Source of the DNA: a virus
Taxonomy: Duplodnaviria > Caudoviricetes
Reading direction: 5' to 3' (one strand)
Length of the DNA stretch: 54,934 nucleotides
Virus record (IMG/VR): IMGVR_UViG_3300029263_001128
Location: 1-54,934 of that record
Under the pieces are notes generated by a model, which was not told where the DNA came from, made no database searches, and worked only from the letters and a program-made list of their open reading frames with translations. A program made the position numbers and the translations under genes. Position 1 is the stretch's first letter. The number at the start of each line of letters is the position of its first letter. Shown here piece after piece: positions 1-54,934 of the stretch.

Positions 1-46
1 ACTAACAGCAGCCCGTTACGTTACATGCAAGAAAGGAGAGAGCACA

Positions 47-268
47 ATGGTTAACCTTCCCGCAATCGAAGCACTCGCGTCTGCGATTGGCTACCTTGCA
101 GCCCGCAACAACGTCCGTGCCCTTGCTTCTCTACAGGAGGCTCTGTGCGCACTTGGCCTGGAGTGGCTGGCGGTCGAGGACAACGTGGTCAAGGTAGCGC
201 GTGGGGTCAGAACCACACCAGCGCCGTCGGATCTTCGATGGTGGCCACGAACGTCCGAGAACTCGTAA
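47..268 (+). CDS. small hypothetical (early-type) protein
   Basis: ORF with AAGGAG RBS upstream of ATG47; no recognisable motif. Confidence 0.6.
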   Translation: MVNLPAIEALASAIGYLAARNNVRALASLQEALCALGLEWLAVEDNVVKVARGVRTTPAPSDLRWWPRTSENS

Positions 269-287
269 AAAGATAAACTCTATCCCC

Positions 288-316
288 TTGACAAGAAGAA
301 GAGGATAGAGTACATT
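288..316 (+). promoter_or_regulatory. sigma70-type promoter TTGACA-N17-TACATT
   Basis: TTGACA 288-293, TACATT 311-316; inverted repeat ACTCTATCC(277-285)/GGATAGAGT(303-311) brackets the -35. Confidence 0.75.
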
Positions 317-358
317 ACCAGTAAGAAGAGAGATAAACATAGATAGAGGATAGATAGC

Positions 359-583
359 ATGAGAAGAGAAGCTATATTAACAGAAGTAGTTATATGGATG
401 TTCCAAGTAGCTATGCACGTAGGGATGATTGGATTGTTTGGATGGTTGTCCTATAAGGTAGGGATAGCCCACGAACTCTTCCAGCCTGATAACTGGTCTA
501 CTTATGGCTTGTGTGTCTTTGCTGGCGTTGTGGCGGCTAATGTCGTCGGTTCTATGATGGGAGGAGCGCCTAATATCGCTTGA
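359..583 (+). CDS. small membrane protein (2 hydrophobic segments)
   Basis: hydrophobic ORF downstream of promoter with GAGG RBS. Confidence 0.65.
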   Translation: MRREAILTEVVIWMFQVAMHVGMIGLFGWLSYKVGIAHELFQPDNWSTYGLCVFAGVVAANVVGSMMGGAPNIA

Positions 584-777
584 TTTACTTGACAGCCCTC
601 TGACTGATCGTAGTGTCACAGGCGTGTCAAAATTCTTTGACAACTCTATAAAGTTTGGTTATTAGCCTTTCAGGGCGTGTTCCGCTGGCGTGTGGTTGGG
701 AAGTGCGGTGGTATTTGGCCCCTTCTCAGCCACATTGTCAAGGACAGGAATCGTCCGCATTATCGATCAGCAGGGCA

Positions 778-806
778 TTGACAACAACGGCCAAAAATGC
801 TATATT
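778..806 (+). promoter_or_regulatory. sigma70-type promoter TTGACA-N17-TATATT (extended TG)
   Basis: TTGACA 778-783, TGC-TATATT 801-806. Confidence 0.75.
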
Positions 807-825
807 TGATGAGAAGGAGATAAAG

Positions 826-930
826 ATGAACACCCCGGCAACACTGAATGATCGCTATCAGCTTTATGTGGAAGCGATGATCTCTATGGGCCTACCATAC
901 GAGTGCTTCGATACTTGGCTGAATAGGTGA
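826..930 (+). CDS. 34-aa hypothetical protein MNTPATLNDRY...
   Basis: AAGGAG RBS before ATG826 directly after promoter; shorter than the listed 655..930 ORF. Confidence 0.6.
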   Translation: MNTPATLNDRYQLYVEAMISMGLPYECFDTWLNR

Positions 931-936
931 TTTTGA

Positions 937-959
937 GAATGCCCACCACCAGGGCATTC
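937..959 (+). terminator. stem-loop GAATGCCC/GGGCATTC
   Basis: 8-bp inverted repeat right after stop codon; no clear U-tract. Confidence 0.45.
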
Positions 960-1000
960 AATAGCCCATCGCCCTATACGAGAGATAAAAACAAAATAGC

Positions 1001-1029
1001 TTGACAAGCGCCCACTTTCAGGTTACATT
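1001..1029 (+). promoter_or_regulatory. sigma70-type promoter TTGACA-N17-TACATT
   Basis: TTGACA 1001-1006, TACATT 1024-1029. Confidence 0.8.
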
Positions 1030-1055
1030 ACTTGTGTAATCAGACAGGAGTCAGC

Positions 1056-1250
1056 ATGAACATCTTCGACGCCATCCACACTGCCCACGCCCTCTTCCTG
1101 AGCGAGGTCACCGTCGAGGTACAGCGCCCCTCCGACGCAGCCATCACGGCTGCCCGGCAGAAGCTCGACGGCGAGACCCTCGCACAGTGGTCGCCCAAGA
1201 TGAAGAAGTCCATCACCGCCGCCCGCAAGATGATTGCCGATCACGCTTGA
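1056..1250 (+). CDS. small hypothetical protein, paralog A
   Basis: CAGGAG RBS, ATG1056; shares RPSDA.I..AR..LD and AARKMIADH with next gene. Confidence 0.75.
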   Translation: MNIFDAIHTAHALFLSEVTVEVQRPSDAAITAARQKLDGETLAQWSPKMKKSITAARKMIADHA

Positions 1251-1275
1251 CAGCAGCCCGGTAACGGGTTACATT
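1247..1275 (+). promoter_or_regulatory. sigma70-type promoter TTGACA-N17-TACATT
   Basis: TTGACA 1247-1252 contains the stop codon of paralog A; TACATT 1270-1275. Confidence 0.8.
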
Positions 1276-1302
1276 ACTTGTGTAATCAGACAGGAGCACG
1301 CC

Positions 1303-1494
1303 ATGACCCTCATCTTCGCCATTGAAATTGCCGTTGACCTCTACCTGAGTGTCGACGACCCACAAGGGCGCCCCTCGGACGCGGACATCGAGAAGGCACG
1401 CCGGACGCTCGACGCATCGCAGCGGTTGGCGACCACTGCTTCATGGCAGAAGTCCGCAGCGGCAGCACGCAAGATGATTGCCGATCATAGTTAA
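1303..1494 (+). CDS. small hypothetical protein, paralog B
   Basis: CAGGAG RBS, ATG1303; paralog of 1056..1250. Confidence 0.75.
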   Translation: MTLIFAIEIAVDLYLSVDDPQGRPSDADIEKARRTLDASQRLATTASWQKSAAAARKMIADHS

Positions 1495-1514
1495 CAGAAC
1501 CGTTTAGTTTGCGC

Positions 1515-1745
1515 AAGGGGGGGACCCCCTCCCCCCTCCCCGGAGGGTAAGTCCCTATAGCCCAGGGGCGCGCAAAATGCGGCGCAGATACGCTCACACC
1601 CGCGCCGCCAAAATCCGAGATTATGCCCCCTAGCTTACCCGGCATTTCGCGGTAAAAAGTTCCAGACACAAACACCCTACCTCAAAAAACCCCCGGTAAA
1701 AAAAATGCCAGACATAAAATCTTCCCAAATCCAAACCCGAGAACA
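1515..1745. repeat. non-coding G/C-tract and direct-repeat element
   Basis: G7 then C5/C6/C4 runs; imperfect repeat CGGTAAAAA..CCAGACA at 1650-1668 and 1694-1714. Confidence 0.6.
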
Positions 1746-1754
1746 AAGCGCAAA

Positions 1755-1761
1755 CTATTTA
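1755..1761 (+). promoter_or_regulatory. candidate phage late-promoter motif CTATTTA (first of many copies)
   Basis: also at 2942, 7193, 9490, 12282, 14357, 16386, 18763, 23051 (CTAATTA at 51902), each shortly upstream of a start codon. Confidence 0.6.
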
Positions 1762-1795
1762 CACCTACTAACCGTCGAGACACAAGGAGAACAAG

Positions 1796-2191
1796 ATGGA
1801 AATAACGAAAAAAAGATTAAAAGCAATCATAATGGAAGAAATCAAGAACATGCACGAAGCAGGTGCCTCTAGAACAGTAGGTGGTGAAGCAGGTCTACAG
1901 CAATTTTATGCGGACAACGACCTAGATCCAAATAAAGACAGAGCTTTTATGAAGGCAATGCAGAAAGTTGGCAGTAAGCGCCCTAAGCGCATAAGACCAT
2001 TTGAGGAGGAACTCTATGACATCTATAATTTCCTAATAACAAAAGGTCTATATGATGAGAAGATGTACCCCGATGGTTCCCGTAGTAGAATGCCGGAGCC
2101 CGGAACAGGTGATCCCGAAGTTGCTCGTGCAGAACTCGTTAAAACTCCCGCTGACCCAAAGGCGATAGACTACGTTCTTGAACGATTGTGA
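1796..2191 (+). CDS. putative head/internal protein with MxITKxRLKxII(M/K)EE leader
   Basis: AAGGAG RBS; N-terminus shared with 7221..7646. Confidence 0.7.
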   Translation: MEITKKRLKAIIMEEIKNMHEAGASRTVGGEAGLQQFYADNDLDPNKDRAFMKAMQKVGSKRPKRIRPFEEELYDIYNFLITKGLYDEKMYPDGSRSRMPEPGTGDPEVARAELVKTPADPKAIDYVLERL

Positions 2192-2212
2192 GATAGAAGG
2201 TTCACACACCAC

Positions 2213-2431
2213 ATGTCGAGAACACAAGAATCCCCAGCTTCAGTAGAGGTTGGGGATTTGGTCGTCTTAAAGCACGATTATTTCCGGCAAGTAGGCTATG
2301 GGATAGTGTTACATCCCAGCATCATACCCCAGAAGTGCGTGGTATTCTGGTTGAGGCTGTCTATAAGCCAGACAGAGTTCTACAATGATTTAGAAATACC
2401 ACCTTGCGGTCCTCCCGCGCGTGCGTTATAA
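2213..2431 (+). CDS. small SH3/KOW-like hypothetical protein
   Basis: VEVGDLVVLK ... GYGIVL ... VVFW pattern. Confidence 0.55.
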   Translation: MSRTQESPASVEVGDLVVLKHDYFRQVGYGIVLHPSIIPQKCVVFWLRLSISQTEFYNDLEIPPCGPPARAL

Positions 2432-2432
2432 T
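2404..2432 (+). promoter_or_regulatory. sigma70-type promoter TTGCGG-N17-TATAAT
   Basis: perfect -10, weak -35. Confidence 0.5.
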
Positions 2433-2467
2433 AGTAGTATAAGCCAGATAATTTCTTTGGAGGCACT

Positions 2468-2791
2468 GTGACGTGGAAAACTTTTTTAATTGCATTCTCG
2501 GTAGGCTGTGGCGGCGACATTGCCTATTATGATAGTGGAGAGCCGCTGTATCCTATCGAAGAGTGGACGTGTTCTCATAATGAGTCCCGTTATTCCGCCT
2601 ATGTGGAGGCGTCTACTATTGATTTGGAAGAGTGGACGGCAATAGACTTCTTTATTCACGACCATGATAGCAGCTATAGCTTGCCAATGAAGAAGCACGA
2701 AGATGGCTACTGGCGAACCTCTGGGAACATCTATGAGCTTGACTGCAATTCTGACAATTTGGGCACCTTTTGGGTCTACTACGAATTGTGA
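2468..2791 (+). CDS. putative lipoprotein
   Basis: GGAGG RBS, GTG start; short hydrophobic signal ending SVGC. Confidence 0.55.
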   Translation: MTWKTFLIAFSVGCGGDIAYYDSGEPLYPIEEWTCSHNESRYSAYVEASTIDLEEWTAIDFFIHDHDSSYSLPMKKHEDGYWRTSGNIYELDCNSDNLGTFWVYYEL

Positions 2792-3002
2792 TTTCTAGTG
2801 TGTTTGAGAGTGCGCCTGTAGTGGCGGTTTTGACGATGCGGAGGTGGAAACTTTTAGCGCAAGAAAAAGTTGCGGCAAAATAGGTGGTAAAAGAAGATAA
2901 ATTTTTTGCGTGCTTTGATTATGAGCATAGGGGTTTACGGACTATTTAAGTGTGCGCTCCCGTTGTTATGTGCTTGGGAGTCTATAAAGGAACTCTTATA
3001 AC

Positions 3003-3764
3003 ATGTTTAAACTAAAATCTATCTTATTTGCTCTCGTTTTTGCTTTTAGTAGCGTCGCTCGTGCTGAGGATGTCATCACTGAAGCCGTTTCAAATCAAAA
3101 TGTTGCTCTCATTGTCTCCGATGCGAGTATGTCTATGACGGAACGCAAGGTTCGCACTGCTGCGGTTCGCGTTTTCGCAAAGGGCGGTGGGCACGGATCT
3201 GGTTCTTACATCAAACATAAAGACTTCCACTTCATCTTGACAGCACAGCATGTCGCTGACGGCCCTGTTTATTCTGATTATGTCGTAAAGAAGGGCGAAG
3301 AGTCAAAGAAAGCAATCCTCGTTTGGTCTGACAAAACAACTGATATCGCCGTTCTTATGTTATTGACTCCATTTGAGACTATCACACCGATGTCTTTCAA
3401 GATAACTTCCGACATTCCAGAAGTGGGAACAGAGATTTCTTACTCTGGTTACCCCTCAAGCCACCAGTTGATGTCTATTCGTGGCAGAGTCGCTGGTTAT
3501 GAGCAGAAAAATGGTGCCGGAACTCAGATAATGCTACACACCTACGGGTGGTTTGGCTGTTCTGGTTCTGTAATCTACAATAAAAAAGAAGAAATCATTG
3601 GAGTTTTGTGGGGAGTTGATGTAGAATACTACCCTGGGATGGCTGTTGTTGAAGAGATGGTTTGGGTTATCCCGGTCCAGAAGTTAAAGATGGACGAAGT
3701 CGTAGAAAATACCTGTAAAACTAAGGGCACAAAGCAAGACCTATCTCGCTTTTGTAGAAGATAA
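3003..3764 (+). CDS. secreted trypsin-like serine protease
   Basis: signal peptide (..VARA), LTAQHV His, DIAVL Asp, GCSGS Ser. Confidence 0.85.
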   Translation: MFKLKSILFALVFAFSSVARAEDVITEAVSNQNVALIVSDASMSMTERKVRTAAVRVFAKGGGHGSGSYIKHKDFHFILTAQHVADGPVYSDYVVKKGEESKKAILVWSDKTTDIAVLMLLTPFETITPMSFKITSDIPEVGTEISYSGYPSSHQLMSIRGRVAGYEQKNGAGTQIMLHTYGWFGCSGSVIYNKKEEIIGVLWGVDVEYYPGMAVVEEMVWVIPVQKLKMDEVVENTCKTKGTKQDLSRFCRR

Positions 3765-3765
3765 A

Positions 3766-4455
3766 TTGAAATTATTACTTGAAAATTGGAGAAAGTTTAT
3801 TAACGAAGCCGACGATTCTAACTTCACGGTCTCAATGGACCCTCAAGACTTTTTGACCCTAACCTATCAGGACGATGCTGACATCGAAGGCAGATCCGAC
3901 TACATTATTGGAATGCCGGGCGGTTTTGATAAGGCGAAAGCCGGTAAACTATCTCTCGTTATCAAGAAGTGTTACGGCGACGATGTAGATAAGGTAATTT
4001 CCCACGCCGGGCGCGCACGATCTATGGCTGCTATGAAGTCGAGCATCGAGCAAGTGCCCGTAATCTTGACTTTTGTTAATTGTGAAGAGCAGCCTGTTCG
4101 TGGAATGAGCAGCTTAAGCTTTACTACAGGCCGGATAGAGGGGCAATTTGATAATTCTTCTGTCTCGGTGGACAAAATAGGCCAACACGAATCCCAAGGC
4201 ATCCTTGATCTTGACACAAAGACAGAAATGTCAGTAGGAGAATTGCTAAAAGTCCTACGAATTGCTTCTTTGGAGAAATCCAGAAGCAACTACAGAATGG
4301 CTGACCTTGTTTTGGACCTAAACAAAGAATATAATTTTATGTTCTCGGGCGGACCTGAACAGGTGAAGGTTATAGTGAGAAACGGACTTCGTTTTCCGGG
4401 GTTTGAGTCAGATCCTCCCGAAGATTCCAATGTAAAAGTCTTAAATAAAGAATAA
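3766..4455 (+). CDS. leader-bearing cassette 1: ParB/Srx-like domain protein
   Basis: MKLLLENWRKFINE leader (TTG start); VISHAGRARSMAA..VPVIL resembles degenerate ParB-like GxHR motif. Confidence 0.6.
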   Translation: MKLLLENWRKFINEADDSNFTVSMDPQDFLTLTYQDDADIEGRSDYIIGMPGGFDKAKAGKLSLVIKKCYGDDVDKVISHAGRARSMAAMKSSIEQVPVILTFVNCEEQPVRGMSSLSFTTGRIEGQFDNSSVSVDKIGQHESQGILDLDTKTEMSVGELLKVLRIASLEKSRSNYRMADLVLDLNKEYNFMFSGGPEQVKVIVRNGLRFPGFESDPPEDSNVKVLNKE

Positions 4456-4457
4456 TA

Positions 4458-5099
4458 ATGAAACTCCTACTTGAAAATTGGCGTGCCTATCTGGATGAAG
4501 AGCAGATAAACGAAAAAATGATGCTGAAACCCGGTCCACAGGGCTGGGATCTCTACGCACAGATAGTTGGCGATGCCTATTTAGCTGCTCCCAGGTTTGA
4601 ACAGAGGGCAGTTCCGCATTTTCAAGCTATGATACCCTTTCTGGAAAAAATGTTTAAGAGGATCTCAAGCAGAGTAGACATAGAATTCGTTGATTACCAC
4701 CCCTACAACACAGCAGCAGAGCTAAGGGATTCGGTAAAGAGCACTGGAAAGATGAAAATAGCAACAATTGATGCTGAAAACGATGTATTTGATGAGATCA
4801 CAAACGCAAAATTCAGAGCGGTCCACGATTATATGTCTCACATTCAGGCAATTGGTTCAAGAGGGACTGAATTTGATTTGAGAGGGGAGCTTGCCTCCTA
4901 TAATGCTCACCTCAAAACAATGCCACAGGAGTCTATTCCTGCCTTATTTACCGAGATTGTCGGACAGACTTGTGCCTATCACGCTGGTGGTGGCACTTTC
5001 GCAGAACAGAAGATCTGTCTATTAGATGGCTTCGATTACACCAACCTTGGTGTTGTCGAGGGTTACGACATAGTTAATAAGGAATTGGTAAAGAAATGA
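4458..5099 (+). CDS. leader-bearing cassette 2: putative metal-binding (HDxxxH..GE) protein
   Basis: MKLLLENWRAYLDE leader; FRAVHDYMSH...RGE motif. Confidence 0.6.
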   Translation: MKLLLENWRAYLDEEQINEKMMLKPGPQGWDLYAQIVGDAYLAAPRFEQRAVPHFQAMIPFLEKMFKRISSRVDIEFVDYHPYNTAAELRDSVKSTGKMKIATIDAENDVFDEITNAKFRAVHDYMSHIQAIGSRGTEFDLRGELASYNAHLKTMPQESIPALFTEIVGQTCAYHAGGGTFAEQKICLLDGFDYTNLGVVEGYDIVNKELVKK

Positions 5100-5611
5100 A
5101 ACTACTACTTGAAAATTGGCGAAATTTCTTGACTGAAGGAGATGTCTTGCGTATAGGGGCGTCCAATAGAAATATAGAAAATCAAAAAAGTCCAGAACTC
5201 TATGGCAACTGCGGAATGCTTGCTGTAGCTCTTTTAGAAGAAGGTATTAAACGCAACAAACAAGTGCAGGTCGTTTTCCTTCATAGCGCCGAAGATCCCC
5301 TTGAAGACGAAGACTATGACTTATATCATGTTGCCATGTATTATAATGGAAAATATTATGACGATCGTGGAGAAACTACAGAAAAAGAAATGTCTAGCCT
5401 AGTCCCCCTCGGATTAACAACTCCACAAAACGAGGAACCCCGCCAAGGGAGAGACTATAATCTAGATTCTTATATAGTTGATGATATGCAAGGTCTTGAC
5501 TATATTTATAAAATAGTTGAGTCCCTTACAGGCTGGTCAAAAACTTGTGATGAATATAGGCAGAGGTCCATAAAATTTTGGGATGGAATAGACAATGAAA
5601 CTACTACTTGA
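5096..5611 (+). CDS. leader-bearing cassette 3: papain/transglutaminase-like Cys-His-Asp protein
   Basis: MKLLLENWRNFLTE leader; GNCGMLAVAL...HVAMYYNGKYYDDRG. Confidence 0.6.
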   Translation: MKLLLENWRNFLTEGDVLRIGASNRNIENQKSPELYGNCGMLAVALLEEGIKRNKQVQVVFLHSAEDPLEDEDYDLYHVAMYYNGKYYDDRGETTEKEMSSLVPLGLTTPQNEEPRQGRDYNLDSYIVDDMQGLDYIYKIVESLTGWSKTCDEYRQRSIKFWDGIDNETTT

Positions 5612-6248
5612 AAATTGGCGAAAGTTCTTGACTGAAAATGAGGCAGCTTACTTCCCTTGGTTAGAGGAATTAGAAAACAAGGGCGGAAAAGCCCTTATGA
5701 GTCCCGATTTTCAACAAGCAGGTTCGGGAGCATTCCGTGTTGTCTTCAAACCAAAAGGAGATGAGGAGCACGTCATCAAGCTATCGAAAGATCCTCGCAA
5801 CAATTGGATGAATAAGATAGAGTCTGAAACGGCCAACTCTTACCCTGATTTGTTCCCCAAGACATTTGCTCACGCTGATGACTGGGAATGGATTGTCCAA
5901 GAAGCTGTCGAGGTGTTGAGCCGAAAAAACGAACAACAAATGCGTGTTATGTTACAGAAGACTTTTCCAAACATTTATGTTGTCTTCAAGGGCGCAACTA
6001 TAAAAGATTATGAACTTTTTCTCTTATGGAGCGATATCGTAGATGCCGCCAAAGGCCCTTACGCAACAAAAGACCAAAAGATTTTTGATTTTGGAATAAA
6101 AAATGAAAAAGCCTTTATTCAACTTGCTTCAGCTATCTCTAGATTCAAAATAGACAGCGAAGATCTGGGTTATGGCAACATAGGGATAAATGAACAAGGA
6201 CAATTAAGGATCTTAGATGCCTCTGTGCTCTTTAGACCAAAGGAATAA
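5595..6248 (+). CDS. leader-bearing cassette 4: protein-kinase-like domain
   Basis: MKLLLENWRKFLTE leader; GSGAFRVVF, VIKL, E, DLGYGNIG, ILD. Confidence 0.7.
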   Translation: MKLLLENWRKFLTENEAAYFPWLEELENKGGKALMSPDFQQAGSGAFRVVFKPKGDEEHVIKLSKDPRNNWMNKIESETANSYPDLFPKTFAHADDWEWIVQEAVEVLSRKNEQQMRVMLQKTFPNIYVVFKGATIKDYELFLLWSDIVDAAKGPYATKDQKIFDFGIKNEKAFIQLASAISRFKIDSEDLGYGNIGINEQGQLRILDASVLFRPKE

Positions 6249-6250
6249 TT

Positions 6251-6730
6251 ATGAAAATATTACTTGAAAACTGGCGGCGATTTATAAATGAGGATGTGCG
6301 AGTCACATTTAAAAAAGCAATTGATCTGGTCTGCCCTCCGGCAACGCAGGACTTGAAGCTTAACACAAAGAACCGTGATTCCGCAATTCATACTGAATAT
6401 ATCCAGTATGGCCCTTTAAATGTAGATAAGCCCGGTGACTACTGGGAGGAAATAGCAGATTATTGGGACTCAACCGAAGAAGCAGCCGAAGCTTCTAACT
6501 GTGGAGTTTGCACTGCTTTTGACATCTCTCCTCGGATGCTGGAATGTATGCCCGGAGAGACATCCGATGACGACGGGCTTCTCGGCTATTGCTGGATGCA
6601 CCACTTCAAGTGCCACTCTGCGCGAGCTTGTAGGACTTGGGCAAAAGGTGGCCCGATAGAAGAAGATTCAGTTTCTGCTGATTGGCAGGAGCGCTCAAAT
6701 ATTGGAGATAAAGATGAAACTCCTACTTGA
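6251..6730 (+). CDS. leader-bearing cassette 5: Cys/His-rich (HiPIP-like spacing) protein
   Basis: MKILLENWRRFINE leader; CGVCTAF...GYCWMHHFKC...CRTW. Confidence 0.6.
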   Translation: MKILLENWRRFINEDVRVTFKKAIDLVCPPATQDLKLNTKNRDSAIHTEYIQYGPLNVDKPGDYWEEIADYWDSTEEAAEASNCGVCTAFDISPRMLECMPGETSDDDGLLGYCWMHHFKCHSARACRTWAKGGPIEEDSVSADWQERSNIGDKDETPT

Positions 6731-7154
6731 AAACTGGAATAGGTTTTTGGCTGAAGCTGTAGAACTCCCTTCTGAATGTGAAGGTGAGGAAGGATATTAT
6801 CACTCTCTTCCCTCGTCTTTGATCAAGTCCGTACTAAGAAACGGACTCCGACCCAGCCCATCAGGGAGCGATTCAAAGTTCGGATTGGGTGAATGGTCTG
6901 CTGGCAAGTCTTTTATCTCGATGGGATATAGTAATGCAGTAAAGTGGCAAGTTCAGATAGAAGAGGCAACAGGTGAGCCTGCTGGCATTGTTCAGATAGA
7001 ACTGCCAGATGATTTTATAAATGCTCTGAAGCTTGACACACAGGCCGTAGATGACGGAGATCATTGTGCTTTCTATGTAGAAGAGGTAATTCCATCAAAG
7101 TTTATCACCCTGCTTGATTATGGCCCATCTGATTACTTTGAAGACGATGAATGA
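6714..7154 (+). CDS. leader-bearing cassette 6: ADP-ribosyltransferase-like domain
   Basis: true start ATG6714 (GGAG RBS); MKLLLENWNRFLAE; YYHS..SVLRNGLRP..SFIS..VEEVIP resembles Tpt1/KptA-like ART fold. Confidence 0.6.
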   Translation: MKLLLENWNRFLAEAVELPSECEGEEGYYHSLPSSLIKSVLRNGLRPSPSGSDSKFGLGEWSAGKSFISMGYSNAVKWQVQIEEATGEPAGIVQIELPDDFINALKLDTQAVDDGDHCAFYVEEVIPSKFITLLDYGPSDYFEDDE

Positions 7155-7183
7155 AGCTCCTAATTGAAAGTTGGCGCAACTAA
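7151..7183 (+). pseudogene. empty leader-only cassette MKLLIESWRN*
   Basis: ATGAAGCTCCTAATTGAAAGTTGGCGCAACTAA, ATGA-coupled to cassette 6; absent from ORF track (too short). Confidence 0.8.
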
Positions 7184-7220
7184 ATAAACCCACTATTTAA
7201 TTATAAAGAGGAAGACTAAT

Positions 7221-7646
7221 ATGAAGATTACCAAAGCAAGACTAAAACAGATCATCAAGGAAGAACTTGAGAATGTAGTGGAGGACCGCCAACCAAAATA
7301 TAAAATCAAGGCTTCTGATGTTAGCAAGGCACGTAAGATCCTTAATTATGCTGGTCACGGCTATGCCCTTGACGATGAGGGTAATCTACAAGCAGACGAT
7401 AAGTCCGTTAAGCTGCTTATCCCGAGCGGGATCGGTGTTCGGAGTGTGGAGGAAAAATTAAATGAAGAACTCACCCGTCAAGACAAAACCGATGTAAAGA
7501 AGATGGTCAAGGACGAACTTGAGAAGCTGCTTAAGAAAAAGGATACCAAGGATCAGATGGGTGAGATTGCAAAGAGAATTCTAAAGAAGCTTTACAAGGA
7601 TCTTTCATTAGAGCATCCATACATTATTGACCGCATCAAGATTTGA
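7221..7646 (+). CDS. putative head/internal protein with MKITKARLKQIIKEE leader
   Basis: CTATTTA motif and GAGG RBS upstream; internal LNEE and KKMVKDE repeats. Confidence 0.7.
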   Translation: MKITKARLKQIIKEELENVVEDRQPKYKIKASDVSKARKILNYAGHGYALDDEGNLQADDKSVKLLIPSGIGVRSVEEKLNEELTRQDKTDVKKMVKDELEKLLKKKDTKDQMGEIAKRILKKLYKDLSLEHPYIIDRIKI

Positions 7647-7655
7647 GGTTATTTT

Positions 7656-7865
7656 ATGACAATCCCCATCCCTGATCTGTGGTCAGAAAAGTTCTCGCAA
7701 GCGAAACAAGGAGACTGGATTTATTATCAAAACTACGCTAGCAAAATCACAGGATTAGTTGTGGAGGTTGACCAAAAGACCGACTTTATGAAAGTTCATT
7801 GCTTTGAGACAATGAATCTTCGATGGTTCACCAGAAAAAACATTGGTCAGTATTTGGTTTTATGA
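7656..7865 (+). CDS. small SH3/KOW-like protein
   Basis: KQGDWIYY..GLVVEV..KVHC. Confidence 0.55.
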   Translation: MTIPIPDLWSEKFSQAKQGDWIYYQNYASKITGLVVEVDQKTDFMKVHCFETMNLRWFTRKNIGQYLVL

Positions 7866-8053
7866 ATGTCGGCGACCTAGTTAGGCTCAAATACAAGTAT
7901 CCAATTTGGTTATTTTCTTTTGGGATCTCGGAAGGAGACATAGGACTGATAACTGAAATTTGTAGTGAAAGAGTTGCGAAAGTCTACTGGATTAAAATCC
8001 GAAGAGTAGCAGAAATAAACCTTGAGCTTATCAAGCCTGCTGAACAGGAGTAG
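7862..8053 (+). CDS. small SH3/KOW-like protein
   Basis: ATGA-coupled start 7862; MNVGDLVRLK..GLITEI..KVYW. Confidence 0.6.
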   Translation: MNVGDLVRLKYKYPIWLFSFGISEGDIGLITEICSERVAKVYWIKIRRVAEINLELIKPAEQE

Positions 8054-8055
8054 AG

Positions 8056-8334
8056 ATGATAAATAAAACAATTATTGGTTTGCTTTTTAACAGCACGCTA
8101 CAATTAAATTTTGTTCCGAACACTAACGAAGTTGAGGTAACTCAAACAGAGACAACCATTTCCTCTGGCAAGATTGTTTATTTGCTAGGCAATGTATGCA
8201 ATTTAAAGCCGTCTTATGAGTTTGACATAGAAAAAACAAGCGAATTTGCTGATGCGTGTGAGAAGCTTGATGAAAACTGGTTTCTTATCAGCAATGTAGA
8301 GGCTAGTTATAAGTATGAGAGTGCCCCCTTATAA
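8056..8334 (+). CDS. hypothetical protein
   Basis: ORF in operon; GGAG RBS. Confidence 0.5.
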   Translation: MINKTIIGLLFNSTLQLNFVPNTNEVEVTQTETTISSGKIVYLLGNVCNLKPSYEFDIEKTSEFADACEKLDENWFLISNVEASYKYESAPL

Positions 8335-8575
8335 GCGCAGCGATTTACATGCTGGCCTCTTGATTAAAGATTTAGATTCTGGTGACCTTGGGTTGCTTGT
8401 CTCTAGATTTGATTTGATGAAAAATTGGGATTTTGACGAGCCCATCTGGGTCTGGGATATGTTTTGGTCCGGGCCGACCACCGACAATGAAAACAGAAAT
8501 GTTCCGTTTATTGAACAAGCGATTATTGGTTTGCTCAACGGGGGCGTCTGGTCCATAGTAGAAAATGATGCTTGA
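8315..8575 (+). CDS. small SH3-like protein
   Basis: LHAGLLIKD..GDLGLLV..WDMFW. Confidence 0.55.
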   Translation: MRVPPYKRSDLHAGLLIKDLDSGDLGLLVSRFDLMKNWDFDEPIWVWDMFWSGPTTDNENRNVPFIEQAIIGLLNGGVWSIVENDA

Positions 8576-8846
8576 TGAGTTGCGAGAGAAGGTAGAACAC
8601 GTTACATTAGGAGTAGGTGATCTGATAATAGATGTTCGCACGGGGTCTAAAGGTTTTCTCTCCGAGAGGGAGAGGCGCATAGACATTACCCACGACGATA
8701 TCTACATCTGGAAGATTTCTTGGTTTCACCATTCAAAAAAGTTTAGTCAGTTTAATGCTCTTCCATTTATGGAAGAAGAGGGGCTAAAAATGTCTATTCT
8801 AATTGGAACAATAATAATTCATAAAGCAGGAGTCGATAGTGAGTAA
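8565..8846 (+). CDS. small SH3-like protein
   Basis: LGVGDLIID..KGFL..WKISW; resembles 8315..8575. Confidence 0.55.
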   Translation: MMLDELREKVEHVTLGVGDLIIDVRTGSKGFLSERERRIDITHDDIYIWKISWFHHSKKFSQFNALPFMEEEGLKMSILIGTIIIHKAGVDSE

Positions 8847-9273
8847 CTGGAACGTCTATAAGATTTTCAAGAGCGGTAAAAGGGCCAAGAGCCCATTTGA
8901 AACATTTGAAGCATCAGATAAAGAGCACTTCTTCTCTGAAATTCTACCAACATTAGGAGAGAAGCTACAGAAATCAGACTGGCTTGTCATCTCTGTTGAA
9001 GAGCCGCAAGAACGCCCAGAGGGTGGCACAATGTCTGAAGATGATATGGTTGCCAAAAAGCGCAATCGTTATCTAACAAAAATTGCTATCGAATTATTTC
9101 CAGACATTGCTGGTAAGGGTGTCTCCACCTGTCTTATGATGAACGAACAAACAGATTGGAAATGGGCTTGGTGTATAGCCGAAGGGGGAACCCATAGATT
9201 CCTCGGTCTCTTGTCTAACAAGTTTGAGACGAGAAAGGAGGTTATTGCGTGGATCGACACGGCTGGCATCTAG
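8839..9273 (+). CDS. hypothetical protein
   Basis: AGGAG RBS, GTG start. Confidence 0.6.
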   Translation: MSNWNVYKIFKSGKRAKSPFETFEASDKEHFFSEILPTLGEKLQKSDWLVISVEEPQERPEGGTMSEDDMVAKKRNRYLTKIAIELFPDIAGKGVSTCLMMNEQTDWKWAWCIAEGGTHRFLGLLSNKFETRKEVIAWIDTAGI

Positions 9274-9485
9274 CACACAGGATTGGAGATCTCATCAGGG
9301 TTGTTGAGAAAACAACCATAAACACTCTTAATGGGAATGCCGAAGTTGGTGACCTCGGTGTCGTAATTAATTGCCCGAAGGAATCATCTGGAATTTTATT
9401 TGTAGAGGTTTACCTAATGAAATCGAGCAATATACGATGGTTCTCTCCTATCGAAATAGACACAATCTCAAACATAGGTGAGTAG
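9249..9485 (+). CDS. small SH3/KOW-like protein
   Basis: RIGDLIRV..GDLGVVI..VEVY. Confidence 0.55.
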   Translation: MDRHGWHLAHRIGDLIRVVEKTTINTLNGNAEVGDLGVVINCPKESSGILFVEVYLMKSSNIRWFSPIEIDTISNIGE

Positions 9486-9515
9486 CTCTCTATTTATTAA
9501 TAGAGGGTTCTCGCA

Positions 9516-9683
9516 ATGAAGCAGACCAATAGTTTTGTCGATTCCATGTCTCTGACATGTGTTTTGATAAACATTGGTCTGTTCTTGTTTGCGTGCTGGT
9601 CCGGCTATTTACAAATACAACTATTAACACTATTTAATGTTGCCTGCTTTTCGTTGTATTTTTTAATTCTAGGTAGAAAATAA
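9516..9683 (+). CDS. 55-aa membrane protein MKQTNSFVDS...LILGRK
   Basis: open frame after CTATTTA(9490) and GAGG; two hydrophobic segments; TAATG-coupled to kinase; not in ORF track. Confidence 0.55.
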   Translation: MKQTNSFVDSMSLTCVLINIGLFLFACWSGYLQIQLLTLFNVACFSLYFLILGRK

Positions 9684-10900
9684 TGTATCAAAAATTTTGG
9701 AATCAATTTTTAATAGAACAAGAAGAACTTGTTGGAACCACTGTTGACTTTCCTCCAGCTAACTCAAAAAGAATTGGTAGAAAATGGGGTGCAGGTGATA
9801 AGCCTGCTCGCGTGCCGCCCCCGGCACGTTCCCACCCATCCCCCTTTACCACAGGGATTGGGGCTTATTTAATTAGCAAAGGCTATGATTTAGATACAAA
9901 GCTTGGTGGCGGCGTTGATGGCATTGTCTACCGAGCAATAAATAAAAAGACCGGTAAGAACGTGGCTGTAAAAGTTGTTCTCAGAACAACACAGGGAGAT
10001 ATGAAAAGAGAAGCTGCTAACTACAAATTCATTTTAGATAACAGAGAATCACTTGGACAATATGCAAAATATTTCCCCGTGGTTTATTCTTCGGAAATAG
10101 ACCAGATACCTGCAAACAAAGAGACAATGGAAGGAAGAAAAGTAGAAGCTGCCATTATTATTATGGAACAACTTGAACTTCTGCCAGACGATGTTGCAAG
10201 AAGTCTTTTTGCAACAAATGTCAATTATAAGAAAGACAAGCAAGCAAGAACCCAGAGAGACAAGAGGCTTTTTAAAAGCTATAAACTCGTTGGAAACCTG
10301 ATCAACATGGCTATTAGCTTAACTGATCCCGCATACACAAGTCCATTCATCTCTTATGAGGCGCAAGAAAAAATAGAAAAATCAATAATAACAACAATGT
10401 TTGGTAAGAAGCGTTACGCCCCGGTGCGACCGGCGGGTGTCTCGCCTTTAGGGGTCCAAGGGTTGACTGATGAGGCTAAGGAACTTATGAACTTATTCGT
10501 AAATGTGACGTATACGTCAATACTAAGAGATCCTACGAGTAAAGCAGATATGGATATTGTTATGGATTACAAAGATATTATCAAGCGTGATTTAGCAAAC
10601 GCTTTTATTAAAGCGTATTCTCGACCCATTGTCTCTGGGGGTGTCCCTGACGCCCTCAGAGTAGGCTCAAGCTTAAAGGGTTTTGACCAATACTATTCTT
10701 CTGAAGATGCGGTAGGTGACCATTTCCCAGAGTCAGTTGGGATCAGAAAGGCAATGCAAGCACTCTCAGGCGAAGGTTTAAAGCCATTTGATGTTCACAA
10801 CGGAAATGTTATGATGAGACCCAAGACAAATGAGATTGTTATTGTTGACCTTGGGAGGTTCAAGGGGCTTGAAACCAACGAAAGTCTCAGAAATGTATGA
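9683..10900 (+). CDS. Ser/Thr protein kinase-like protein with large insertion
   Basis: LGGGVDGIVY, VAVK, E, IIMEQL, DVHNGNVM, IVDLG; N-terminal FWNQFLIE leader variant. Confidence 0.8.
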   Translation: MYQKFWNQFLIEQEELVGTTVDFPPANSKRIGRKWGAGDKPARVPPPARSHPSPFTTGIGAYLISKGYDLDTKLGGGVDGIVYRAINKKTGKNVAVKVVLRTTQGDMKREAANYKFILDNRESLGQYAKYFPVVYSSEIDQIPANKETMEGRKVEAAIIIMEQLELLPDDVARSLFATNVNYKKDKQARTQRDKRLFKSYKLVGNLINMAISLTDPAYTSPFISYEAQEKIEKSIITTMFGKKRYAPVRPAGVSPLGVQGLTDEAKELMNLFVNVTYTSILRDPTSKADMDIVMDYKDIIKRDLANAFIKAYSRPIVSGGVPDALRVGSSLKGFDQYYSSEDAVGDHFPESVGIRKAMQALSGEGLKPFDVHNGNVMMRPKTNEIVIVDLGRFKGLETNESLRNV

Positions 10901-11228
10901 ATATGATGCCATTTGTTCTCGCGTAGTGGATGGAGACACCATCGATGCTCGTGTTGATCTGGGATTCCGTGTCTGGATAGAGTGTAGAGTGCGTTTGCTG
11001 GGCATAGACGCCCCTGAGACGCGCACAAAAGACTTGGAGGAAAAGAAGGCTGGCTTTAAAACTAAGGCGTTCCTAGAGGCACTTATGGATGATTGTGGGC
11101 ATAACTTCAAACTTCAGTCTCACGGCGTTGGAAAGTTTGGAAGATGCCTCGGTGTCATCTACATCGACGGCGAAAACATAAATGAAAGACTAATTGCCGA
11201 AGGTCTTGCCGATAATTACGCAAAGTAG
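10893..11228 (+). CDS. thermonuclease (SNase-like)
   Basis: start MYEY; RVVDGDT, RLLGIDAPE, GKFGRCLG, INERLIAEGLA. Confidence 0.9.
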   Translation: MYEYDAICSRVVDGDTIDARVDLGFRVWIECRVRLLGIDAPETRTKDLEEKKAGFKTKAFLEALMDDCGHNFKLQSHGVGKFGRCLGVIYIDGENINERLIAEGLADNYAK

Positions 11229-11274
11229 TGGCCTAGAAGGCGTTTTCGTGTTATGTTACCGGTAGGAGTTAGTA

Positions 11275-12270
11275 ATGGGCGGCAATGTTTTCACTGGTGA
11301 GGCTGTTGAGTCAATCCCTATGGAGTTTATCCAGCCGACACTGGCGGCTTACTACCAAGAACTATCGGCTTTGTTCCCCCAGCACTCCAATTTCTTTAAA
11401 ACCTTCACCACTTTGGGGTCTGTCGGTAAGAAAAGCAAGTCTGGCGACATTGATCTGGCTGTAGACGTAAAGAAATTGTTCCCGCAAGGCCGGATAACCA
11501 CCGAAGATCTACAAAGTTGGAACCTAAATCCCGCGTTGTGGCGTGAAACCTATGAAAAAATGCTAAAGCGGGCACGAACTGCTACACCACACGAGGTTTC
11601 ACTGCGTGCGTTCCTCTATGAACTATCAAAATACATTGGTGAGCGCTCTAATTTGATCAAAAGTGACCTTAAAAAGGTGCGTCCAGGCCAAATGTTCACG
11701 CTTTTCCCCCAAATTACCGATTTTGGTCAGCAAATGGAGGTCTCCGTCCAGATTGATTGGATGTTGGGAGACCCAGAATGGCTAAAATTCTCTTATTTTT
11801 CCCCAATGCCCTCCAAAAGACAGCCTATGTTGAAGGGATTACACAGAACCCAGTTGATTTTGGCGATGTTTGGGGCAAAAGGCTATGCGTTTAGGCATGT
11901 GGGCGGTGTATTTCACAAGACCACAGGCAAAAAGGTCGCCCATAGCCCTTCAGAAGCCTCTGAACTGCTCCAAAAACTCTATGAGACACCTGTTACCACT
12001 CAAAAATTAGAATGCTTCAGCACCATCTACAGCTTTCTAACGTCCAGTTGTTCCAATGATGACCAAAATGGCGCCTTTGACTCTTATTTGTGCATCCTAG
12101 ACTACACAAATGGCAACAAAGAAGTTGATCCAAGCAGCGGAGAATGGCGTCGGTGTGGCTATATCCCTCAAGAACTAGAGGAATATTGGATCCTAAACAA
12201 AGAAAGACTTGGTTTGAAGGGCAGGTACCTCTGTAAGACCGCGAATCACAGGCTCCGTGCGTCGTTATAA
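11275..12270 (+). CDS. Pol-beta-superfamily nucleotidyltransferase-like protein
   Basis: LGSVGKK..SGDIDLAVD and VQIDWM third Asp. Confidence 0.7.
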   Translation: MGGNVFTGEAVESIPMEFIQPTLAAYYQELSALFPQHSNFFKTFTTLGSVGKKSKSGDIDLAVDVKKLFPQGRITTEDLQSWNLNPALWRETYEKMLKRARTATPHEVSLRAFLYELSKYIGERSNLIKSDLKKVRPGQMFTLFPQITDFGQQMEVSVQIDWMLGDPEWLKFSYFSPMPSKRQPMLKGLHRTQLILAMFGAKGYAFRHVGGVFHKTTGKKVAHSPSEASELLQKLYETPVTTQKLECFSTIYSFLTSSCSNDDQNGAFDSYLCILDYTNGNKEVDPSSGEWRRCGYIPQELEEYWILNKERLGLKGRYLCKTANHRLRASL

Positions 12271-12309
12271 GTCTCTTGAGCCTATTTATTGGGCACAGGA
12301 GGGCTGACA

Positions 12310-12621
12310 ATGCCTGAACAAAATTATAATCAACTAGTGTTGGCCCAGTTACAGGCTCTCTCACAAGCAATGGAGGCACTCCGAGGCGATCTACAGTTTG
12401 TGAGACAAGAGATCACAGAGCTAAAAGCTAAAGAAGACCGAGTTGTGGAACTAAAAGAGTGGAAACAGAGAATTGACGAGGTTGTTTCCCCTCCACAACT
12501 AGAAAAATTGGTCAAAGAGGTAGAGGAATTAAACAAGTATAAGACAAAAGCGGTCACTATCTTCACTGTTGTTCAGTTTGCAATGGCCCTAATTCTTTTT
12601 GTAATGAATTTCATGCCTTGA
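12310..12621 (+). CDS. coiled-coil protein with C-terminal TM (holin-like architecture)
   Basis: GGAGG RBS, ATG12310; heptad-like body, hydrophobic C-terminus. Confidence 0.5.
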   Translation: MPEQNYNQLVLAQLQALSQAMEALRGDLQFVRQEITELKAKEDRVVELKEWKQRIDEVVSPPQLEKLVKEVEELNKYKTKAVTIFTVVQFAMALILFVMNFMP

Positions 12622-12651
12622 CAGATGTTAAAATAATGTTATTTTAATGTT

Positions 12652-12909
12652 ATGAAAAGATTGACACCAACATTAGGCGACTTTGTCGCCCAAAGACACC
12701 CAAAAGAAAGCTTTTATCTTAAAAAAGGCATAGTTGTTGCTTCAAAAGAGAATTCTTTTATAATACAATGGCTATCATACAACAAAGATTTCTTTATGGA
12801 ATTTGATGGAACGGCTTTTGAAGAGCTTAACTCGCGCTATTTACTAACGAAGATGTCTTATAATAGAAGCTATAATATAGACATCACAATCTTAAGCAAA
12901 GCAGGCTAA
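12652..12909 (+). CDS. small SH3-like protein
   Basis: TLGDFV..KGIVV..IQW; TTGACA at 12618 upstream. Confidence 0.55.
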   Translation: MKRLTPTLGDFVAQRHPKESFYLKKGIVVASKENSFIIQWLSYNKDFFMEFDGTAFEELNSRYLLTKMSYNRSYNIDITILSKAG

Positions 12910-12910
12910 A

Positions 12911-13198
12911 ATGTCGTGGGATGAGCTTGATGTAGACAGAGTAGAGCAAATAATCCGCCAAATAAGCGGAAAAAACATTGATCAAACAAAGAAATTGGTC
13001 AATCCATCTGTTATCAAGGGCTCTGGAGTCCTTTTTTTGTGGGCTCCAAGCAAAAAAGCGCTCGTAAAGGTCAATCGAGGCATCCGAATCTATGTTGTAA
13101 GCTATGAAATGGACGAAAAGGACAGAATTCTTGTTTATGACGGCTATAATTTGCTTGCAATCCACCCAGATGATATAGAAGAGATAGGATTTAACTAA
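12911..13198 (+). CDS. hypothetical protein
   Basis: ORF in operon, ends EEIGFN. Confidence 0.6.
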   Translation: MSWDELDVDRVEQIIRQISGKNIDQTKKLVNPSVIKGSGVLFLWAPSKKALVKVNRGIRIYVVSYEMDEKDRILVYDGYNLLAIHPDDIEEIGFN

Positions 13199-13199
13199 A

Positions 13200-13352
13200 A
13201 TGTTGTTCACATTTGACAAATTTTGGAAATTTTTGGTTACTTTGGTCATTTCTTGGCTATTTTATGCTCTTTTCGGCTTTGAAATCACGATAGTGACGCT
13301 CGTTGCCATCATTTTGGGCAATTTTTGGTCAAATTCGCAACATTTATTGTAA
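13200..13352 (+). CDS. 50-aa membrane protein MLFTFDKFWKF...
   Basis: hydrophobic open frame filling intergenic gap; not in ORF track. Confidence 0.55.
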   Translation: MLFTFDKFWKFLVTLVISWLFYALFGFEITIVTLVAIILGNFWSNSQHLL

Positions 13353-13387
13353 AAAACAACTTTTTTGGCGCTACTTACCCCTGAAGA

Positions 13388-13648
13388 ATGGAAAAAACGA
13401 ACAATTTTGGGGAATTAGCGGCTGAAAACATCAAAATAGGTGATATAGTCGCTTGGTCTAAGTGGAATTCTGGTGATCTTGAATGGCAACAGCACCTTGG
13501 GGTGGTCATAGAGGTCAAAAACACCATCTTATCTAACAGAATGGTGTGCATTTCAGTGGTTTTGCCTATGAAAGAGCCCAGAATACCCTTAGAATTGTTC
13601 ACTTTTTCCCTAAAACTGGTGTCTTCAGCAGAAGAAAAGAGGGTTTAA
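13388..13648 (+). CDS. small SH3/KOW-like protein
   Basis: IKIGDIVAW..HLGVVIEV. Confidence 0.6.
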   Translation: MEKTNNFGELAAENIKIGDIVAWSKWNSGDLEWQQHLGVVIEVKNTILSNRMVCISVVLPMKEPRIPLELFTFSLKLVSSAEEKRV

Positions 13649-13981
13649 GTGGTTATTGTTGACCATATAGCAATCAAAGTAAGCGATCTACAGGAGGCCA
13701 AACACTGGTATTTGGAGCATTTAAAGGCAGAAATCACCTTTCAAGACTCTAAATTTATAAGACTGAAGGTAGCCAACACCAACATTGCTCTTATAGACGA
13801 GAAATTCTATCCATATGCCCACATTGCCATTCTTGTGGAACACAAGCACGAATTGCCTATAGGTGGAGAGGTTTTTGAGCATCGGGATGGAACAATAGGG
13901 GTTTTTGTCAAAGACCCATTTGGGAACTATTTAGAATACATCTGGTATTCTCCAGAGCATAGCAAAGTGTTCCTTGAATGA
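13649..13981 (+). CDS. VOC/glyoxalase family protein
   Basis: VDHIAIKVSDL..A..WY, HIAI, FVKDPFGNYLE. Confidence 0.85.
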   Translation: MVIVDHIAIKVSDLQEAKHWYLEHLKAEITFQDSKFIRLKVANTNIALIDEKFYPYAHIAILVEHKHELPIGGEVFEHRDGTIGVFVKDPFGNYLEYIWYSPEHSKVFLE

Positions 13982-15366
13982 AAGACACCTTACAGCCACT
14001 AGTCAAGCAGTTCATGCCTTTTGCCCAAGAGCGAATGGGTTTTGATAAGCCGCCAAGGCTTTTCTTGCGTAATGATCCAAAGAACGCACAGAACCCTCTT
14101 GGCAAGACTGCCTACTATGATCCAGAACAAATGTCGGTTACTCTCTACATTGATGGTAGACACCCAAAAGACATCATGCGATCGTTATCGCATGAGCTTA
14201 TTCACCACACACAAAATTGCAATGGGCAGTTTGACCACGTTGGAGAAATGGGTGAAGACTATGCCCAGAACGATGAACACTTACGTGAAATGGAACGTCA
14301 AGCCTACGAAGAAGGAAGTTTATGTTTCCGAGATTGGGAAGACTCTATAAAAGGCACTATTTACAATGAATCTTTGCAAAAAGGAGCAAAAAACAAAATG
14401 TCATTAAAAAATTGGAAAGACAACGAGTTAAACACTCTGTTAACTGAGAAATGGGGGTTTAGTTTTAATCTCCTTACTGAGGCTAAACAACCCACAGGGG
14501 TCCCACGCGACCGCGAATTCGACAAGAACCCTGAAGAAGAAGACCCTGATTTTGAACGCCAGAAGAAGCGTGAAGCTCCTCCTGAAGCAAAAAAAGATGA
14601 TCGCGACGGTTATTATGATGGTGGCAAAGGTGAGTACGTTGGTGGTGATTTCTTTAAAAAGAAGCCCTACCTTGGTGAGGATGCTTTCGCACCAAACCAC
14701 TATTGTGTCCACCACGGTGGAGTAGATCGCAATGGTTCAGTCGAATTAGCAGAAGCAGTCCAGCATAACTACAACAATGAGCTTGGTCGCGTTACTCACT
14801 ATGATATGAAGTTTGCCGACGGCACCATAATGGAGAATGTCGCATTTGAAGACATCCAGGTCACCAATGCCTCTTTAGAAGAGATGCACGGAAGTCACAC
14901 CGCCAAGATAGATGAAGAGGTAGAAGAAGGCGTGCTGAAAGTAGGCCGAAGTCAGCCCAATTATAAACAAAGCACACCAGGAGCAAAGGAAGCTGCTGCT
15001 GCGGAAGAATGGGAGAGACGTGAGCGGGACTACTACATGAACCACCAGTTCACCAGAGGTCGGGTGAAAACATTCGAAGAGCAGGCTGCGTCTCTGAGAG
15101 AAGACGAATTAGAGGAGCGCAGAGGTCGCGGTCGCGATCGTGAGGGCATGGAGCCCGACAGCCGCAGACGCCCGATGGGCGAGGGCGAAGATAAGAAACC
15201 TGACGAAGATGGCGAAAAGCCAGATTTCCTCGATCTTAATAACAACGGCGACAAAAAAGAGCCAATGAAAGATGCTGCTGCTGACAAGAAAGGTAAGATG
15301 GACGAAGCCAAGATTCGTAACCTCATTCGTAAGCTAGTCAAAGAAGCCGCTAAGAGAGGTCGCTGA
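13978..15366 (+). CDS. HExxH metallopeptidase-like domain fused to charged prohead-core-like region
   Basis: SHELIHHTQ..ERQAY; many [LIM]xE sites; DFLDLNNNGDKKEPM; C-terminal KIRNLIRKLVKE. Confidence 0.65.
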   Translation: MKDTLQPLVKQFMPFAQERMGFDKPPRLFLRNDPKNAQNPLGKTAYYDPEQMSVTLYIDGRHPKDIMRSLSHELIHHTQNCNGQFDHVGEMGEDYAQNDEHLREMERQAYEEGSLCFRDWEDSIKGTIYNESLQKGAKNKMSLKNWKDNELNTLLTEKWGFSFNLLTEAKQPTGVPRDREFDKNPEEEDPDFERQKKREAPPEAKKDDRDGYYDGGKGEYVGGDFFKKKPYLGEDAFAPNHYCVHHGGVDRNGSVELAEAVQHNYNNELGRVTHYDMKFADGTIMENVAFEDIQVTNASLEEMHGSHTAKIDEEVEEGVLKVGRSQPNYKQSTPGAKEAAAAEEWERRERDYYMNHQFTRGRVKTFEEQAASLREDELEERRGRGRDREGMEPDSRRRPMGEGEDKKPDEDGEKPDFLDLNNNGDKKEPMKDAAADKKGKMDEAKIRNLIRKLVKEAAKRGR

Positions 15367-15367
15367 A

Positions 15368-15607
15368 ATGTCTAAATGGAACGATTGGATCGGTGGGGTT
15401 GAAATAGAAGAAGATCTAGAAACTCTTATTGAAGAAGTTCGTTCCGAAGTCAAGAGCATCAAGGCGAGAAACATTGTAGAGCAAGACAGACTTGACTCTA
15501 TCACAAAAATTCTTTTTGATGTAAAACTTCAAGCGAAAGAACTTGAACAGAAAAATAGAGTTCTCAGCAATAAGGTCTTGATTTTAGAGGAAGATTTCGA
15601 CCTTTAG
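15368..15607 (+). CDS. coiled-coil hypothetical protein
   Basis: GAGG RBS; heptad pattern. Confidence 0.6.
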   Translation: MSKWNDWIGGVEIEEDLETLIEEVRSEVKSIKARNIVEQDRLDSITKILFDVKLQAKELEQKNRVLSNKVLILEEDFDL

Positions 15608-15609
15608 AT

Positions 15610-15638
15610 TTGACAAACGGGCATTTGTGTGCTATGCT
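15610..15638 (+). promoter_or_regulatory. sigma70-type promoter TTGACA-N17-TATGCT
   Basis: read directly, extended TG. Confidence 0.65.
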
Positions 15639-15659
15639 ATCCCATCGGAGGGACTATAA

Positions 15660-16415
15660 ATGTCGGAATTGTATGACCAGATAGAAGAGTTGATGGTTGA
15701 ACTTGAGGATGACCACATCGCAGATATTGCTATTGTGCCGGGAGCGTTTAAGCCCCCACACTTAGGGCATTTGAGTATGGTTAAGGAATACAGCGGCAAA
15801 GCCAGACAGGTGGTCGTTCTTGTTTCTTCTCCTCTCAAAGCAAATCGTAAGGTTGGCGACAAAACAATTACAGCAGAAAACGCTAAAGCTATTTGGGAGA
15901 TGCTGCTTGAAGACCAGGGGCTCTCTAATGTAGTTGTTGAGATTTCACCCAAACCTTCGCCTATTGGTGCTACATATGACCATATTGGTGAAGATGGCCC
16001 ACTGCGAGAAGGCTCTAGCATTATCCTTGGTTCTAGTTCTAAAGGGAATGATTCTCGTCGTTGGTCTGGTGCTTCTAAATATGTGAAGCCAGGAGTAACC
16101 TTGATTCCCCCAGAAGAGACCTCGGTTATGCCACTTAATATGTCCAATGGCAGTCCATTCAGCGCTACTGACGCCCGCGAAAAGCTTTTAAGGGGAGAAG
16201 ACGCAGATGAGTTTTTTGGACCCGGCAAGACAGCACAGGTTCGCTCTATCTTAGAACTTGATGGGCCTTTGGAAGAAATGTCTGGTGTCGGTGCCGTCGC
16301 TGGAAATGGTGCCCCAATGGGGACCAAAAAGAGAAACAATAATAATGAGTACAATGAACCAGAGTTGTACAAAGAAGTTTTAAAACTATTTAGTAAGAAA
16401 GGTGTCATAAAATGA
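15660..16415 (+). CDS. cytidylyltransferase-like (HxGH) nucleotidyltransferase
   Basis: PGAFKPPHLGH; SATDAR; C-terminal LEEMSGVGAVAG. Confidence 0.75.
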   Translation: MSELYDQIEELMVELEDDHIADIAIVPGAFKPPHLGHLSMVKEYSGKARQVVVLVSSPLKANRKVGDKTITAENAKAIWEMLLEDQGLSNVVVEISPKPSPIGATYDHIGEDGPLREGSSIILGSSSKGNDSRRWSGASKYVKPGVTLIPPEETSVMPLNMSNGSPFSATDAREKLLRGEDADEFFGPGKTAQVRSILELDGPLEEMSGVGAVAGNGAPMGTKKRNNNNEYNEPELYKEVLKLFSKKGVIK

Positions 16416-17170
16416 AAAGTCCAGAAGGTTTGCTCAGAGAGAATGTAAGAGATTTGATCTCTCTTGTCAAGAAGAAAAATAAGAACAATTTATCTGAGGA
16501 GCTACAACTACGTCAGATCATTAGAGAGTTCGTAAAGTTTGAACTTAAAGAGGGTTCTACCCCTGACAATGATCCGGCACCGCACAAATCTACTGGAATC
16601 AATGTTCTGGAAGATCTTCTAAAAAAGATTATTCCAGTTATTGAAGATGACTATAAATTGCTTACAACATCTGAAGAACAAAGAGACTCTTATCGCTCTC
16701 ACATCGTCCAAGCTACTACTAACACCTTGACACCTGTTGAACTCAATAACGATGCTGGTAGCGAAGAACAAGAACTAGAAGAAGAAGTGGATGTTCAAAT
16801 TGGTGATGATAGTGAAGATGAGATGTTTATTGACATTAATCCTGAAGATAAAGAGAAAGAAGTAGAAGAAGATCCAAGAGATTCATTTGGCATCCAAGGT
16901 AAAGATACCACAGGACGCAACATGGCGTACACAACTTTTAAAAAAGTAGAATCTTCAATCATTGATGCTTACGACCTACTCAGCAATGCCGAAGATCAAG
17001 AAATTTTCTTTGACTACTTGATTGCCAACCTAAAGTTATATTTTGATAAGTTTGAGTCCGAAATTCAGCCAGAGGTTGAGGAACCCACAAACCAAGCTTA
17101 TGACACTGCGAAAGAAGACCCTATTGGTGGGGAAGAAGGAACTGAGAGCACAATAGATCTAGAAATGTAG
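16412..17170 (+). CDS. acidic putative head-associated protein
   Basis: CTATTTA upstream; LLRENVR / LRQIIRE motifs; very acidic. Confidence 0.6.
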   Translation: MKSPEGLLRENVRDLISLVKKKNKNNLSEELQLRQIIREFVKFELKEGSTPDNDPAPHKSTGINVLEDLLKKIIPVIEDDYKLLTTSEEQRDSYRSHIVQATTNTLTPVELNNDAGSEEQELEEEVDVQIGDDSEDEMFIDINPEDKEKEVEEDPRDSFGIQGKDTTGRNMAYTTFKKVESSIIDAYDLLSNAEDQEIFFDYLIANLKLYFDKFESEIQPEVEEPTNQAYDTAKEDPIGGEEGTESTIDLEM

Positions 17171-17204
17171 TTGACAGATTGAGATCTTGTGTTAAATTAC
17201 ATCT

Positions 17205-17555
17205 ATGAAGAAGAATAGAAGATCAAAGTATAGATACAAGAGTATAATTAATAAATTATTAAATAATAATATCATAAATGAGAGTAACCTTACTTTCATT
17301 GATAGTATGTCTTTAGAAGATTTGATTGCTGTTAAATTAGAACTCTCAGCAAAACACATAAACAATAAGCTTTATGCTTTCAATCTCTTATCTAATACCA
17401 ATAGACTAGTTAAAGAAGCAATCATAAAGTTTGCTATCAGTGCTACTAACTCTAAAATGGATGCTGCTAGGTTTCTTGGAACTGACTATGAAACTCTACA
17501 CTCACTAGTTAGAGAATACAACTTACAGGAGTTCTTTGATGAAATTAATAATTGA
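17205..17555 (+). CDS. putative DNA-binding protein, Fis-like C-terminal HTH
   Basis: SKMDAARFLGTDYETL..LVREY; TTGACA at 17171 upstream. Confidence 0.6.
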   Translation: MKKNRRSKYRYKSIINKLLNNNIINESNLTFIDSMSLEDLIAVKLELSAKHINNKLYAFNLLSNTNRLVKEAIIKFAISATNSKMDAARFLGTDYETLHSLVREYNLQEFFDEINN

Positions 17556-18231
17556 AAACTTCAGAAAGTTCTTAGTAGAACAAAACTTTATTTCTGAGAT
17601 TCCGTTAGAACAAGATGAAGAAGGTAACGTCATCCTCTATCACGTATCCAGAGTAGATGACATAGAAGAGTTAGACCCTGACATCGCAGCAAGAAACCTT
17701 CAGAACTACACCACAGCAGAGTATAGAACCTGGGATAGACCCAGAGTTTTCTTTTTTACTCGTCTCGGACAAGAAGATATTGGCATTGGTCAGATACAGG
17801 GTATACCTTACCGTGTTAGACTAAAACCAGATCAACTCTACCCGATTATGGAAGACCCGGCAGGACTATCTTCCAAGCAAGAACAACAAAACTGGATGAC
17901 AGAGAACATTCCAGAGTTTGCTGAAAAGACACAAGAAGCACAGAAGTGTTCTAACTTTGAACGCTATGGCCAATACCATATTTGTTCTAAGACCCCAGAT
18001 TCAGATGGGTTATATTTTACTGATGAGAGGTTTGCAGGAAAAATGTTTCTTGTAAACAATCCTAAGTTTCATCACCTTAAACCAAACACATACGAAATGG
18101 TTGCACAACTATCAGAAGAGCGTTATAATAGTATAGGGTTCATTTATCCACAGAGTGGCGAAAAAGACAAACAGATCGTTGCTTTGTGGCGTAAGGTTCC
18201 AACAGAGAAACTAGATAAAGATTTTTATTAG
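17539..18231 (+). CDS. leader-bearing protein, ADP-ribosyltransferase-like domain
   Basis: MKLIIENFRKFLVE leader; VILYHVS..ELDP..PRVFFF..YRVRL. Confidence 0.55.
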   Translation: MKLIIENFRKFLVEQNFISEIPLEQDEEGNVILYHVSRVDDIEELDPDIAARNLQNYTTAEYRTWDRPRVFFFTRLGQEDIGIGQIQGIPYRVRLKPDQLYPIMEDPAGLSSKQEQQNWMTENIPEFAEKTQEAQKCSNFERYGQYHICSKTPDSDGLYFTDERFAGKMFLVNNPKFHHLKPNTYEMVAQLSEERYNSIGFIYPQSGEKDKQIVALWRKVPTEKLDKDFY

Positions 18232-18239
18232 GATTTATA

Positions 18240-18488
18240 ATGATTGGTAAAAGTGTCTGGACAAAGTCAGGAAATCACAACCTACGCATTGGTAAGGTGA
18301 CAGAAGAGAAGACTGAAGATAACTGGTCTTTTGTTAAAGTAGCTTGGGTTAACGATGAGGCTTTTCAGCAAGACCGACAGCGTGTGATAGAATTAAGAGG
18401 ATACGACAAGTATTCTGATTGGTATAGGATAGATAAAATTTCGTTTTTTGATAAAGACGATCTAATTAATACAATCAACAAGTTATAA
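18240..18488 (+). CDS. small SH3-like protein
   Basis: MIGKSVW..RIGKVTE..VKVAW. Confidence 0.6.
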   Translation: MIGKSVWTKSGNHNLRIGKVTEEKTEDNWSFVKVAWVNDEAFQQDRQRVIELRGYDKYSDWYRIDKISFFDKDDLINTINKL

Positions 18489-18501
18489 ATAAAAATGTTC
18501 T

Positions 18502-18624
18502 GCTCCGACGACTCGGCGGGGAGCTATGGTGCCAGCGTCCATATCTATCATGACCTGACGGATAAATAAATCCGAAAATAAAAATGTAGGTTAGCTGTGG
18601 TGAGCAAGAGATCCACACCGAGTC
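18502..18624 (+). ncRNA. candidate structured ncRNA upstream of tRNA-Ser
   Basis: GACTCGG(18510-16)/CCGAGTC(18618-24) closing stem, inner CGGAT/ATCCG hairpin; non-coding gap. Confidence 0.4.
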
Positions 18625-18628
18625 ATAA

Positions 18629-18716
18629 AGTGAGGTGTCCGAGTGGTTTAAGGAGCCGGTCTAGAAAACCGGTGTAGGGCAACCCCCTACCGTGGGTTCG
18701 AATCCCACCCTCACTG
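18629..18716 (+). tRNA. tRNA-Ser(AGA)
   Basis: AGTGAGG/CCTCACT acceptor, G73, loop CT-AGA-AA, long variable arm GTAGGG/CCCTAC, GTTCGAATC; no encoded CCA. Confidence 0.9.
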
Positions 18717-18737
18717 CCCCCTCTTATTTCAACCAAA

Positions 18738-18830
18738 ATGAAGAAAATCTTAACTCTATTGACTATTTACTCTGATTCGTGTCCAATTTGTGGATGCGAC
18801 CCGTGTGATTGTTATGACCAAGATTGTTAG
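18738..18830 (+). CDS. 30-aa Cys-rich peptide MKKILTLLTIYSDSCPICGCDPCDCYDQDC
   Basis: translated by hand; 6 Cys in last 16 aa; weak RBS. Confidence 0.4.
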   Translation: MKKILTLLTIYSDSCPICGCDPCDCYDQDC

Positions 18831-19731
18831 TTTACTATTTTTGTTTTTGTTCTCTTGCGGTAGCGAGTTTATTGTTACACCAGCAGATGTGATAGAAATA
18901 GAAGTAGAGCCGATAGACACAGCGCCACAAACCGAAGTCATCATAGACTATTATGTGCAGCCATCCAAGCCTGAGAGCTTGGATGTTCTGGTTGTCTTAG
19001 ACACATCTTGCTCAATGTTTCACGATTACGAAAAGGTCGCTTCTGGGATGGATATCTTGAGAGACGATATCGAGACTCTGACTTATGATTACCAGATGGC
19101 TATAATAAACAGTTCTCTTTCTGGTGAAATTTATTTTGTAGGACCTTACGACACTGAGACCAGTTCAATAGATTTCTTACTAGGCACCTCTCTGCTTTCA
19201 AATGACGATTTTGAAGAGGGCTTTAGAAGCCATTATCAGTTTGCCTCAGTTAGCGAAGAAGGGCTTTTGTTTTTAAGGACGGGCGTCCCGAAGCTATACA
19301 TCTATATATCTGATGAAGATGAGCAGAGTCCGATTCCAGTAAACATTTTTAAAGAATGGCTGGATGAATATCACGATTCGGTAGATTACGATGTCTTGAC
19401 GATCGCAATGGTTGAAAATAGTCCTTACTGCTCGACAGGCGCGATGAACATCGGGCACAAATTTGATCAACTTTCCCAATACTTCAATAAGAGAGCGATT
19501 GATTTTTGTGGGGATTGGCAATTGGCTTTGGCCGATAGCAGCTTCTTGATGTCTCAAATAACTCATCTACAACTATCGAAGCGCCCAATAGAGGATTCTA
19601 TTGTTGTCTATCAAGATGGCACAAAAGAAGACAACTGGTACTATTTAGACTCTACTAACACTGTATATCTTGAATTCGAAATCCAAGAAGGTGCAGCTAT
19701 TAAGATTGGTTACGATTCTCTGGTGGAATAA
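18814..19731 (+). CDS. lipoprotein with vWA domain
   Basis: start MTKIVSLLFLFLFSC lipobox; LVVLDTSCSM MIDAS-like; ISDEDEQS. Confidence 0.8.
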   Translation: MTKIVSLLFLFLFSCGSEFIVTPADVIEIEVEPIDTAPQTEVIIDYYVQPSKPESLDVLVVLDTSCSMFHDYEKVASGMDILRDDIETLTYDYQMAIINSSLSGEIYFVGPYDTETSSIDFLLGTSLLSNDDFEEGFRSHYQFASVSEEGLLFLRTGVPKLYIYISDEDEQSPIPVNIFKEWLDEYHDSVDYDVLTIAMVENSPYCSTGAMNIGHKFDQLSQYFNKRAIDFCGDWQLALADSSFLMSQITHLQLSKRPIEDSIVVYQDGTKEDNWYYLDSTNTVYLEFEIQEGAAIKIGYDSLVE

Positions 19732-19733
19732 AA

Positions 19734-20372
19734 ATGATTACAGCTATGGGCGATGTTATGCGAGAGGCATACAAGCGCAATTGGATTACTACTCGCGATG
19801 GAAACTGTGCTGTCAGAATCAAAGACTCTGACACAATATATATGACACCTTCAGGAGTTAGGAAGACTTTAATTTGTCCAGAAATGATTTGTAAAGTGGT
19901 GCTTGGAGAGAAAACAACTTTTCACAACAAAATGAATCTAAATGTTACTGGTGAATGGGAGATGCACTACCTTATTTTAAAAGATTCGCCTACAACGCTA
20001 GCAACAGTTCACCTTCACCCGCCTAATATCGTTGCTGCGATGTATGCTGGCTGGGATCTACCAGAGATGATAAAGCCATTCCCAGAGGTCTACCGTTACA
20101 CTTTGGTGGGGCCTAATGTTGCTGCTTGGAATGCCTTGTCAAATGAGTTAGCGGTGCATACATCTACCAACCTTGGTATTAAAAGAGGGGTAAGAGAATT
20201 TGACATTGTTGGTCAAAAGAATCACGGAGTAGTTGCTGTTGGGAAGAATCCTTGGGAAGCGTTTGAGCACATAGAAAGAGTTGAACACATTTGTCAAGTT
20301 GTGTTAGCATCAGGTGTAAAACCCCCCGAGAAAACAAATGCAAAACTTAAAAAATTCAATCTGCCTTTTTGA
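19734..20372 (+). CDS. class II aldolase/adducin family protein
   Basis: DGNCAVR, TPSG, EWEMH, VHLHPP, NHGVVAVG. Confidence 0.9.
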   Translation: MITAMGDVMREAYKRNWITTRDGNCAVRIKDSDTIYMTPSGVRKTLICPEMICKVVLGEKTTFHNKMNLNVTGEWEMHYLILKDSPTTLATVHLHPPNIVAAMYAGWDLPEMIKPFPEVYRYTLVGPNVAAWNALSNELAVHTSTNLGIKRGVREFDIVGQKNHGVVAVGKNPWEAFEHIERVEHICQVVLASGVKPPEKTNAKLKKFNLPF

Positions 20373-21165
20373 TGTAGATGGGACCCTGACAGAGTCGCGC
20401 CGCAGAATAGATAAGGAAATGCTAGATGCCCTCCGAGAACTCTCTTTTAACACAGAGATTGGCCTCCTTACAGGCTCTGGTCTTGACTACATAAAAGAGC
20501 AACTATGGCCTTTGCTCGCCGATCAGGAATTGAGTCTTAATTGCCATGTCTTGCCGTGTAATGGAACCGAATATTATATTCCGAATCCAGAGGCCCCAGG
20601 CCATTTTATAGAGATTCACAAAAACTCTATGTGGCATAAGCTTGGGTTCGAGAAGTTTCAGGCTGTGATGAAGGCAGTTATAGTCTTACAAGCAAGGTTG
20701 GCGGAAAGAGATTATGACATCCCCTTCACGGGACACCACTTCCAGAACAGAGGAACAATGCTAAATTGGTCTCCAATCGGAAGAAACGCAAACCACGGAG
20801 AACGTCAACAATTTGAGGCGATGGATAAAATTCATGGCATAAGAAGAGAATTCTTATTTATGTTCCAGAAGATGCTAAATAACGCTGACATAGATGATGT
20901 CACAATAAAATTTGGTGGTGACACGTCTTTTGATATCTATCCGAAAGGGTGGGATAAGACTTATGCGCTCAAACACTTCCCAGAAGATCAGTGGGATTGC
21001 TTCTTTGTGGGTGACAGATGCACCCCCACGGGAAATGATTATGAGATTTTTGAATTTTTAAATGCTCAGGAAAGGGCATTTGAAACTTCTGGCCCAGAAG
21101 AGACAATTGAGATTATAGACATCCATTTACACAAATTGATAGGAGAGTTAGATGACGGTTCATAG
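20338..21165 (+). CDS. eukaryotic-type HAD phosphomannomutase
   Basis: FDVDGTLT, TGS, NG, RGTMLNWSPIGR, SFDIYPKGWDKTY, FVGD..GNDYEI. Confidence 0.9.
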   Translation: MQNLKNSICLFDVDGTLTESRRRIDKEMLDALRELSFNTEIGLLTGSGLDYIKEQLWPLLADQELSLNCHVLPCNGTEYYIPNPEAPGHFIEIHKNSMWHKLGFEKFQAVMKAVIVLQARLAERDYDIPFTGHHFQNRGTMLNWSPIGRNANHGERQQFEAMDKIHGIRREFLFMFQKMLNNADIDDVTIKFGGDTSFDIYPKGWDKTYALKHFPEDQWDCFFVGDRCTPTGNDYEIFEFLNAQERAFETSGPEETIEIIDIHLHKLIGELDDGS

Positions 21166-21634
21166 CGACATGTTTGATGAGAAACAAAAAGTCACAGTCA
21201 TGGTTTCTGGTGGCTTCGATCCTGTTCACGCGGGACACATAAGAATGATTTTAGAGGCATCTAAAACGGGTGATGTAATTGTAATTGCTAACTCTGATCA
21301 ATGGCTCTTTAGAAAAAAAGGTTTTGTTTTTATGGACTTCGAGCAAAGATCGGAGATCTTAAACGCTGTTAAAGGGGTTATAATCGTAGATTCAGTTGAT
21401 GACTCTGACGGCACTGTGTGCGACGCTATTCGGCGTCATAAACCGACTTACTTCGCAAATGGAGGTGACAGGGGTCGCACGAACACCCCAGAACAGCAGG
21501 TTTGTGAAGAATTGGGTGTGAAGATGCTTTGGTCTGTTGGGGGAGATGAAAAGAGAGATTCATCGTCAGAGTTAGTCAAGAGAGCAAAAAATAAAACGCC
21601 GGTTAGAGCGGAAACAAAACATTCGGGAAGATGA
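21152..21634 (+). CDS. cytidylyltransferase (TagD/RfaE domain II-like)
   Basis: SGGFDPVHAGH, NSD, FANGGDR, SSS. Confidence 0.85.
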   Translation: MTVHSDMFDEKQKVTVMVSGGFDPVHAGHIRMILEASKTGDVIVIANSDQWLFRKKGFVFMDFEQRSEILNAVKGVIIVDSVDDSDGTVCDAIRRHKPTYFANGGDRGRTNTPEQQVCEELGVKMLWSVGGDEKRDSSSELVKRAKNKTPVRAETKHSGR

Positions 21635-21635
21635 C

Positions 21636-21664
21636 TTGACGTGAATGTTCCGCCTAGTTATAAT
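21636..21664 (+). promoter_or_regulatory. sigma70-type promoter TTGACG-N17-TATAAT
   Basis: near-consensus; drives HNH-tRNA-methyltransferase unit. Confidence 0.75.
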
Positions 21665-21681
21665 AAACAGGAGGACATCGA

Positions 21682-22185
21682 ATGCAAAACCAGAACGTAA
21701 TGGCTTTAAAACTGGATGCCTCTTATCGACCGCTAGCTGTCATTGAGGCAATTGATGCCTTGGTGATGTGCATAGTCGGAAAAGCGAAAGCGATAGAAGA
21801 GCACGATGTAACAATAAATTCAGTCTCTAGTTCTTTCAAGCTACCAGCAGTAATTGTAGTTAACACGATTGTAAAATATGTTTTCTCTGGGTTTAGCGCT
21901 AGTAGAAAGAACATTTGCGCACGAGACGAAAACACTTGTCAATATTGTGCCGTAAAATTTCAGATTGCTGAACTGACTATAGATCATGTCTTTCCTAAAT
22001 CTCGTGGTGGCAAGAATGAGTGGGACAATTTGGTCGCCTCTTGTAGAAAATGTAACCAGAGAAAGGGCAATAGAACACCCGAAGAAGCAGAGATGGAACT
22101 ACTTAAAGAGCCAGTAAAACCAAAGAATATTTCTTTCAGGTTTAAAAGGCATTCTGAAGAAGTTTGGGAAAACTATCTTTGGTAA
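21682..22185 (+). CDS. HNH endonuclease (McrA-like)
   Basis: RDENTCQYC, TIDHVFPKSRGG, NLVASCRKCNQRK. Confidence 0.92.
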   Translation: MQNQNVMALKLDASYRPLAVIEAIDALVMCIVGKAKAIEEHDVTINSVSSSFKLPAVIVVNTIVKYVFSGFSASRKNICARDENTCQYCAVKFQIAELTIDHVFPKSRGGKNEWDNLVASCRKCNQRKGNRTPEEAEMELLKEPVKPKNISFRFKRHSEEVWENYLW

Positions 22186-22189
22186 CCGC

Positions 22190-22278
22190 TGCATCGTCGG
22201 TAATAACGATGGGTGGCTGCCGAACCACACGCAGGCAGAGGTTTTCGGTTATCCTTATTCTAGAATAAAAACCGACCA
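22190..22278 (+). ncRNA. candidate structured RNA (hairpin plus tandem pseudoknots) upstream of tRNA-Thr
   Basis: CATCGT/ACGATG; GTGG/CCAC crossed with CTGCC/GGCAG; AGG/CCT crossed with TCGGTT/AACCGA; ends in CCA. Confidence 0.4.
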
Positions 22279-22279
22279 C

Positions 22280-22355
22280 GCCGGTATAGCTCAGTTGGTA
22301 GAGCTTCTGTTTTGTAAACAGGGGGCCGGGAGTTCGAATCTCTCTGCCGGCACCA
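22280..22355 (+). tRNA. tRNA-Thr(TGT)
   Basis: 76-nt cloverleaf, loop TT-TGT-AA, encoded CCA. Confidence 0.93.
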
Positions 22356-22366
22356 TTTAAAATAAC

Positions 22367-22442
22367 GGGGAATTAGCTCAGTTGGGAGAGCACCAGAATG
22401 GCATTCTGGGGGTCAGGGGTTCGAGCCCCCTATTCTCCACCA
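22367..22442 (+). tRNA. tRNA-Ala(GGC)
   Basis: 76-nt cloverleaf, G3:U70, loop AT-GGC-AT, encoded CCA. Confidence 0.93.
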
Positions 22443-22460
22443 TTTTCATTTGGAGTTACT

Positions 22461-23024
22461 TTGAGAAATAAAACAAGAAAACAACGCTACAATGAAAAAA
22501 TGAAAAATGCTGATAGTTTTCCAATAAGCATCACGACAATCAATTTTCATTGTGATGAAAACCTAGGCTACATTATTCGTTCTGCCGCCTGCTTCGGCGC
22601 AGAATGCGTCAATGTAATAGGGTGCATTCCAGATAGAAGAGAATTGAGGAAATTATCTGGCTCTCTTTTGGATTATGTTGAGTTGAGGCAATTCAAAAAC
22701 CCTGAAGACTTTTTGAAGGATTGCCGAGAACAAGGAATAAAACTAGTCTCAGCAGAGTTAACTAGCACCGCTGACAATCTTGAAGATTATGATTTTGACC
22801 TCAATAGACGAACTAGTGTTATTGTTGGCAACGAAACCACTGGAGTCCCGCAACAATTGATTGTCAATAGCGATCCGGTTTACATTGAGATGCCCGGTGT
22901 TGGTTATTGCTTAAACACAGCGCAAGCAGCCAACATTATGCTTTATGAAGCAGTGAAACAATTCAAGAAGCAAAAAATCTTTTATGATTCGTTTAACAGA
23001 CATAGGGAAACAATGATAGCCTGA
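22461..23024 (+). CDS. SpoU/TrmH-family RNA 2'-O-methyltransferase
   Basis: NLGYIIRSAACFG, IVGNETTG, IEMPG..CLNTAQA; likely TTG start after GGAG, downstream of tRNA-Ala. Confidence 0.88.
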   Translation: MRNKTRKQRYNEKMKNADSFPISITTINFHCDENLGYIIRSAACFGAECVNVIGCIPDRRELRKLSGSLLDYVELRQFKNPEDFLKDCREQGIKLVSAELTSTADNLEDYDFDLNRRTSVIVGNETTGVPQQLIVNSDPVYIEMPGVGYCLNTAQAANIMLYEAVKQFKKQKIFYDSFNRHRETMIA

Positions 23025-23026
23025 TA

Positions 23027-23049
23027 AAGCCCGCCAATTAGGCGGGCTT
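23027..23049 (+). terminator. intrinsic terminator-like hairpin
   Basis: AAGCCCGCC-AATTA-GGCGGGCTT after stop codon. Confidence 0.7.
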
Positions 23050-23077
23050 ACTATTTAAAGTAGTCACAGGAGTTTTG

Positions 23078-24406
23078 ATGGCTAAGAAAAACTACATTCT
23101 TGACACGAGCGTCTATCTCACAGATGCCGACGCACTCTACAAGTTTGATAATCACGACATTTATGTCCCTCTTAAAGTGCTAGAGGAAATTGATAAGCAC
23201 AAGAAGCGCCAAGATTCAGTAGGAATCAACGCACGCAGAATTATTCGCACCCTTGATGAATTGAGAACCAAGGGTAATTTACAGAAAGGTGTGAGACTAG
23301 ATAAGGGCAAAGGGGTTTTAAAGGTAATCTCCTATGAAGTGTTGAAGAATGTAATCTTCCCTTCTGATCTCGATCTGAATATCCCAGATCATATGATTAT
23401 AGCAACTGCTATGGCTGTCCGCGAAGAATCAACGAGGAAGACTTGCGTTGTCTCCCGCGACATCAACATGCGCGTCATCTGTGATTCTGTCGGCCTGCCT
23501 GCCGAGGACTACACGACAGAAAAGGTCGTGACTTCCTCTGATGAACTTTACTCTGGCTTAGTCACCCATCTTGTAGAGGACCAAGTGGTAGATCAGTTCT
23601 ATGCTGGCGAAGACATTTACATTAAAGAAGACGAGACTAAAGAGGAGTGGCACCCAAATCAATATGTCTTATTAGTGTCCAATGCTAACGAGAAGAAGAC
23701 GAGCATAGCCCGCTTCTATAACCACTTCCAGCCCTTAAAAAAAATTATCCATTCAACGATACCCGATTGGAAAATTTCTTCAAGAAACAAGGAGCAGGCG
23801 TTCGGAATTGACCTTCTTATGGATCCTGCCGTAAAAGTAGTCTCACTTGTCGGTCGTGCCGGCTCTGGCAAGACCCTATGTGCTATTGCAGCAGGGCTAC
23901 AGCAGACGATTGGGTTAAGAGAGAATCACTACGATCGAATGATTGTCTCCCGCCCAGTTCAACCATTAGGCAAAGACATTGGTTTCTTACCCGGAACTAT
24001 GGAAGAGAAAATGCTCCCTTGGTTGATGCCCATTCAAGATAACCTCCAATTTTTGGTCGGAGGGGACAAGAAAACCTTACAAATGTATATGGAAAAGGGC
24101 AAGATTGAAATAGAGGCATTGACCTACATTCGTGGTCGCTCAATAGCAAATGCTTTTATCATTATTGACGAAGCACAGAACCTGACCGCACACGAAATTA
24201 AAACAATTATGACTCGCGTAGGCGAAGGAACTAAGATCGTGCTCACGGGCGACATCGAGCAGATTGATAATGTCTATGTGAACGAGACCTCTAATGGTCT
24301 TGCTCATTGTGTTGAGAAATTTAAGTTCTATCCGCTTGCTGGCCACGTAACCTTTACAAGAGGTGAGCGTTCTGAGGTAGCCACATTAGCTTCTAAGGTG
24401 TTGTAG
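23078..24406 (+). CDS. phoH: PIN-PhoH family ATPase
   Basis: ILDTSV PIN start; GRAGSGKT; GFLPG; YIRGRS; IIDEAQN; GDIEQID. Confidence 0.95.
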   Translation: MAKKNYILDTSVYLTDADALYKFDNHDIYVPLKVLEEIDKHKKRQDSVGINARRIIRTLDELRTKGNLQKGVRLDKGKGVLKVISYEVLKNVIFPSDLDLNIPDHMIIATAMAVREESTRKTCVVSRDINMRVICDSVGLPAEDYTTEKVVTSSDELYSGLVTHLVEDQVVDQFYAGEDIYIKEDETKEEWHPNQYVLLVSNANEKKTSIARFYNHFQPLKKIIHSTIPDWKISSRNKEQAFGIDLLMDPAVKVVSLVGRAGSGKTLCAIAAGLQQTIGLRENHYDRMIVSRPVQPLGKDIGFLPGTMEEKMLPWLMPIQDNLQFLVGGDKKTLQMYMEKGKIEIEALTYIRGRSIANAFIIIDEAQNLTAHEIKTIMTRVGEGTKIVLTGDIEQIDNVYVNETSNGLAHCVEKFKFYPLAGHVTFTRGERSEVATLASKVL

Positions 24407-24847
24407 ATGATAGAGATTGCTTTCGGATTGTTTCTTGGGAACTTGATAGAATGGATTGTTCACAAATTCTTTTTACATGATCTCGGCAAGAAGAAAGCAT
24501 CTCTTTTCTCATTTCATTGGGGCGTCCATCATAGATCAGCAAGAAAAAACAATTTCTTGGATGACAGGGTTTCAGCAAGAGAAATAATTGGAGTGCTGTT
24601 CTTGTGCCTACTATCATCTCCAGCACTATTTATTTCTCCCTTGTTTTACACAGGTATGTTCATCCATGCTATGATTTATCTAGTGGTTCACAACTACGCA
24701 CACAAGAACCCCGATTGGTGCTACAAATACCTTAGATGGCATTATGACCATCACATGGGTAAGGACCAAGACAAGAACTGGTGTGTAGTTCACCCACTAT
24801 CTGACTATCTATTAGGAACACGGAGAAAGTATGAATACAGAAAATGA
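24407..24847 (+). CDS. sterol desaturase/fatty acid hydroxylase family membrane protein
   Basis: His boxes HKFFLH, HWGVHH, HNYAH, HYDHH plus TM segments. Confidence 0.85.
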   Translation: MIEIAFGLFLGNLIEWIVHKFFLHDLGKKKASLFSFHWGVHHRSARKNNFLDDRVSAREIIGVLFLCLLSSPALFISPLFYTGMFIHAMIYLVVHNYAHKNPDWCYKYLRWHYDHHMGKDQDKNWCVVHPLSDYLLGTRRKYEYRK

Positions 24848-25109
24848 ATTAGCGGGAGTGATTGTTGCTGCCGAGAACCCGTTAAAAGAAATGCTCGTCA
24901 ATTATGTCGGCAATAAGTTTGCGACTGATAAAGACGATGGCGAATTTGAAGTCACAGTTAGAATGATTGTCGATGCTCTCGGCCACGAGTTCCCAGAGTT
25001 CGTTATGGTTATGGCAGAAGAGAATTGGGTTAGAGGCTACCAACAAGGATTAGACGATGCTACTAGATTACATTCAGAAACGCCAGCAGATGCTCCAAGA
25101 GAAGTCTGA
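24831..25109 (+). CDS. hypothetical protein
   Basis: GGAG RBS; EENWVRGYQQG motif. Confidence 0.65.
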   Translation: MNTENELAGVIVAAENPLKEMLVNYVGNKFATDKDDGEFEVTVRMIVDALGHEFPEFVMVMAEENWVRGYQQGLDDATRLHSETPADAPREV

Positions 25110-25746
25110 TTTTTACACCCCCGCAGGTGTTCAGGTCTATTCCAAAGATCCCCTAATCAATGATAAAGTTGATATGGATTCGGTAGTGTCAAGGTTTGAA
25201 TCCCTACTTCCAGACCACATAAGGGACGAAGTAGAGATGATTATAGTCGGACATTTTGATGAGTTTGAAGATAGGGGCATAAATGCTTTTTATAAAGACG
25301 GAACTCTGCATGTCTCAAACGCTCAAAACGACAATGAAGACCTTCTGGATGATCTTGTTCACGAAACTGCCCACTCTCTTGAGATGGTTCACGGGCACAT
25401 TATCTATGGAGACGCGAAGCTAAGAAATGAGTTTTTAAGAAAAAGAGAACATCTTTATAACATCTTGTGGAAGATGGGTTTCAAAGCACCCCACGAAATG
25501 TTTATGGACGTTGAATACGATCAAGAATTTGATGAGTTTCTACATCAAGACATTGGTTACGACAAACTTGGAGAGGTTTTAAGAGGTGTTTTCGTCACAC
25601 CTTATGCTGCGACAAGTCTTAGAGAATATTTTGCTACCGCATTCACGGAGTTCTATATCCACCCAGATAGCCACGGCTACCTGAAAAAGGTCTCACCAGA
25701 AGTCTACAACAAACTTGTTGTGCTTCACACGATGAATGAGGCTTGA
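25057..25746 (+). CDS. putative zinc metallopeptidase
   Basis: LVHETAHSLE; REYFATAF. Confidence 0.65.
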   Translation: MLLDYIQKRQQMLQEKSDFYTPAGVQVYSKDPLINDKVDMDSVVSRFESLLPDHIRDEVEMIIVGHFDEFEDRGINAFYKDGTLHVSNAQNDNEDLLDDLVHETAHSLEMVHGHIIYGDAKLRNEFLRKREHLYNILWKMGFKAPHEMFMDVEYDQEFDEFLHQDIGYDKLGEVLRGVFVTPYAATSLREYFATAFTEFYIHPDSHGYLKKVSPEVYNKLVVLHTMNEA

Positions 25747-25771
25747 CAGATAGTCTTGGTGGTGTTATGTT
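25743..25771 (+). promoter_or_regulatory. sigma70-type promoter TTGACA-N17-TATGTT
   Basis: -35 overlaps upstream TGA stop. Confidence 0.6.
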
Positions 25772-25790
25772 AGAGGCATAGGAGATTACT

Positions 25791-26549
25791 ATGCCTCACA
25801 TTTCGTTCTCGGCATTGAAGGACTGGAACTACTGCGCTTGGTATCACAAGCTCACGCGGATTGACAAGATCGGTGGCTTTAAAGGCAATGCCTTCACTGC
25901 CTTCGGTAATGCAATCCACGAAGTTTGCGAGAAAAAGCTTTTGAAAGAAGAGGTTGATGAAGATGAGTTGTTTATCGAACGCTTTGAGCATTTTCTTTCT
26001 GAACTTCCTGAAGAACAGGACAGCAAACTCGTTGAGGAAATGCGCTCACAAGGCAAAGCTATCCTCCCTGAGATTGAAGATGCACTTAATGACTATTTTG
26101 GAGACTATGAAGTCTTGGGCTCTGAGATCCCTCTGGAGGAGCCCATCGAGGGAGAAGACGAAATTATCTTCAAGGGCTACATCGACGGAGTGGTAGCTAC
26201 TCCCGATGGCAAGGTCCATATCTTTGACTGGAAATCTTGTTCTTGGGGCTGGGATGCCAAGCGTCGTAGCGCTCCTATGACGACTTACCAGCTTACTCTT
26301 TACAAGCGATTCTTCGCGCAAAAGATGGATGTTGATCCAAAGAACATTGAGACGCACTTCGCTCTACTCAAGAGAACCTCTAAGAAGAATAGAGTTGAAT
26401 TCTTCAGAGTAACCTCTGGCCCAAGAAAGACTGAGAATGCTTCAAAGCTTTTGAAAAAAGCACTATACAACATCAAGAATAAAAGATACATTAAGAACAG
26501 GATGTCTTGTAGGTCTTGTGCTTTTAACAAGACGGAGCATTGCCAATAG
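25791..26549 (+). CDS. PD-(D/E)XK Cas4/AddB-like exonuclease
   Basis: ISFS..C, GNAIHE, GYIDG, DWKS, QLTLY, CRSC..C. Confidence 0.88.
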   Translation: MPHISFSALKDWNYCAWYHKLTRIDKIGGFKGNAFTAFGNAIHEVCEKKLLKEEVDEDELFIERFEHFLSELPEEQDSKLVEEMRSQGKAILPEIEDALNDYFGDYEVLGSEIPLEEPIEGEDEIIFKGYIDGVVATPDGKVHIFDWKSCSWGWDAKRRSAPMTTYQLTLYKRFFAQKMDVDPKNIETHFALLKRTSKKNRVEFFRVTSGPRKTENASKLLKKALYNIKNKRYIKNRMSCRSCAFNKTEHCQ

Positions 26550-26557
26550 GGGAATAA

Positions 26558-27547
26558 ATGCTAGCAGAATATGTTTGGGTTGATGGTTCAACCCCCTATC
26601 GATTACTAAGAAGTAAAACGAGAGTTTTTGATAAAAGGCCAGAAGAATTTCCATTATGGAACTTTGATGGTTCCTCTACAGATCAGGCCGAAGGAGACAG
26701 TTCTGACTGTGTTCTCCGGCCCGTTTTTGTTTGTGAAGATCCGCTCCGTGTTGACGGAGTGCTTGTTATGTGTGAAGTTTTAACTTCGGAGCTTGTCCCG
26801 CATCCAACCAACACTAGGGTTTTTGCTCAACAAGTCGAAGAGAACTATCTCGAACAAGAAGCATTATTTGGTTTAGAGCAAGAATACACAATCTTCAAGA
26901 ACGGCAGACCCCTTGGATTCCCAAAAGGAGGCTTCCCAGAGCCACAAGGCAAATATTACTGCTCAGTGGGTCAAGGCCGCACTTTCGGTCGTGAGATAGT
27001 GGAAGAACACCTACAGCTTTGCTTGATGGCTGGGCTGACTATCAGCGGTGTTAATGCAGAGGTTATGCCGGGTCAGTGGGAGTTTCAGATTGGACCCCTT
27101 GGGACAGTAGCGTCAGGCGACCAATTAAATGTCGCTCGATATCTATTAGAGCGCGTAAGCGAAAGCCACGGCGTAGAGATAAATTATGAAGCCAAGCCAA
27201 TGCCAGGAGACTGGAATGGTGCTGGCTGTCACGCCAATTTCTCTACTATCGACATGAGAAGATCTTTCAAAGCTTGTGAAGATGCTTGTCGTGCCCTGGG
27301 GGAAAATGTAGAAGAGCACATAGCCAACTACGGACACGACATCGAGTCGCGATTGACCGGAGAGCACGAGACCTGCTCTTATAAAGAGTTTCGCTGGGGT
27401 GTTTCAGACAGAACCGCCTCTATCCGCATCCCGTGGGGTGTTGCAAAGGCAGGTATGGGCTACATTGAAGACCGTCGCCCAAATGCTGATTGTGACCCCT
27501 ACCTCGTGTGCGGACTTATTTTAAAAACAGTTATGGAGAACAGATGA
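26558..27547 (+). CDS. glnII: glutamine synthetase type II
   Basis: EYVWVDG, WNFDGSST.QA, EQEY, NAEVMPGQWEFQ, DWNGAGCH, EDRRP. Confidence 0.95.
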   Translation: MLAEYVWVDGSTPYRLLRSKTRVFDKRPEEFPLWNFDGSSTDQAEGDSSDCVLRPVFVCEDPLRVDGVLVMCEVLTSELVPHPTNTRVFAQQVEENYLEQEALFGLEQEYTIFKNGRPLGFPKGGFPEPQGKYYCSVGQGRTFGREIVEEHLQLCLMAGLTISGVNAEVMPGQWEFQIGPLGTVASGDQLNVARYLLERVSESHGVEINYEAKPMPGDWNGAGCHANFSTIDMRRSFKACEDACRALGENVEEHIANYGHDIESRLTGEHETCSYKEFRWGVSDRTASIRIPWGVAKAGMGYIEDRRPNADCDPYLVCGLILKTVMENR

Positions 27548-28824
27548 CAAAGAAAAAGATTTTGGTCTTATCGGATCACCCCCTATCCCCATCAGGGGTA
27601 GGAACACAAACAAAATATATGATTGAGGCTCTACTCAAGACCGGACGCTATCAGTTCGTTTGTCTTGGCGGGGCGATGAAACACGAGAACTACAGTCCTC
27701 AGAAAGTGGATCCTTGGGGTGACGACTGGCGAATTTTTCCCGTTGATGGGTATGGAAACCACGAGATTATCCGCTCTATTTTACAGAAAGAGCGTCCTGA
27801 CGCTATCTGGTTCATGACTGACCCGCGTTTTTATGGATGGTTGTGGGAGATTGAGAACGAAGTCCGCGCCAACATCCCAATGGTTTATTACCATGTCTGG
27901 GACAATTTTCCTGCTCCACATTACAATGCTAATTTCTATAGTTCCACTGATGTTGTGGCCTGCATCTCTAAAGTCACCTATCAGATTGTCAAAGAAGTAG
28001 CACCAGATGTTGAGTCTTGTTACCTTCCACACGCTGTAAACGAGACTTTCTTCCATCCTTCTAAGACAGACGAAGAAAAGAAAAATGAACAATTGATGCG
28101 TCAGCGCATTTACGATTCTTCCACAATCAAGAACAATAATAAAATGATCTTCTTCTGGAATAATCGCAATGCCCGCCGCAAACAAAGTGGCACACTTATC
28201 TGGTGGTTCAAGGAGTGGCTAGATAAGGTTGGACACGACAAGGCGACCCTCTTAATGCACACAGATCCACGAGACCCTCATGGACAGGATCTCCCCCACT
28301 TGATTGGTCACCTTGGACTTGAGAACGGTCAAGTGTTGCTTTCTACGAGAAAAGTTGCCCCCGATGAGTTAGCTAACCTCTACAGGATGTCCGACTACAC
28401 AATCAATATTTCAGATGCTGAAGGTTTTGGACTAGCAACGCTTGAGTCACTCTCTTGCGGGACTCCGATAATCGTCAACATGACCGGAGGGCTTCAAGAA
28501 CAGGTAACAGATGGCAAGAATTTCTTTGGCTTTGCCATAGAACCTGTGTCAAAGACAGTAATTGGTTCGCTACAGGTGCCCTACATCTATGAAGACAGGA
28601 TCTCGCAAAGAGACTTTGAGAAGGCCATGACCAAGGCATTGAAAAACCCTGCGAAGAAGTATAAGCAAATGTCTTCACAAGGCCGTAGACATGTGCTAAA
28701 ATCTTATAACTTTGAGACTTTTGAAAAGTCCTGGGTTGACCTAATGGACAAGACCATAGAAGAGCATGGTTCTTGGGAAACAAGAACCGGCTACAAACGA
28801 TGGCACCTAATGGAGGTAGCATGA
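27544..28824 (+). CDS. GT-B (GT4-like) glycosyltransferase
   Basis: start MTKKKILVLSD; RNARRK; EGFGLATLESLSCGTP. Confidence 0.9.
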   Translation: MTKKKILVLSDHPLSPSGVGTQTKYMIEALLKTGRYQFVCLGGAMKHENYSPQKVDPWGDDWRIFPVDGYGNHEIIRSILQKERPDAIWFMTDPRFYGWLWEIENEVRANIPMVYYHVWDNFPAPHYNANFYSSTDVVACISKVTYQIVKEVAPDVESCYLPHAVNETFFHPSKTDEEKKNEQLMRQRIYDSSTIKNNNKMIFFWNNRNARRKQSGTLIWWFKEWLDKVGHDKATLLMHTDPRDPHGQDLPHLIGHLGLENGQVLLSTRKVAPDELANLYRMSDYTINISDAEGFGLATLESLSCGTPIIVNMTGGLQEQVTDGKNFFGFAIEPVSKTVIGSLQVPYIYEDRISQRDFEKAMTKALKNPAKKYKQMSSQGRRHVLKSYNFETFEKSWVDLMDKTIEEHGSWETRTGYKRWHLMEVA

Positions 28825-30056
28825 GAAAAAAAGTTATTCTTAAGGGTCCACTTTTGACCCGTTCTGGCTATGGAGAACAGGCTCGCTTTGCTCTTCGTTC
28901 TCTTCGCTCCCGCGAAGATCTGTTTGATATTTTTATCCAGCCTTTATCTTGGGGGCAAACCTCTTGGTCTTGCGATATGGATGAGGAGCGACTTTGGATT
29001 GATCAAACAATTGAGAAGACTATTGGCCACATTCAACAAGGAGGTCAGTTTGACATTTCATTGCAGGTCACAATTCCTAACGAGTTCCAGCCTATGGCAC
29101 CCGTTAATGTAGGCTACACAGCCGGCATTGAGACGACAAAAGTCGCACACCAGTGGATTCAAAAAGCTAATGAGATGGACAAGATCATTGTTGTTTCTTC
29201 ACATTCCAAGCAGGTGTTTGAGAACACAGAATATGAAGCTACAAATAAAGAAACTGGAGAGCAAGTCACTTTAAGAACGCAATCTCCAGTAGAGTTTGTG
29301 AACTATCCAGTAAAAAGCCATGAGACACTCCCAGAGTTGGAATTGGGACTTACAACATCGTTTAATTTCTTGGCTGTAGCACAGTTCGGCCCAAGAAAGA
29401 ATTTACAAAACACCATTAAATGGTTTATCGAAGAATTCAGAGAAGACGATGTCGGTCTTATTTTAAAATCAAACATGGCAAAGAATTGTTTGATGGACAG
29501 GAAGAGACTTCACTCAGAGCTTACAAATTTTATAAGAAAACAGGGAGAGAGACAGTGTAAAGTATACCTCCTACATGGCGACATGACTGACGCAGAAATG
29601 CACGCGCTCTATAATGATAATCAAGTCCACGCATTTGTCTCTCTCCCTCACGGAGAAGGTTTTGGCCTTCCGCTATTTGAAGCTGCATATTCTGGACTCC
29701 CTGTGGTCACTGTAGGCTGGTCTGGGCAGCTAGATTTTCTTGTAGACACCGAAGGTCAAGAACAATTTTACAACGTCGCCTTCGACCTCCAGCCAGTCCA
29801 GAAAGAGGTTGTTTGGGATGGGGTTATCACCCCAGACTCAATGTGGGCGTATGCTCGCGAGACTTCTGCTAAAGAGCAGATGCGTCTTTGCTATGATCAC
29901 GAGGTCGCCGGAACCACAAGGTGGGATAACTCTGGAATTATAGAGCGCTTCTCTCAAGAGAAGATGTATAAGCAGTTTATAGAAGCTTTTTACGAAGAAG
30001 AAAAGTTTGAAGTTTCAGAATGGTTAGCCGAGCTAGGAGAAATTGAAACACAATGA
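28821..30056 (+). CDS. GT-B (GT4-like) glycosyltransferase
   Basis: GGAGG RBS, MRKKV; SGYG; RKN; GEGFGLPLFEA. Confidence 0.9.
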   Translation: MRKKVILKGPLLTRSGYGEQARFALRSLRSREDLFDIFIQPLSWGQTSWSCDMDEERLWIDQTIEKTIGHIQQGGQFDISLQVTIPNEFQPMAPVNVGYTAGIETTKVAHQWIQKANEMDKIIVVSSHSKQVFENTEYEATNKETGEQVTLRTQSPVEFVNYPVKSHETLPELELGLTTSFNFLAVAQFGPRKNLQNTIKWFIEEFREDDVGLILKSNMAKNCLMDRKRLHSELTNFIRKQGERQCKVYLLHGDMTDAEMHALYNDNQVHAFVSLPHGEGFGLPLFEAAYSGLPVVTVGWSGQLDFLVDTEGQEQFYNVAFDLQPVQKEVVWDGVITPDSMWAYARETSAKEQMRLCYDHEVAGTTRWDNSGIIERFSQEKMYKQFIEAFYEEEKFEVSEWLAELGEIETQ

Positions 30057-30886
30057 AGATCTTCTTTGTCGCTGACTTTTTCTTAAGAGACATCTTGGGC
30101 GGTGGTGAACTAAACAATCACGAACTGGTAAGGTTGCTTAAGACAAAAGGGTTTACGTCAAAAGAAGTTCAGAGCCATCTTGTTAACAAAGAGTGGATTA
30201 AAGAAAGAGACAACTTTGTTATTAGCAACTTTATCAATTTATCCGAATTGTGTAAAAATCAACTACTAAACAAAAAATACATAATCTATGAACACGATCA
30301 CAAGTATGTAAAAAATAGAAATCCATGCTTATATCCAGACTTTAAAGCACCAAAAGAAGAACTTATTAATTTAAACTTTTATAAAAATGCAAAAGCAGTC
30401 CTCTGTCAGTCTAGTTTGCATTTGGACATTATTCACAAAAACACTGGGTTAGATAATTTAGTCAATTTAGGCGGAAATCTATGGAGCACGGACTCGTTAG
30501 AGCACATGAGAAAGCTATGTGCACCGCCAAAAGAAGATAAATATTGCATTCTTGACTCCCACATACCACATAAAAATAAAGATGATGCAATAAGATATTG
30601 TAAAATTAAAAATTATAATTATTCTCTTGTGTCTGATTCGAATTACTACAATTTCTTAAAAAAAATGAGTTCAAATAGCGGGTTTGTTTTTTTTCCTAAA
30701 ACACCTGAAACTCTATCTAGGATTACTGTAGAAGCAAGAATGATGAATATGAAAACCATCACAAATAAAAATGTTGGCGCAATAAGCGAGCCTTGGTTTT
30801 CACTAAAAGGCGAAGAGCTAATAGACAGAATGTTTCTCAAAAGACAAGAAATAGCAGACAAGATAATAAGGATTTTAAATGAATAA
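30053..30886 (+). CDS. putative glycosyltransferase
   Basis: GGGE N-terminus; ETLSRITVEARMM GT-B-like motif. Confidence 0.65.
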   Translation: MKIFFVADFFLRDILGGGELNNHELVRLLKTKGFTSKEVQSHLVNKEWIKERDNFVISNFINLSELCKNQLLNKKYIIYEHDHKYVKNRNPCLYPDFKAPKEELINLNFYKNAKAVLCQSSLHLDIIHKNTGLDNLVNLGGNLWSTDSLEHMRKLCAPPKEDKYCILDSHIPHKNKDDAIRYCKIKNYNYSLVSDSNYYNFLKKMSSNSGFVFFPKTPETLSRITVEARMMNMKTITNKNVGAISEPWFSLKGEELIDRMFLKRQEIADKIIRILNE

Positions 30887-31628
30887 CCGATTTGTAATAA
30901 TTACTCCGTTTTATAATGTAGAGGAGTGGATTAGTCTTTGTGTAAAAAGCGTAAAAAAACAAAATTATGATAATTACGTCCATTATCTTATAGATGATTT
31001 ATCAACTGACAACACAACAGATAAAATAGAAGCACTTTCAAAAGACACAGACAAGATCTTTCTAGTAAAAAACACAGAAAAGAAATATGCTTTGAAGAAC
31101 ATTCATGACACGCTACAGTCCATTGACATAGCTGACAATGACATTGTCGTAATTTTAGATGGAGACGACTGGCTTGCGAGCAGTGATGTCTTGGAAAGGA
31201 TAAACAAAGAGTATCAAGAAACAAATTGCATAATGACCTATGGCTCTTATGTTGAATATCCCTCTTTGGAGAGAGGCAAGTTTGCCAAGAAAATTCCTAA
31301 TCAAATAATAGAACAGAGATCTTATAGAAGGCATCAGTGGATGTCATCTCATTTAAGGACATTTCGTCACAAGTTATGGAAGAGAATAGATAGAAAAGAT
31401 TTTATAAACGAAGAGACAGGCAATTTTGTAAAAGCAGCATGGGATTTGGCTTTTGTTTTCCCGATGTTGGAGATGGCTGGCCACAGGGCTCACTACATTA
31501 AGGACATCTTATACATGTACAACCGTAGCAATCCTCTCAATGAAGATAAGGTTGACCACCCTCTACAATTATCTGAAGAGGCGCAAGTCAGAAGAAGACA
31601 TCCTTACCAGTTAATAGAGGAAATATAA
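30879..31628 (+). CDS. GT2 family glycosyltransferase
   Basis: IITPFYN, IDDLSTD, LDGDDW. Confidence 0.9.
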   Translation: MNNRFVIITPFYNVEEWISLCVKSVKKQNYDNYVHYLIDDLSTDNTTDKIEALSKDTDKIFLVKNTEKKYALKNIHDTLQSIDIADNDIVVILDGDDWLASSDVLERINKEYQETNCIMTYGSYVEYPSLERGKFAKKIPNQIIEQRSYRRHQWMSSHLRTFRHKLWKRIDRKDFINEETGNFVKAAWDLAFVFPMLEMAGHRAHYIKDILYMYNRSNPLNEDKVDHPLQLSEEAQVRRRHPYQLIEEI

Positions 31629-33259
31629 TGAGAATCCTTGGACTAATGTCAAGCCATGATTGCTCTTTTGCAATTTTAGACAAAGGAATCCCAGTGTTCC
31701 ACGCGGAATTAGAAAGATACGTTAGAAAAAAAGAACCAGAGGGCGATCCCTTTGCTTTTTTTCAAGATGTGTGTGGACAAGATGCCTGGAAACAAATTGA
31801 TGCGATAACTGCTTGTCATGGTTTTGTGGAGCATATGAGGAGCAATTTTCCAGATGGTTTCGAAAAACTTATGGAAATTGTAAAGAATAATAACATTCCG
31901 TTTTACAGCGTAGGACATCACCAGAGCCATGCCGCAAACGCTTTTTATTCTAGCAACTTTAAAGAAGCACTGGTGGTGACTCTTGATGGCGGCGGCCTGG
32001 ATCTAGCGTCAGATAACTCTTCTATTATTCCCACCTCTTTTACTGTGTGGGATGGGGAAGATAAAAAGCTAAGGAATGTTTCAATAACTCACAGCGAATT
32101 ATTAAACATTGGTTTTGCTTGGCAAAGGGTCACAAGACTTGTTTTTGGCCTTTCTGCTGGCTACCCAAAGGGCAACCAAGCAGGAACAGTCATGGCAATG
32201 GCTTGCATGGGAGACGCAGACAAATATTTGGATTATTTTGAAAAATTTAATTTTACCAATAGTTCTTTTCACGTTGATAGTCCTGAAAGTGAAAAGTATT
32301 TTGATTTTGTAAAGATGCGAGAAATAGCCTCCAGATCCGAGCAAGATGCCTTTGATGTTGCGGCTGCTCTTCAGAAAGCAACTGAAAATAAAGTAAAGCA
32401 AATCTTTGATGTCCTTGTGAAACAAACAGATAGAAAACTTCTTTGTCTCTCTGGAGGCGTTTTTTTGAATTCTGTAATGACAGGTAAATTATACGAATGG
32501 TATAAAGACAAATTTGAAGAAATTTATGTGTGTCCTGTCTCATACGACGCTGGGATTTCTATAGGGTCCGCACAATTTGTGTGGCACCACGTAATGAAAA
32601 AACCCAGAATTGAATGGAAAAACAATGCAACTCCTTTTCTAGGAGAAACTTATGAAACAACAGCTATAGAAAAAGCTCTTGCATCTATGATCTATATTGA
32701 TGGCAAAGATTTAAAAGTCACCAACGCTGGCATAGACGAAATAATAGACTTACTAGATGGCCAAAACATCATCTCTGTATTTTCAGGACCGTCCGAGTCG
32801 GGACGCCGTGCTTTAGGAAACAGAAGTATTATCGCCGATCCTAGGCGCCTTGAAATGAAAGACACAATTAATGAAAAGGTGAAACATCGTCAATGGTATC
32901 GTCCGTTTGCTCCTTCAATTTTAAGAGAAAAGGTTTCTGAATGGTTTGAGATAGACATAGATAGTCCTTACATGTCTTACGTTATTGATTTTAAAGAAGA
33001 AATGAGAAATAAGGTGCCTGCCGTTGTTCACATCGATGGCACTGCTAGATTACAAACAGTCACAAAAGAAGATAATGGCTGGTATTATGAGTTAATAAAA
33101 AAATGGGATCAAAAGACGGGAGTGCCAATCATCTTAAACACTAGCTTCAATGATCGTGAACCAATTGTCGAAACTCCTGAACATGCTATCTCTTGTTTTG
33201 TCGGCACAAACATAGACTATTTATATTTTGTTGATGCAAAGATTCTAGTCTCTAAATAG
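31628..33259 (+). CDS. O-carbamoyltransferase (NodU/CmcH family)
   Basis: HD, ER..R.K, HHQSHA, LDGGG, SGGVFLNS, DAG..G, RALGNRSI, RPFAP, VHIDGTARLQTV, LNTSFN. Confidence 0.95.
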   Translation: MRILGLMSSHDCSFAILDKGIPVFHAELERYVRKKEPEGDPFAFFQDVCGQDAWKQIDAITACHGFVEHMRSNFPDGFEKLMEIVKNNNIPFYSVGHHQSHAANAFYSSNFKEALVVTLDGGGLDLASDNSSIIPTSFTVWDGEDKKLRNVSITHSELLNIGFAWQRVTRLVFGLSAGYPKGNQAGTVMAMACMGDADKYLDYFEKFNFTNSSFHVDSPESEKYFDFVKMREIASRSEQDAFDVAAALQKATENKVKQIFDVLVKQTDRKLLCLSGGVFLNSVMTGKLYEWYKDKFEEIYVCPVSYDAGISIGSAQFVWHHVMKKPRIEWKNNATPFLGETYETTAIEKALASMIYIDGKDLKVTNAGIDEIIDLLDGQNIISVFSGPSESGRRALGNRSIIADPRRLEMKDTINEKVKHRQWYRPFAPSILREKVSEWFEIDIDSPYMSYVIDFKEEMRNKVPAVVHIDGTARLQTVTKEDNGWYYELIKKWDQKTGVPIILNTSFNDREPIVETPEHAISCFVGTNIDYLYFVDAKILVSK

Positions 33260-33269
33260 GAAAATAGTA

Positions 33270-34055
33270 ATGCTATCTTGTGAAATGGTCGGAAGGCTCG
33301 GCAATCAAATGTTTATTGCAGCAGCAGCCCACTCCTTGGCCTTAGATAACGATGATCAGGTAATTTACCCGAATTCAATAGGCGGCATTTGCCCCACGCC
33401 AGATGAAACAATAGTCCATCGAAAAACCATATTCAGAAATTTACATTATACCAATGATCTATCTTTTTTAAAGTTTGTGTATTCGGAAAGCCCAAGCATG
33501 GAATTTAAAGAGATCGACTATAGAGAGAATCTTTTTATCAAAGGCTACTTCCAATCAGAAAATTATTTTAAGCACAACAGGGAACACATAATAAAACTTT
33601 TCTCACCTCAAAGAGAAATAGAAGAGTTTATAAACAAAAAACACAGTAGCCTCATTGATAGTAGCGAACATGTGTCAGTTCATGTTAGGCGGGGTGACTA
33701 TCTAAAATTAAGTGATTATCATAATGTCTTGGGAAAAGGATATTATCAAAAAGCTATGAAAGAATATGATGGAGCAAAATTTGTTTTTTTTAGTGATGAT
33801 ATCGATTGGTGTCGAGAGACATTCAAAGGCCGCAATTCTGTATTTATTGAAAAGCAGCCTGATGTAATGGATCTTTTTTTAATGTCAAAAATTACTCATA
33901 ACATAATAGCAAATTCTTCTTTTTCTTGGTGGGGAGCTTGGCTAAATAAAACTGAAAAGCAGACGGTTGTCTGTCCTAGTGAATGGTTCGGCCCCAAGAA
34001 CAGTCACTTGATTACAAAAGATTTAACACCTTCATCATGGAATGCTATAGTGTAA
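33270..34055 (+). CDS. GT11 alpha-1,2-fucosyl/colitosyltransferase
   Basis: GRLGNQMF, GYFQSE.YF, HVRRGDY, FSDD..W, NSSFSWWGAWL. Confidence 0.92.
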   Translation: MLSCEMVGRLGNQMFIAAAAHSLALDNDDQVIYPNSIGGICPTPDETIVHRKTIFRNLHYTNDLSFLKFVYSESPSMEFKEIDYRENLFIKGYFQSENYFKHNREHIIKLFSPQREIEEFINKKHSSLIDSSEHVSVHVRRGDYLKLSDYHNVLGKGYYQKAMKEYDGAKFVFFSDDIDWCRETFKGRNSVFIEKQPDVMDLFLMSKITHNIIANSSFSWWGAWLNKTEKQTVVCPSEWFGPKNSHLITKDLTPSSWNAIV

Positions 34056-34074
34056 TTATCAAATAGGAATTTTT

Positions 34075-35001
34075 ATGAAAATTGAAGAGTTTATAGACAA
34101 CATTAAAAGAGACGACGAGGGGCATGTTGTTCTGAATCTAATAGATAACACCATCCTCCACACTAGCTACTTAGCGTCTGCTCTCCGTTGCAGTGCACCA
34201 AACCATGAAAGAGATCCCGATAACGTCCGCTATGTGAACGGGATGAGAGACTGGGACGGAATAACAGTCTTCACAGACAAAACGTTCCATTTGGCACCAC
34301 AAGTTACCAGCCCTATCAAGATTGCTTGGGTAGTGGAGCCCTATGACCTGCTGCCACAAATTTATGAGTTAGTTGTTAAATTTGAAGATGAGTTTGATTT
34401 TATCTTTACTTACGAAAAGACTCTTCTGGACAGAAATCCAAATAAGTATAAATTTCTTCCTTGCGACACATCAGGTATAGAAATAGAGAGCCACAAACTA
34501 CATCAAAAAACAAAGCTTGTATCTATGATCTATTCTGAAAAAACTTGGTTATTTGGCCATAGGCTGCGACATATAATAGCAAAAACATTAATACCTGAAA
34601 TGGGTTATGATAAGATTGATTTTTTTGGAAGAGGCACCACTACGCCAATTGAGTTAAAATCAGAAGGCACGAATCCCTACATGTTCCAGATAGCTATGGA
34701 GAATGCAAGAAGAGAAAATTACTTTGCTGATAAAATCTATGACTGTTTCGTAGCTGGAACAGTTCCCATTTATTGGGGTGCCCCTAACGTCGGAGATTTT
34801 TTTGATATGAGAGGGATTCTTTCGTTCGAGCACCCAGCAGAATTGAAAGAGATTCTTTTATCTCTTAACCAAGAGAAATATGAATCAATGTATGACGGCG
34901 TAAAAGAAAACTTTGAAAGAGTAAAGCACTATCTTCGTCCAGATGACCTTTTATACGACAGCATTATTGATCAACTAAGACTCAGAGGAGAATCTGCATG
35001 A
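34075..35001 (+). CDS. GT10-like fucosyltransferase
   Basis: YMFQIAMEN..Y..DKIYDCF..GTVPIYWG. Confidence 0.75.
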   Translation: MKIEEFIDNIKRDDEGHVVLNLIDNTILHTSYLASALRCSAPNHERDPDNVRYVNGMRDWDGITVFTDKTFHLAPQVTSPIKIAWVVEPYDLLPQIYELVVKFEDEFDFIFTYEKTLLDRNPNKYKFLPCDTSGIEIESHKLHQKTKLVSMIYSEKTWLFGHRLRHIIAKTLIPEMGYDKIDFFGRGTTTPIELKSEGTNPYMFQIAMENARRENYFADKIYDCFVAGTVPIYWGAPNVGDFFDMRGILSFEHPAELKEILLSLNQEKYESMYDGVKENFERVKHYLRPDDLLYDSIIDQLRLRGESA

Positions 35002-35687
35002 AAGACTATGATCCACTCAGAGAATACGCTTTAGAAAAATTAAAATCAGACGGTTTGATTGAAGATGCGTGGGGTGCAGTTGATCTATTTGAGAGAACAG
35101 TGGCGGAATACACAGGAAGCAAATATGCTGTTTCGGTGGACAATTGCACAGATGCAATTTTTCTTTGTCTGAAATATCTAAGGTGCGACCAGGAATCAGC
35201 AACTATTACGATACCGGAAAGAACTTATTGTTCAATTCCAATGACCATCAACAATGCCGGGTGTAATTACAAGTTTAAAGATTTTGAGTGGTCTGGAACC
35301 TACCAGCTTACTCCTTATCCAATTTATGATTCGGCCTTGAGACTAACTAAGGGGATGTATGTAAAAGACACCTTTCAGTGCCTATCTTTTCATAGGAGAA
35401 AGATTCTGAAACTAACCAAGGGCGGAATGATTCTCACTGATAATCTCGAAGCGGCTGAGTGGTTTAAGGCCGCTCGCTGCAAAGGCAGGCACCCTCACAG
35501 AAAAACCTTCTATAAAGATGAAAAGTTTGATACAATGGGGTGGAACATGTATTTACATCCAGAAGACGCTGCAAAAGCATATTTAATTTTAGAACAATTA
35601 CCAATCAACAACGAAGATGGAGGCGGAAGCAAATCTTATGACAATCTTACAAAACATAAAATTTTTCTTGAAAAAGAGACTCGCTAG
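34998..35687 (+). CDS. short DegT/DnrJ-family PLP enzyme
   Basis: FE...AEY.G.KYAV, YDSA, SFHRRK..GG, GWNMY. Confidence 0.8.
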   Translation: MKDYDPLREYALEKLKSDGLIEDAWGAVDLFERTVAEYTGSKYAVSVDNCTDAIFLCLKYLRCDQESATITIPERTYCSIPMTINNAGCNYKFKDFEWSGTYQLTPYPIYDSALRLTKGMYVKDTFQCLSFHRRKILKLTKGGMILTDNLEAAEWFKAARCKGRHPHRKTFYKDEKFDTMGWNMYLHPEDAAKAYLILEQLPINNEDGGGSKSYDNLTKHKIFLEKETR

Positions 35688-37749
35688 AAGCAGAAAAGTC
35701 AAAAAAATAAAGTCTTTCTTAAAAGACAAGTTAAACCTGAGAAACAATGTTTACTTATTTGAAATAAACGATGTCCTCGCTAATCAAGCCAAGCTCCCTT
35801 ACAGTGTTGGGCTGATTTGGTCCTATTGCTCTGCAAGACTCCCAATCAGCGACAACTACCAGCTAGCAGAAGTGATCTGGTGGAGACAGCCAACAGAAGA
35901 AATTCTAAGCAAGATGAAAGATCCATCTGTTGTAGGTTTCAGTTGTTTCGTTTGGAATTGGAATAACAATGTTGAAATAGCAAAAAAAATTAAAGAGCGC
36001 TGGCCAAATTGTTTGATAGTCTTTGGAGGCTGGCAGGTCCCTATGTCTGATAGAATACAAGGATTTTTTGAAAAGTATCCGTTTGTCGATATCGCAGTTC
36101 ATGGAGAGGGCGAAATCACTTTCGCTGAAATACTTGAAGAAAATCTAAAAGACTCACCCGTTTGGGAAAGTGTCAAAGGATGTTCGGTTCCTTATCGTAT
36201 GGTGACGGATAAGAGTTCTAAAAATAGAATCATCAAAGATGGCCTGAAAGTAGAGAAAGAATTTGAAAACCCTTCTTATCATGATTTAACAACCTACACG
36301 GCTTTACCGCGACCAAGAATTGAAGACATCTCTATAATGCCAAGTCCTTACTTGGATGGTTTATTCGATAAACTTATTATTAACTGCGAGCACAACCTAG
36401 AGGCTACCTTTGAGACAACCCGAGGTTGCCCCTACTCCTGCACATATTGTGAAATAGGGACAAAGTATTACCAGAAAATCAAAACTCATAAATTAGATAA
36501 GATATACGCTGAAATTGATTGGATGGCCGACAACGAAGTGGTTTTTGTTTACAACGCAGATTCAAATTTTGGGATGATAAAGAACCACATAGACATAACA
36601 AAATATTTGGTTCACAATAAAAAGACTAAAGGATACCCGCAGAAGCATAGGTGCGACTGGTCTAAGAATCAAGCGGACAAGGTCATAGAACTAGCTAAGA
36701 TATTCTATGAAGCTGAGATGGACAAAGGCATTACAATCGCGGTCCAATCTATGAACCCCAAGGTGCTGAAAGCAGTAAAAAGAAAAAATGTTGATGATGG
36801 AAAGTTAGAGGAATTTATCGCTATGTACGAAGGGACTGGCTTACCCTCCTATGTAGAATTAATCCTGGGCTTGCCAGAGGAGACACGAGAATCTTTTATT
36901 GATGGAATATGTGAGGTCATAGAGTTGGGACAGCACAATTACATTGGAATTTACCCACTGACTGCTCTCCCAAACACCCCTTTCGGAGACCCAGAGTACA
37001 TAGAAAAATATAACTTAGAAATTGTAGAGACTTTCCCAGCTTTCAGTCATGTTGATATTAGTGAAATAAATGATTTTGAGAGAGAACACATGGTAGTGTC
37101 TTCCACAACAATGACCAAAGAGGGCTATAAGGATTGCACTGTTTATCGCTGGATGTTTATGTTTGGACACTATCTCGGAACTGTTCAGTTTGTTTCTAGA
37201 TTCCTAAATAATGCATATGAAATTGGATTTAGAGATTTCTACATGAACTTGATGTCCTACATGGAAGAAAAGCAAGGAGAAGGGTTTATAGGACAACAGT
37301 ATTCAAAGACAGAGAAAGCGCTTTCTGGAGTTCTAATAGCTGAGTCCCCTTGGGGAAGGGTTGTTCCTGAAATTAGAGAGAATTTTGCTTGGGATTTCGA
37401 AGAAGCCACGGTGCTTGAGATCATGAGGAACAAAGAAATTTTCTACGCAGAAATCAAAGACTTTGTTCTTTCTAACTATCAAATCTCAGAAGATGTCTTG
37501 GACGAGGCTTTAAAGTACCAGCAGGCAGCAATCTTGAATCCAGACTTAAACTACCCTATAATCGAAGAATTCAAATACAACATACATGATGTTATTCATA
37601 ACAAAGGCCACTTGGCCCATGTGGAGCAAAACTTGCAGTTTGAAGCAAAAAACTATAATGGAGACTTTTATGAATATGGTAAAGAGACGTTGTGGTGGGG
37701 TAGAAGAGTGGCAGCTTATAAAAACAAGGTAACTATTATAGATGGATAG
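35617..37749 (+). CDS. B12-binding radical SAM enzyme
   Basis: VGFSCFVWN, VFGG, GEGE, ETTRGCPYSCTYC; start uncertain (TTG 35668 plausible). Confidence 0.9.
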   Translation: MEAEANLMTILQNIKFFLKKRLARSRKVKKIKSFLKDKLNLRNNVYLFEINDVLANQAKLPYSVGLIWSYCSARLPISDNYQLAEVIWWRQPTEEILSKMKDPSVVGFSCFVWNWNNNVEIAKKIKERWPNCLIVFGGWQVPMSDRIQGFFEKYPFVDIAVHGEGEITFAEILEENLKDSPVWESVKGCSVPYRMVTDKSSKNRIIKDGLKVEKEFENPSYHDLTTYTALPRPRIEDISIMPSPYLDGLFDKLIINCEHNLEATFETTRGCPYSCTYCEIGTKYYQKIKTHKLDKIYAEIDWMADNEVVFVYNADSNFGMIKNHIDITKYLVHNKKTKGYPQKHRCDWSKNQADKVIELAKIFYEAEMDKGITIAVQSMNPKVLKAVKRKNVDDGKLEEFIAMYEGTGLPSYVELILGLPEETRESFIDGICEVIELGQHNYIGIYPLTALPNTPFGDPEYIEKYNLEIVETFPAFSHVDISEINDFEREHMVVSSTTMTKEGYKDCTVYRWMFMFGHYLGTVQFVSRFLNNAYEIGFRDFYMNLMSYMEEKQGEGFIGQQYSKTEKALSGVLIAESPWGRVVPEIRENFAWDFEEATVLEIMRNKEIFYAEIKDFVLSNYQISEDVLDEALKYQQAAILNPDLNYPIIEEFKYNIHDVIHNKGHLAHVEQNLQFEAKNYNGDFYEYGKETLWWGRRVAAYKNKVTIIDG

Positions 37750-38170
37750 CAAATGGGAATGGGAAACCGCACATTTGACCCCTGGTGCAGGAATAATCTT
37801 ATTGCGTAAATTTAGCAATGACTGGATGGTTCTAGGACTATGGAAGAGCGGCGGCTATGATATAACCAAAGGTCATGTTGAAGACGGCGATGGTTATTTG
37901 GAGACGGCAATCCGAGAGGCTTTTGAGGAAGCAAATATAGATAAGATAGATTTTTGCTATGGGCACAAATACTACACCGCCGATTATTTAAGAATTTTCT
38001 TGGCTACCACCGAACAAGATGTTATAATAAAAGAGAACATAGATGGTTTCAAAGAGCATGATAACTACTCCTGGCTTACTTTAGAGGAAATGGAAAAACA
38101 AACCTATGATTATCTAAAGCCTGCCATAAGATGGGCAAAAAAGGAACTTCTTAATGGAAATAAAATTTAG
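37742..38170 (+). CDS. NUDIX hydrolase
   Basis: KGHVEDGDGYLETAIREAFEEA Nudix box. Confidence 0.9.
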   Translation: MDSKWEWETAHLTPGAGIILLRKFSNDWMVLGLWKSGGYDITKGHVEDGDGYLETAIREAFEEANIDKIDFCYGHKYYTADYLRIFLATTEQDVIIKENIDGFKEHDNYSWLTLEEMEKQTYDYLKPAIRWAKKELLNGNKI

Positions 38171-39023
38171 CGACTTAATAAATAGACACAACGGTAATCC
38201 CGCTGTTATAACTTTATATGGTCCGTCATTGAACATCCACAAGGACAGGATTATCGAGCTACATAACAGGCAAGATATCTTAAGATTTTCTGTAAACAAT
38301 TGGTATGACTATTTTGACACCCAGCCAGATTATTGGATTCTGTCAAACTCTGAGCCTCGGTTTCTTATGAAAAATCTCATTCCATTTATAAAAGACAGAC
38401 AATTACCAGTGTTCTATTCAGATGACGGAGACTTTACGCCAAAAGAATTGATAAGAAATTCTCTGCAATCAGAATGGATGGCTTATGATCAGAGGCACTG
38501 GGAGGGCAAGGAGTGCAAACAAATTTTAAAAGAATTCAAGCAACATCATGATTCTAACAAAAACTTTAATTTCACCAAATTTGGTGAAAATGAAATTATG
38601 TGGCACCCACCTAGATGTTTTTCTATGTCGGGACACTCCCTAGATGGCCTGTGTTGTAAGCAAAATCTTCCTGCACGAATTCCTATTCAAGAACAATTAC
38701 AATCGCTCTGTGGTGTTGACAGACACTATAGCACAGGAGACACAGTTGCAGTTCATGCCATAGCTTTTGCGATAATCATGGGTTGCAATCCTATTTACGT
38801 TTCTGGATTAGATCTGGACTATTCCAGTGGCTATGCAAATCAAGATCAGGCAGACTGGGAACAAAAGGCCCAAGGTCCAAATGCTTGGGCTCCGGTGCGC
38901 AAAAATTTAGAAAACGATTTGAACATTTTAAACGAAAGTGCTGTTAAAAAAGGCATAGAAATTCTTAACTTGAATCCCAAACCATGGTATGATTCTTTTA
39001 AGCTGTCTGAATTTAATCTGTAG
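38154..39023 (+). CDS. DUF115/Maf-like putative nonulosonate transferase
   Basis: AVI..GPSL, SVNN, PDYW, TVA..AI.FAIIMGCNPIYVSGLD; adjacent to neuA/neuB. Confidence 0.6.
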   Translation: MEIKFSDLINRHNGNPAVITLYGPSLNIHKDRIIELHNRQDILRFSVNNWYDYFDTQPDYWILSNSEPRFLMKNLIPFIKDRQLPVFYSDDGDFTPKELIRNSLQSEWMAYDQRHWEGKECKQILKEFKQHHDSNKNFNFTKFGENEIMWHPPRCFSMSGHSLDGLCCKQNLPARIPIQEQLQSLCGVDRHYSTGDTVAVHAIAFAIIMGCNPIYVSGLDLDYSSGYANQDQADWEQKAQGPNAWAPVRKNLENDLNILNESAVKKGIEILNLNPKPWYDSFKLSEFNL

Positions 39024-39038
39024 CTCGGAAAACCATTC

Positions 39039-39737
39039 ATGAATGTTGATTTGCCGAAAGGCTGTATTGTAATTTTGGCTCGTGGCGGTAGTAAAGGGAT
39101 AGCCAACAAGAACATGATAGATGTTTTGGGCAATCCCTTAATTTATTACGTTCTGAGTGAGTCTCTGAAGCTTAACAAATTAGACGTTTTCGTGTCGTCA
39201 GATAGCAAAAAGATTTTGAATTTTTCAAAGTCCCTTGGTGCCAAGACAATTCTGAGACCGGAGGCTATATCAGGAGATTTATCACCCGACATTGAAGGCT
39301 TCAGGCATTTTTTCCAAAAGTTTGAGAACTATGATTACGCCATTCATCTTAGAGCGACTTTCCCTCTAATCACAGACAAAATAATTGATGATGCGAACTC
39401 GATATTTTTAGAAAACTATTCTGAATTCGATTCTCTCAGATCCATGATTCCGTCTAAGCAGAATCCATACAAAATGTGGCATGTTGATAGCGACTGTGCC
39501 GAAACAGTTATTGAAGGTAACACACTTCACAGTATGCCTAGACAGGTGATAGAAAAAACTTATATACAAAACGCCTGTATTGACATTACAAAAAGAAAAA
39601 GTGTGTTACAATTGAACAGCATGACAGGCAACAGATGTCGTCCATATCTGATGGATGGCTCCTATAACATAGACATAGACAACAAACAAGATTTGCAGGA
39701 GGCAATAGATGCTATACGTTTTCGAAATGGCGAATAA
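39039..39737 (+). CDS. neuA: acylneuraminate cytidylyltransferase
   Basis: ARGGSKGI.NKN, VSSDS, RP, DID...D. Confidence 0.88.
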   Translation: MNVDLPKGCIVILARGGSKGIANKNMIDVLGNPLIYYVLSESLKLNKLDVFVSSDSKKILNFSKSLGAKTILRPEAISGDLSPDIEGFRHFFQKFENYDYAIHLRATFPLITDKIIDDANSIFLENYSEFDSLRSMIPSKQNPYKMWHVDSDCAETVIEGNTLHSMPRQVIEKTYIQNACIDITKRKSVLQLNSMTGNRCRPYLMDGSYNIDIDNKQDLQEAIDAIRFRNGE

Positions 39738-41163
39738 TCACCAAGGTAGCTTGGAACACGCTTTAAGGATCATAGATGAATTCTCTCTTCTCGCCAAAAA
39801 GAATAAAATCAGTGCAGCGATAAAATTTCAATTTAGGCAACTGGACACATTCATTCATGATCATTATAAAAATTCTGATTTAAAATATGTGAAGAGGTTC
39901 AATAGCACCAAGATGTCACAAGAAGATTTTAGAAAGATGGCTGAGTATGCAAAAAGCAAATCACTTTTGACTATGGCAACACCTTTTGATAACGAATCTT
40001 TGCCTTGGATCAATCAGCTTGATATAGACATAGTAAAAATCGCTAGTTGCTCTTGCGATGATTGGCCTTTGCTGAATGAGGTGAGTAAAATAAACAGAAG
40101 AGTTATAATTTCTACTGCTGGCATAGAGTTCACAACTCTTGACAGAGTTTATAATTTGTTCAAGAATAATGGTCGCGATTTCTCTTTTATGCATTGTATT
40201 GGCGAATACCCGACACCTTTAGAAAATTCAAATCTAAAAAGAATTAAGACAATGCAGCAGAGGTATAAAGACATAAACATTGGCATCTCTACTCATGAAA
40301 GCCCAACTCAAAAATCAATTGTTCCTTACGCGGTTGCTATGGGGTGTAAGATAATTGAAAAACATGTCGGCGTTGAGACCGAAGAGATATCGTTAAATGC
40401 CTACTCTTGTACTGCAAAAGACATGCAAAAAGTAATTGATGAAGTTTCTTTTGTCCAAACAGCCACAGAAGGAGAATCAAGCACAGAGAAAGCTTCTTTA
40501 AGAAATCTCAAAAGAGGGATTTATCTAATAAATGATCTAGATGAAGATCAAATTATAAAAGAAGAACATCTTTATTATGCAATGCCCTTACAAGATGGAC
40601 AGGCTTCAACGGCTGAGATTAGGCAGGTAGTTGGCAGTAGAGCCCGATCAAGAATGACAAAGGATTCAATTGTTGAATTGTCGGGATGCTTTACAAATAG
40701 AGAGCTTGAGATAATGAATTCCATAAAAACTCAGACGTTTGCTGCCTTATCAAATTCCAAGATTGCTGTAGATAGGGACGAGGAAATTGAAATTTCTGCG
40801 CACTACGGGCTGGAGAGTTTCTCCAACACTGGTTGTGTTATCATCAATAAGATCAATAGAGCATATTGTAAGAAGCTAATAATTATGCAACCAAAGCAGG
40901 CTCACCCCATGCACCACCATGTGAAGAAAGAAGAGACATTTGAACTACTAAGTGGCGATTGTTCGATAAACTTAAACAATAAAATTGTAAAACTTAAGCT
41001 TGGCACGCCAGTTTTGATCCCGCGTGGTGTAGACCACTCATTCAGTTCCGAAAATGGCTGCGTGATTGAAGAAGTTTCTACAACACATTTCAAAGGAGAT
41101 TCAGTGTATGAAGATCCTGAGATTTTCAAGCTAAAGTTATCAGAAAGAAAGTTCTTTATTTGA
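39709..41163 (+). CDS. neuB: N-acetylneuraminate/nonulosonate synthase with SAF and C-terminal cupin
   Basis: EMANNHQG, KFQ, TPFD, KIAS, HC..YPT, IEKH; HP.HHH.KKEETF..HSF..EEVST cupin. Confidence 0.9.
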   Translation: MLYVFEMANNHQGSLEHALRIIDEFSLLAKKNKISAAIKFQFRQLDTFIHDHYKNSDLKYVKRFNSTKMSQEDFRKMAEYAKSKSLLTMATPFDNESLPWINQLDIDIVKIASCSCDDWPLLNEVSKINRRVIISTAGIEFTTLDRVYNLFKNNGRDFSFMHCIGEYPTPLENSNLKRIKTMQQRYKDINIGISTHESPTQKSIVPYAVAMGCKIIEKHVGVETEEISLNAYSCTAKDMQKVIDEVSFVQTATEGESSTEKASLRNLKRGIYLINDLDEDQIIKEEHLYYAMPLQDGQASTAEIRQVVGSRARSRMTKDSIVELSGCFTNRELEIMNSIKTQTFAALSNSKIAVDRDEEIEISAHYGLESFSNTGCVIINKINRAYCKKLIIMQPKQAHPMHHHVKKEETFELLSGDCSINLNNKIVKLKLGTPVLIPRGVDHSFSSENGCVIEEVSTTHFKGDSVYEDPEIFKLKLSERKFFI

Positions 41164-41167
41164 CACC

Positions 41168-41491
41168 ATGAAAGAAATAAAAACTTACATCGTTGACATC
41201 GATGGCACGATTTGTTCCCTTACGGAAGGGGATTATGCCACTGCTGTGCCAAAAGTTAAAAGAATTGACAAAATAAACAGATTATACGATTTGGGTCATA
41301 AAATAATCTATTGGACTGCAAGAGGAACTGTGACAGGTTTAGATTGGACAGAAATAACTTATAAACAAATGTCTGATTGGGGTGTAAAATACACAGAGTT
41401 GAAGCTCGGTAAACCACATTATGACTTTTTTATTTGTGACAAAGCGTTCAACTCAGAGAATTATTTTAATATAGAGGTAAATAATGATTAA
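41168..41491 (+). CDS. small HAD phosphatase
   Basis: VDIDGTI, WTAR, GKP..D..ICDK. Confidence 0.85.
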   Translation: MKEIKTYIVDIDGTICSLTEGDYATAVPKVKRIDKINRLYDLGHKIIYWTARGTVTGLDWTEITYKQMSDWGVKYTELKLGKPHYDFFICDKAFNSENYFNIEVNND

Positions 41492-42641
41492 ACTAGCAGA
41501 TAACATAATTGTAAAGCAAGATGTTGATGTTTTAACTAAGTGGCTCTCAGAGACAGATCATTACACCAAAGGACAAAAGACCATAGAATTTGAGAACCAA
41601 TGGTCTGAGTGGCAGGGATGCCAGTATTCTATTTTTGTAAATTCTGGTTCTTCTGCCAATTTGTTGGTGGTAGCAGGGCTTCTGTATTCTAACCGTTTGA
41701 AAAACAATAAGATTATCGTCCCTGCTGTCAGTTGGGTTACAACTGTTTCTCCGGCGATTATGTTAGGACTGGAACCGGTTTTGTGTGATGCAGACGAGAC
41801 AAATTTGGGTTTATCCGTTGAAGATTTTGAAGCTCTCTGTATAGAACACAATCCTGCTGCGGTAATGATGGTTCATGTTTTAGGCCACCCGAATCACATG
41901 ACCGAGATTATAAAAATTTGTGATAAATACAAAGTAATTTTGATAGAGGACACATGTGAAGCTCACGGAAGCACCTATGACGGAACTAAGTTGGGAAACT
42001 TTGGCATTGCTAGCACTTTTTCCTATTTCTATGGTCACCAAATGGCGACGGTTGAAGGAGGCATGGTTTGCACTAGCGATTATGAACTTTATAATGTGAT
42101 GCTGTCAATTCGCTCCCACGGATGGCTTAGAGACAATGACGAAGATTTTGCAAAAAGATGTTTAGACAAATATGAGATGCATGATGATTTCAACAAACAG
42201 TATTTCTTTGTCTACCCTGGCTTAAACATCAGGAACACAGACATAAATGCTGTAATAGGTCTTAGTCAAATTAAAAGAATCGATGATTATATAGCAAACA
42301 GAGATAGCAACTATAACTCTTACTGTTCACATTTAGACGGAAAAGTTTGGACTCAAAAAAGCGATAATGGAATTGTCTCATCTCTAGCTTTTGGCATAAT
42401 TGACAAAAATAAGAAAATAATAACCGATGAGTTGACTAAAAATGGAATTGAGTGCCGCCCACTAATTTGTGGATCTATTCAGGAACACCCATTTTGGCAC
42501 GAGAGATACCCGTCAAGAAACCTGCCTGTGGCTAAGAGGGTTCATGAATTTGGCTTTTACATCCCATGTCATCAAGATTTAAAACCAGAGCAAATAGAAT
42601 TTATTTCTAAAATAATTCTAGAAAATAGTATTGGAATTTAA
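41484..42641 (+). CDS. colD: GDP-4-keto-6-deoxymannose 3-dehydratase (ColD-like)
   Basis: DegT fold (NSGSSANL, IEDTCE) with His replacing catalytic Lys: FSYFYGHQMATVEGG; RSHGW. Confidence 0.75.
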   Translation: MIKLADNIIVKQDVDVLTKWLSETDHYTKGQKTIEFENQWSEWQGCQYSIFVNSGSSANLLVVAGLLYSNRLKNNKIIVPAVSWVTTVSPAIMLGLEPVLCDADETNLGLSVEDFEALCIEHNPAAVMMVHVLGHPNHMTEIIKICDKYKVILIEDTCEAHGSTYDGTKLGNFGIASTFSYFYGHQMATVEGGMVCTSDYELYNVMLSIRSHGWLRDNDEDFAKRCLDKYEMHDDFNKQYFFVYPGLNIRNTDINAVIGLSQIKRIDDYIANRDSNYNSYCSHLDGKVWTQKSDNGIVSSLAFGIIDKNKKIITDELTKNGIECRPLICGSIQEHPFWHERYPSRNLPVAKRVHEFGFYIPCHQDLKPEQIEFISKIILENSIGI

Positions 42642-43365
42642 AGACATGATAGATTTTGATGAAAAAATTATTGTGTTTGATAGTCTCTCCTACAATTTTA
42701 GACCTTTTATAGAAGATGTCTTCGATTGCGATGATCTGGAAAATATTCATAAAATCCACACCCATCTTTTGCCAGACTCCGAAACGCTATCAAAACCTTG
42801 GCCTCAAAACGAAAACACATCAAATTTTCATTCTATCTTTTACGAAAAATTGAATGAACCTTGGGAAGAGATAGTTGATTTATATGAAAGATTTATTGAC
42901 AATTGTGTTTCTGACTTAATAGAAGAAGACTTTTTGTATCAAAAGTTCCCAACCTTCAGAGTGCACCTACCAAACATGAAAGCTGTTACCAAGTGGCACT
43001 ACGACGCCGATAGAGATCATAGGCACCCACTCGGAGAGATAAACTTTATTTTACCGATCACCAAGATGTATAAGACAAATACAGTTTGGTGCGAAACCGC
43101 CCCGAATCGTCATGATTATTGCCCCATCGAGGCAAATAGTGACCAGTTTATAAAGTTTAACGGTAATAGACGCCACCATGGTAATAAAGAAAATAAAACA
43201 AATCAGACAAGATTCAGCCTTGATTTCAGAATTCTTCCGATCAAACACACACCAGCAAGGGGCTTATTCCCAGAAATATTTGGTTCTTCCGCTATAAAAA
43301 ATAAAAAATGGGAAGCCGGCGGCTATTACAACATGTTTAGAAAAAAAGGATTAGATAATGTATGA
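42631..43365 (+). CDS. StrG-like Fe(II)/2OG-type oxygenase
   Basis: YQKFPTFRV, WHYD, HP.GEINF, HGN..N, R.SLDFR. Confidence 0.7.
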   Translation: MEFKDMIDFDEKIIVFDSLSYNFRPFIEDVFDCDDLENIHKIHTHLLPDSETLSKPWPQNENTSNFHSIFYEKLNEPWEEIVDLYERFIDNCVSDLIEEDFLYQKFPTFRVHLPNMKAVTKWHYDADRDHRHPLGEINFILPITKMYKTNTVWCETAPNRHDYCPIEANSDQFIKFNGNRRHHGNKENKTNQTRFSLDFRILPIKHTPARGLFPEIFGSSAIKNKKWEAGGYYNMFRKKGLDNV

Positions 43366-44260
43366 AAAAGTTTGTGTAACAGGTGGTTCCGGTTTTGTTG
43401 GCAAAAATCTTAAAATTCAAAAACCTTCTTGGGTTTTTCTTTCCTCAATAGATTGTGATTTGACAGATTATCAGCAAGTAGTAGATTTCTTTCTCAAAGA
43501 AAGACCAGATGCAATTGTTCATTTGGCGGGAAGAGTGGGAGGCATCAAGGAAAATAAAGATAACCAAGCCGACTTTTATTATAAGAATTGTGCAATAAAT
43601 ACTAATGTTCTTCAAGCAGCACATCATTGCGGAATCAACAGGGTACTTTCATCGCTTAGCACTTGCGCTTTTCCTAACAAAGTTGAACATTATCCATTCT
43701 CAGAGGAAGATTTCTATTCAGGCCCACCGGCGCCGACAAACTTTTCTTATGGCATGACGAAGAGGATGCTGCAAGTAGGCTCGGTTGCTTACCGTGAACA
43801 ACATAACAGAAACTTCTCTACTTTTTGTCCATCTAACATTTATGGCCCTCATGACCACTTTGGTGAACAATCTTCACACTTTGTAGCCTCTTTGATAAAT
43901 AAGATGTACAATGCCAAGAATGGTGATACAATAGAATTATGGGGAACTGGAGCACCCCTTCGTCAACAACTATTTGTGCCTGATTTATGCCGTCTAATAC
44001 CAAGACTTTTAGATGAGCACAATAGCGCTCTGCCGCTGATTGTGGCCCCCAATGAGAACCTCTCGATCAAAGAGATGGCTCAGGCGCTAAGGGGGGAAGT
44101 TGTTAAAGAGGTTGATTTCACATTTAATGGAAAATTAGATGGTCAGTTTAGAAAAGATGGAAGCAATACATCTTTAAAAAACATTATTCCTGATGTAAAC
44201 TTTACAAAGTTTGCTGACGGCGTTAAAGAAACTTATCAATGGTTTGAGGAGAACAAATGA
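43358..44260 (+). CDS. fcl: GDP-L-fucose/colitose synthase (Fcl/ColC)
   Basis: [35 protein letters not shown]...R, DG..RK. Confidence 0.88.
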
Positions 44261-45228
44261 AGACAGCTTTTATAACTGGAATAACTGGCCAAGACGGCTC
44301 TTACTTAGCAGACCTGCTCCTATCTAAGGGATATAAGGTCGTCGGGCTCAAGAGAAGAACCTCTATAATCTCAACTGATCGAGTTGATCATCTATTCAAA
44401 AACATAAATTTTAGTTTAGAATACGGAAATTTGAATGATTCTGGTTGTTTACATAGACTGCTGATAAAACACAAGCCGGATGAAATCTATAACCTTGCAG
44501 CACAGTCTCATGTTAGAGTTTCTTTTGAGACACCTGAAGAGACAACTGATTTTGTTGCCATGGGCACGTTAAGGCTCTTGGAGGCCATGAGAAACTCATG
44601 CCCAGAGGCAAGATTTTATCAGGCATCATCATCAGAGATGTTTGGAGACAATCCAGAAAATCCACAAAATGAAGAAACTCGCTTAATGCCCGCATCCCCA
44701 TATGCTTGTGCTAAAGTTTATTCTCACAATATTTGTAGGAACTACAGAGAGTCATATAAGCTTCATATTTCAAGTGGAATCTTGTTTAATCACGAGTCTC
44801 CGCGACGAGGTGAAACATTTGTCACTCGTAAAATTACAATAGCGGCAGCACGAATAAAGCTCGGACTCCAAGATAAATTATTTCTTGGCAATCTTGAGGC
44901 CAAGAGAGATTGGGGGTTCGCAGGCGACTATGTCGAGGCCATGTGGCTCATGTTACAACAAGACACCCCAGATGATTATGTTGTAGCAACCGGGGAAACC
45001 CACACAGTGCGTGAATTTTTACAAGAAGTCTTTGACTATGCAAATTTGAATGTTGAAGATTATGTCGAGATAGATGAAAGGCTGTATCGGCCTCATGAGG
45101 TCCCTCTTTTATTGGGAGACCCTTCTAAGGCGAAACAAGAAATAGGCTGGACTCCAAAGATCAAATTCAAAGAGCTAGCCAAAATGATGTATGAAGAAGA
45201 TTATAAAAACCAAAAGGGAAAAAAATGA
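44257..45228 (+). CDS. gmd: GDP-mannose 4,6-dehydratase
   Basis: [54 protein letters not shown]. Confidence 0.97.
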
Positions 45229-46097
45229 GAAAAGTTCTAGTAACTGGTGGTTGCGGATTTATCGGAAGTCACTTGGTTGAACTTTTATTGTCAAAAGGGG
45301 ACATCCAAGTCTTCGTCATTGATAATATGGATTCTGGAAGAATCGAGAATATTTTAAATAATGGAAAAGTAGAATATTTGTTTAAAGATGTCAGGCGTCT
45401 TCTTGAAGATAACAAACTAATAGAGAAACTGAATGGCGTAGAAACAATTTTTCACTTAGGCGCTCGCGCCAGAATACAGCCAAGTTTCGATGAACCAAGC
45501 GAGACGATAGACATAAATGCTCGCGGAACTTCTGTCGTTTGTGAACTGGCGCGCGTTTTAAGAGCCAAGGTGGTTTACGCCGGCTCAAGTTCATTTTATG
45601 GAGGAGTTTACCTAAACCCCTATAGTTTCACTAAATGGCAGGGCGAAGAGATTTGTAAAATGTACTCTGAAATTTATGGACTAAGCACCACCATAGCTAG
45701 ATTCTTTAATGTCTATGGCCCACGACACCCAGAATCTGGCCCTTACGGCACCGTGGTGGGTGTTTTTGAAAGGCAATATAAAAACAAAAACCCCCTAACC
45801 ATCACCGGGAATGGGGAACAAAGAAGAGATTTTACACACGTTTTAGACATTGTCTCTGGTCTGTACGCAATGTCTTTGGAAGAACACCACGGGGAAGTTT
45901 ATAACTTAGGAACAGGGATAAACCACTCAATTAACGAACTAGCGAAGCTTTACAACACTGAAATCGATTATTTGCCAGCACGACGCGGTGAGGCTTGGAC
46001 TACTTTAGCTGAGATTTCTAAGTCTTGTAAAGAGCTTAATTGGTTTCCAAAGCAAAAGCTTGAAGACTATGTTGAAGAATGGCTGGCTTGCCAATAA
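45225..46097 (+). CDS. NAD-dependent sugar epimerase/dehydratase
   Basis: [33 protein letters not shown]. Confidence 0.92.
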
Positions 46098-46115
46098 CTT
46101 AAAGGGTTGAAAAGA

Positions 46116-47936
46116 ATGTGTGGAATCTTCGGCTCAGTAGCCGATAAAGTAGAATACAAATCAATCAAGCGGGGTCTCAAGAATCTTGCTTATCGTGGTT
46201 ACGATTCCGCAGGTATTGCTGTTGCAACGACCCAAGGCGTCATAAACGAAAGAGTGGAAGGTCACCCCAAGTTCCTACCAGACCTTGATACATTTGGCAC
46301 AGTTGCAATCGGTCATAACCGCTGGGCGACCCACTCTCCCCCAACGAAAGAAAATTCACACCCCTACACATCAAACGACAACAAAATCAGTCTTGTTCAC
46401 AATGGAATCATTGAGAACTATGTCGAAATAAGAGCCTTTCTAGAACAGAAAGGTTTTACTTTTTATTCCCAGACAGACACTGAGGTGTTGCCTAACTTAA
46501 TTCAACACTATCTTTCTTTGGGCAAAGATCTACAGACAGCTATGCGTCACACTGCAAAGCTTGTTGAAGGTGCGTTTGGCGTAATCTTCATTCACGCGGA
46601 CCACCCAAATCAGATGAATTTGATGAAGCTTGGCTCTCCAATGTATGTTGGACGTGCCGACGACGCCGTCTATGTCTGCTCTGATTCCTATTCATTCCCA
46701 GAAGAGGTCAAAACCTTTTCTTCTATTGACGATAGTAAGATCCTAATTATCCGCAAGGACTCTGTAGATGTTCAAGACCTAAACGGCACCAAGTTAACCC
46801 TCATTTTTGAAGAAAAGGATGTCTCTGCTGACACCTATTGTCTTGGTAAACACAAACACTACATGCAGAAAGAGATTCACGAACAGTTTCAGTATGTAGT
46901 TTCGGCTCTAGCAGGGCGAATCAGGGACACAGAAATAAAGTTAGGTGGACTCCAAGACTGTATTGAAGACTTCGCTAGTAGTAGACAAGTGGTGTTCACA
47001 GGGTGTGGCTCAGCGCACAACGCAGCCCTTGTTGGCTCTCTTGCTATGGAGGAAGTTGGTCGATTGCTGTGTCGTCAAATGTCTGCTGGAGAACTAAAGT
47101 ACACAGATTTACTAATAGATGACAAGACTTGGCTTGTAACAGTGTCGCAATCAGGCGAAACAGCAGATGTGATTGGCTGCATTAAAAACATCAAAGCCAA
47201 AGGCGCCAAAGTCCTTGGTGTTGTAAACACTCCCAACTCAACTATCTACCAGATGACTGATTGTGGGATTCACATCCGGGCAGGCAAAGAAGTCTCTGTT
47301 GCCTCCACTAAAGCGGTCACAAACCAAATTCTAGCTCAACTACTTCTCGCCTACAAAATAGGTCTTGAAAACGGTTGCTCCTACAAAGACTACAAGAACT
47401 TTCTTTTGGAAGTCCAAAAGCTTCCTTATTTTATTAATAAGGTGATAGCACAAGAAGAAAAAATCAAGGGCATCTGCGGCACCTACAAGGACTCCAAGAC
47501 AGCATTTGTAGTGGGTCGCAATGTCTTAGAACACATCGCCAGAGAGATTGCGCTAAAAATCAAAGAAATTTCCTACATTCACGCCGAAGGTTATTCTGGC
47601 TCTGAACTCAAGCACGGTCCCCTGGCTCTCATAGACGACCAGATTCTCAACATCTGCCTCCTTGATAAGAACTTCTATCCAAAAAAGACTATTAGCAACA
47701 TTGAGGAGATTCGCGCGAGAGGAGGAAAAGTTATTCTTGTAACAAACTACACAAAACAAGAGATAGGTAATAAGATATACGATAGGCTGATTAGCGTGGA
47801 GACAGGGGAGAACAAATTTATTACTGCTATGGTGTTCAATGTTGTAGGACAACTTATGTCTTATTATTTCGCACTACATAACAATAGAAATGTTGACCTT
47901 CCAAGAAACCTAGCAAAAAGCGTAACCGTCGAATAA
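46116..47936 (+). CDS. glmS: glutamine-fructose-6-phosphate aminotransferase
   Basis: MCGIFG, YRGYDSAG, HNRWATH, HNGIIEN, SQSGETAD, VASTK, ELKHGP, PRNLAKSVTVE. Confidence 0.97.
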   Translation: MCGIFGSVADKVEYKSIKRGLKNLAYRGYDSAGIAVATTQGVINERVEGHPKFLPDLDTFGTVAIGHNRWATHSPPTKENSHPYTSNDNKISLVHNGIIENYVEIRAFLEQKGFTFYSQTDTEVLPNLIQHYLSLGKDLQTAMRHTAKLVEGAFGVIFIHADHPNQMNLMKLGSPMYVGRADDAVYVCSDSYSFPEEVKTFSSIDDSKILIIRKDSVDVQDLNGTKLTLIFEEKDVSADTYCLGKHKHYMQKEIHEQFQYVVSALAGRIRDTEIKLGGLQDCIEDFASSRQVVFTGCGSAHNAALVGSLAMEEVGRLLCRQMSAGELKYTDLLIDDKTWLVTVSQSGETADVIGCIKNIKAKGAKVLGVVNTPNSTIYQMTDCGIHIRAGKEVSVASTKAVTNQILAQLLLAYKIGLENGCSYKDYKNFLLEVQKLPYFINKVIAQEEKIKGICGTYKDSKTAFVVGRNVLEHIAREIALKIKEISYIHAEGYSGSELKHGPLALIDDQILNICLLDKNFYPKKTISNIEEIRARGGKVILVTNYTKQEIGNKIYDRLISVETGENKFITAMVFNVVGQLMSYYFALHNNRNVDLPRNLAKSVTVE

Positions 47937-47946
47937 GGAGACGAAA

Positions 47947-48165
47947 ATGAGCAATGGAACTTTCAAATTATCAAATCAGGCACTCGGTGCCGTGATGATG
48001 GCTCTTCAAGAGTCATTGCTAAATCAATTGGACATCGTTCCAATTCTAAAGGGTTTTAAACTACAAGAGACGACAGACGGACTGGTTGTAACAAACCCTC
48101 CAACTGTGAGGGTCACAAACGACCAAGAAGTCACTGAACAAGAATTAACGAAAATGGTAGAATAG
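47947..48165 (+). CDS. hypothetical protein
   Basis: AAGGAG RBS. Confidence 0.7.
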   Translation: MSNGTFKLSNQALGAVMMALQESLLNQLDIVPILKGFKLQETTDGLVVTNPPTVRVTNDQEVTEQELTKMVE

Positions 48166-48169
48166 TTTA

Positions 48170-48424
48170 GTGCCACGTTACCGCTACAAATGTGAGGGCT
48201 GCGAAAAAGAATTCGTAGCCCTCCATTCGTTCTCGGATGTTAGAGAGTCTTGCGACCTCTGTGGACACGAGGATGTTAAAAAATTGTTAGGCAAACCGAT
48301 AGTCCTGAATAAGAAAGTAAACGATTCTACGACCACTGGCGCCCTTACAAACGAATACATTGAAGCCAATAGAGAACTACTAAAAGATATGAAGGAGGAA
48401 GCAAGTAATGGACTTTATGAATAG
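48170..48424 (+). CDS. FmdB-family zinc-ribbon protein
   Basis: MPRYRYKCEGC...CDLCG. Confidence 0.8.
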   Translation: MPRYRYKCEGCEKEFVALHSFSDVRESCDLCGHEDVKKLLGKPIVLNKKVNDSTTTGALTNEYIEANRELLKDMKEEASNGLYE

Positions 48425-48743
48425 GTTGGAAGTGATCCTTTCTTTGATTCTGTTTATTTCTCTTGGAATCAATGTTCTATTGTTTTTGTATTCTCGCAAT
48501 GTCACTTCAAGACTTGCCAGGATCGCAGACGAGATAGGAGACCTCAGAGAAGAGGCTACTTCATTCGCGACACACGCTCGTTCTGTTTACGAGCTTGATA
48601 TGTTTTATGGAGATCAGACGCTACAATCCCTTATGGATCACGCAGTAGCCTTCCGAGACTACATGGGAGAATTTGACTACGTCTACTTATTAGACCAACA
48701 GGAACAAAATGACGAAGAAGACCAGAGCGAAGAAGAAGCCTAA
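48408..48743 (+). CDS. membrane-anchored hypothetical protein
   Basis: N-terminal TM, MFYGDQTL..L motif. Confidence 0.65.
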   Translation: MDFMNRLEVILSLILFISLGINVLLFLYSRNVTSRLARIADEIGDLREEATSFATHARSVYELDMFYGDQTLQSLMDHAVAFRDYMGEFDYVYLLDQQEQNDEEDQSEEEA

Positions 48744-49404
48744 TCACTACTTCACGAAAGATCACGAGAACGCAATAATAGAATATCGTTCTACTGAGTG
48801 TTCAAGAAAAAAGACTGAAATTTATGTGACAATGCTTCAACCGGCTTTTAGCGAGATGGTTGATAAGATTGTGTTTACTTATAAATTTACAACTCTTCCA
48901 AACATCGACTCTCTCAGGGACGAATGTAAAGTTTGGCTTATGACCATCTTAGATAAATTCCGCCCAGAAAAGGGCCATAAAGCCTTTTCTTATTATTCAG
49001 TTATAACAAAGAATTGGTTCATCCACAAGGTTAAGAAGCAACAAAGGAAAAACCAACGAGAGATCGTTTTTGATAAAGTTCCGAAAGCCTACGAAGAGCG
49101 TTATTTATCAACAGATGAATCTTGGCTCACTGATAAACTACAAGAGGAGTTCTGGGCTTCGTTCTATGAATCGATGAAAGAGTGGGACACAGCAGAATTG
49201 AAGGGCAACGACGAGCGCGTCTACAAAGCGATTATGGTTCTATTTGAGAGCAAAGACGACATAGAAATTTTTAACAAGAAGGCTATTTATCTTTACCTTA
49301 GAGAGATTACAGGTCTCAATACAAAACAGGTAGTGAATTCTTTAAACAAGTTCCGAGTAATGTATCGTGGATTTAAACAAGAATGGGAGAATGGCCAGAT
49401 ATGA
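48709..49404 (+). CDS. phage sigma factor (T4 gp55-like, late transcription)
   Basis: NHYFT..AI..Y; KF.PEKG.KAFSYYSVITKNW region-2-like; C-terminal HTH-like; precedes tail genes. Confidence 0.7.
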   Translation: MTKKTRAKKKPNHYFTKDHENAIIEYRSTECSRKKTEIYVTMLQPAFSEMVDKIVFTYKFTTLPNIDSLRDECKVWLMTILDKFRPEKGHKAFSYYSVITKNWFIHKVKKQQRKNQREIVFDKVPKAYEERYLSTDESWLTDKLQEEFWASFYESMKEWDTAELKGNDERVYKAIMVLFESKDDIEIFNKKAIYLYLREITGLNTKQVVNSLNKFRVMYRGFKQEWENGQI

Positions 49405-49688
49405 ATGACGAGTTCGACGATTTGATGGACGAGGCAATAGAAAACATTCGCACTGACCGCAAGGCTGCGAAAGAATTCTTAAATGAGCTTGCTAATCAGA
49501 TCGCCCAAAATGCAGAGAATAACCGAGCACTCTCTCCTGTTGCTGCCAAACACATTGAAACTATGCAGCGCTCAAACGAGCAGTTGGTGAAGGTTCTCAC
49601 CCTCAAACAAAAGGAGAGAACCAAGGGAGATAGTTTGTCTGAAGAAGACAAATCCAACCTCTTTGATATGATTCAGGGAGAAGCATAG
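49401..49688 (+). CDS. helical hypothetical protein
   Basis: ATGA-coupled start MNDEF; QRSNEQLVK. Confidence 0.65.
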   Translation: MNDEFDDLMDEAIENIRTDRKAAKEFLNELANQIAQNAENNRALSPVAAKHIETMQRSNEQLVKVLTLKQKERTKGDSLSEEDKSNLFDMIQGEA

Positions 49689-50887
49689 TGGCCAAGAAGA
49701 CTTATCTTGACTTCTCACTCTTTGATGAAGTCGGCGATGCGATGGATCTCTTCGGGAATCTTATTCGCAACTCTTTTGAGTATGATTCGTTCGCTGGGAA
49801 AGATGAATTCCCCGCAATCGTATTGACACCACCAGTTCCGATGGATGTAAACCAGATTGATGCATTTTTGCCGAAAAGTGACGATGAGGAATCAGAGGAT
49901 AAAATTCCCAAGTTCACGTTTAAAGCAAGAATAGTTGGACCCAACTCGCCCCATCAGTTTTTACCCGATCCTTGTGATCAAAAGGTCTTGAAGGATTTAA
50001 GGCAACAACAAAAAGCTCAAGACATCCTTGACATGCACACGACCGTTATAGCGATAAGTGCAACAGAAAAACCAAGCCTTGGAGACGTTGTTACAATAAA
50101 GCTTGAAGGTGGCTCCTTTTCTTACAACTTGCAAACAGCTACGTTCGTTAGACTTGTTTCTTCCGAAGACGAGACTATAAAGAACCTTTTGGGATCACAA
50201 AAAAACGAGTGTAAAATTGGGCTAAGTAATCTTTTTGCTACTGGCTTTATCGGCCAATCAGTGGGTCCAGATTCAAGTAAAGTAAGGACTTCTTTTCCAA
50301 ATATTTGTAATTATGTTATTGATTATACCGACACTGCTGTCTCTGCGGGGATTCCCAAAGAAATAATGGCAGCATTTGTCGCTGTAGAAAGTAATGGGAA
50401 TAATTTAGCTGTTCGTTTTGAACCGCATCTATTTAATGGGAGTCAGGTAGAAACAAGAGGAGATGCAAACAGGACTATGCCATATACTCCAAATGGTTCT
50501 GGTTTTTCATCAGTGGCTTCCGAAACAAACAAGGCGGCATTTGAAGCAGCTTTCAGACTAAACAAGAAGAGAGCAATTGAAGCAACCTCGTTTGGATCCG
50601 TGCAAGTTTTAGGATCACATTTGCTGAGTTTATATAAAGGTGACCCAGATGAAGCCAAGGATGCCTTTTTTAATCAAAATTCGTCAGACTCAGCAATTTC
50701 TAAAAAGCTTGTGATTAGTTGGTTTAAAGAAAACAGCAAAGCAGTTATGGCTGCCAACAAGGGTGACTTTGCAGAATTAGCAAGGCTTTACAACGGAACC
50801 AGTTACGCTGAGAACGCTTATGATGTAAACATCAAGAATGCTTCCGACAAGGCTAAAAAATGTAATTCAGGAGCCACCAGTGCCTAA
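49688..50887 (+). CDS. baseplate/tail-associated protein with C-terminal N-acetylmuramidase (DUF3380-like)
   Basis: AFVAVESNG..RFEPHLF..AIEATSFGSVQVLG..FAELARLYNG..Y..N.YD. Confidence 0.8.
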   Translation: MAKKTYLDFSLFDEVGDAMDLFGNLIRNSFEYDSFAGKDEFPAIVLTPPVPMDVNQIDAFLPKSDDEESEDKIPKFTFKARIVGPNSPHQFLPDPCDQKVLKDLRQQQKAQDILDMHTTVIAISATEKPSLGDVVTIKLEGGSFSYNLQTATFVRLVSSEDETIKNLLGSQKNECKIGLSNLFATGFIGQSVGPDSSKVRTSFPNICNYVIDYTDTAVSAGIPKEIMAAFVAVESNGNNLAVRFEPHLFNGSQVETRGDANRTMPYTPNGSGFSSVASETNKAAFEAAFRLNKKRAIEATSFGSVQVLGSHLLSLYKGDPDEAKDAFFNQNSSDSAISKKLVISWFKENSKAVMAANKGDFAELARLYNGTSYAENAYDVNIKNASDKAKKCNSGATSA

Positions 50888-51905
50888 ATCAAAAAAAATA
50901 AAAATCTTTAATGATGAAAAGTTTAATAAAAACAAGAAAGACATCTTTAAGAGAGCACAGGAACTAAATGAATCCGTCTTAGGATTAGATGGCTCAAACC
51001 CCACAGCACAGCCTCTAAATAAAAGTGGTGTGTTTGGTGGCGACACTTATGAGCCAAAGGTAAAATACAACTTCTCTCCAGGTGATAAGGTAATCAATAA
51101 CGGCAATGCCTACATCACATTCGGCAAAGACCGCCCTTCTGGCAAAGCGTCAGGCTTTGGCGGACAAGGCGCAACAGGCGCGAATGCAATCGACATAGTA
51201 GTGGGTCGCCTCTCATCTGCTCCCAAGCCAGATGGGGCAATAGCAGATAACAGCTTTTCAGCAGACGCCGCGAGGGTCTACATAAGCCAACTTACCAACA
51301 TTGACTTCAACTTTGGCATCGATCCGGGCAAGTCTGGCTATATGGAGGGGCGCTCTGCGATCGGAATAAAAGCTGACGGCGTTCGTGTTATTGGTCGAGA
51401 GGGTGTCAAGATTGTCACAGGTCGCTCAAACAACGCCACAGGCTTCGCAATGAAAGGCGAGACTAACTCTCTCGGTGGAAAGATTTCACAACCTGCTCCG
51501 CTTATTGAATTAATAGCAGGAAACAACACAGAGCCGACTTTTGAAATTGGTGGTTTATTCAATGGCGGTACAAGAATAGACAAGATTCAGGGCGTCGCCA
51601 TGGGGCAGAACACCACCGAGGCATTAAGAGGATTATCAGACTTGATGACAGACATGTTGAGCTTGGTGAAGATAAAATCTAATGCTCAATTTGGATTCAA
51701 CACAGCATTAAGTTTAATAGCTTCGTTGCCTGCGCCTTTGGCTGGACCTGCTTGCGCTGCCGCATACGCTGTCTATAATGGCTCACACCTAAAGAGCAAC
51801 TACAACATGTACCAATTATTCATCGATAAAGCTATTTGGGATGTGAATTACCTACAGCCTTATGGCAAGCGCTACATCGAAAGCAGAAACGTCAAGACAA
51901 CCTAA
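50880..51905 (+). CDS. putative baseplate hub/spike-like protein
   Basis: GGAG RBS, GTG start; Gly-rich beta repeats (DAARVYISQ, IGIKADGVRVIGREGVKIVT); next to muramidase. Confidence 0.55.
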   Translation: MPKSKKIKIFNDEKFNKNKKDIFKRAQELNESVLGLDGSNPTAQPLNKSGVFGGDTYEPKVKYNFSPGDKVINNGNAYITFGKDRPSGKASGFGGQGATGANAIDIVVGRLSSAPKPDGAIADNSFSADAARVYISQLTNIDFNFGIDPGKSGYMEGRSAIGIKADGVRVIGREGVKIVTGRSNNATGFAMKGETNSLGGKISQPAPLIELIAGNNTEPTFEIGGLFNGGTRIDKIQGVAMGQNTTEALRGLSDLMTDMLSLVKIKSNAQFGFNTALSLIASLPAPLAGPACAAAYAVYNGSHLKSNYNMYQLFIDKAIWDVNYLQPYGKRYIESRNVKTT

Positions 51906-51925
51906 TTATTGGGATAGGAAAACTA

Positions 51926-54900
51926 ATGGCTCAATCAAAATTTTTAAAGCACCAAGACAAAAATGGTGACTTGCTTATAGACAAGTGCGAGGTAGAACTA
52001 CCGGGAACCGAAGAAAAGGTCTGTCTTGATTGTGTACCTAATCCAAACGCTGTTCTAACTGATTGGAAAGGCTTGGACATAGACACTCCGCGATTAAACG
52101 AGCGGACTTGTAACTATGAAGTAGCTGTCACAACAAGATTCTTAACTACTGGTGGGCAGGATGCTTTAAGCCCAGAGGACGCGGGCACCGCTTTAGACGA
52201 AAAGTTTGAAGATTACAGAGATGAGGCCATCAACTCTCTGCTGGATAACTACAGTAAAGATGACGGAATTTTATCATTTACCAAAATGAGAGAGGCGATT
52301 GTTTATAAAGATTGGGATCTAGAGGCAAGACCGCTTTCAAGACTTAAGCTTCTTTATTCTGTCCCCTTTGATGTCTTAGAGAGCATAGAAGAGGCAGACG
52401 AAGACAATGAAGATGATGTAGAAAACGGCCCCATAAGCGTCTCCTTCTTGGCTTCAGAGCTTGTTCAGATGAACATAAGAGTAAGAAAGGGTTTAAACCT
52501 CTACTCTCGTTACGCCAAAGTTTCGCAAGTGCTTGACGATGAAACTCTAGTCTATGTTGATGACAACAGACCATTTGACCCAGGAGTCTATGGTGATCTT
52601 GGGTTCTCAAGAACTTCTCTTATGTCGCGTGTTGCTATAGAATTGGACCAGTTCTTGGTTGCTCGTGGTTACAACCTCCCCAGCGTCGGTGCTGGAATAT
52701 TTAAAGATAGGGTGGTCAAGCTAAAATTTAATTTTACAACCGAGAGAAAATTAAAGAAACTTTCCATTTTTACCGCTGGATGTCGGGAGAAACCTATTGT
52801 CTTTAAAGGACGTAAGATCTCTGCTCTCAATAGAAAAGAGTCATTCAAAGATAAGACAGCGATGGGTTACCTTGCGAATCTACGCAACATGGACACAGGC
52901 TTAACAGCTAGACAGCCAGATCCTTTTGTAAAGTTTTTAAAAGATTACACATACCCACAAATCGATGTAATTAACTCCACGGTCTTGGTGAACACCCAAG
53001 CTCAGCAAACTGCTACTTCCTGTGTGGGTGATGCGCTTGCCAATGAGGGCAAGCAGATAGGTCAGGACATTCTTGATGAAGTTTTGAACATTGCTGATGT
53101 TCTGGCTTACCAATTTCACAAGAACATTTGTAAGAGATCAGAAGAAGAGCGCAGAAAAGAAGCCGTCGCAATGGGCGAGAGCTTTGACCCAGATCTGCCC
53201 ATTGACAATTATTTGCCTGTTGGCAAAAACAATCCGCTTGCTATTATGGCGAAAAATCAAGCCTTCAGACAGCTTGAGACAAATGATAATGTTTTTGTAA
53301 GAATGTGCGGAGAGATGCTGCAAGGTAAAGAACTAGATCTCTCAATCGATGTTCGTAGCTTGTATAATGGTGTTTTCGATCCGATGAAGATTTGCGGACT
53401 TCTTGATTTCTTGCTTGAAGCACTTCAGTGTCTATTCAAGGGGCTTACGCTTGAACAGGCGCTAGCAAGAGCAATTCAGGCAGCGCTCAAAGCGATGTCG
53501 GTAGAAAACTTTGGTGTTCTATTCATTGGTCTTCCTCCCGAAAAGCAAGCAGAATTGGATGCACTTGTGAAACAGAAACTGGAATCAGGTAATCTCTTTG
53601 GAGAGCAAACCAATGCAGAGCTACTTTCAGATGCTACAGCACCATCCTCAACTCGCCCCGGCGCAGCAGGTTCCGGCGCTCCTTTGTTTGGAGAGATAAA
53701 TATAATCAAACCTTGGGAAGACCAAGGCTACATTGATCGCGAAAGAGAAAGAATGGTCCCAGGTCCTTACGAGGGAAGCACTCCGTCAAGCAGATCTGTT
53801 CAGCCACCCGGCGGCTCTGTAATTCGCAGGTCGCTTGGTAAGGACTACGACAACCCAGCAGCCTTAGCAGGACCCCAGACTCCCATAGCAGATGCCATTG
53901 CTTCCGTTCAAACAGAAGCTAAGCAAAAGCTGAGTCCAGATCAGATAATGGAGGCTTATTTACTAGCTATTGTCGAAACCTACACTGACAACTTGCTTGG
54001 TCTGGTCGATCTCCTTAACAAATTCCCTGGTGCAGAGATAATTTCTAAGGTGATAGCCCTATTCGACTGTCCCCGCCCACCGTTATTTACACCAAGCGTA
54101 ATGGATTTCTTAAAGGACATTGAGCTTCCTTTTTGTAGAAATATGAATGACATAACGCTCCCTATGATAAATAATCCTTTTGCTGTTCTGAATCTTGACG
54201 TTCTGAAGCTTCTGGCAGACGCTGCTAAGATAGCAATTCAACAGGCGATTGTGTCAGTCCTACTCAAGCTCATAATAAAAGTTTGTGAAATTATTGGCAG
54301 CGCAATTTGTAAAGCCATTGAAACAGCAGGCTCAATTGTCGCAGGACTACCAGAAATTCTTACAGGCAGAAACACTGTCAAAGACATTTTGCGGGAGTCC
54401 ATCTGCGGTCCTACAGCCGATGAAGGAGCATTAGACGACACCATTGTAGATATGTATTCTCTTCTCGGCGGCGCCGGCGCTGAGATGGCTAACAGAGAAC
54501 GAGTTCTGGCGCTCAACGAGGCAATCGCCTCATCAGTCACAAGAAGAGAGTTAATAGAGGCGTCTATGGGAGATCCGTCTGAATCCTTCTTGACTCTTGT
54601 AGATAGTCTAGTGGAATTTGAATTCCCCGAATTCCGTGGCGCATTCGCAAACAGAAGTGACATCGGTAATTTCTTTAGAAACTTCGGCAACCTGCTCCCA
54701 GCAGAGTTCCGAGATCAATCAGAACAATTTTTGGATTCTTTGGACGAAGACGATCAAATGCCAGCAAATCCAAGCCTTTGCGCCTCACCAGAGCAGATAG
54801 AAGAATTCTGCTCTTTGAGGTCTCAGATTCTTGATGGAAGAGCATCACCAGAACAAATAGCCCAACTATGCCGACCCGGTGAGGAGTTCGGTGACATTGC

Positions 54901-54934
54901 AGGCATTATCCAAAATGGAATTCCAAACACATTA
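51926..54934 (+). CDS. large putative virion structural protein (partial, >1000 aa, runs off window)
   Basis: ATG51926 MAQSKFLKHQDKNGD...; same frame reads open at the window end (...GIIQNGIPNTL); missing from ORF track because no stop. Confidence 0.8.
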   Translation, partial: MAQSKFLKHQDKNGDLLIDKCEVELPGTEEKVCLDCVPNPNAVLTDWKGLDIDTPRLNERTCNYEVAVTTRFLTTGGQDALSPEDAGTALDEKFEDYRDEAINSLLDNYSKDDGILSFTKMREAIVYKDWDLEARPLSRLKLLYSVPFDVLESIEEADEDNEDDVENGPISVSFLASELVQMNIRVRKGLNLYSRYAKVSQVLDDETLVYVDDNRPFDPGVYGDLGFSRTSLMSRVAIELDQFLVARGYNLPSVGAGIFKDRVVKLKFNFTTERKLKKLSIFTAGCREKPIVFKGRKISALNRKESFKDKTAMGYLANLRNMDTGLTARQPDPFVKFLKDYTYPQIDVINSTVLVNTQAQQTATSCVGDALANEGKQIGQDILDEVLNIADVLAYQFHKNICKRSEEERRKEAVAMGESFDPDLPIDNYLPVGKNNPLAIMAKNQAFRQLETNDNVFVRMCGEMLQGKELDLSIDVRSLYNGVFDPMKICGLLDFLLEALQCLFKGLTLEQALARAIQAALKAMSVENFGVLFIGLPPEKQAELDALVKQKLESGNLFGEQTNAELLSDATAPSSTRPGAAGSGAPLFGEINIIKPWEDQGYIDRERERMVPGPYEGSTPSSRSVQPPGGSVIRRSLGKDYDNPAALAGPQTPIADAIASVQTEAKQKLSPDQIMEAYLLAIVETYTDNLLGLVDLLNKFPGAEIISKVIALFDCPRPPLFTPSVMDFLKDIELPFCRNMNDITLPMINNPFAVLNLDVLKLLADAAKIAIQQAIVSVLLKLIIKVCEIIGSAICKAIETAGSIVAGLPEILTGRNTVKDILRESICGPTADEGALDDTIVDMYSLLGGAGAEMANRERVLALNEAIASSVTRRELIEASMGDPSESFLTLVDSLVEFEFPEFRGAFANRSDIGNFFRNFGNLLPAEFRDQSEQFLDSLDEDDQMPANPSLCASPEQIEEFCSLRSQILDGRASPEQIAQLCRPGEEFGDIAGIIQNGIPNTL

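What the first reader, a model, noticed from the sequence alone, without database searches (positions are those of the whole stretch)
5096..6730. Leader DNA is conserved and carries stop codons in both alternative frames
Seen: leaders at 5096 and 5595 differ at 1 of 42 nt, and ACTTGAAAAYTGG is kept in all six copies, including the synonymous CTT and GAA codon choices. TGA at leader nt 2-4 ends the upstream genes at 5099 and 7154. TGA at nt 15-17 ends the upstream genes at 5611, 6730 and 17555 (tails ETTT*, ETPT*, EINN*). These two TGAs lie in the two different non-coding frames. Inference: any ORF landing out of frame upstream is automatically terminated and translationally coupled, so the leader works as both a recombination handle and a plug-and-play junction.
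Basis: partly seen in the sequence, partly recalled or inferred. Interest (0 to 1): 0.7.

Follow-up and report, generated by a model that had tools for sequence, protein, structure and literature searches.

The report
Shared leader on shuffled phage genes
A row of unrelated small genes in an uncultured marine T4-like phage all begin with the same 14-residue leader, which looks like a T4-type capsid-targeting tag and is the place where gene cassettes are swapped in and out; the stop codons hidden in it are mostly an ordinary by-product of tight gene packing.

Summary
Six exact copies of ACTTGAAAAYTGG occur where 0.01 is expected. The leaders at 5096 and 5595 differ at 1 of 42 nt. All five leader-embedded stops are where stated. 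The window holds 8 leaders plus one short form, not six.

The leader MK[LI][LI][LMFI]ENWRx[FY][LIV]xE heads 207 ORFs in the window plus 120 viral loci. Their 198 bodies fall into 105 unrelated clusters.

The closest relative, G006 (191 kb), has a T4 gp21-type prohead protease. It lacks cassette 5096-5594 exactly: one leader sits at the junction and the crossover lies within leader nt 1-29. So the "recombination handle" reading is supported.

The "designed dual-frame stop" reading is not:
- 26% of control ORFs carry stops in both other frames within 17 nt.
- TGA15 is missing from 74 of 187 distinct leaders.
- Only 17 of 115 leaders that have TGA15 use it.
- Codons that make no stop are just as frozen.

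My best reading is a T4 CTS-like leader, probably cleaved after [LIV]-x-E14, marking a shuffled set of probably packaged proteins. The function is inferred, not shown. It is a new variant of a known kind.

The parts
3766..4455 (+). Cassette 1: leader (TTG start, 3766-3807, MKLLLENWRKFINE) plus a 229-aa ORFan body. The upstream trypsin-like protease gene ends with its own TAA at 3764.
4458..5099 (+). Cassette 2: leader 4458-4499 plus a 213-aa body (phrog_3170; leaderless relatives in mycobacteriophages). Its stop is the TGA of the ATGA at the next leader (5097-5099).
5096..5611 (+). Cassette 3: leader 5096-5137 plus a 171-aa body (cluster 18). The whole cassette is absent from the closest relative, G006. 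Its stop is TGA at nt 15-17 of the next leader (5609-5611).
5595..6248 (+). Cassette 4: leader 5595-5636 (1 of 42 nt different from the 5096 leader) plus a 217-aa body (phrog_4301). It has its own TAA at 6246-6248.
6251..6730 (+). Cassette 5: leader 6251-6292 plus a 159-aa Cys-rich body (cluster 3). Its stop is TGA at nt 15-17 of the next leader (6728-6730).
6714..7154 (+). Cassette 6: leader 6714-6755 plus a 146-aa body. G006 has an unrelated 228-aa body here, and homology ends at about leader nt 43. Its stop is the TGA of the ATGA of the stub leader (7152-7154).
7151..7183 (+). Orphan leader stub of 10 codons then TAA (MKLLIESWRN*). It closes the array and supplies the stop of cassette 6.
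   Evidence: similar stubs in other loci
9683..10900 (+). Kinase-like gene (405 aa) with a short-form leader, MYQKFWNQFLIE (core W-x-x-F-L-x-E).
   Evidence: short forms in other loci
17539..18231 (+). Diverged leader copy (MKLIIENFRKFLVE) plus a 230-aa body. The upstream ORF 17205-17555 ends at its TGA nt 15-17 (17553-17555; codon 5 is ATT).
11275..12270 (+). Leaderless homologue of a leader-bearing family. Residue 2 onward aligns with residue 15 onward of L009 (46% identity, E 2e-111), so the leader is a detachable 14-residue module.
7221..7646 (+). First gene after the array. It carries a second, different shared N-terminal leader (MKITKARLKQIIKEELENV).

Best explanation
The window is part of an uncultured marine T4-like myovirus whose closest relative has a genome of about 190 kb. 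Region 3766-7183 is a hyperplastic array of ORFan gene cassettes. Each cassette starts with the same 14-residue leader, MK[LI][LI][LMFI]ENWRx[FY][LIV]xE.

Shown:
- The leader is a detachable module placed on more than 100 unrelated protein families.
- It is under peptide-level selection at residues 8-14. All six Arg codons are used at codon 9, and aromatic and aliphatic classes are kept at residues 11 and 12.
- Its first 26-29 nt are nearly frozen as DNA.
- Cassettes are gained, lost and replaced by crossovers inside the leader, including the cassette at 5096-5594 of this window.

Inferred:
- It would dock the protein to the prohead core and be cut off after the [LIV]-x-E14 motif by the gp21-type prohead protease.
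- The array would then encode a shuffled repertoire of packaged, probably injected, proteins.

Inferred from controls:
- The TGA codons in the two other frames follow from the sequence (Met-Lys gives ATGA; NNT-GAA gives TGA) and from tight packing.
- They are used opportunistically as stops of upstream genes. Where they are used they add a constraint, but the leader is not built around them.
For: Module on unrelated bodies:
- 207 leaders in the window plus 120 IMG/VR loci. Similarity collapses after residue 14.
- 198 bodies fall into 105 blastp clusters. Most have no Pfam or PHROG family.
- DNA conservation starts at the ATG and ends near nt 42.
- A leaderless and a leader-bearing orthologue join exactly after E14.

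Recombination at the leader:
- Window against G006.
- L087 against L065: crossover inside a 27-nt identical core.
- 8 of 26 clean indels have all junction points in leaders, at least 4 of them independent events.
- 274 of 3520 internal HSP ends fall in leader windows that cover 1.25% of the sequence.
- 79 of 203 leader windows hold a breakpoint against 179 of 776 control gene ends.
- Leaders within one locus are more alike than between loci, 0.754 against 0.709, with 0 of 500 permutations reaching this.

CTS-like reading:
- Positions 10-14 were not constrained by the search, yet they show Y/F at 11 in 185 of 207, L/I/V/M at 12 in 179 of 207 and E at 14 in 158 of 207. This is the L/I-X-E motif after which T4 gp21 cleaves (PMC9026906, passages).
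- T4 internal proteins share only a 10-20 residue N-terminal leader that directs packaging (PMC3012670; PMC5694885; PMC12373910; PMC8442874).
- A gp21-type protease (PF03420) is present in 5 of 5 long leader-bearing contigs and in G006.
- In G004 and G006 a leader-bearing protein lies between the portal gene and the prohead protease. T4 core proteins gp67 and gp68 sit at that position; this gene order is recalled.
- Short natural leader forms (MKYNWNKFITE and similar) resemble the T-even leaders read from phage RB14 (MKTYQEFITE, MKTFKEF...ITE).
- The full leader is essentially viral. Only 11 of 71 pattern hits in 596 Gb of prokaryote genomes are full leaders, most of them on contigs of 1.5 to 16 kb.

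Stops as by-product: as set out in the interpretation field.
Against: - No experiment or proteome shows packaging or cleavage.
- The window itself holds no protease gene. It is a fragment.
- Four cultured T4-like relatives have 0 leaders. tblastn of two leader proteins against 50,697 phage records found nothing. No cultured system is therefore at hand.
- Several bodies look like cytoplasmic enzymes: a weak HAD match, a kinase-like match and a motif that looks nucleotidyltransferase-like by my own reading of the sequence. Up to about 10 leader genes occur per genome, more than the 3 internal proteins of T4.
- The residue after E14 is often acidic (E or D in 72 of 207).
- Likeness to the T4 CTS is too short to test statistically.
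- The array lies in a region with sigma-70-like early promoters, and no T4-type late promoter motif was found.
- The head-module neighbours have no PHROG family, so calling them core proteins rests on gene position only.
- The breakpoint controls are biased, because the loci were fetched around leaders.
- ATGA use is 4-fold enriched and cluster 18 relies on the next leader's TGA15 in 3 contexts. Some selection to keep these stops is therefore not excluded.
Confidence: 0.6

Rival explanations
1. The leader has been shaped to carry a stop in each non-coding frame, so that any upstream ORF is terminated and translationally coupled: a plug-and-play junction.
For: - 5 of 8 junctions in the window and 111 of 189 in the wider set use a stop that overlaps the leader.
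- ATGA is used at 75 of 189 leaders against 76 of 754 control ORFs.
- CTT is 79 of 84 Leu codons at codon 5.
- T at nt 15 is kept when the residue changes to Ile or Phe (ATT 10, TTT 24). An example is the G006 junction, with ATT in place of CTT and the upstream ORF still ending there.
- Cluster 18 ends in three different downstream leaders.
Against: - Stops in both frames within 17 nt occur in 25.8% of control ORF starts.
- 74 of 187 distinct leaders lack TGA15.
- Only 17 of 115 leaders with TGA15 use it. Where it is missing, run-in ORFs simply stop at nt 27-54 (4 of 74).
- +2 run-ins are not enriched against controls.
- Codons 3, 4, 9 and 10 are equally frozen without making stops.
- With crossovers inside the leader, the upstream gene keeps its own junction, so no new frame problem arises.
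Confidence: 0.15
2. The leader peptide is a docking tag for something other than the prohead. Candidates are a host or phage chaperone, a membrane or a compartment, a protease adaptor (timed degradation), or a common regulatory partner of early proteins.
For: - The array lies in a region with sigma-70-like promoters.
- Some bodies look like enzymes.
- There are many leader genes per genome.
- By my own reading of the sequence, the pattern of hydrophobic residues fits an amphipathic helix that could bind many kinds of partner. The low-confidence model also drew residues 2-13 as a helix.
Against: - The conserved [LIV]-x-E at the exact end of the module matches the gp21 cleavage motif.
- Leader-bearing genes sit between portal and prohead protease in two genomes.
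- The known precedent of unrelated proteins sharing only an N-terminal leader in T4-type phages is the CTS.
Confidence: 0.25
3. The conserved element is mainly a nucleic-acid signal: a translation-initiation enhancer, an operator for a RegA-like translational repressor, or an RNA structure.
For: Codons 2-6 are frozen at synonymous sites. The 5' end is A-rich.
Against: - RNAalifold on 34 leaders (-25 to +60) predicts 0 pairs.
- Nothing upstream of the ATG is conserved beyond a weak Shine-Dalgarno signal.
- Residues 8-14 are conserved as amino acids while their codons vary.
- Short and degenerate leaders keep the peptide core W-x-x-[FY]-[LI]-x-E but not the DNA.
Confidence: 0.07
4. It is nothing more than a recent tandem duplication of one gene start, with no function of its own.
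For: The leaders at 5096 and 5595 are nearly identical.
Against: - The other window pairs differ at 8-18 of 42 nt.
- The leader occurs in at least 120 viral contigs on 105 body families.
- It shows clear amino-acid-level conservation.
Confidence: 0.03

Closest known systems
Capsid-targeting sequence (CTS) of the T4 / T-even internal proteins (IpI-III, Ip4, Ip5 and others) and Alt
   Same: - A short N-terminal leader is the only thing shared by otherwise unrelated proteins.
- The leader ends in an L/I-X-E motif.
- The phage has a gp21-type prohead protease.
- The genes sit in hyperplastic loci among ORFans, and the repertoire differs between close relatives.
(for T-even; here)
   Different: - The sequence is different and longer: 14 residues with core W-x-x-[FY]-[LIV]-x-E, against MKT[YF][QK]EF...
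- There are far more body families (105 clusters seen) and up to about 10 genes per genome.
- Genes overlap, with no intergenic promoter region. The RB14 ip genes have conserved upstream DNA; here conservation starts at the ATG.
- Packaging and cleavage are not shown here.
PeSL (promoter-early stem-loop) cassettes of T4-type phages (Arbiol et al. 2010, PMC2839356; Comeau et al. 2014, PMC4122927, search listing and start of abstract only)
   Same: - Repeated conserved sequence flanks ORFan cassettes in hyperplastic regions.
- Indels between close relatives are bounded by the repeats, leaving a single chimeric repeat on the shorter genome.
- The proposed mechanism is short-homology recombination by the phage's own machinery.
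(here)
   Different: - PeSLs are intergenic promoter plus stem-loop elements of about 100 bp.
- Here the repeat is the first 42 nt or so of the coding sequence. It has no conserved upstream DNA and no conserved RNA fold.
- Minicircle intermediates were not tested.
Integron gene cassettes
   Same: An array of promoterless, same-strand cassettes with a repeated junction sequence. The PeSL authors draw the same analogy.
   Different: No integrase or other recombinase family was found in the ORFs scanned around the array. No attC-like fold was found either. The repeat is translated.
Overlapping stop-start junctions (ATGA and longer overlaps) in compact prokaryote and phage operons; 'hidden' out-of-frame stop codons
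   Same: ATGA and 17-nt overlaps join neighbouring genes. Other gene pairs in the same window overlap as well, by the ORF coordinates.
   Different: Because the downstream start is a fixed repeat, all +2-frame run-ins collapse onto one position (nt 15-17).

Membership tests
T4-type capsid-targeting sequence / internal (packaged) proteins | A short (10-20 residue) N-terminal leader shared by otherwise unrelated proteins | tested here: met
   207 leaders; similarity ends at residue 14; 198 bodies in 105 clusters
T4-type capsid-targeting sequence / internal (packaged) proteins | The leader ends in the gp21 cleavage motif L/I-X-E | tested here: met
   L/I/V/M at residue 12 in 179 of 207 and E at residue 14 in 158 of 207, at positions the search did not constrain. 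Motif taken from PMC9026906. Sequence match only.
T4-type capsid-targeting sequence / internal (packaged) proteins | The phage encodes a gp21-type (Peptidase_S77) prohead protease | tested here: met
   Present in 5 of 5 long leader-bearing contigs and in the closest relative, G006. Absent from the 55-kb window itself, which is a fragment.
T4-type capsid-targeting sequence / internal (packaged) proteins | The leader is cleaved off, and the protein is found in the capsid and injected | not testable with these tools
   No proteome or experiment is available. No cultured phage with the leader was found.
T4-type capsid-targeting sequence / internal (packaged) proteins | Sequence homology to the T-even leader (MKTYQEFIAE type) | tested here: inconclusive
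   Both start with MK, have an aromatic or aliphatic core and end in F-[IL]-x-E. 10-14 residues are too few for a statistical test.
PeSL-type modular shuffling elements | Indels between close relatives are bounded by the repeat, leaving one chimeric repeat | tested here: met
   Window against G006; L087 against L065; 8 of 26 indels
PeSL-type modular shuffling elements | The repeat is an intergenic early promoter plus stem-loop | tested here: not met
   Conservation starts at the ATG. 0 consensus pairs. The genes overlap.
Integron cassette array | An integrase and folded attC recombination sites | tested here: not met
   No recombinase family in the scanned ORFs. No conserved fold. Not every ORF of the window was scanned.
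   25.8% of control starts have both. TGA15 is present in 113 of 187 distinct leaders. Codons 3, 4, 9 and 10 are equally frozen.
Translationally coupled overlapping genes | The stop of the upstream gene overlaps the start region of the downstream gene | tested here: met
   5 of 8 junctions in the window; 111 of 189 overall. Coupling itself is not testable here.

The most novel reading that the evidence does not exclude
Uncultured marine T4-like phages carry an integrase-free, integron-like system. A translated 14-residue capsid-targeting leader would be both the address label that loads any attached protein into the prohead for injection and the DNA crossover site that lets such cargo genes be swapped between phages. 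This would give a very large, fast-shuffling arsenal of injected proteins (more than 100 families seen here). A second leader type (MKITKxxLKQIIKEE...) would work in parallel.
Probability: 0.4. Interest if true: 0.75.

Novelty: new variant of a known kind. Interest (0 to 1): 0.55.

Why it matters
If the leader is a capsid-targeting tag, these abundant ocean phages would inject a large and rapidly exchanged set of unknown proteins. In T-even phages, the few such proteins that have been studied are anti-restriction factors. The leader would then be a simple sequence handle for finding candidate counter-defence genes in marine viromes.

It also gives a clean natural example of a coding sequence that doubles as a recombination site for modular gene exchange. 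That extends the PeSL and internal-protein-locus ideas from coliphages to uncultured marine lineages.

The specific claim of a designed dual-frame stop is ordinary biology and does not matter much.

Tried and rejected
No earlier findings were used.
- Literal peptide strings in the literature gave only noise. No listed paper held ENWRKF, ENWRKY or LMENWR. Searches and passages of the pelagimyophage paper (PMC7029224, 0 occurrences of 'N-terminal') gave no description of this leader. So 'not in print' rests on these four searches only, and supplements were not available.
- Repoila et al. 1994 (PMC395341) is not held. What I say about it comes from PMC2839356 and PMC12373910.
- blastn of 5 kb of the window against cultured phages found no match.
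- blastn of a 46-nt leader found only chance-level hits (E 3-10). One I inspected lies 36 nt inside a small RB14 ORF, not at a gene start. Rejected as chance.
- tblastn of a cluster-0 protein and of the head-module leader protein against cultured phages found no match.
- The search for homologous proteins on residues 1-40 returned only 5 proteins from 8 candidates, unnamed or 'hypothetical protein'. This is uninformative about how widespread the leader is.
- Structure prediction of the cluster-3 cassette gave mean pLDDT 37.6 and is unusable, so no fold search was run.
- The protein atlas gave only viral 'hypothetical protein' clusters.
- T4-type late promoter TATAAATA: 3 matches against 1.96 expected, none upstream of the array.
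- No RNA holder was listed for the stretch.
- Read laying on contigs of 4 runs: joints and loose ends pile up at leader coordinates. However, the shorter sides are only 24-32 nt at 85% likeness, which the tool warns often reflects repeats or other organisms. I do not count this as evidence. The low cover of 5260-5443 in three runs is likewise not counted.
- Complex prediction was not used. The core partner is unknown, and a failure would say nothing.
- The pattern in prokaryote genomes mostly hit an internal ...IENWRW.GVPFY... stretch far inside long ORFs (upstream open frame about 160-590 codons, mostly 280-430). From memory I take it to be glucose-6-phosphate dehydrogenase. These are false positives for the leader.
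- Dropped before counts: bodies shorter than 40 residues beyond residue 16 (9 of 207), identical cluster-plus-leader duplicates (18 of 207), and HSPs under 300 nt or ending within 60 nt of a locus end.
Full report
**What is in the sequence**

Region 3003-7183 of the window holds a secreted-type trypsin-like protease gene (3003-3764; Pfam Trypsin_2). Six complete genes and one 10-codon stub follow it, all on the + strand. All begin with nearly the same 14 codons, MKLLLENWRxFLxE. A seventh complete copy, more diverged, starts at 17539. A short form (MYQKFWNQFLIE) heads the kinase-like gene at 9683.

- The leaders at 5096 and 5595 differ at 1 of 42 nt. Other pairs differ at 8-18 of 42.
- The five leader-embedded stops are as stated: ATGA at 5099 and 7154, and TGA at leader nt 15-17 at 5611, 6730 and 17555.
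- Three upstream genes (ending 3764, 4455, 6248) stop just before the leader instead.

**Where the window comes from**

It is an IMG/VR virus fragment. Its genes include PIN-PhoH, carbamoyltransferase, glycosyltransferases, NeuB, GlmS and an endolysin. No cultured phage is close.

Through the PhoH-like protein I found a 191,359-bp record, G006. It is 95% identical in that protein and rated complete. It aligns with the window at 85-89% DNA identity over the array. It encodes a T4 gp21-type prohead protease, a T4-type portal and a gp23-type capsid protein. So the window belongs to an uncultured marine T4-like myovirus of about 190 kb. The 9% completeness figure is probably too low.

**How widespread the leader is**

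I scanned for a DNA pattern that fixes the amino acids of codons 1-9 but leaves codon choice free. With a slightly relaxed peptide rule and GTG/TTG starts there are 207 leaders in the window plus these 120 loci.

Positions 10-14 were not fixed by the search, yet they are conserved:
- Y or F at residue 11 in 185 of 207.
- L/I/V/M at residue 12 in 179 of 207.
- E at residue 14 in 158 of 207.

After residue 14 conservation collapses.

The 198 bodies long enough to compare fall into 105 blastp clusters. Ten cluster representatives and the seven window proteins have almost no Pfam or PHROG family. The atlas places two window cassettes among viral hypothetical proteins.

In 596 Gb of prokaryote genomes the same pattern gave 71 hits. 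Only 11 are full leaders, most of them on MAG contigs of 1.5 to 16 kb. Most of the other hits are an internal motif of a housekeeping enzyme. Four cultured T4-like relatives have none.

**The leader is a detachable module**

The window's ORF 11275-12270 starts M-GGNVF... Its homologue in L009 starts MKLLLENWRKFLNE-GGNVF... The alignment (46% identity, E 2e-111) begins at residue 2 of one and residue 15 of the other.

Other homologues carry shortened or degenerate leaders, such as MKYNWNKFITE or MSYKWNSFLTE. The conserved core is therefore W-x-x-[FY]-[LI]-x-E.

**The leader is where cassettes are exchanged**

Against G006:
- Window 2210-5137 matches G006 56581-59507.
- Window 5584-6756 matches G006 59456-60627. 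The two matches overlap by 52 nt in G006.
- G006 has one leader where the window has leader, 171-aa body, then leader.
- The three-way alignment shows the left flank of the 5096 leader, a 29-nt core identical in all three, and the right flank of the 5595 leader.

The 5096-5594 cassette was inserted or lost by a crossover inside the leader.

The next-but-one cassette (6714-7154) is replaced in G006 by an unrelated 228-aa body, and homology ends at about leader nt 43.

Elsewhere:
- L087 against L065 shows the same picture, with a 27-nt identical core.
- Of 26 clean indels of 200 nt or more among the loci, 8 have all three junction points in leaders and 12 have none. These 8 represent at least four separate events.
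- Internal ends of DNA matches fall in leader windows 274 times of 3520, although those windows cover 1.25% of the sequence.
- Against ordinary gene ends the excess is about two-fold: 79 of 203 windows against 179 of 776.
- Both controls are biased, because the loci were fetched around leaders. The individual junction alignments are the stronger evidence.
- The same body families appear with different neighbours in different contigs.
- Leaders within a locus are somewhat more alike than between loci: 0.754 against 0.709, with 0 of 500 permutations reaching this.

**Are the two TGAs special?**

The codon freezing is real. Background usage was taken from 565 long ORFs of the same loci. Among 187 distinct leaders:

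| Codon | Observed | Background |
|---|---|---|
| 5 (Leu) | CTT 79 of 84 | 0.253 |
| 6 (Glu) | GAA 172 of 187 | 0.661 |
| 3 (Leu) | CTC 78 of 176 | 0.094 |
| 4 (Leu) | CTA 80 of 129 | 0.125 |
| 9 (Arg) | CGA 87 of 173 | 0.141 |
| 10 (Lys) | AAG 57 of 72 | 0.375 |

But the last four codons are equally frozen and create no stop, so the freezing does not point to the stops.

- TGA at nt 15-17 is absent from 74 of 187 distinct leaders. In 62 of these codon 5 is ATG, and 42 have no +2 stop at all in the 42 nt.
- Among de-replicated leaders that have TGA15, the upstream ORF uses it in 17 of 115. Another 56 use ATGA, 11 use a one-base overlap, 27 stop earlier, and 4 have no upstream ORF.
- Where TGA15 is absent, 4 of 74 run-in ORFs stop at nt 27-54.
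- In 565 ordinary ORF starts of the same loci, 25.8% have stops in both other frames within 17 nt, and 51.5% offer ATGA.
- In 754 control ORFs, +2-frame run-ins are 124 and ATGA overlaps 76. The control uses the first ATG as the start, which inflates run-ins.

The one real enrichment is ATGA, at 75 of 189 against 76 of 754. It follows from the invariant Lys at residue 2 and the very tight packing of the arrays.

Because crossovers lie inside the leader, an upstream gene keeps the 5' part of "its" next leader when cassettes move. Cluster 18 ends in the next leader's TGA in three contexts for that reason. I conclude that the stops are used opportunistically. They may add some constraint where used, but they are not what the leader is built for.

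**What the peptide probably does**

From papers, as passages read:
- T4 gp21 cuts head proteins after L/I-X-E (PMC9026906).
- The internal proteins of T-even phages are very diverse and share only a 10-20 residue N-terminal capsid-targeting sequence. It loads them onto the scaffolding core and is then cut off (PMC3012670; PMC5694885; PMC12373910; PMC8442874).
- Their loci are hyperplastic (PMC2839356).

In the RB14 record I read the leaders MKTYQEFITE, MKTFKEF...ITE and MKTFKEF...ITE.

The present leader has the same logic:
- It sits on unrelated bodies.
- It ends in [LIV]-x-E.
- Its phages have the gp21-type protease: 5 of 5 long contigs, and G006.
- It lies in a hyperplastic array.

In addition, G004 and G006 each have a leader-bearing protein between the portal gene and the prohead protease. 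In T4 the prohead core proteins gp67 and gp68 are encoded there; that gene order is recalled, not tested.

This is circumstantial. Packaging and cleavage are not shown. The head-module neighbours have no known family. Some bodies look like enzymes. The array lies among sigma-70-like promoters. I put the CTS-like function at about one half. The module-and-recombination part I put at about nine in ten.

**Rivals**

- A nucleic-acid signal is unlikely. There is no conserved fold and nothing conserved upstream of the ATG beyond a weak Shine-Dalgarno signal. Residues 8-14 are kept as amino acids through varied codons.
- Another docking function for the peptide remains open.
- A plain recent duplication is excluded by the breadth of the family.

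**Verdict**

Noticed in passing
window 7221-7646; L234:2407-2670 and 2773-3255; 34 ORFs in 22 of 121 loci: A second shared N-terminal leader, MK[IL]TKxxLKQIIKEE[LIV]..., often followed by [LVM]-N/D-E near residue 20. It heads diverse small proteins next to the W-type arrays. In G006 it also heads two genes between portal and prohead protease.
   Followed up: partly
window 288-316, 1001-1029, 1247-1275 (also 778-806, 12618, 15610, 17171): Repeated strong sigma-70-like promoter matches, TTGACA-17-TACATT three times on the + strand, upstream of small ORFs. They look like an early-promoter series. Short pieces here are conserved in G006.
   Followed up: no
window 7259-7464: Contigs of three runs from three studies join 7259 to 7464, a 204-nt skip inside the gene 7221-7646, with 8 shared letters at the joint. 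This suggests a common length variant of that gene.
   Followed up: no
window 11204-12297: The leaderless gene 11275-12270 (with a GS...DIDL motif that looks nucleotidyltransferase-like to my eye) lies in a stretch with no DNA match in G006, between matches ending at 11203 and starting at 12298. It is another cassette-like difference, this one without leaders.
   Followed up: no
window 3003-3764 and G006 57373-58134: A trypsin-like serine protease with a signal-peptide-like N-terminus sits directly upstream of the leader array in both phages. Any link to the array is unknown.
   Followed up: no
L234:4291-4536 (G006): A ribosomal protein S21 homologue (phrog_21469, E 6e-9) is encoded just downstream of the prohead protease. 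Microcystis phage Mel-JY01 has the same annotation at that position.
   Followed up: no
whole window: CheckV completeness is given as 9%, but the closest relative is a complete-rated 191-kb genome. On that basis the 55-kb window would be nearer 29% of a genome.
   Followed up: partly
L129:2036-3106 (G004): The 356-aa protein right after the prohead protease has an internal leader-like stretch...ATWRTFLNEG..., at residues 17-25.
   Followed up: no
L137-L204 (prokaryote genomes): The leader pattern also matches an internal ...IENWRW.GVPFY.R.GK... stretch deep inside long ORFs of many bacteria. From memory this is glucose-6-phosphate dehydrogenase. It is a trap for motif searches.
   Followed up: yes

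Follow-up and report, generated by a model that had tools for sequence, protein, structure and literature searches.

A row of six tandem genes in a viral DNA ends in a 33-nt open reading frame that encodes only the leader with which each of the six begins. This raises the question of what the leader-only ORF (the stub) is, how it came to stand there and what it reveals about the array. The window, i.e. the whole stretch of 54,934 nt that was analysed, is a linear viral record and a fragment of an uncultured marine T4-like phage. Its features are collected in Table 1.

Table 1. Features of the array, its surroundings and other leader-related genes in the window
Feature	Position	Strand	Remarks
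Second gene with MKITK-type leader	1796..2191	+
Promoter-like motif ACTATTTA	2941..2948	+	Precedes protease gene and array; conserved in L139, L140 and L142; putative function
Trypsin-like serine protease gene	3003..3764	+	Adjoins the array upstream; Pfam Trypsin_2, E 4.4e-12; phrog_9683 protease
Cassette c1, 229 aa	3766..4455	+	TTG start; leader MKLLLENWRKFINE
Cassette c2, 213 aa	4458..5099	+	phrog_3170, function unknown
Cassette c3, 171 aa	5096..5611	+	Ends at a TGA inside the c4 leader; absent from L139, L140, L142 and L303
Cassette c4, 217 aa	5595..6248	+	phrog_4301, function unknown
Cassette c5, 159 aa	6251..6730	+	Cys-rich; ends at a TGA inside the next leader
Cassette c6, 146 aa	6714..7154	+	Absent from L139, L142 and L303
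Leader-only ORF (stub)	7151..7183	+	ATG AAG CTC CTA ATT GAA AGT TGG CGC AAC TAA (MKLLIESWRN, stop)
Spacer, 37 nt	7184..7220	+	Holds ACTATTTA at 7192-7199 and the ribosome-binding region of the next gene (AAGAGGAAG)
Gene with second leader type	7221..7646	+	Leader MKITKARLKQIIKEEL; 204 nt at 7260-7463 missing in relatives
Leaderless gene	11275..12270	+	Leader present in the L018, L029 and L014 orthologs, its boundary exactly behind E14
Leader-A gene outside the array	17539..18231	+	MKLIIENFRKFLVE; stable ortholog in G001
tRNA gene Ser-AGA	18629..18718
tRNA gene Thr-TGT	22280..22355
tRNA gene Ala-GGC	22367..22442

Genome setting and relatives

Sequencing runs that hold window sequence are labelled marine, seawater or ice metagenomes. 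A blastn search of positions 2500-9500 against isolated phages gave no match, and none was obtained by tblastn of the 405-aa neighbouring gene. The leader also occurs at loci on viral contigs 150-200 kb long. The nearest long relative, G001 (locus L018), shares synteny with the window to the left and to the right of the array, yet holds a different set of cassettes, the first of which is the ortholog of c5. The G001 portal is closest, among cultured phages, to those of Microcystis phage Mel-JY01 (40.3%) and Flavobacterium phage immuto (38.8%). Closer relatives were obtained from a metagenome scan with a neighbouring gene, which gave four loci at ~90% protein identity, three of them (L139, L140 and L142) reaching the array.

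Positions 1-1700 of the window have a G+C content of 51%, compared to 35-46% in the rest, and several frames hold long ORFs there. In L018 this GC-rich stretch likewise stands ahead of the syntenic genes, and an Rfam search of positions 1-1700 returned no family match. From ~27500 to 47900 there is a long run of genes whose translations resemble, by eye, sugar-nucleotide/glycosyltransferase enzymes, a radical-SAM protein and GlmS.

The leader-only ORF and its array

The mini-ORF reads exactly as it had been quoted in an earlier sequence-only reading, including the lack of a payload. A degenerate leader pattern matched the 54.9-kb window seven times, always on the + strand and at the starts of c1-c6 and of the stub, compared to a mean of 0.03 matches in shuffled sequence; seven matches were reached in 0 of 100 shuffles. 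The stub is the seventh copy of the leader that opens six unrelated tandem genes. Beyond its leader all three frames are closed within 25 nt and the stub is therefore not the start of a frameshifted longer gene.

The ATG of the stub overlaps the TGA of c6 as ATGA. Coupling of this kind had been taken as general for the array; this was observed for c6 and the stub but is found at only two of the six in-array junctions, the other being c2/c3. Gaps of 2 nt separate c1 from c2 and c4 from c5, and overlaps of 17 nt join c3 to c4 and c5 to c6. At the 17-nt overlaps the upstream gene stops at a TGA hidden in the CT-TGA-AA of the next leader. The start codon of c1 is TTG instead of ATG in the window and in L140, and ATG in L139 and L142.

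Apart from the leader, c1-c6 have nothing in common and share no Pfam or PHROG family. A Pfam search of the six returned no family for any of them, and PHROG matches were found for only two, both annotated as function unknown. In L139 (4222-4360) and L140 (2950-3090), as compared to positions 3766-3810 of the window, c1 contains an extra module of 33 aa (EEVLTEKCWDGYKQAGLK..MVPNCVPLNE) directly after the leader. TTAACGAA repeats stand on both sides of this module, whose own last residues are L-N-E. The CWxGY module recurs behind the leader in a cassette of L018 and in the full gene of L303 described below.

A CTATTTA motif had been noted between the stub and the following gene. In its longer form, ACTATTTA, the motif is real: it occurs at 12 sites (1754, 2941, 7192, 9629, 13926, 14356, 16385, 18762, 19640, 23050, 24625 and 33216), all on the + strand and mostly 17-60 nt before gene starts, compared to 1.95 sites expected. 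Of four sites tested, three are conserved in relatives, and the motif probably serves as a phage promoter element. The perfect copy at 7192 is however unique to the window, the three close relatives reading ACTACTTA there, and this copy was rejected as a conserved promoter.

Origin of the leader-only ORF

The gene from which the stub derives is still present at the same position in other lineages. L303, which is 86-89% identical to the window in nucleotide sequence over c1, c2, c4 and c5, has a full leader gene of 228 aa (3001-3687) straight after c5 and straight before the MKITK genes. This gene ends in ...DLLNYEEDDYYEDY followed by a stop. A homolog of 186 aa is found at the same place in G001 and L029, the two copies being 96% identical, and in G001 this last cassette overlaps the start of an MKITK-leader gene. 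The 37-nt spacer of the window aligns to the coding 3' ends of L303:3001-3687 and L018:5454-6014. When the stub frame of L140 and L139 is read beyond its TAA it yields LLNYEEDDYYEDY and a stop (T-N-P/Q-L-L-N-Y-E-E-D-D-Y-Y-E-D-Y-stop), which corresponds to the last 13 residues of the full gene, including the one codon by which L303 differs from G001.

The 5' side points in the same direction. The leaders of the stub and of the last G001 cassette have in common an ATT at codon 5 and TGGCGCAA; they score 26 of 30, which is a three-way tie for the best non-self match among 278 leader entries. Roughly 13 nt at the deletion junction match nothing convincingly and the right endpoint is accordingly blurred. 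The spacer of the window has decayed further, with a second stop and differences from L140 at 6 of 39 nt. These alignments identify the stub as the first 10 codons of a cassette that lost its payload by deletion, and stub and spacer as the two ends of the gene that is still whole in L303, G001 and L029. As the full gene stands at the same spot in one close and two distant lineages, stub plus spacer is the derived state. The retained 3' part holds the AAGAGGA ribosome-binding site of the next gene, which explains why it was spared. The "scar of cassette loss" proposed in the sequence-only reading is thereby borne out by payload-bearing genes at the same position.

The deleted cassette is distinct from c6, for which no homology to it was found past the leader; BLASTP of c6 against the last G001 cassette aligned residues 1-14 only.

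Cassette turnover among close relatives

L139, L140 and L142 are 93-95% identical to the window in nucleotide sequence and differ from it by whole cassettes. In addition to the absences of c3 and c6 given in Table 1, L139 and L142 carry three extra cassettes between c1 and c2, bounded by leaders. For all three differences (c3, c6 and the three-cassette block) both ends lie inside leader DNA. The flanks of the c3 difference switch inside 43 nt that are common to the c3 and c4 leaders with one mismatch, and at the three-cassette block the switch falls between the leader ATG and TGG. The stub itself is the right-hand crossover site for the c6 difference: in L139 and L142 it is chimeric, ATGAAACTCCTGCTTGAAA joined to GTTGGCGCAACTAA, its 5' part corresponding to the c6 leader and its 3' part to the stub. 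The gain and loss of cassettes by recombination within leader DNA, as had been proposed from the window alone, is supported by the position of these breakpoints, and leader DNA can on this comparison be named as the crossover site. It had also been reckoned that a mini-ORF kept invariantly, with no cassette turnover, would speak against such a process. The 33-nt ORF is indeed kept in L139, L140 and L142 alike, but the cassettes around it turn over abundantly.

All compared sequences are metagenome assemblies and the leaders are repeats of 30-43 nt, between which assemblers can in principle jump. That the stub or the differences in cassette order are artefacts of such jumps is nevertheless extremely improbable. 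Contigs of four public runs, which belong to three studies, extend from c6 through the stub into the next gene, and this makes an artefact at the joint unlikely, and the stub is present in four separately assembled sequences. Absence of c3 is likewise seen in four sequences from at least two assembly sources (L139/L142, L140 and L303). L139 and L142 are possibly two assemblies of one sample, so that the absence of c6 may rest on a single source. Among the matches listed, contigs of the four runs contained neither joints skipping c6 nor a payload joined to the stub. Many further contigs match the leader alone and diverge at its edges, which fits its presence on many other cassettes of these communities. 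In run X3, joints from one leader to another (e.g. 5122>6714 and 5625>6714) were set aside as unreliable, the shorter side spanning 24-35 nt at 88% likeness.

The array block of L303 is 86-89% identical to that of the window in nucleotide sequence, but over the core genes that follow immediately downstream identity is ~72%, which suggests an exchange of arrays between diverged phages.

Recombination machinery

A tyrosine recombinase/integrase (PF00589) was found in none of five records, comprising the window and four related ones of which three are at least 95% complete, under conditions where controls matched in 14 of 14 genomes. Serine recombinase/resolvase (PF00239) was likewise found in 0 of the same 5 records, with controls matching in 12 of 14 genomes. 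The earlier remark that no integrase is visible in the window thus holds and extends to the related records. A RecA/UvsX-like gene was present in three of three near-complete relatives, and T4-type recombination is reported to need less than 50 bp of homology (PMC2839356).

The array had been likened to an integron. This stands only as an analogy, given tandem same-strand cassettes without promoters of their own and turnover at a fixed boundary sequence, and one could accordingly suppose a dedicated site-specific recombinase that uses the leader as its attachment site. Such an enzyme is very improbable in view of the absence of both recombinase families from the five records and the low homology requirement just cited. 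Moreover, crossovers fall anywhere within the identical stretch, which is the pattern of homologous exchange and reveals no fixed cut site. The likeness also ends at the intergenic elements: there is nothing like attC because the junctions are coding.

Persistence of the stub

In the window and L140, 0 of 33 nt differ in the stub, compared to the 6 of 39 nt in the spacer behind it. The stub furthermore provides a stop codon to c5 in L139 and to c6 in the window. Leader-only ORFs of 10-16 codons recur elsewhere: a pattern scan of at least 153 loci gave 9 among 195 leader starts, in 6 distinct forms. Most of these abut the ATG of a next, leaderless gene, with the WR codons (GGCGAGG or GGAGGAA) at a Shine-Dalgarno-like spot. 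These observations, together with the intact stub in all three relatives, would agree with a selected functional element, i.e. an array cap that gives the last cassette its stop, couples ribosomes and acts as a 3' homology arm. Selection of this kind is compatible with an origin by deletion. It is a tentative and rather doubtful proposition as the numbers are small, gene conversion by other leaders would equally keep the stub clean, and L303, G001 and L029 manage without a stub.

Persistence may also be accounted for by the exchange unit. The stops of c3 and c5 lie in the leader that comes next, and the TGA of c6 in the ATGA of the stub, so that the cassette unit effectively runs from mid-leader to mid-leader. 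The last unit of an array therefore needs a trailing leader core, and this need may be the reason why stubs persist.

The leader peptide

The leader consensus of 115 distinct proteins is M-K-L-L-[LFMI]-E-N-W-R-[KRE]-[FY]-[LIV]-x-E. Position 12 is L, I or V in 106 of the 115 and position 14 is E in 95, after which conservation collapses. Codons for Leu3, Leu4, Arg9 and Leu12 vary synonymously across these leaders, indicating that selection acts on the peptide itself. The end of the leader, [LIV]-x-E, corresponds to the cutting motif of the T4 gp21 head protease, which is given in PMC9026906 as L/I-X-E with the cut following it. The same source describes a 10-residue CTS of IPIII that directs proteins into the prohead core. 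A prohead protease of the gp21 family (PF03420, Peptidase_S77) was found in 9 of 10 large leader-bearing records, among them all 8 with a completeness of at least 90%; these counts refer to relatives only, the window being a fragment without head genes.

Two further observations fit a removable tag ending at E14. The gene at 11275 starts M-GGNVF, and its orthologs in L018, L029 and L014 start with the leader up to and including the E, followed by GGN[VI]F. The other observation concerns G001, where a leader-A gene and two small genes with the MKITK leader are placed between portal and protease, the position of the prohead core genes 67 and 68 in T4.

The leader could instead serve in something other than capsid targeting, namely as a docking helix for some other common partner, as a degradation or regulatory tag, or at the mRNA level as a translation or regulator-binding element. 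The recombination story would be unchanged. T4 IpIII starts MKTYQEFIAE and IpI starts MKTFKEF...ITE; the leader found here, MKLLLENWRKFLNE, has in common with the CTS MKTYQEFIAE only M1, K2, E6 and the terminal [IL]-x-E. This likeness is weak, the first 27 nt of leader DNA are very uniform within one genome, and the array lies outside the head module. A role of this kind is a real possibility, yet the less expected one, as the synonymous codon variety points to selection on the peptide, conservation stops exactly at [LIV]-x-E, I-K-E is likewise found at positions 12-14 of the second leader family, the gp21-type protease accompanies the leader in nearly all of the records, and the leaderless ortholog starts at residue 15. 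On this sequence evidence it is judged somewhat probable that the leader acts as a propeptide for capsid targeting, which a gp21-type head protease would cut after E14 as in T4 internal proteins. If so, the payloads would be proteins that are packed in the head and injected into the host.

The leader pattern had 0 matches in Flavobacterium phage immuto, a near cultured phage by portal (38.8% identity). Small head-module proteins of immuto (L297) at 10606-10833 and 8720-8941 begin MENNFDIHKWQAKFLKE... and MKKSQIVKAVQEVLEE..., respectively, and bear a faint likeness to the two leaders.

The second leader

The second leader reads M-K-I-T-K-x-Q-L-K-Q-I-I-K-E-E-L and opens two genes of the window, at 1796-2191 and 7221-7646, and 208 distinct proteins in related loci. 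Its I-K-E at positions 12-14 coincides in position with the [LIV]-x-E that ends the first leader. Contigs of run X3 match the MKITK leader alone and diverge at 7220 and 7270, and a leader-only version of 25 codons is found in G002 at 171024-170947. In the MKITK gene that follows the stub, the 204-nt segment at 7260-7463 is in frame, has ...KEEL codons at both edges, and is absent from L139, L140, L142 and contigs of runs X3 and X8 (joint 7259>7464). Such a pattern suggests that rearrangements are mediated by the second leader in the manner of the first.

A candidate fold for the last cassette

Fifteen homologs of c6, all leader-bearing, have an invariant Y-Y-H and E123. The structure model of c6 is mediocre, with a mean pLDDT of 66.6 and only one of five models above 50. 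Foldseek matched the model only to ADP-ribosyltransferase folds (Arr and KptA/Tpt1; best E 2.7e-3), and atlas leads were PARP and Tox-ART-HYD1. As a weak lead, c6 is probably of the ADP-ribosyltransferase fold and may parallel T4 Alt.

Proposed course of events

The findings combine into the following scheme. In an uncultured marine T4-like phage, a hypervariable row of unrelated genes is enclosed by a protease gene on one side and a conserved core block on the other, and each gene of the row opens with the same 14-residue leader, MKLLLENWR-x-[FY]-[LIV]-x-E. The leader core, ~27-43 nt of near-identical DNA, is the site where general homologous recombination adds and removes whole cassettes. 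At the right-hand end an internal deletion took out a payload of roughly 490-610 nt and left the leader core, the junction TAA and the last ~12-16 codons, whose survival is due to the ribosome-binding site that they contain for the following gene. Retained ever since, the stub would now act as the right-hand homology arm of the array and as a stop codon supplier for whichever cassette comes last. The comparisons show that the stub is a deletion remnant, that cassette differences between strains end in leaders and that a site-specific recombinase is absent from the records searched; the scheme as a whole is the best explanation and is considered quite probable.

A bolder version, which we regard as unlikely, would make the arrays an integrase-free capture system of marine T4-like phages for capsid-packed, injected proteins. 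The tag DNA would combine recombination site, stop codon and translational coupler, stubs would be maintained docking points for payloads including leaderless genes, and the array block would move between diverged phages.

Implications

Taken alone, the stub is an ordinary deletion scar that is informative mainly about the array. It does however expose a widespread leader family in marine viral contigs, on at least 153 stretches, that tags diverse orphan proteins; the leader strings were not found as peptides in the literature searched. If the leader is a capsid-targeting tag, the proteins that bear it in ocean phages would form a large set of candidates for injection into the host, with roles in host takeover or counter-defence, and the T-even internal-protein model would extend far beyond enterobacterial phages. 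The array is also a clean natural example of ~30-40 bp of coding homology organising modular evolution without a recombinase.

Comparison with known systems

One of the two nearest counterparts is found in the internal proteins of T-even phages, which according to PMC12373910 and PMC3012670 have only an N-terminal leader in common and sit in a hotspot. As with the T4 CTS on IPI, IPII, IPIII and Alt, a short N-terminal leader is the sole common part of unrelated proteins, it ends in L/I-X-E (PMC9026906), and relatives encode a gp21-family protease. Genes in both hotspots vary between close relatives, and the one payload here that may be an ADP-ribosyltransferase, c6, would have its likeness in Alt. 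The leader described here differs in being 14 residues long and of different sequence, and it is known from sequence alone. In contrast to the T-even loci, as many as 7-8 overlapping genes directly follow one another in an array without any regulatory element between them, crossovers fall in leader-coding DNA, and a second leader family (MKITK...) occurs alongside.

The other is PeSL-mediated modular shuffling in the hyperplastic regions of T4-like phages (Arbiol et al. 2010, PMC2839356), where short repeats flank variable orphan genes, insertions and deletions that distinguish close relatives terminate in these repeats, of which a single chimeric copy is left, and no dedicated recombinase is needed. 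The authors themselves liken PeSL to integrons. PeSL is described there as an intergenic promoter-plus-stem-loop, whereas the repeat here is the first 27-43 nt of coding sequence together with the stop codon of the previous gene. Neither promoter-like sites (12 vs 10.8 expected) nor terminator-like sites (7 vs 4.4 expected) were enriched in the array region at 2800-8200. Relative to the T-even loci and PeSL, the present case differs in the leader sequence, the long, overlapping and translationally coupled arrays, and a repeat inside coding sequence that provides the stop of its neighbour.

With integrons the array has in common tandem cassettes on one strand, read from one upstream start, whose content turns over at a fixed boundary. 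It differs in lacking an IntI-type integrase (0 of 5 records), attC and attI, and in exchanging by homology in coding DNA. A further parallel is offered by the polymorphic toxin arrays of Rhs and CDI systems, in which a short conserved stretch lets homologous recombination swap modules and truncated leftovers remain at the array end. In those systems the leftovers are payloads without the conserved part, whereas the leftover at the end of the present array is the conserved part without a payload.
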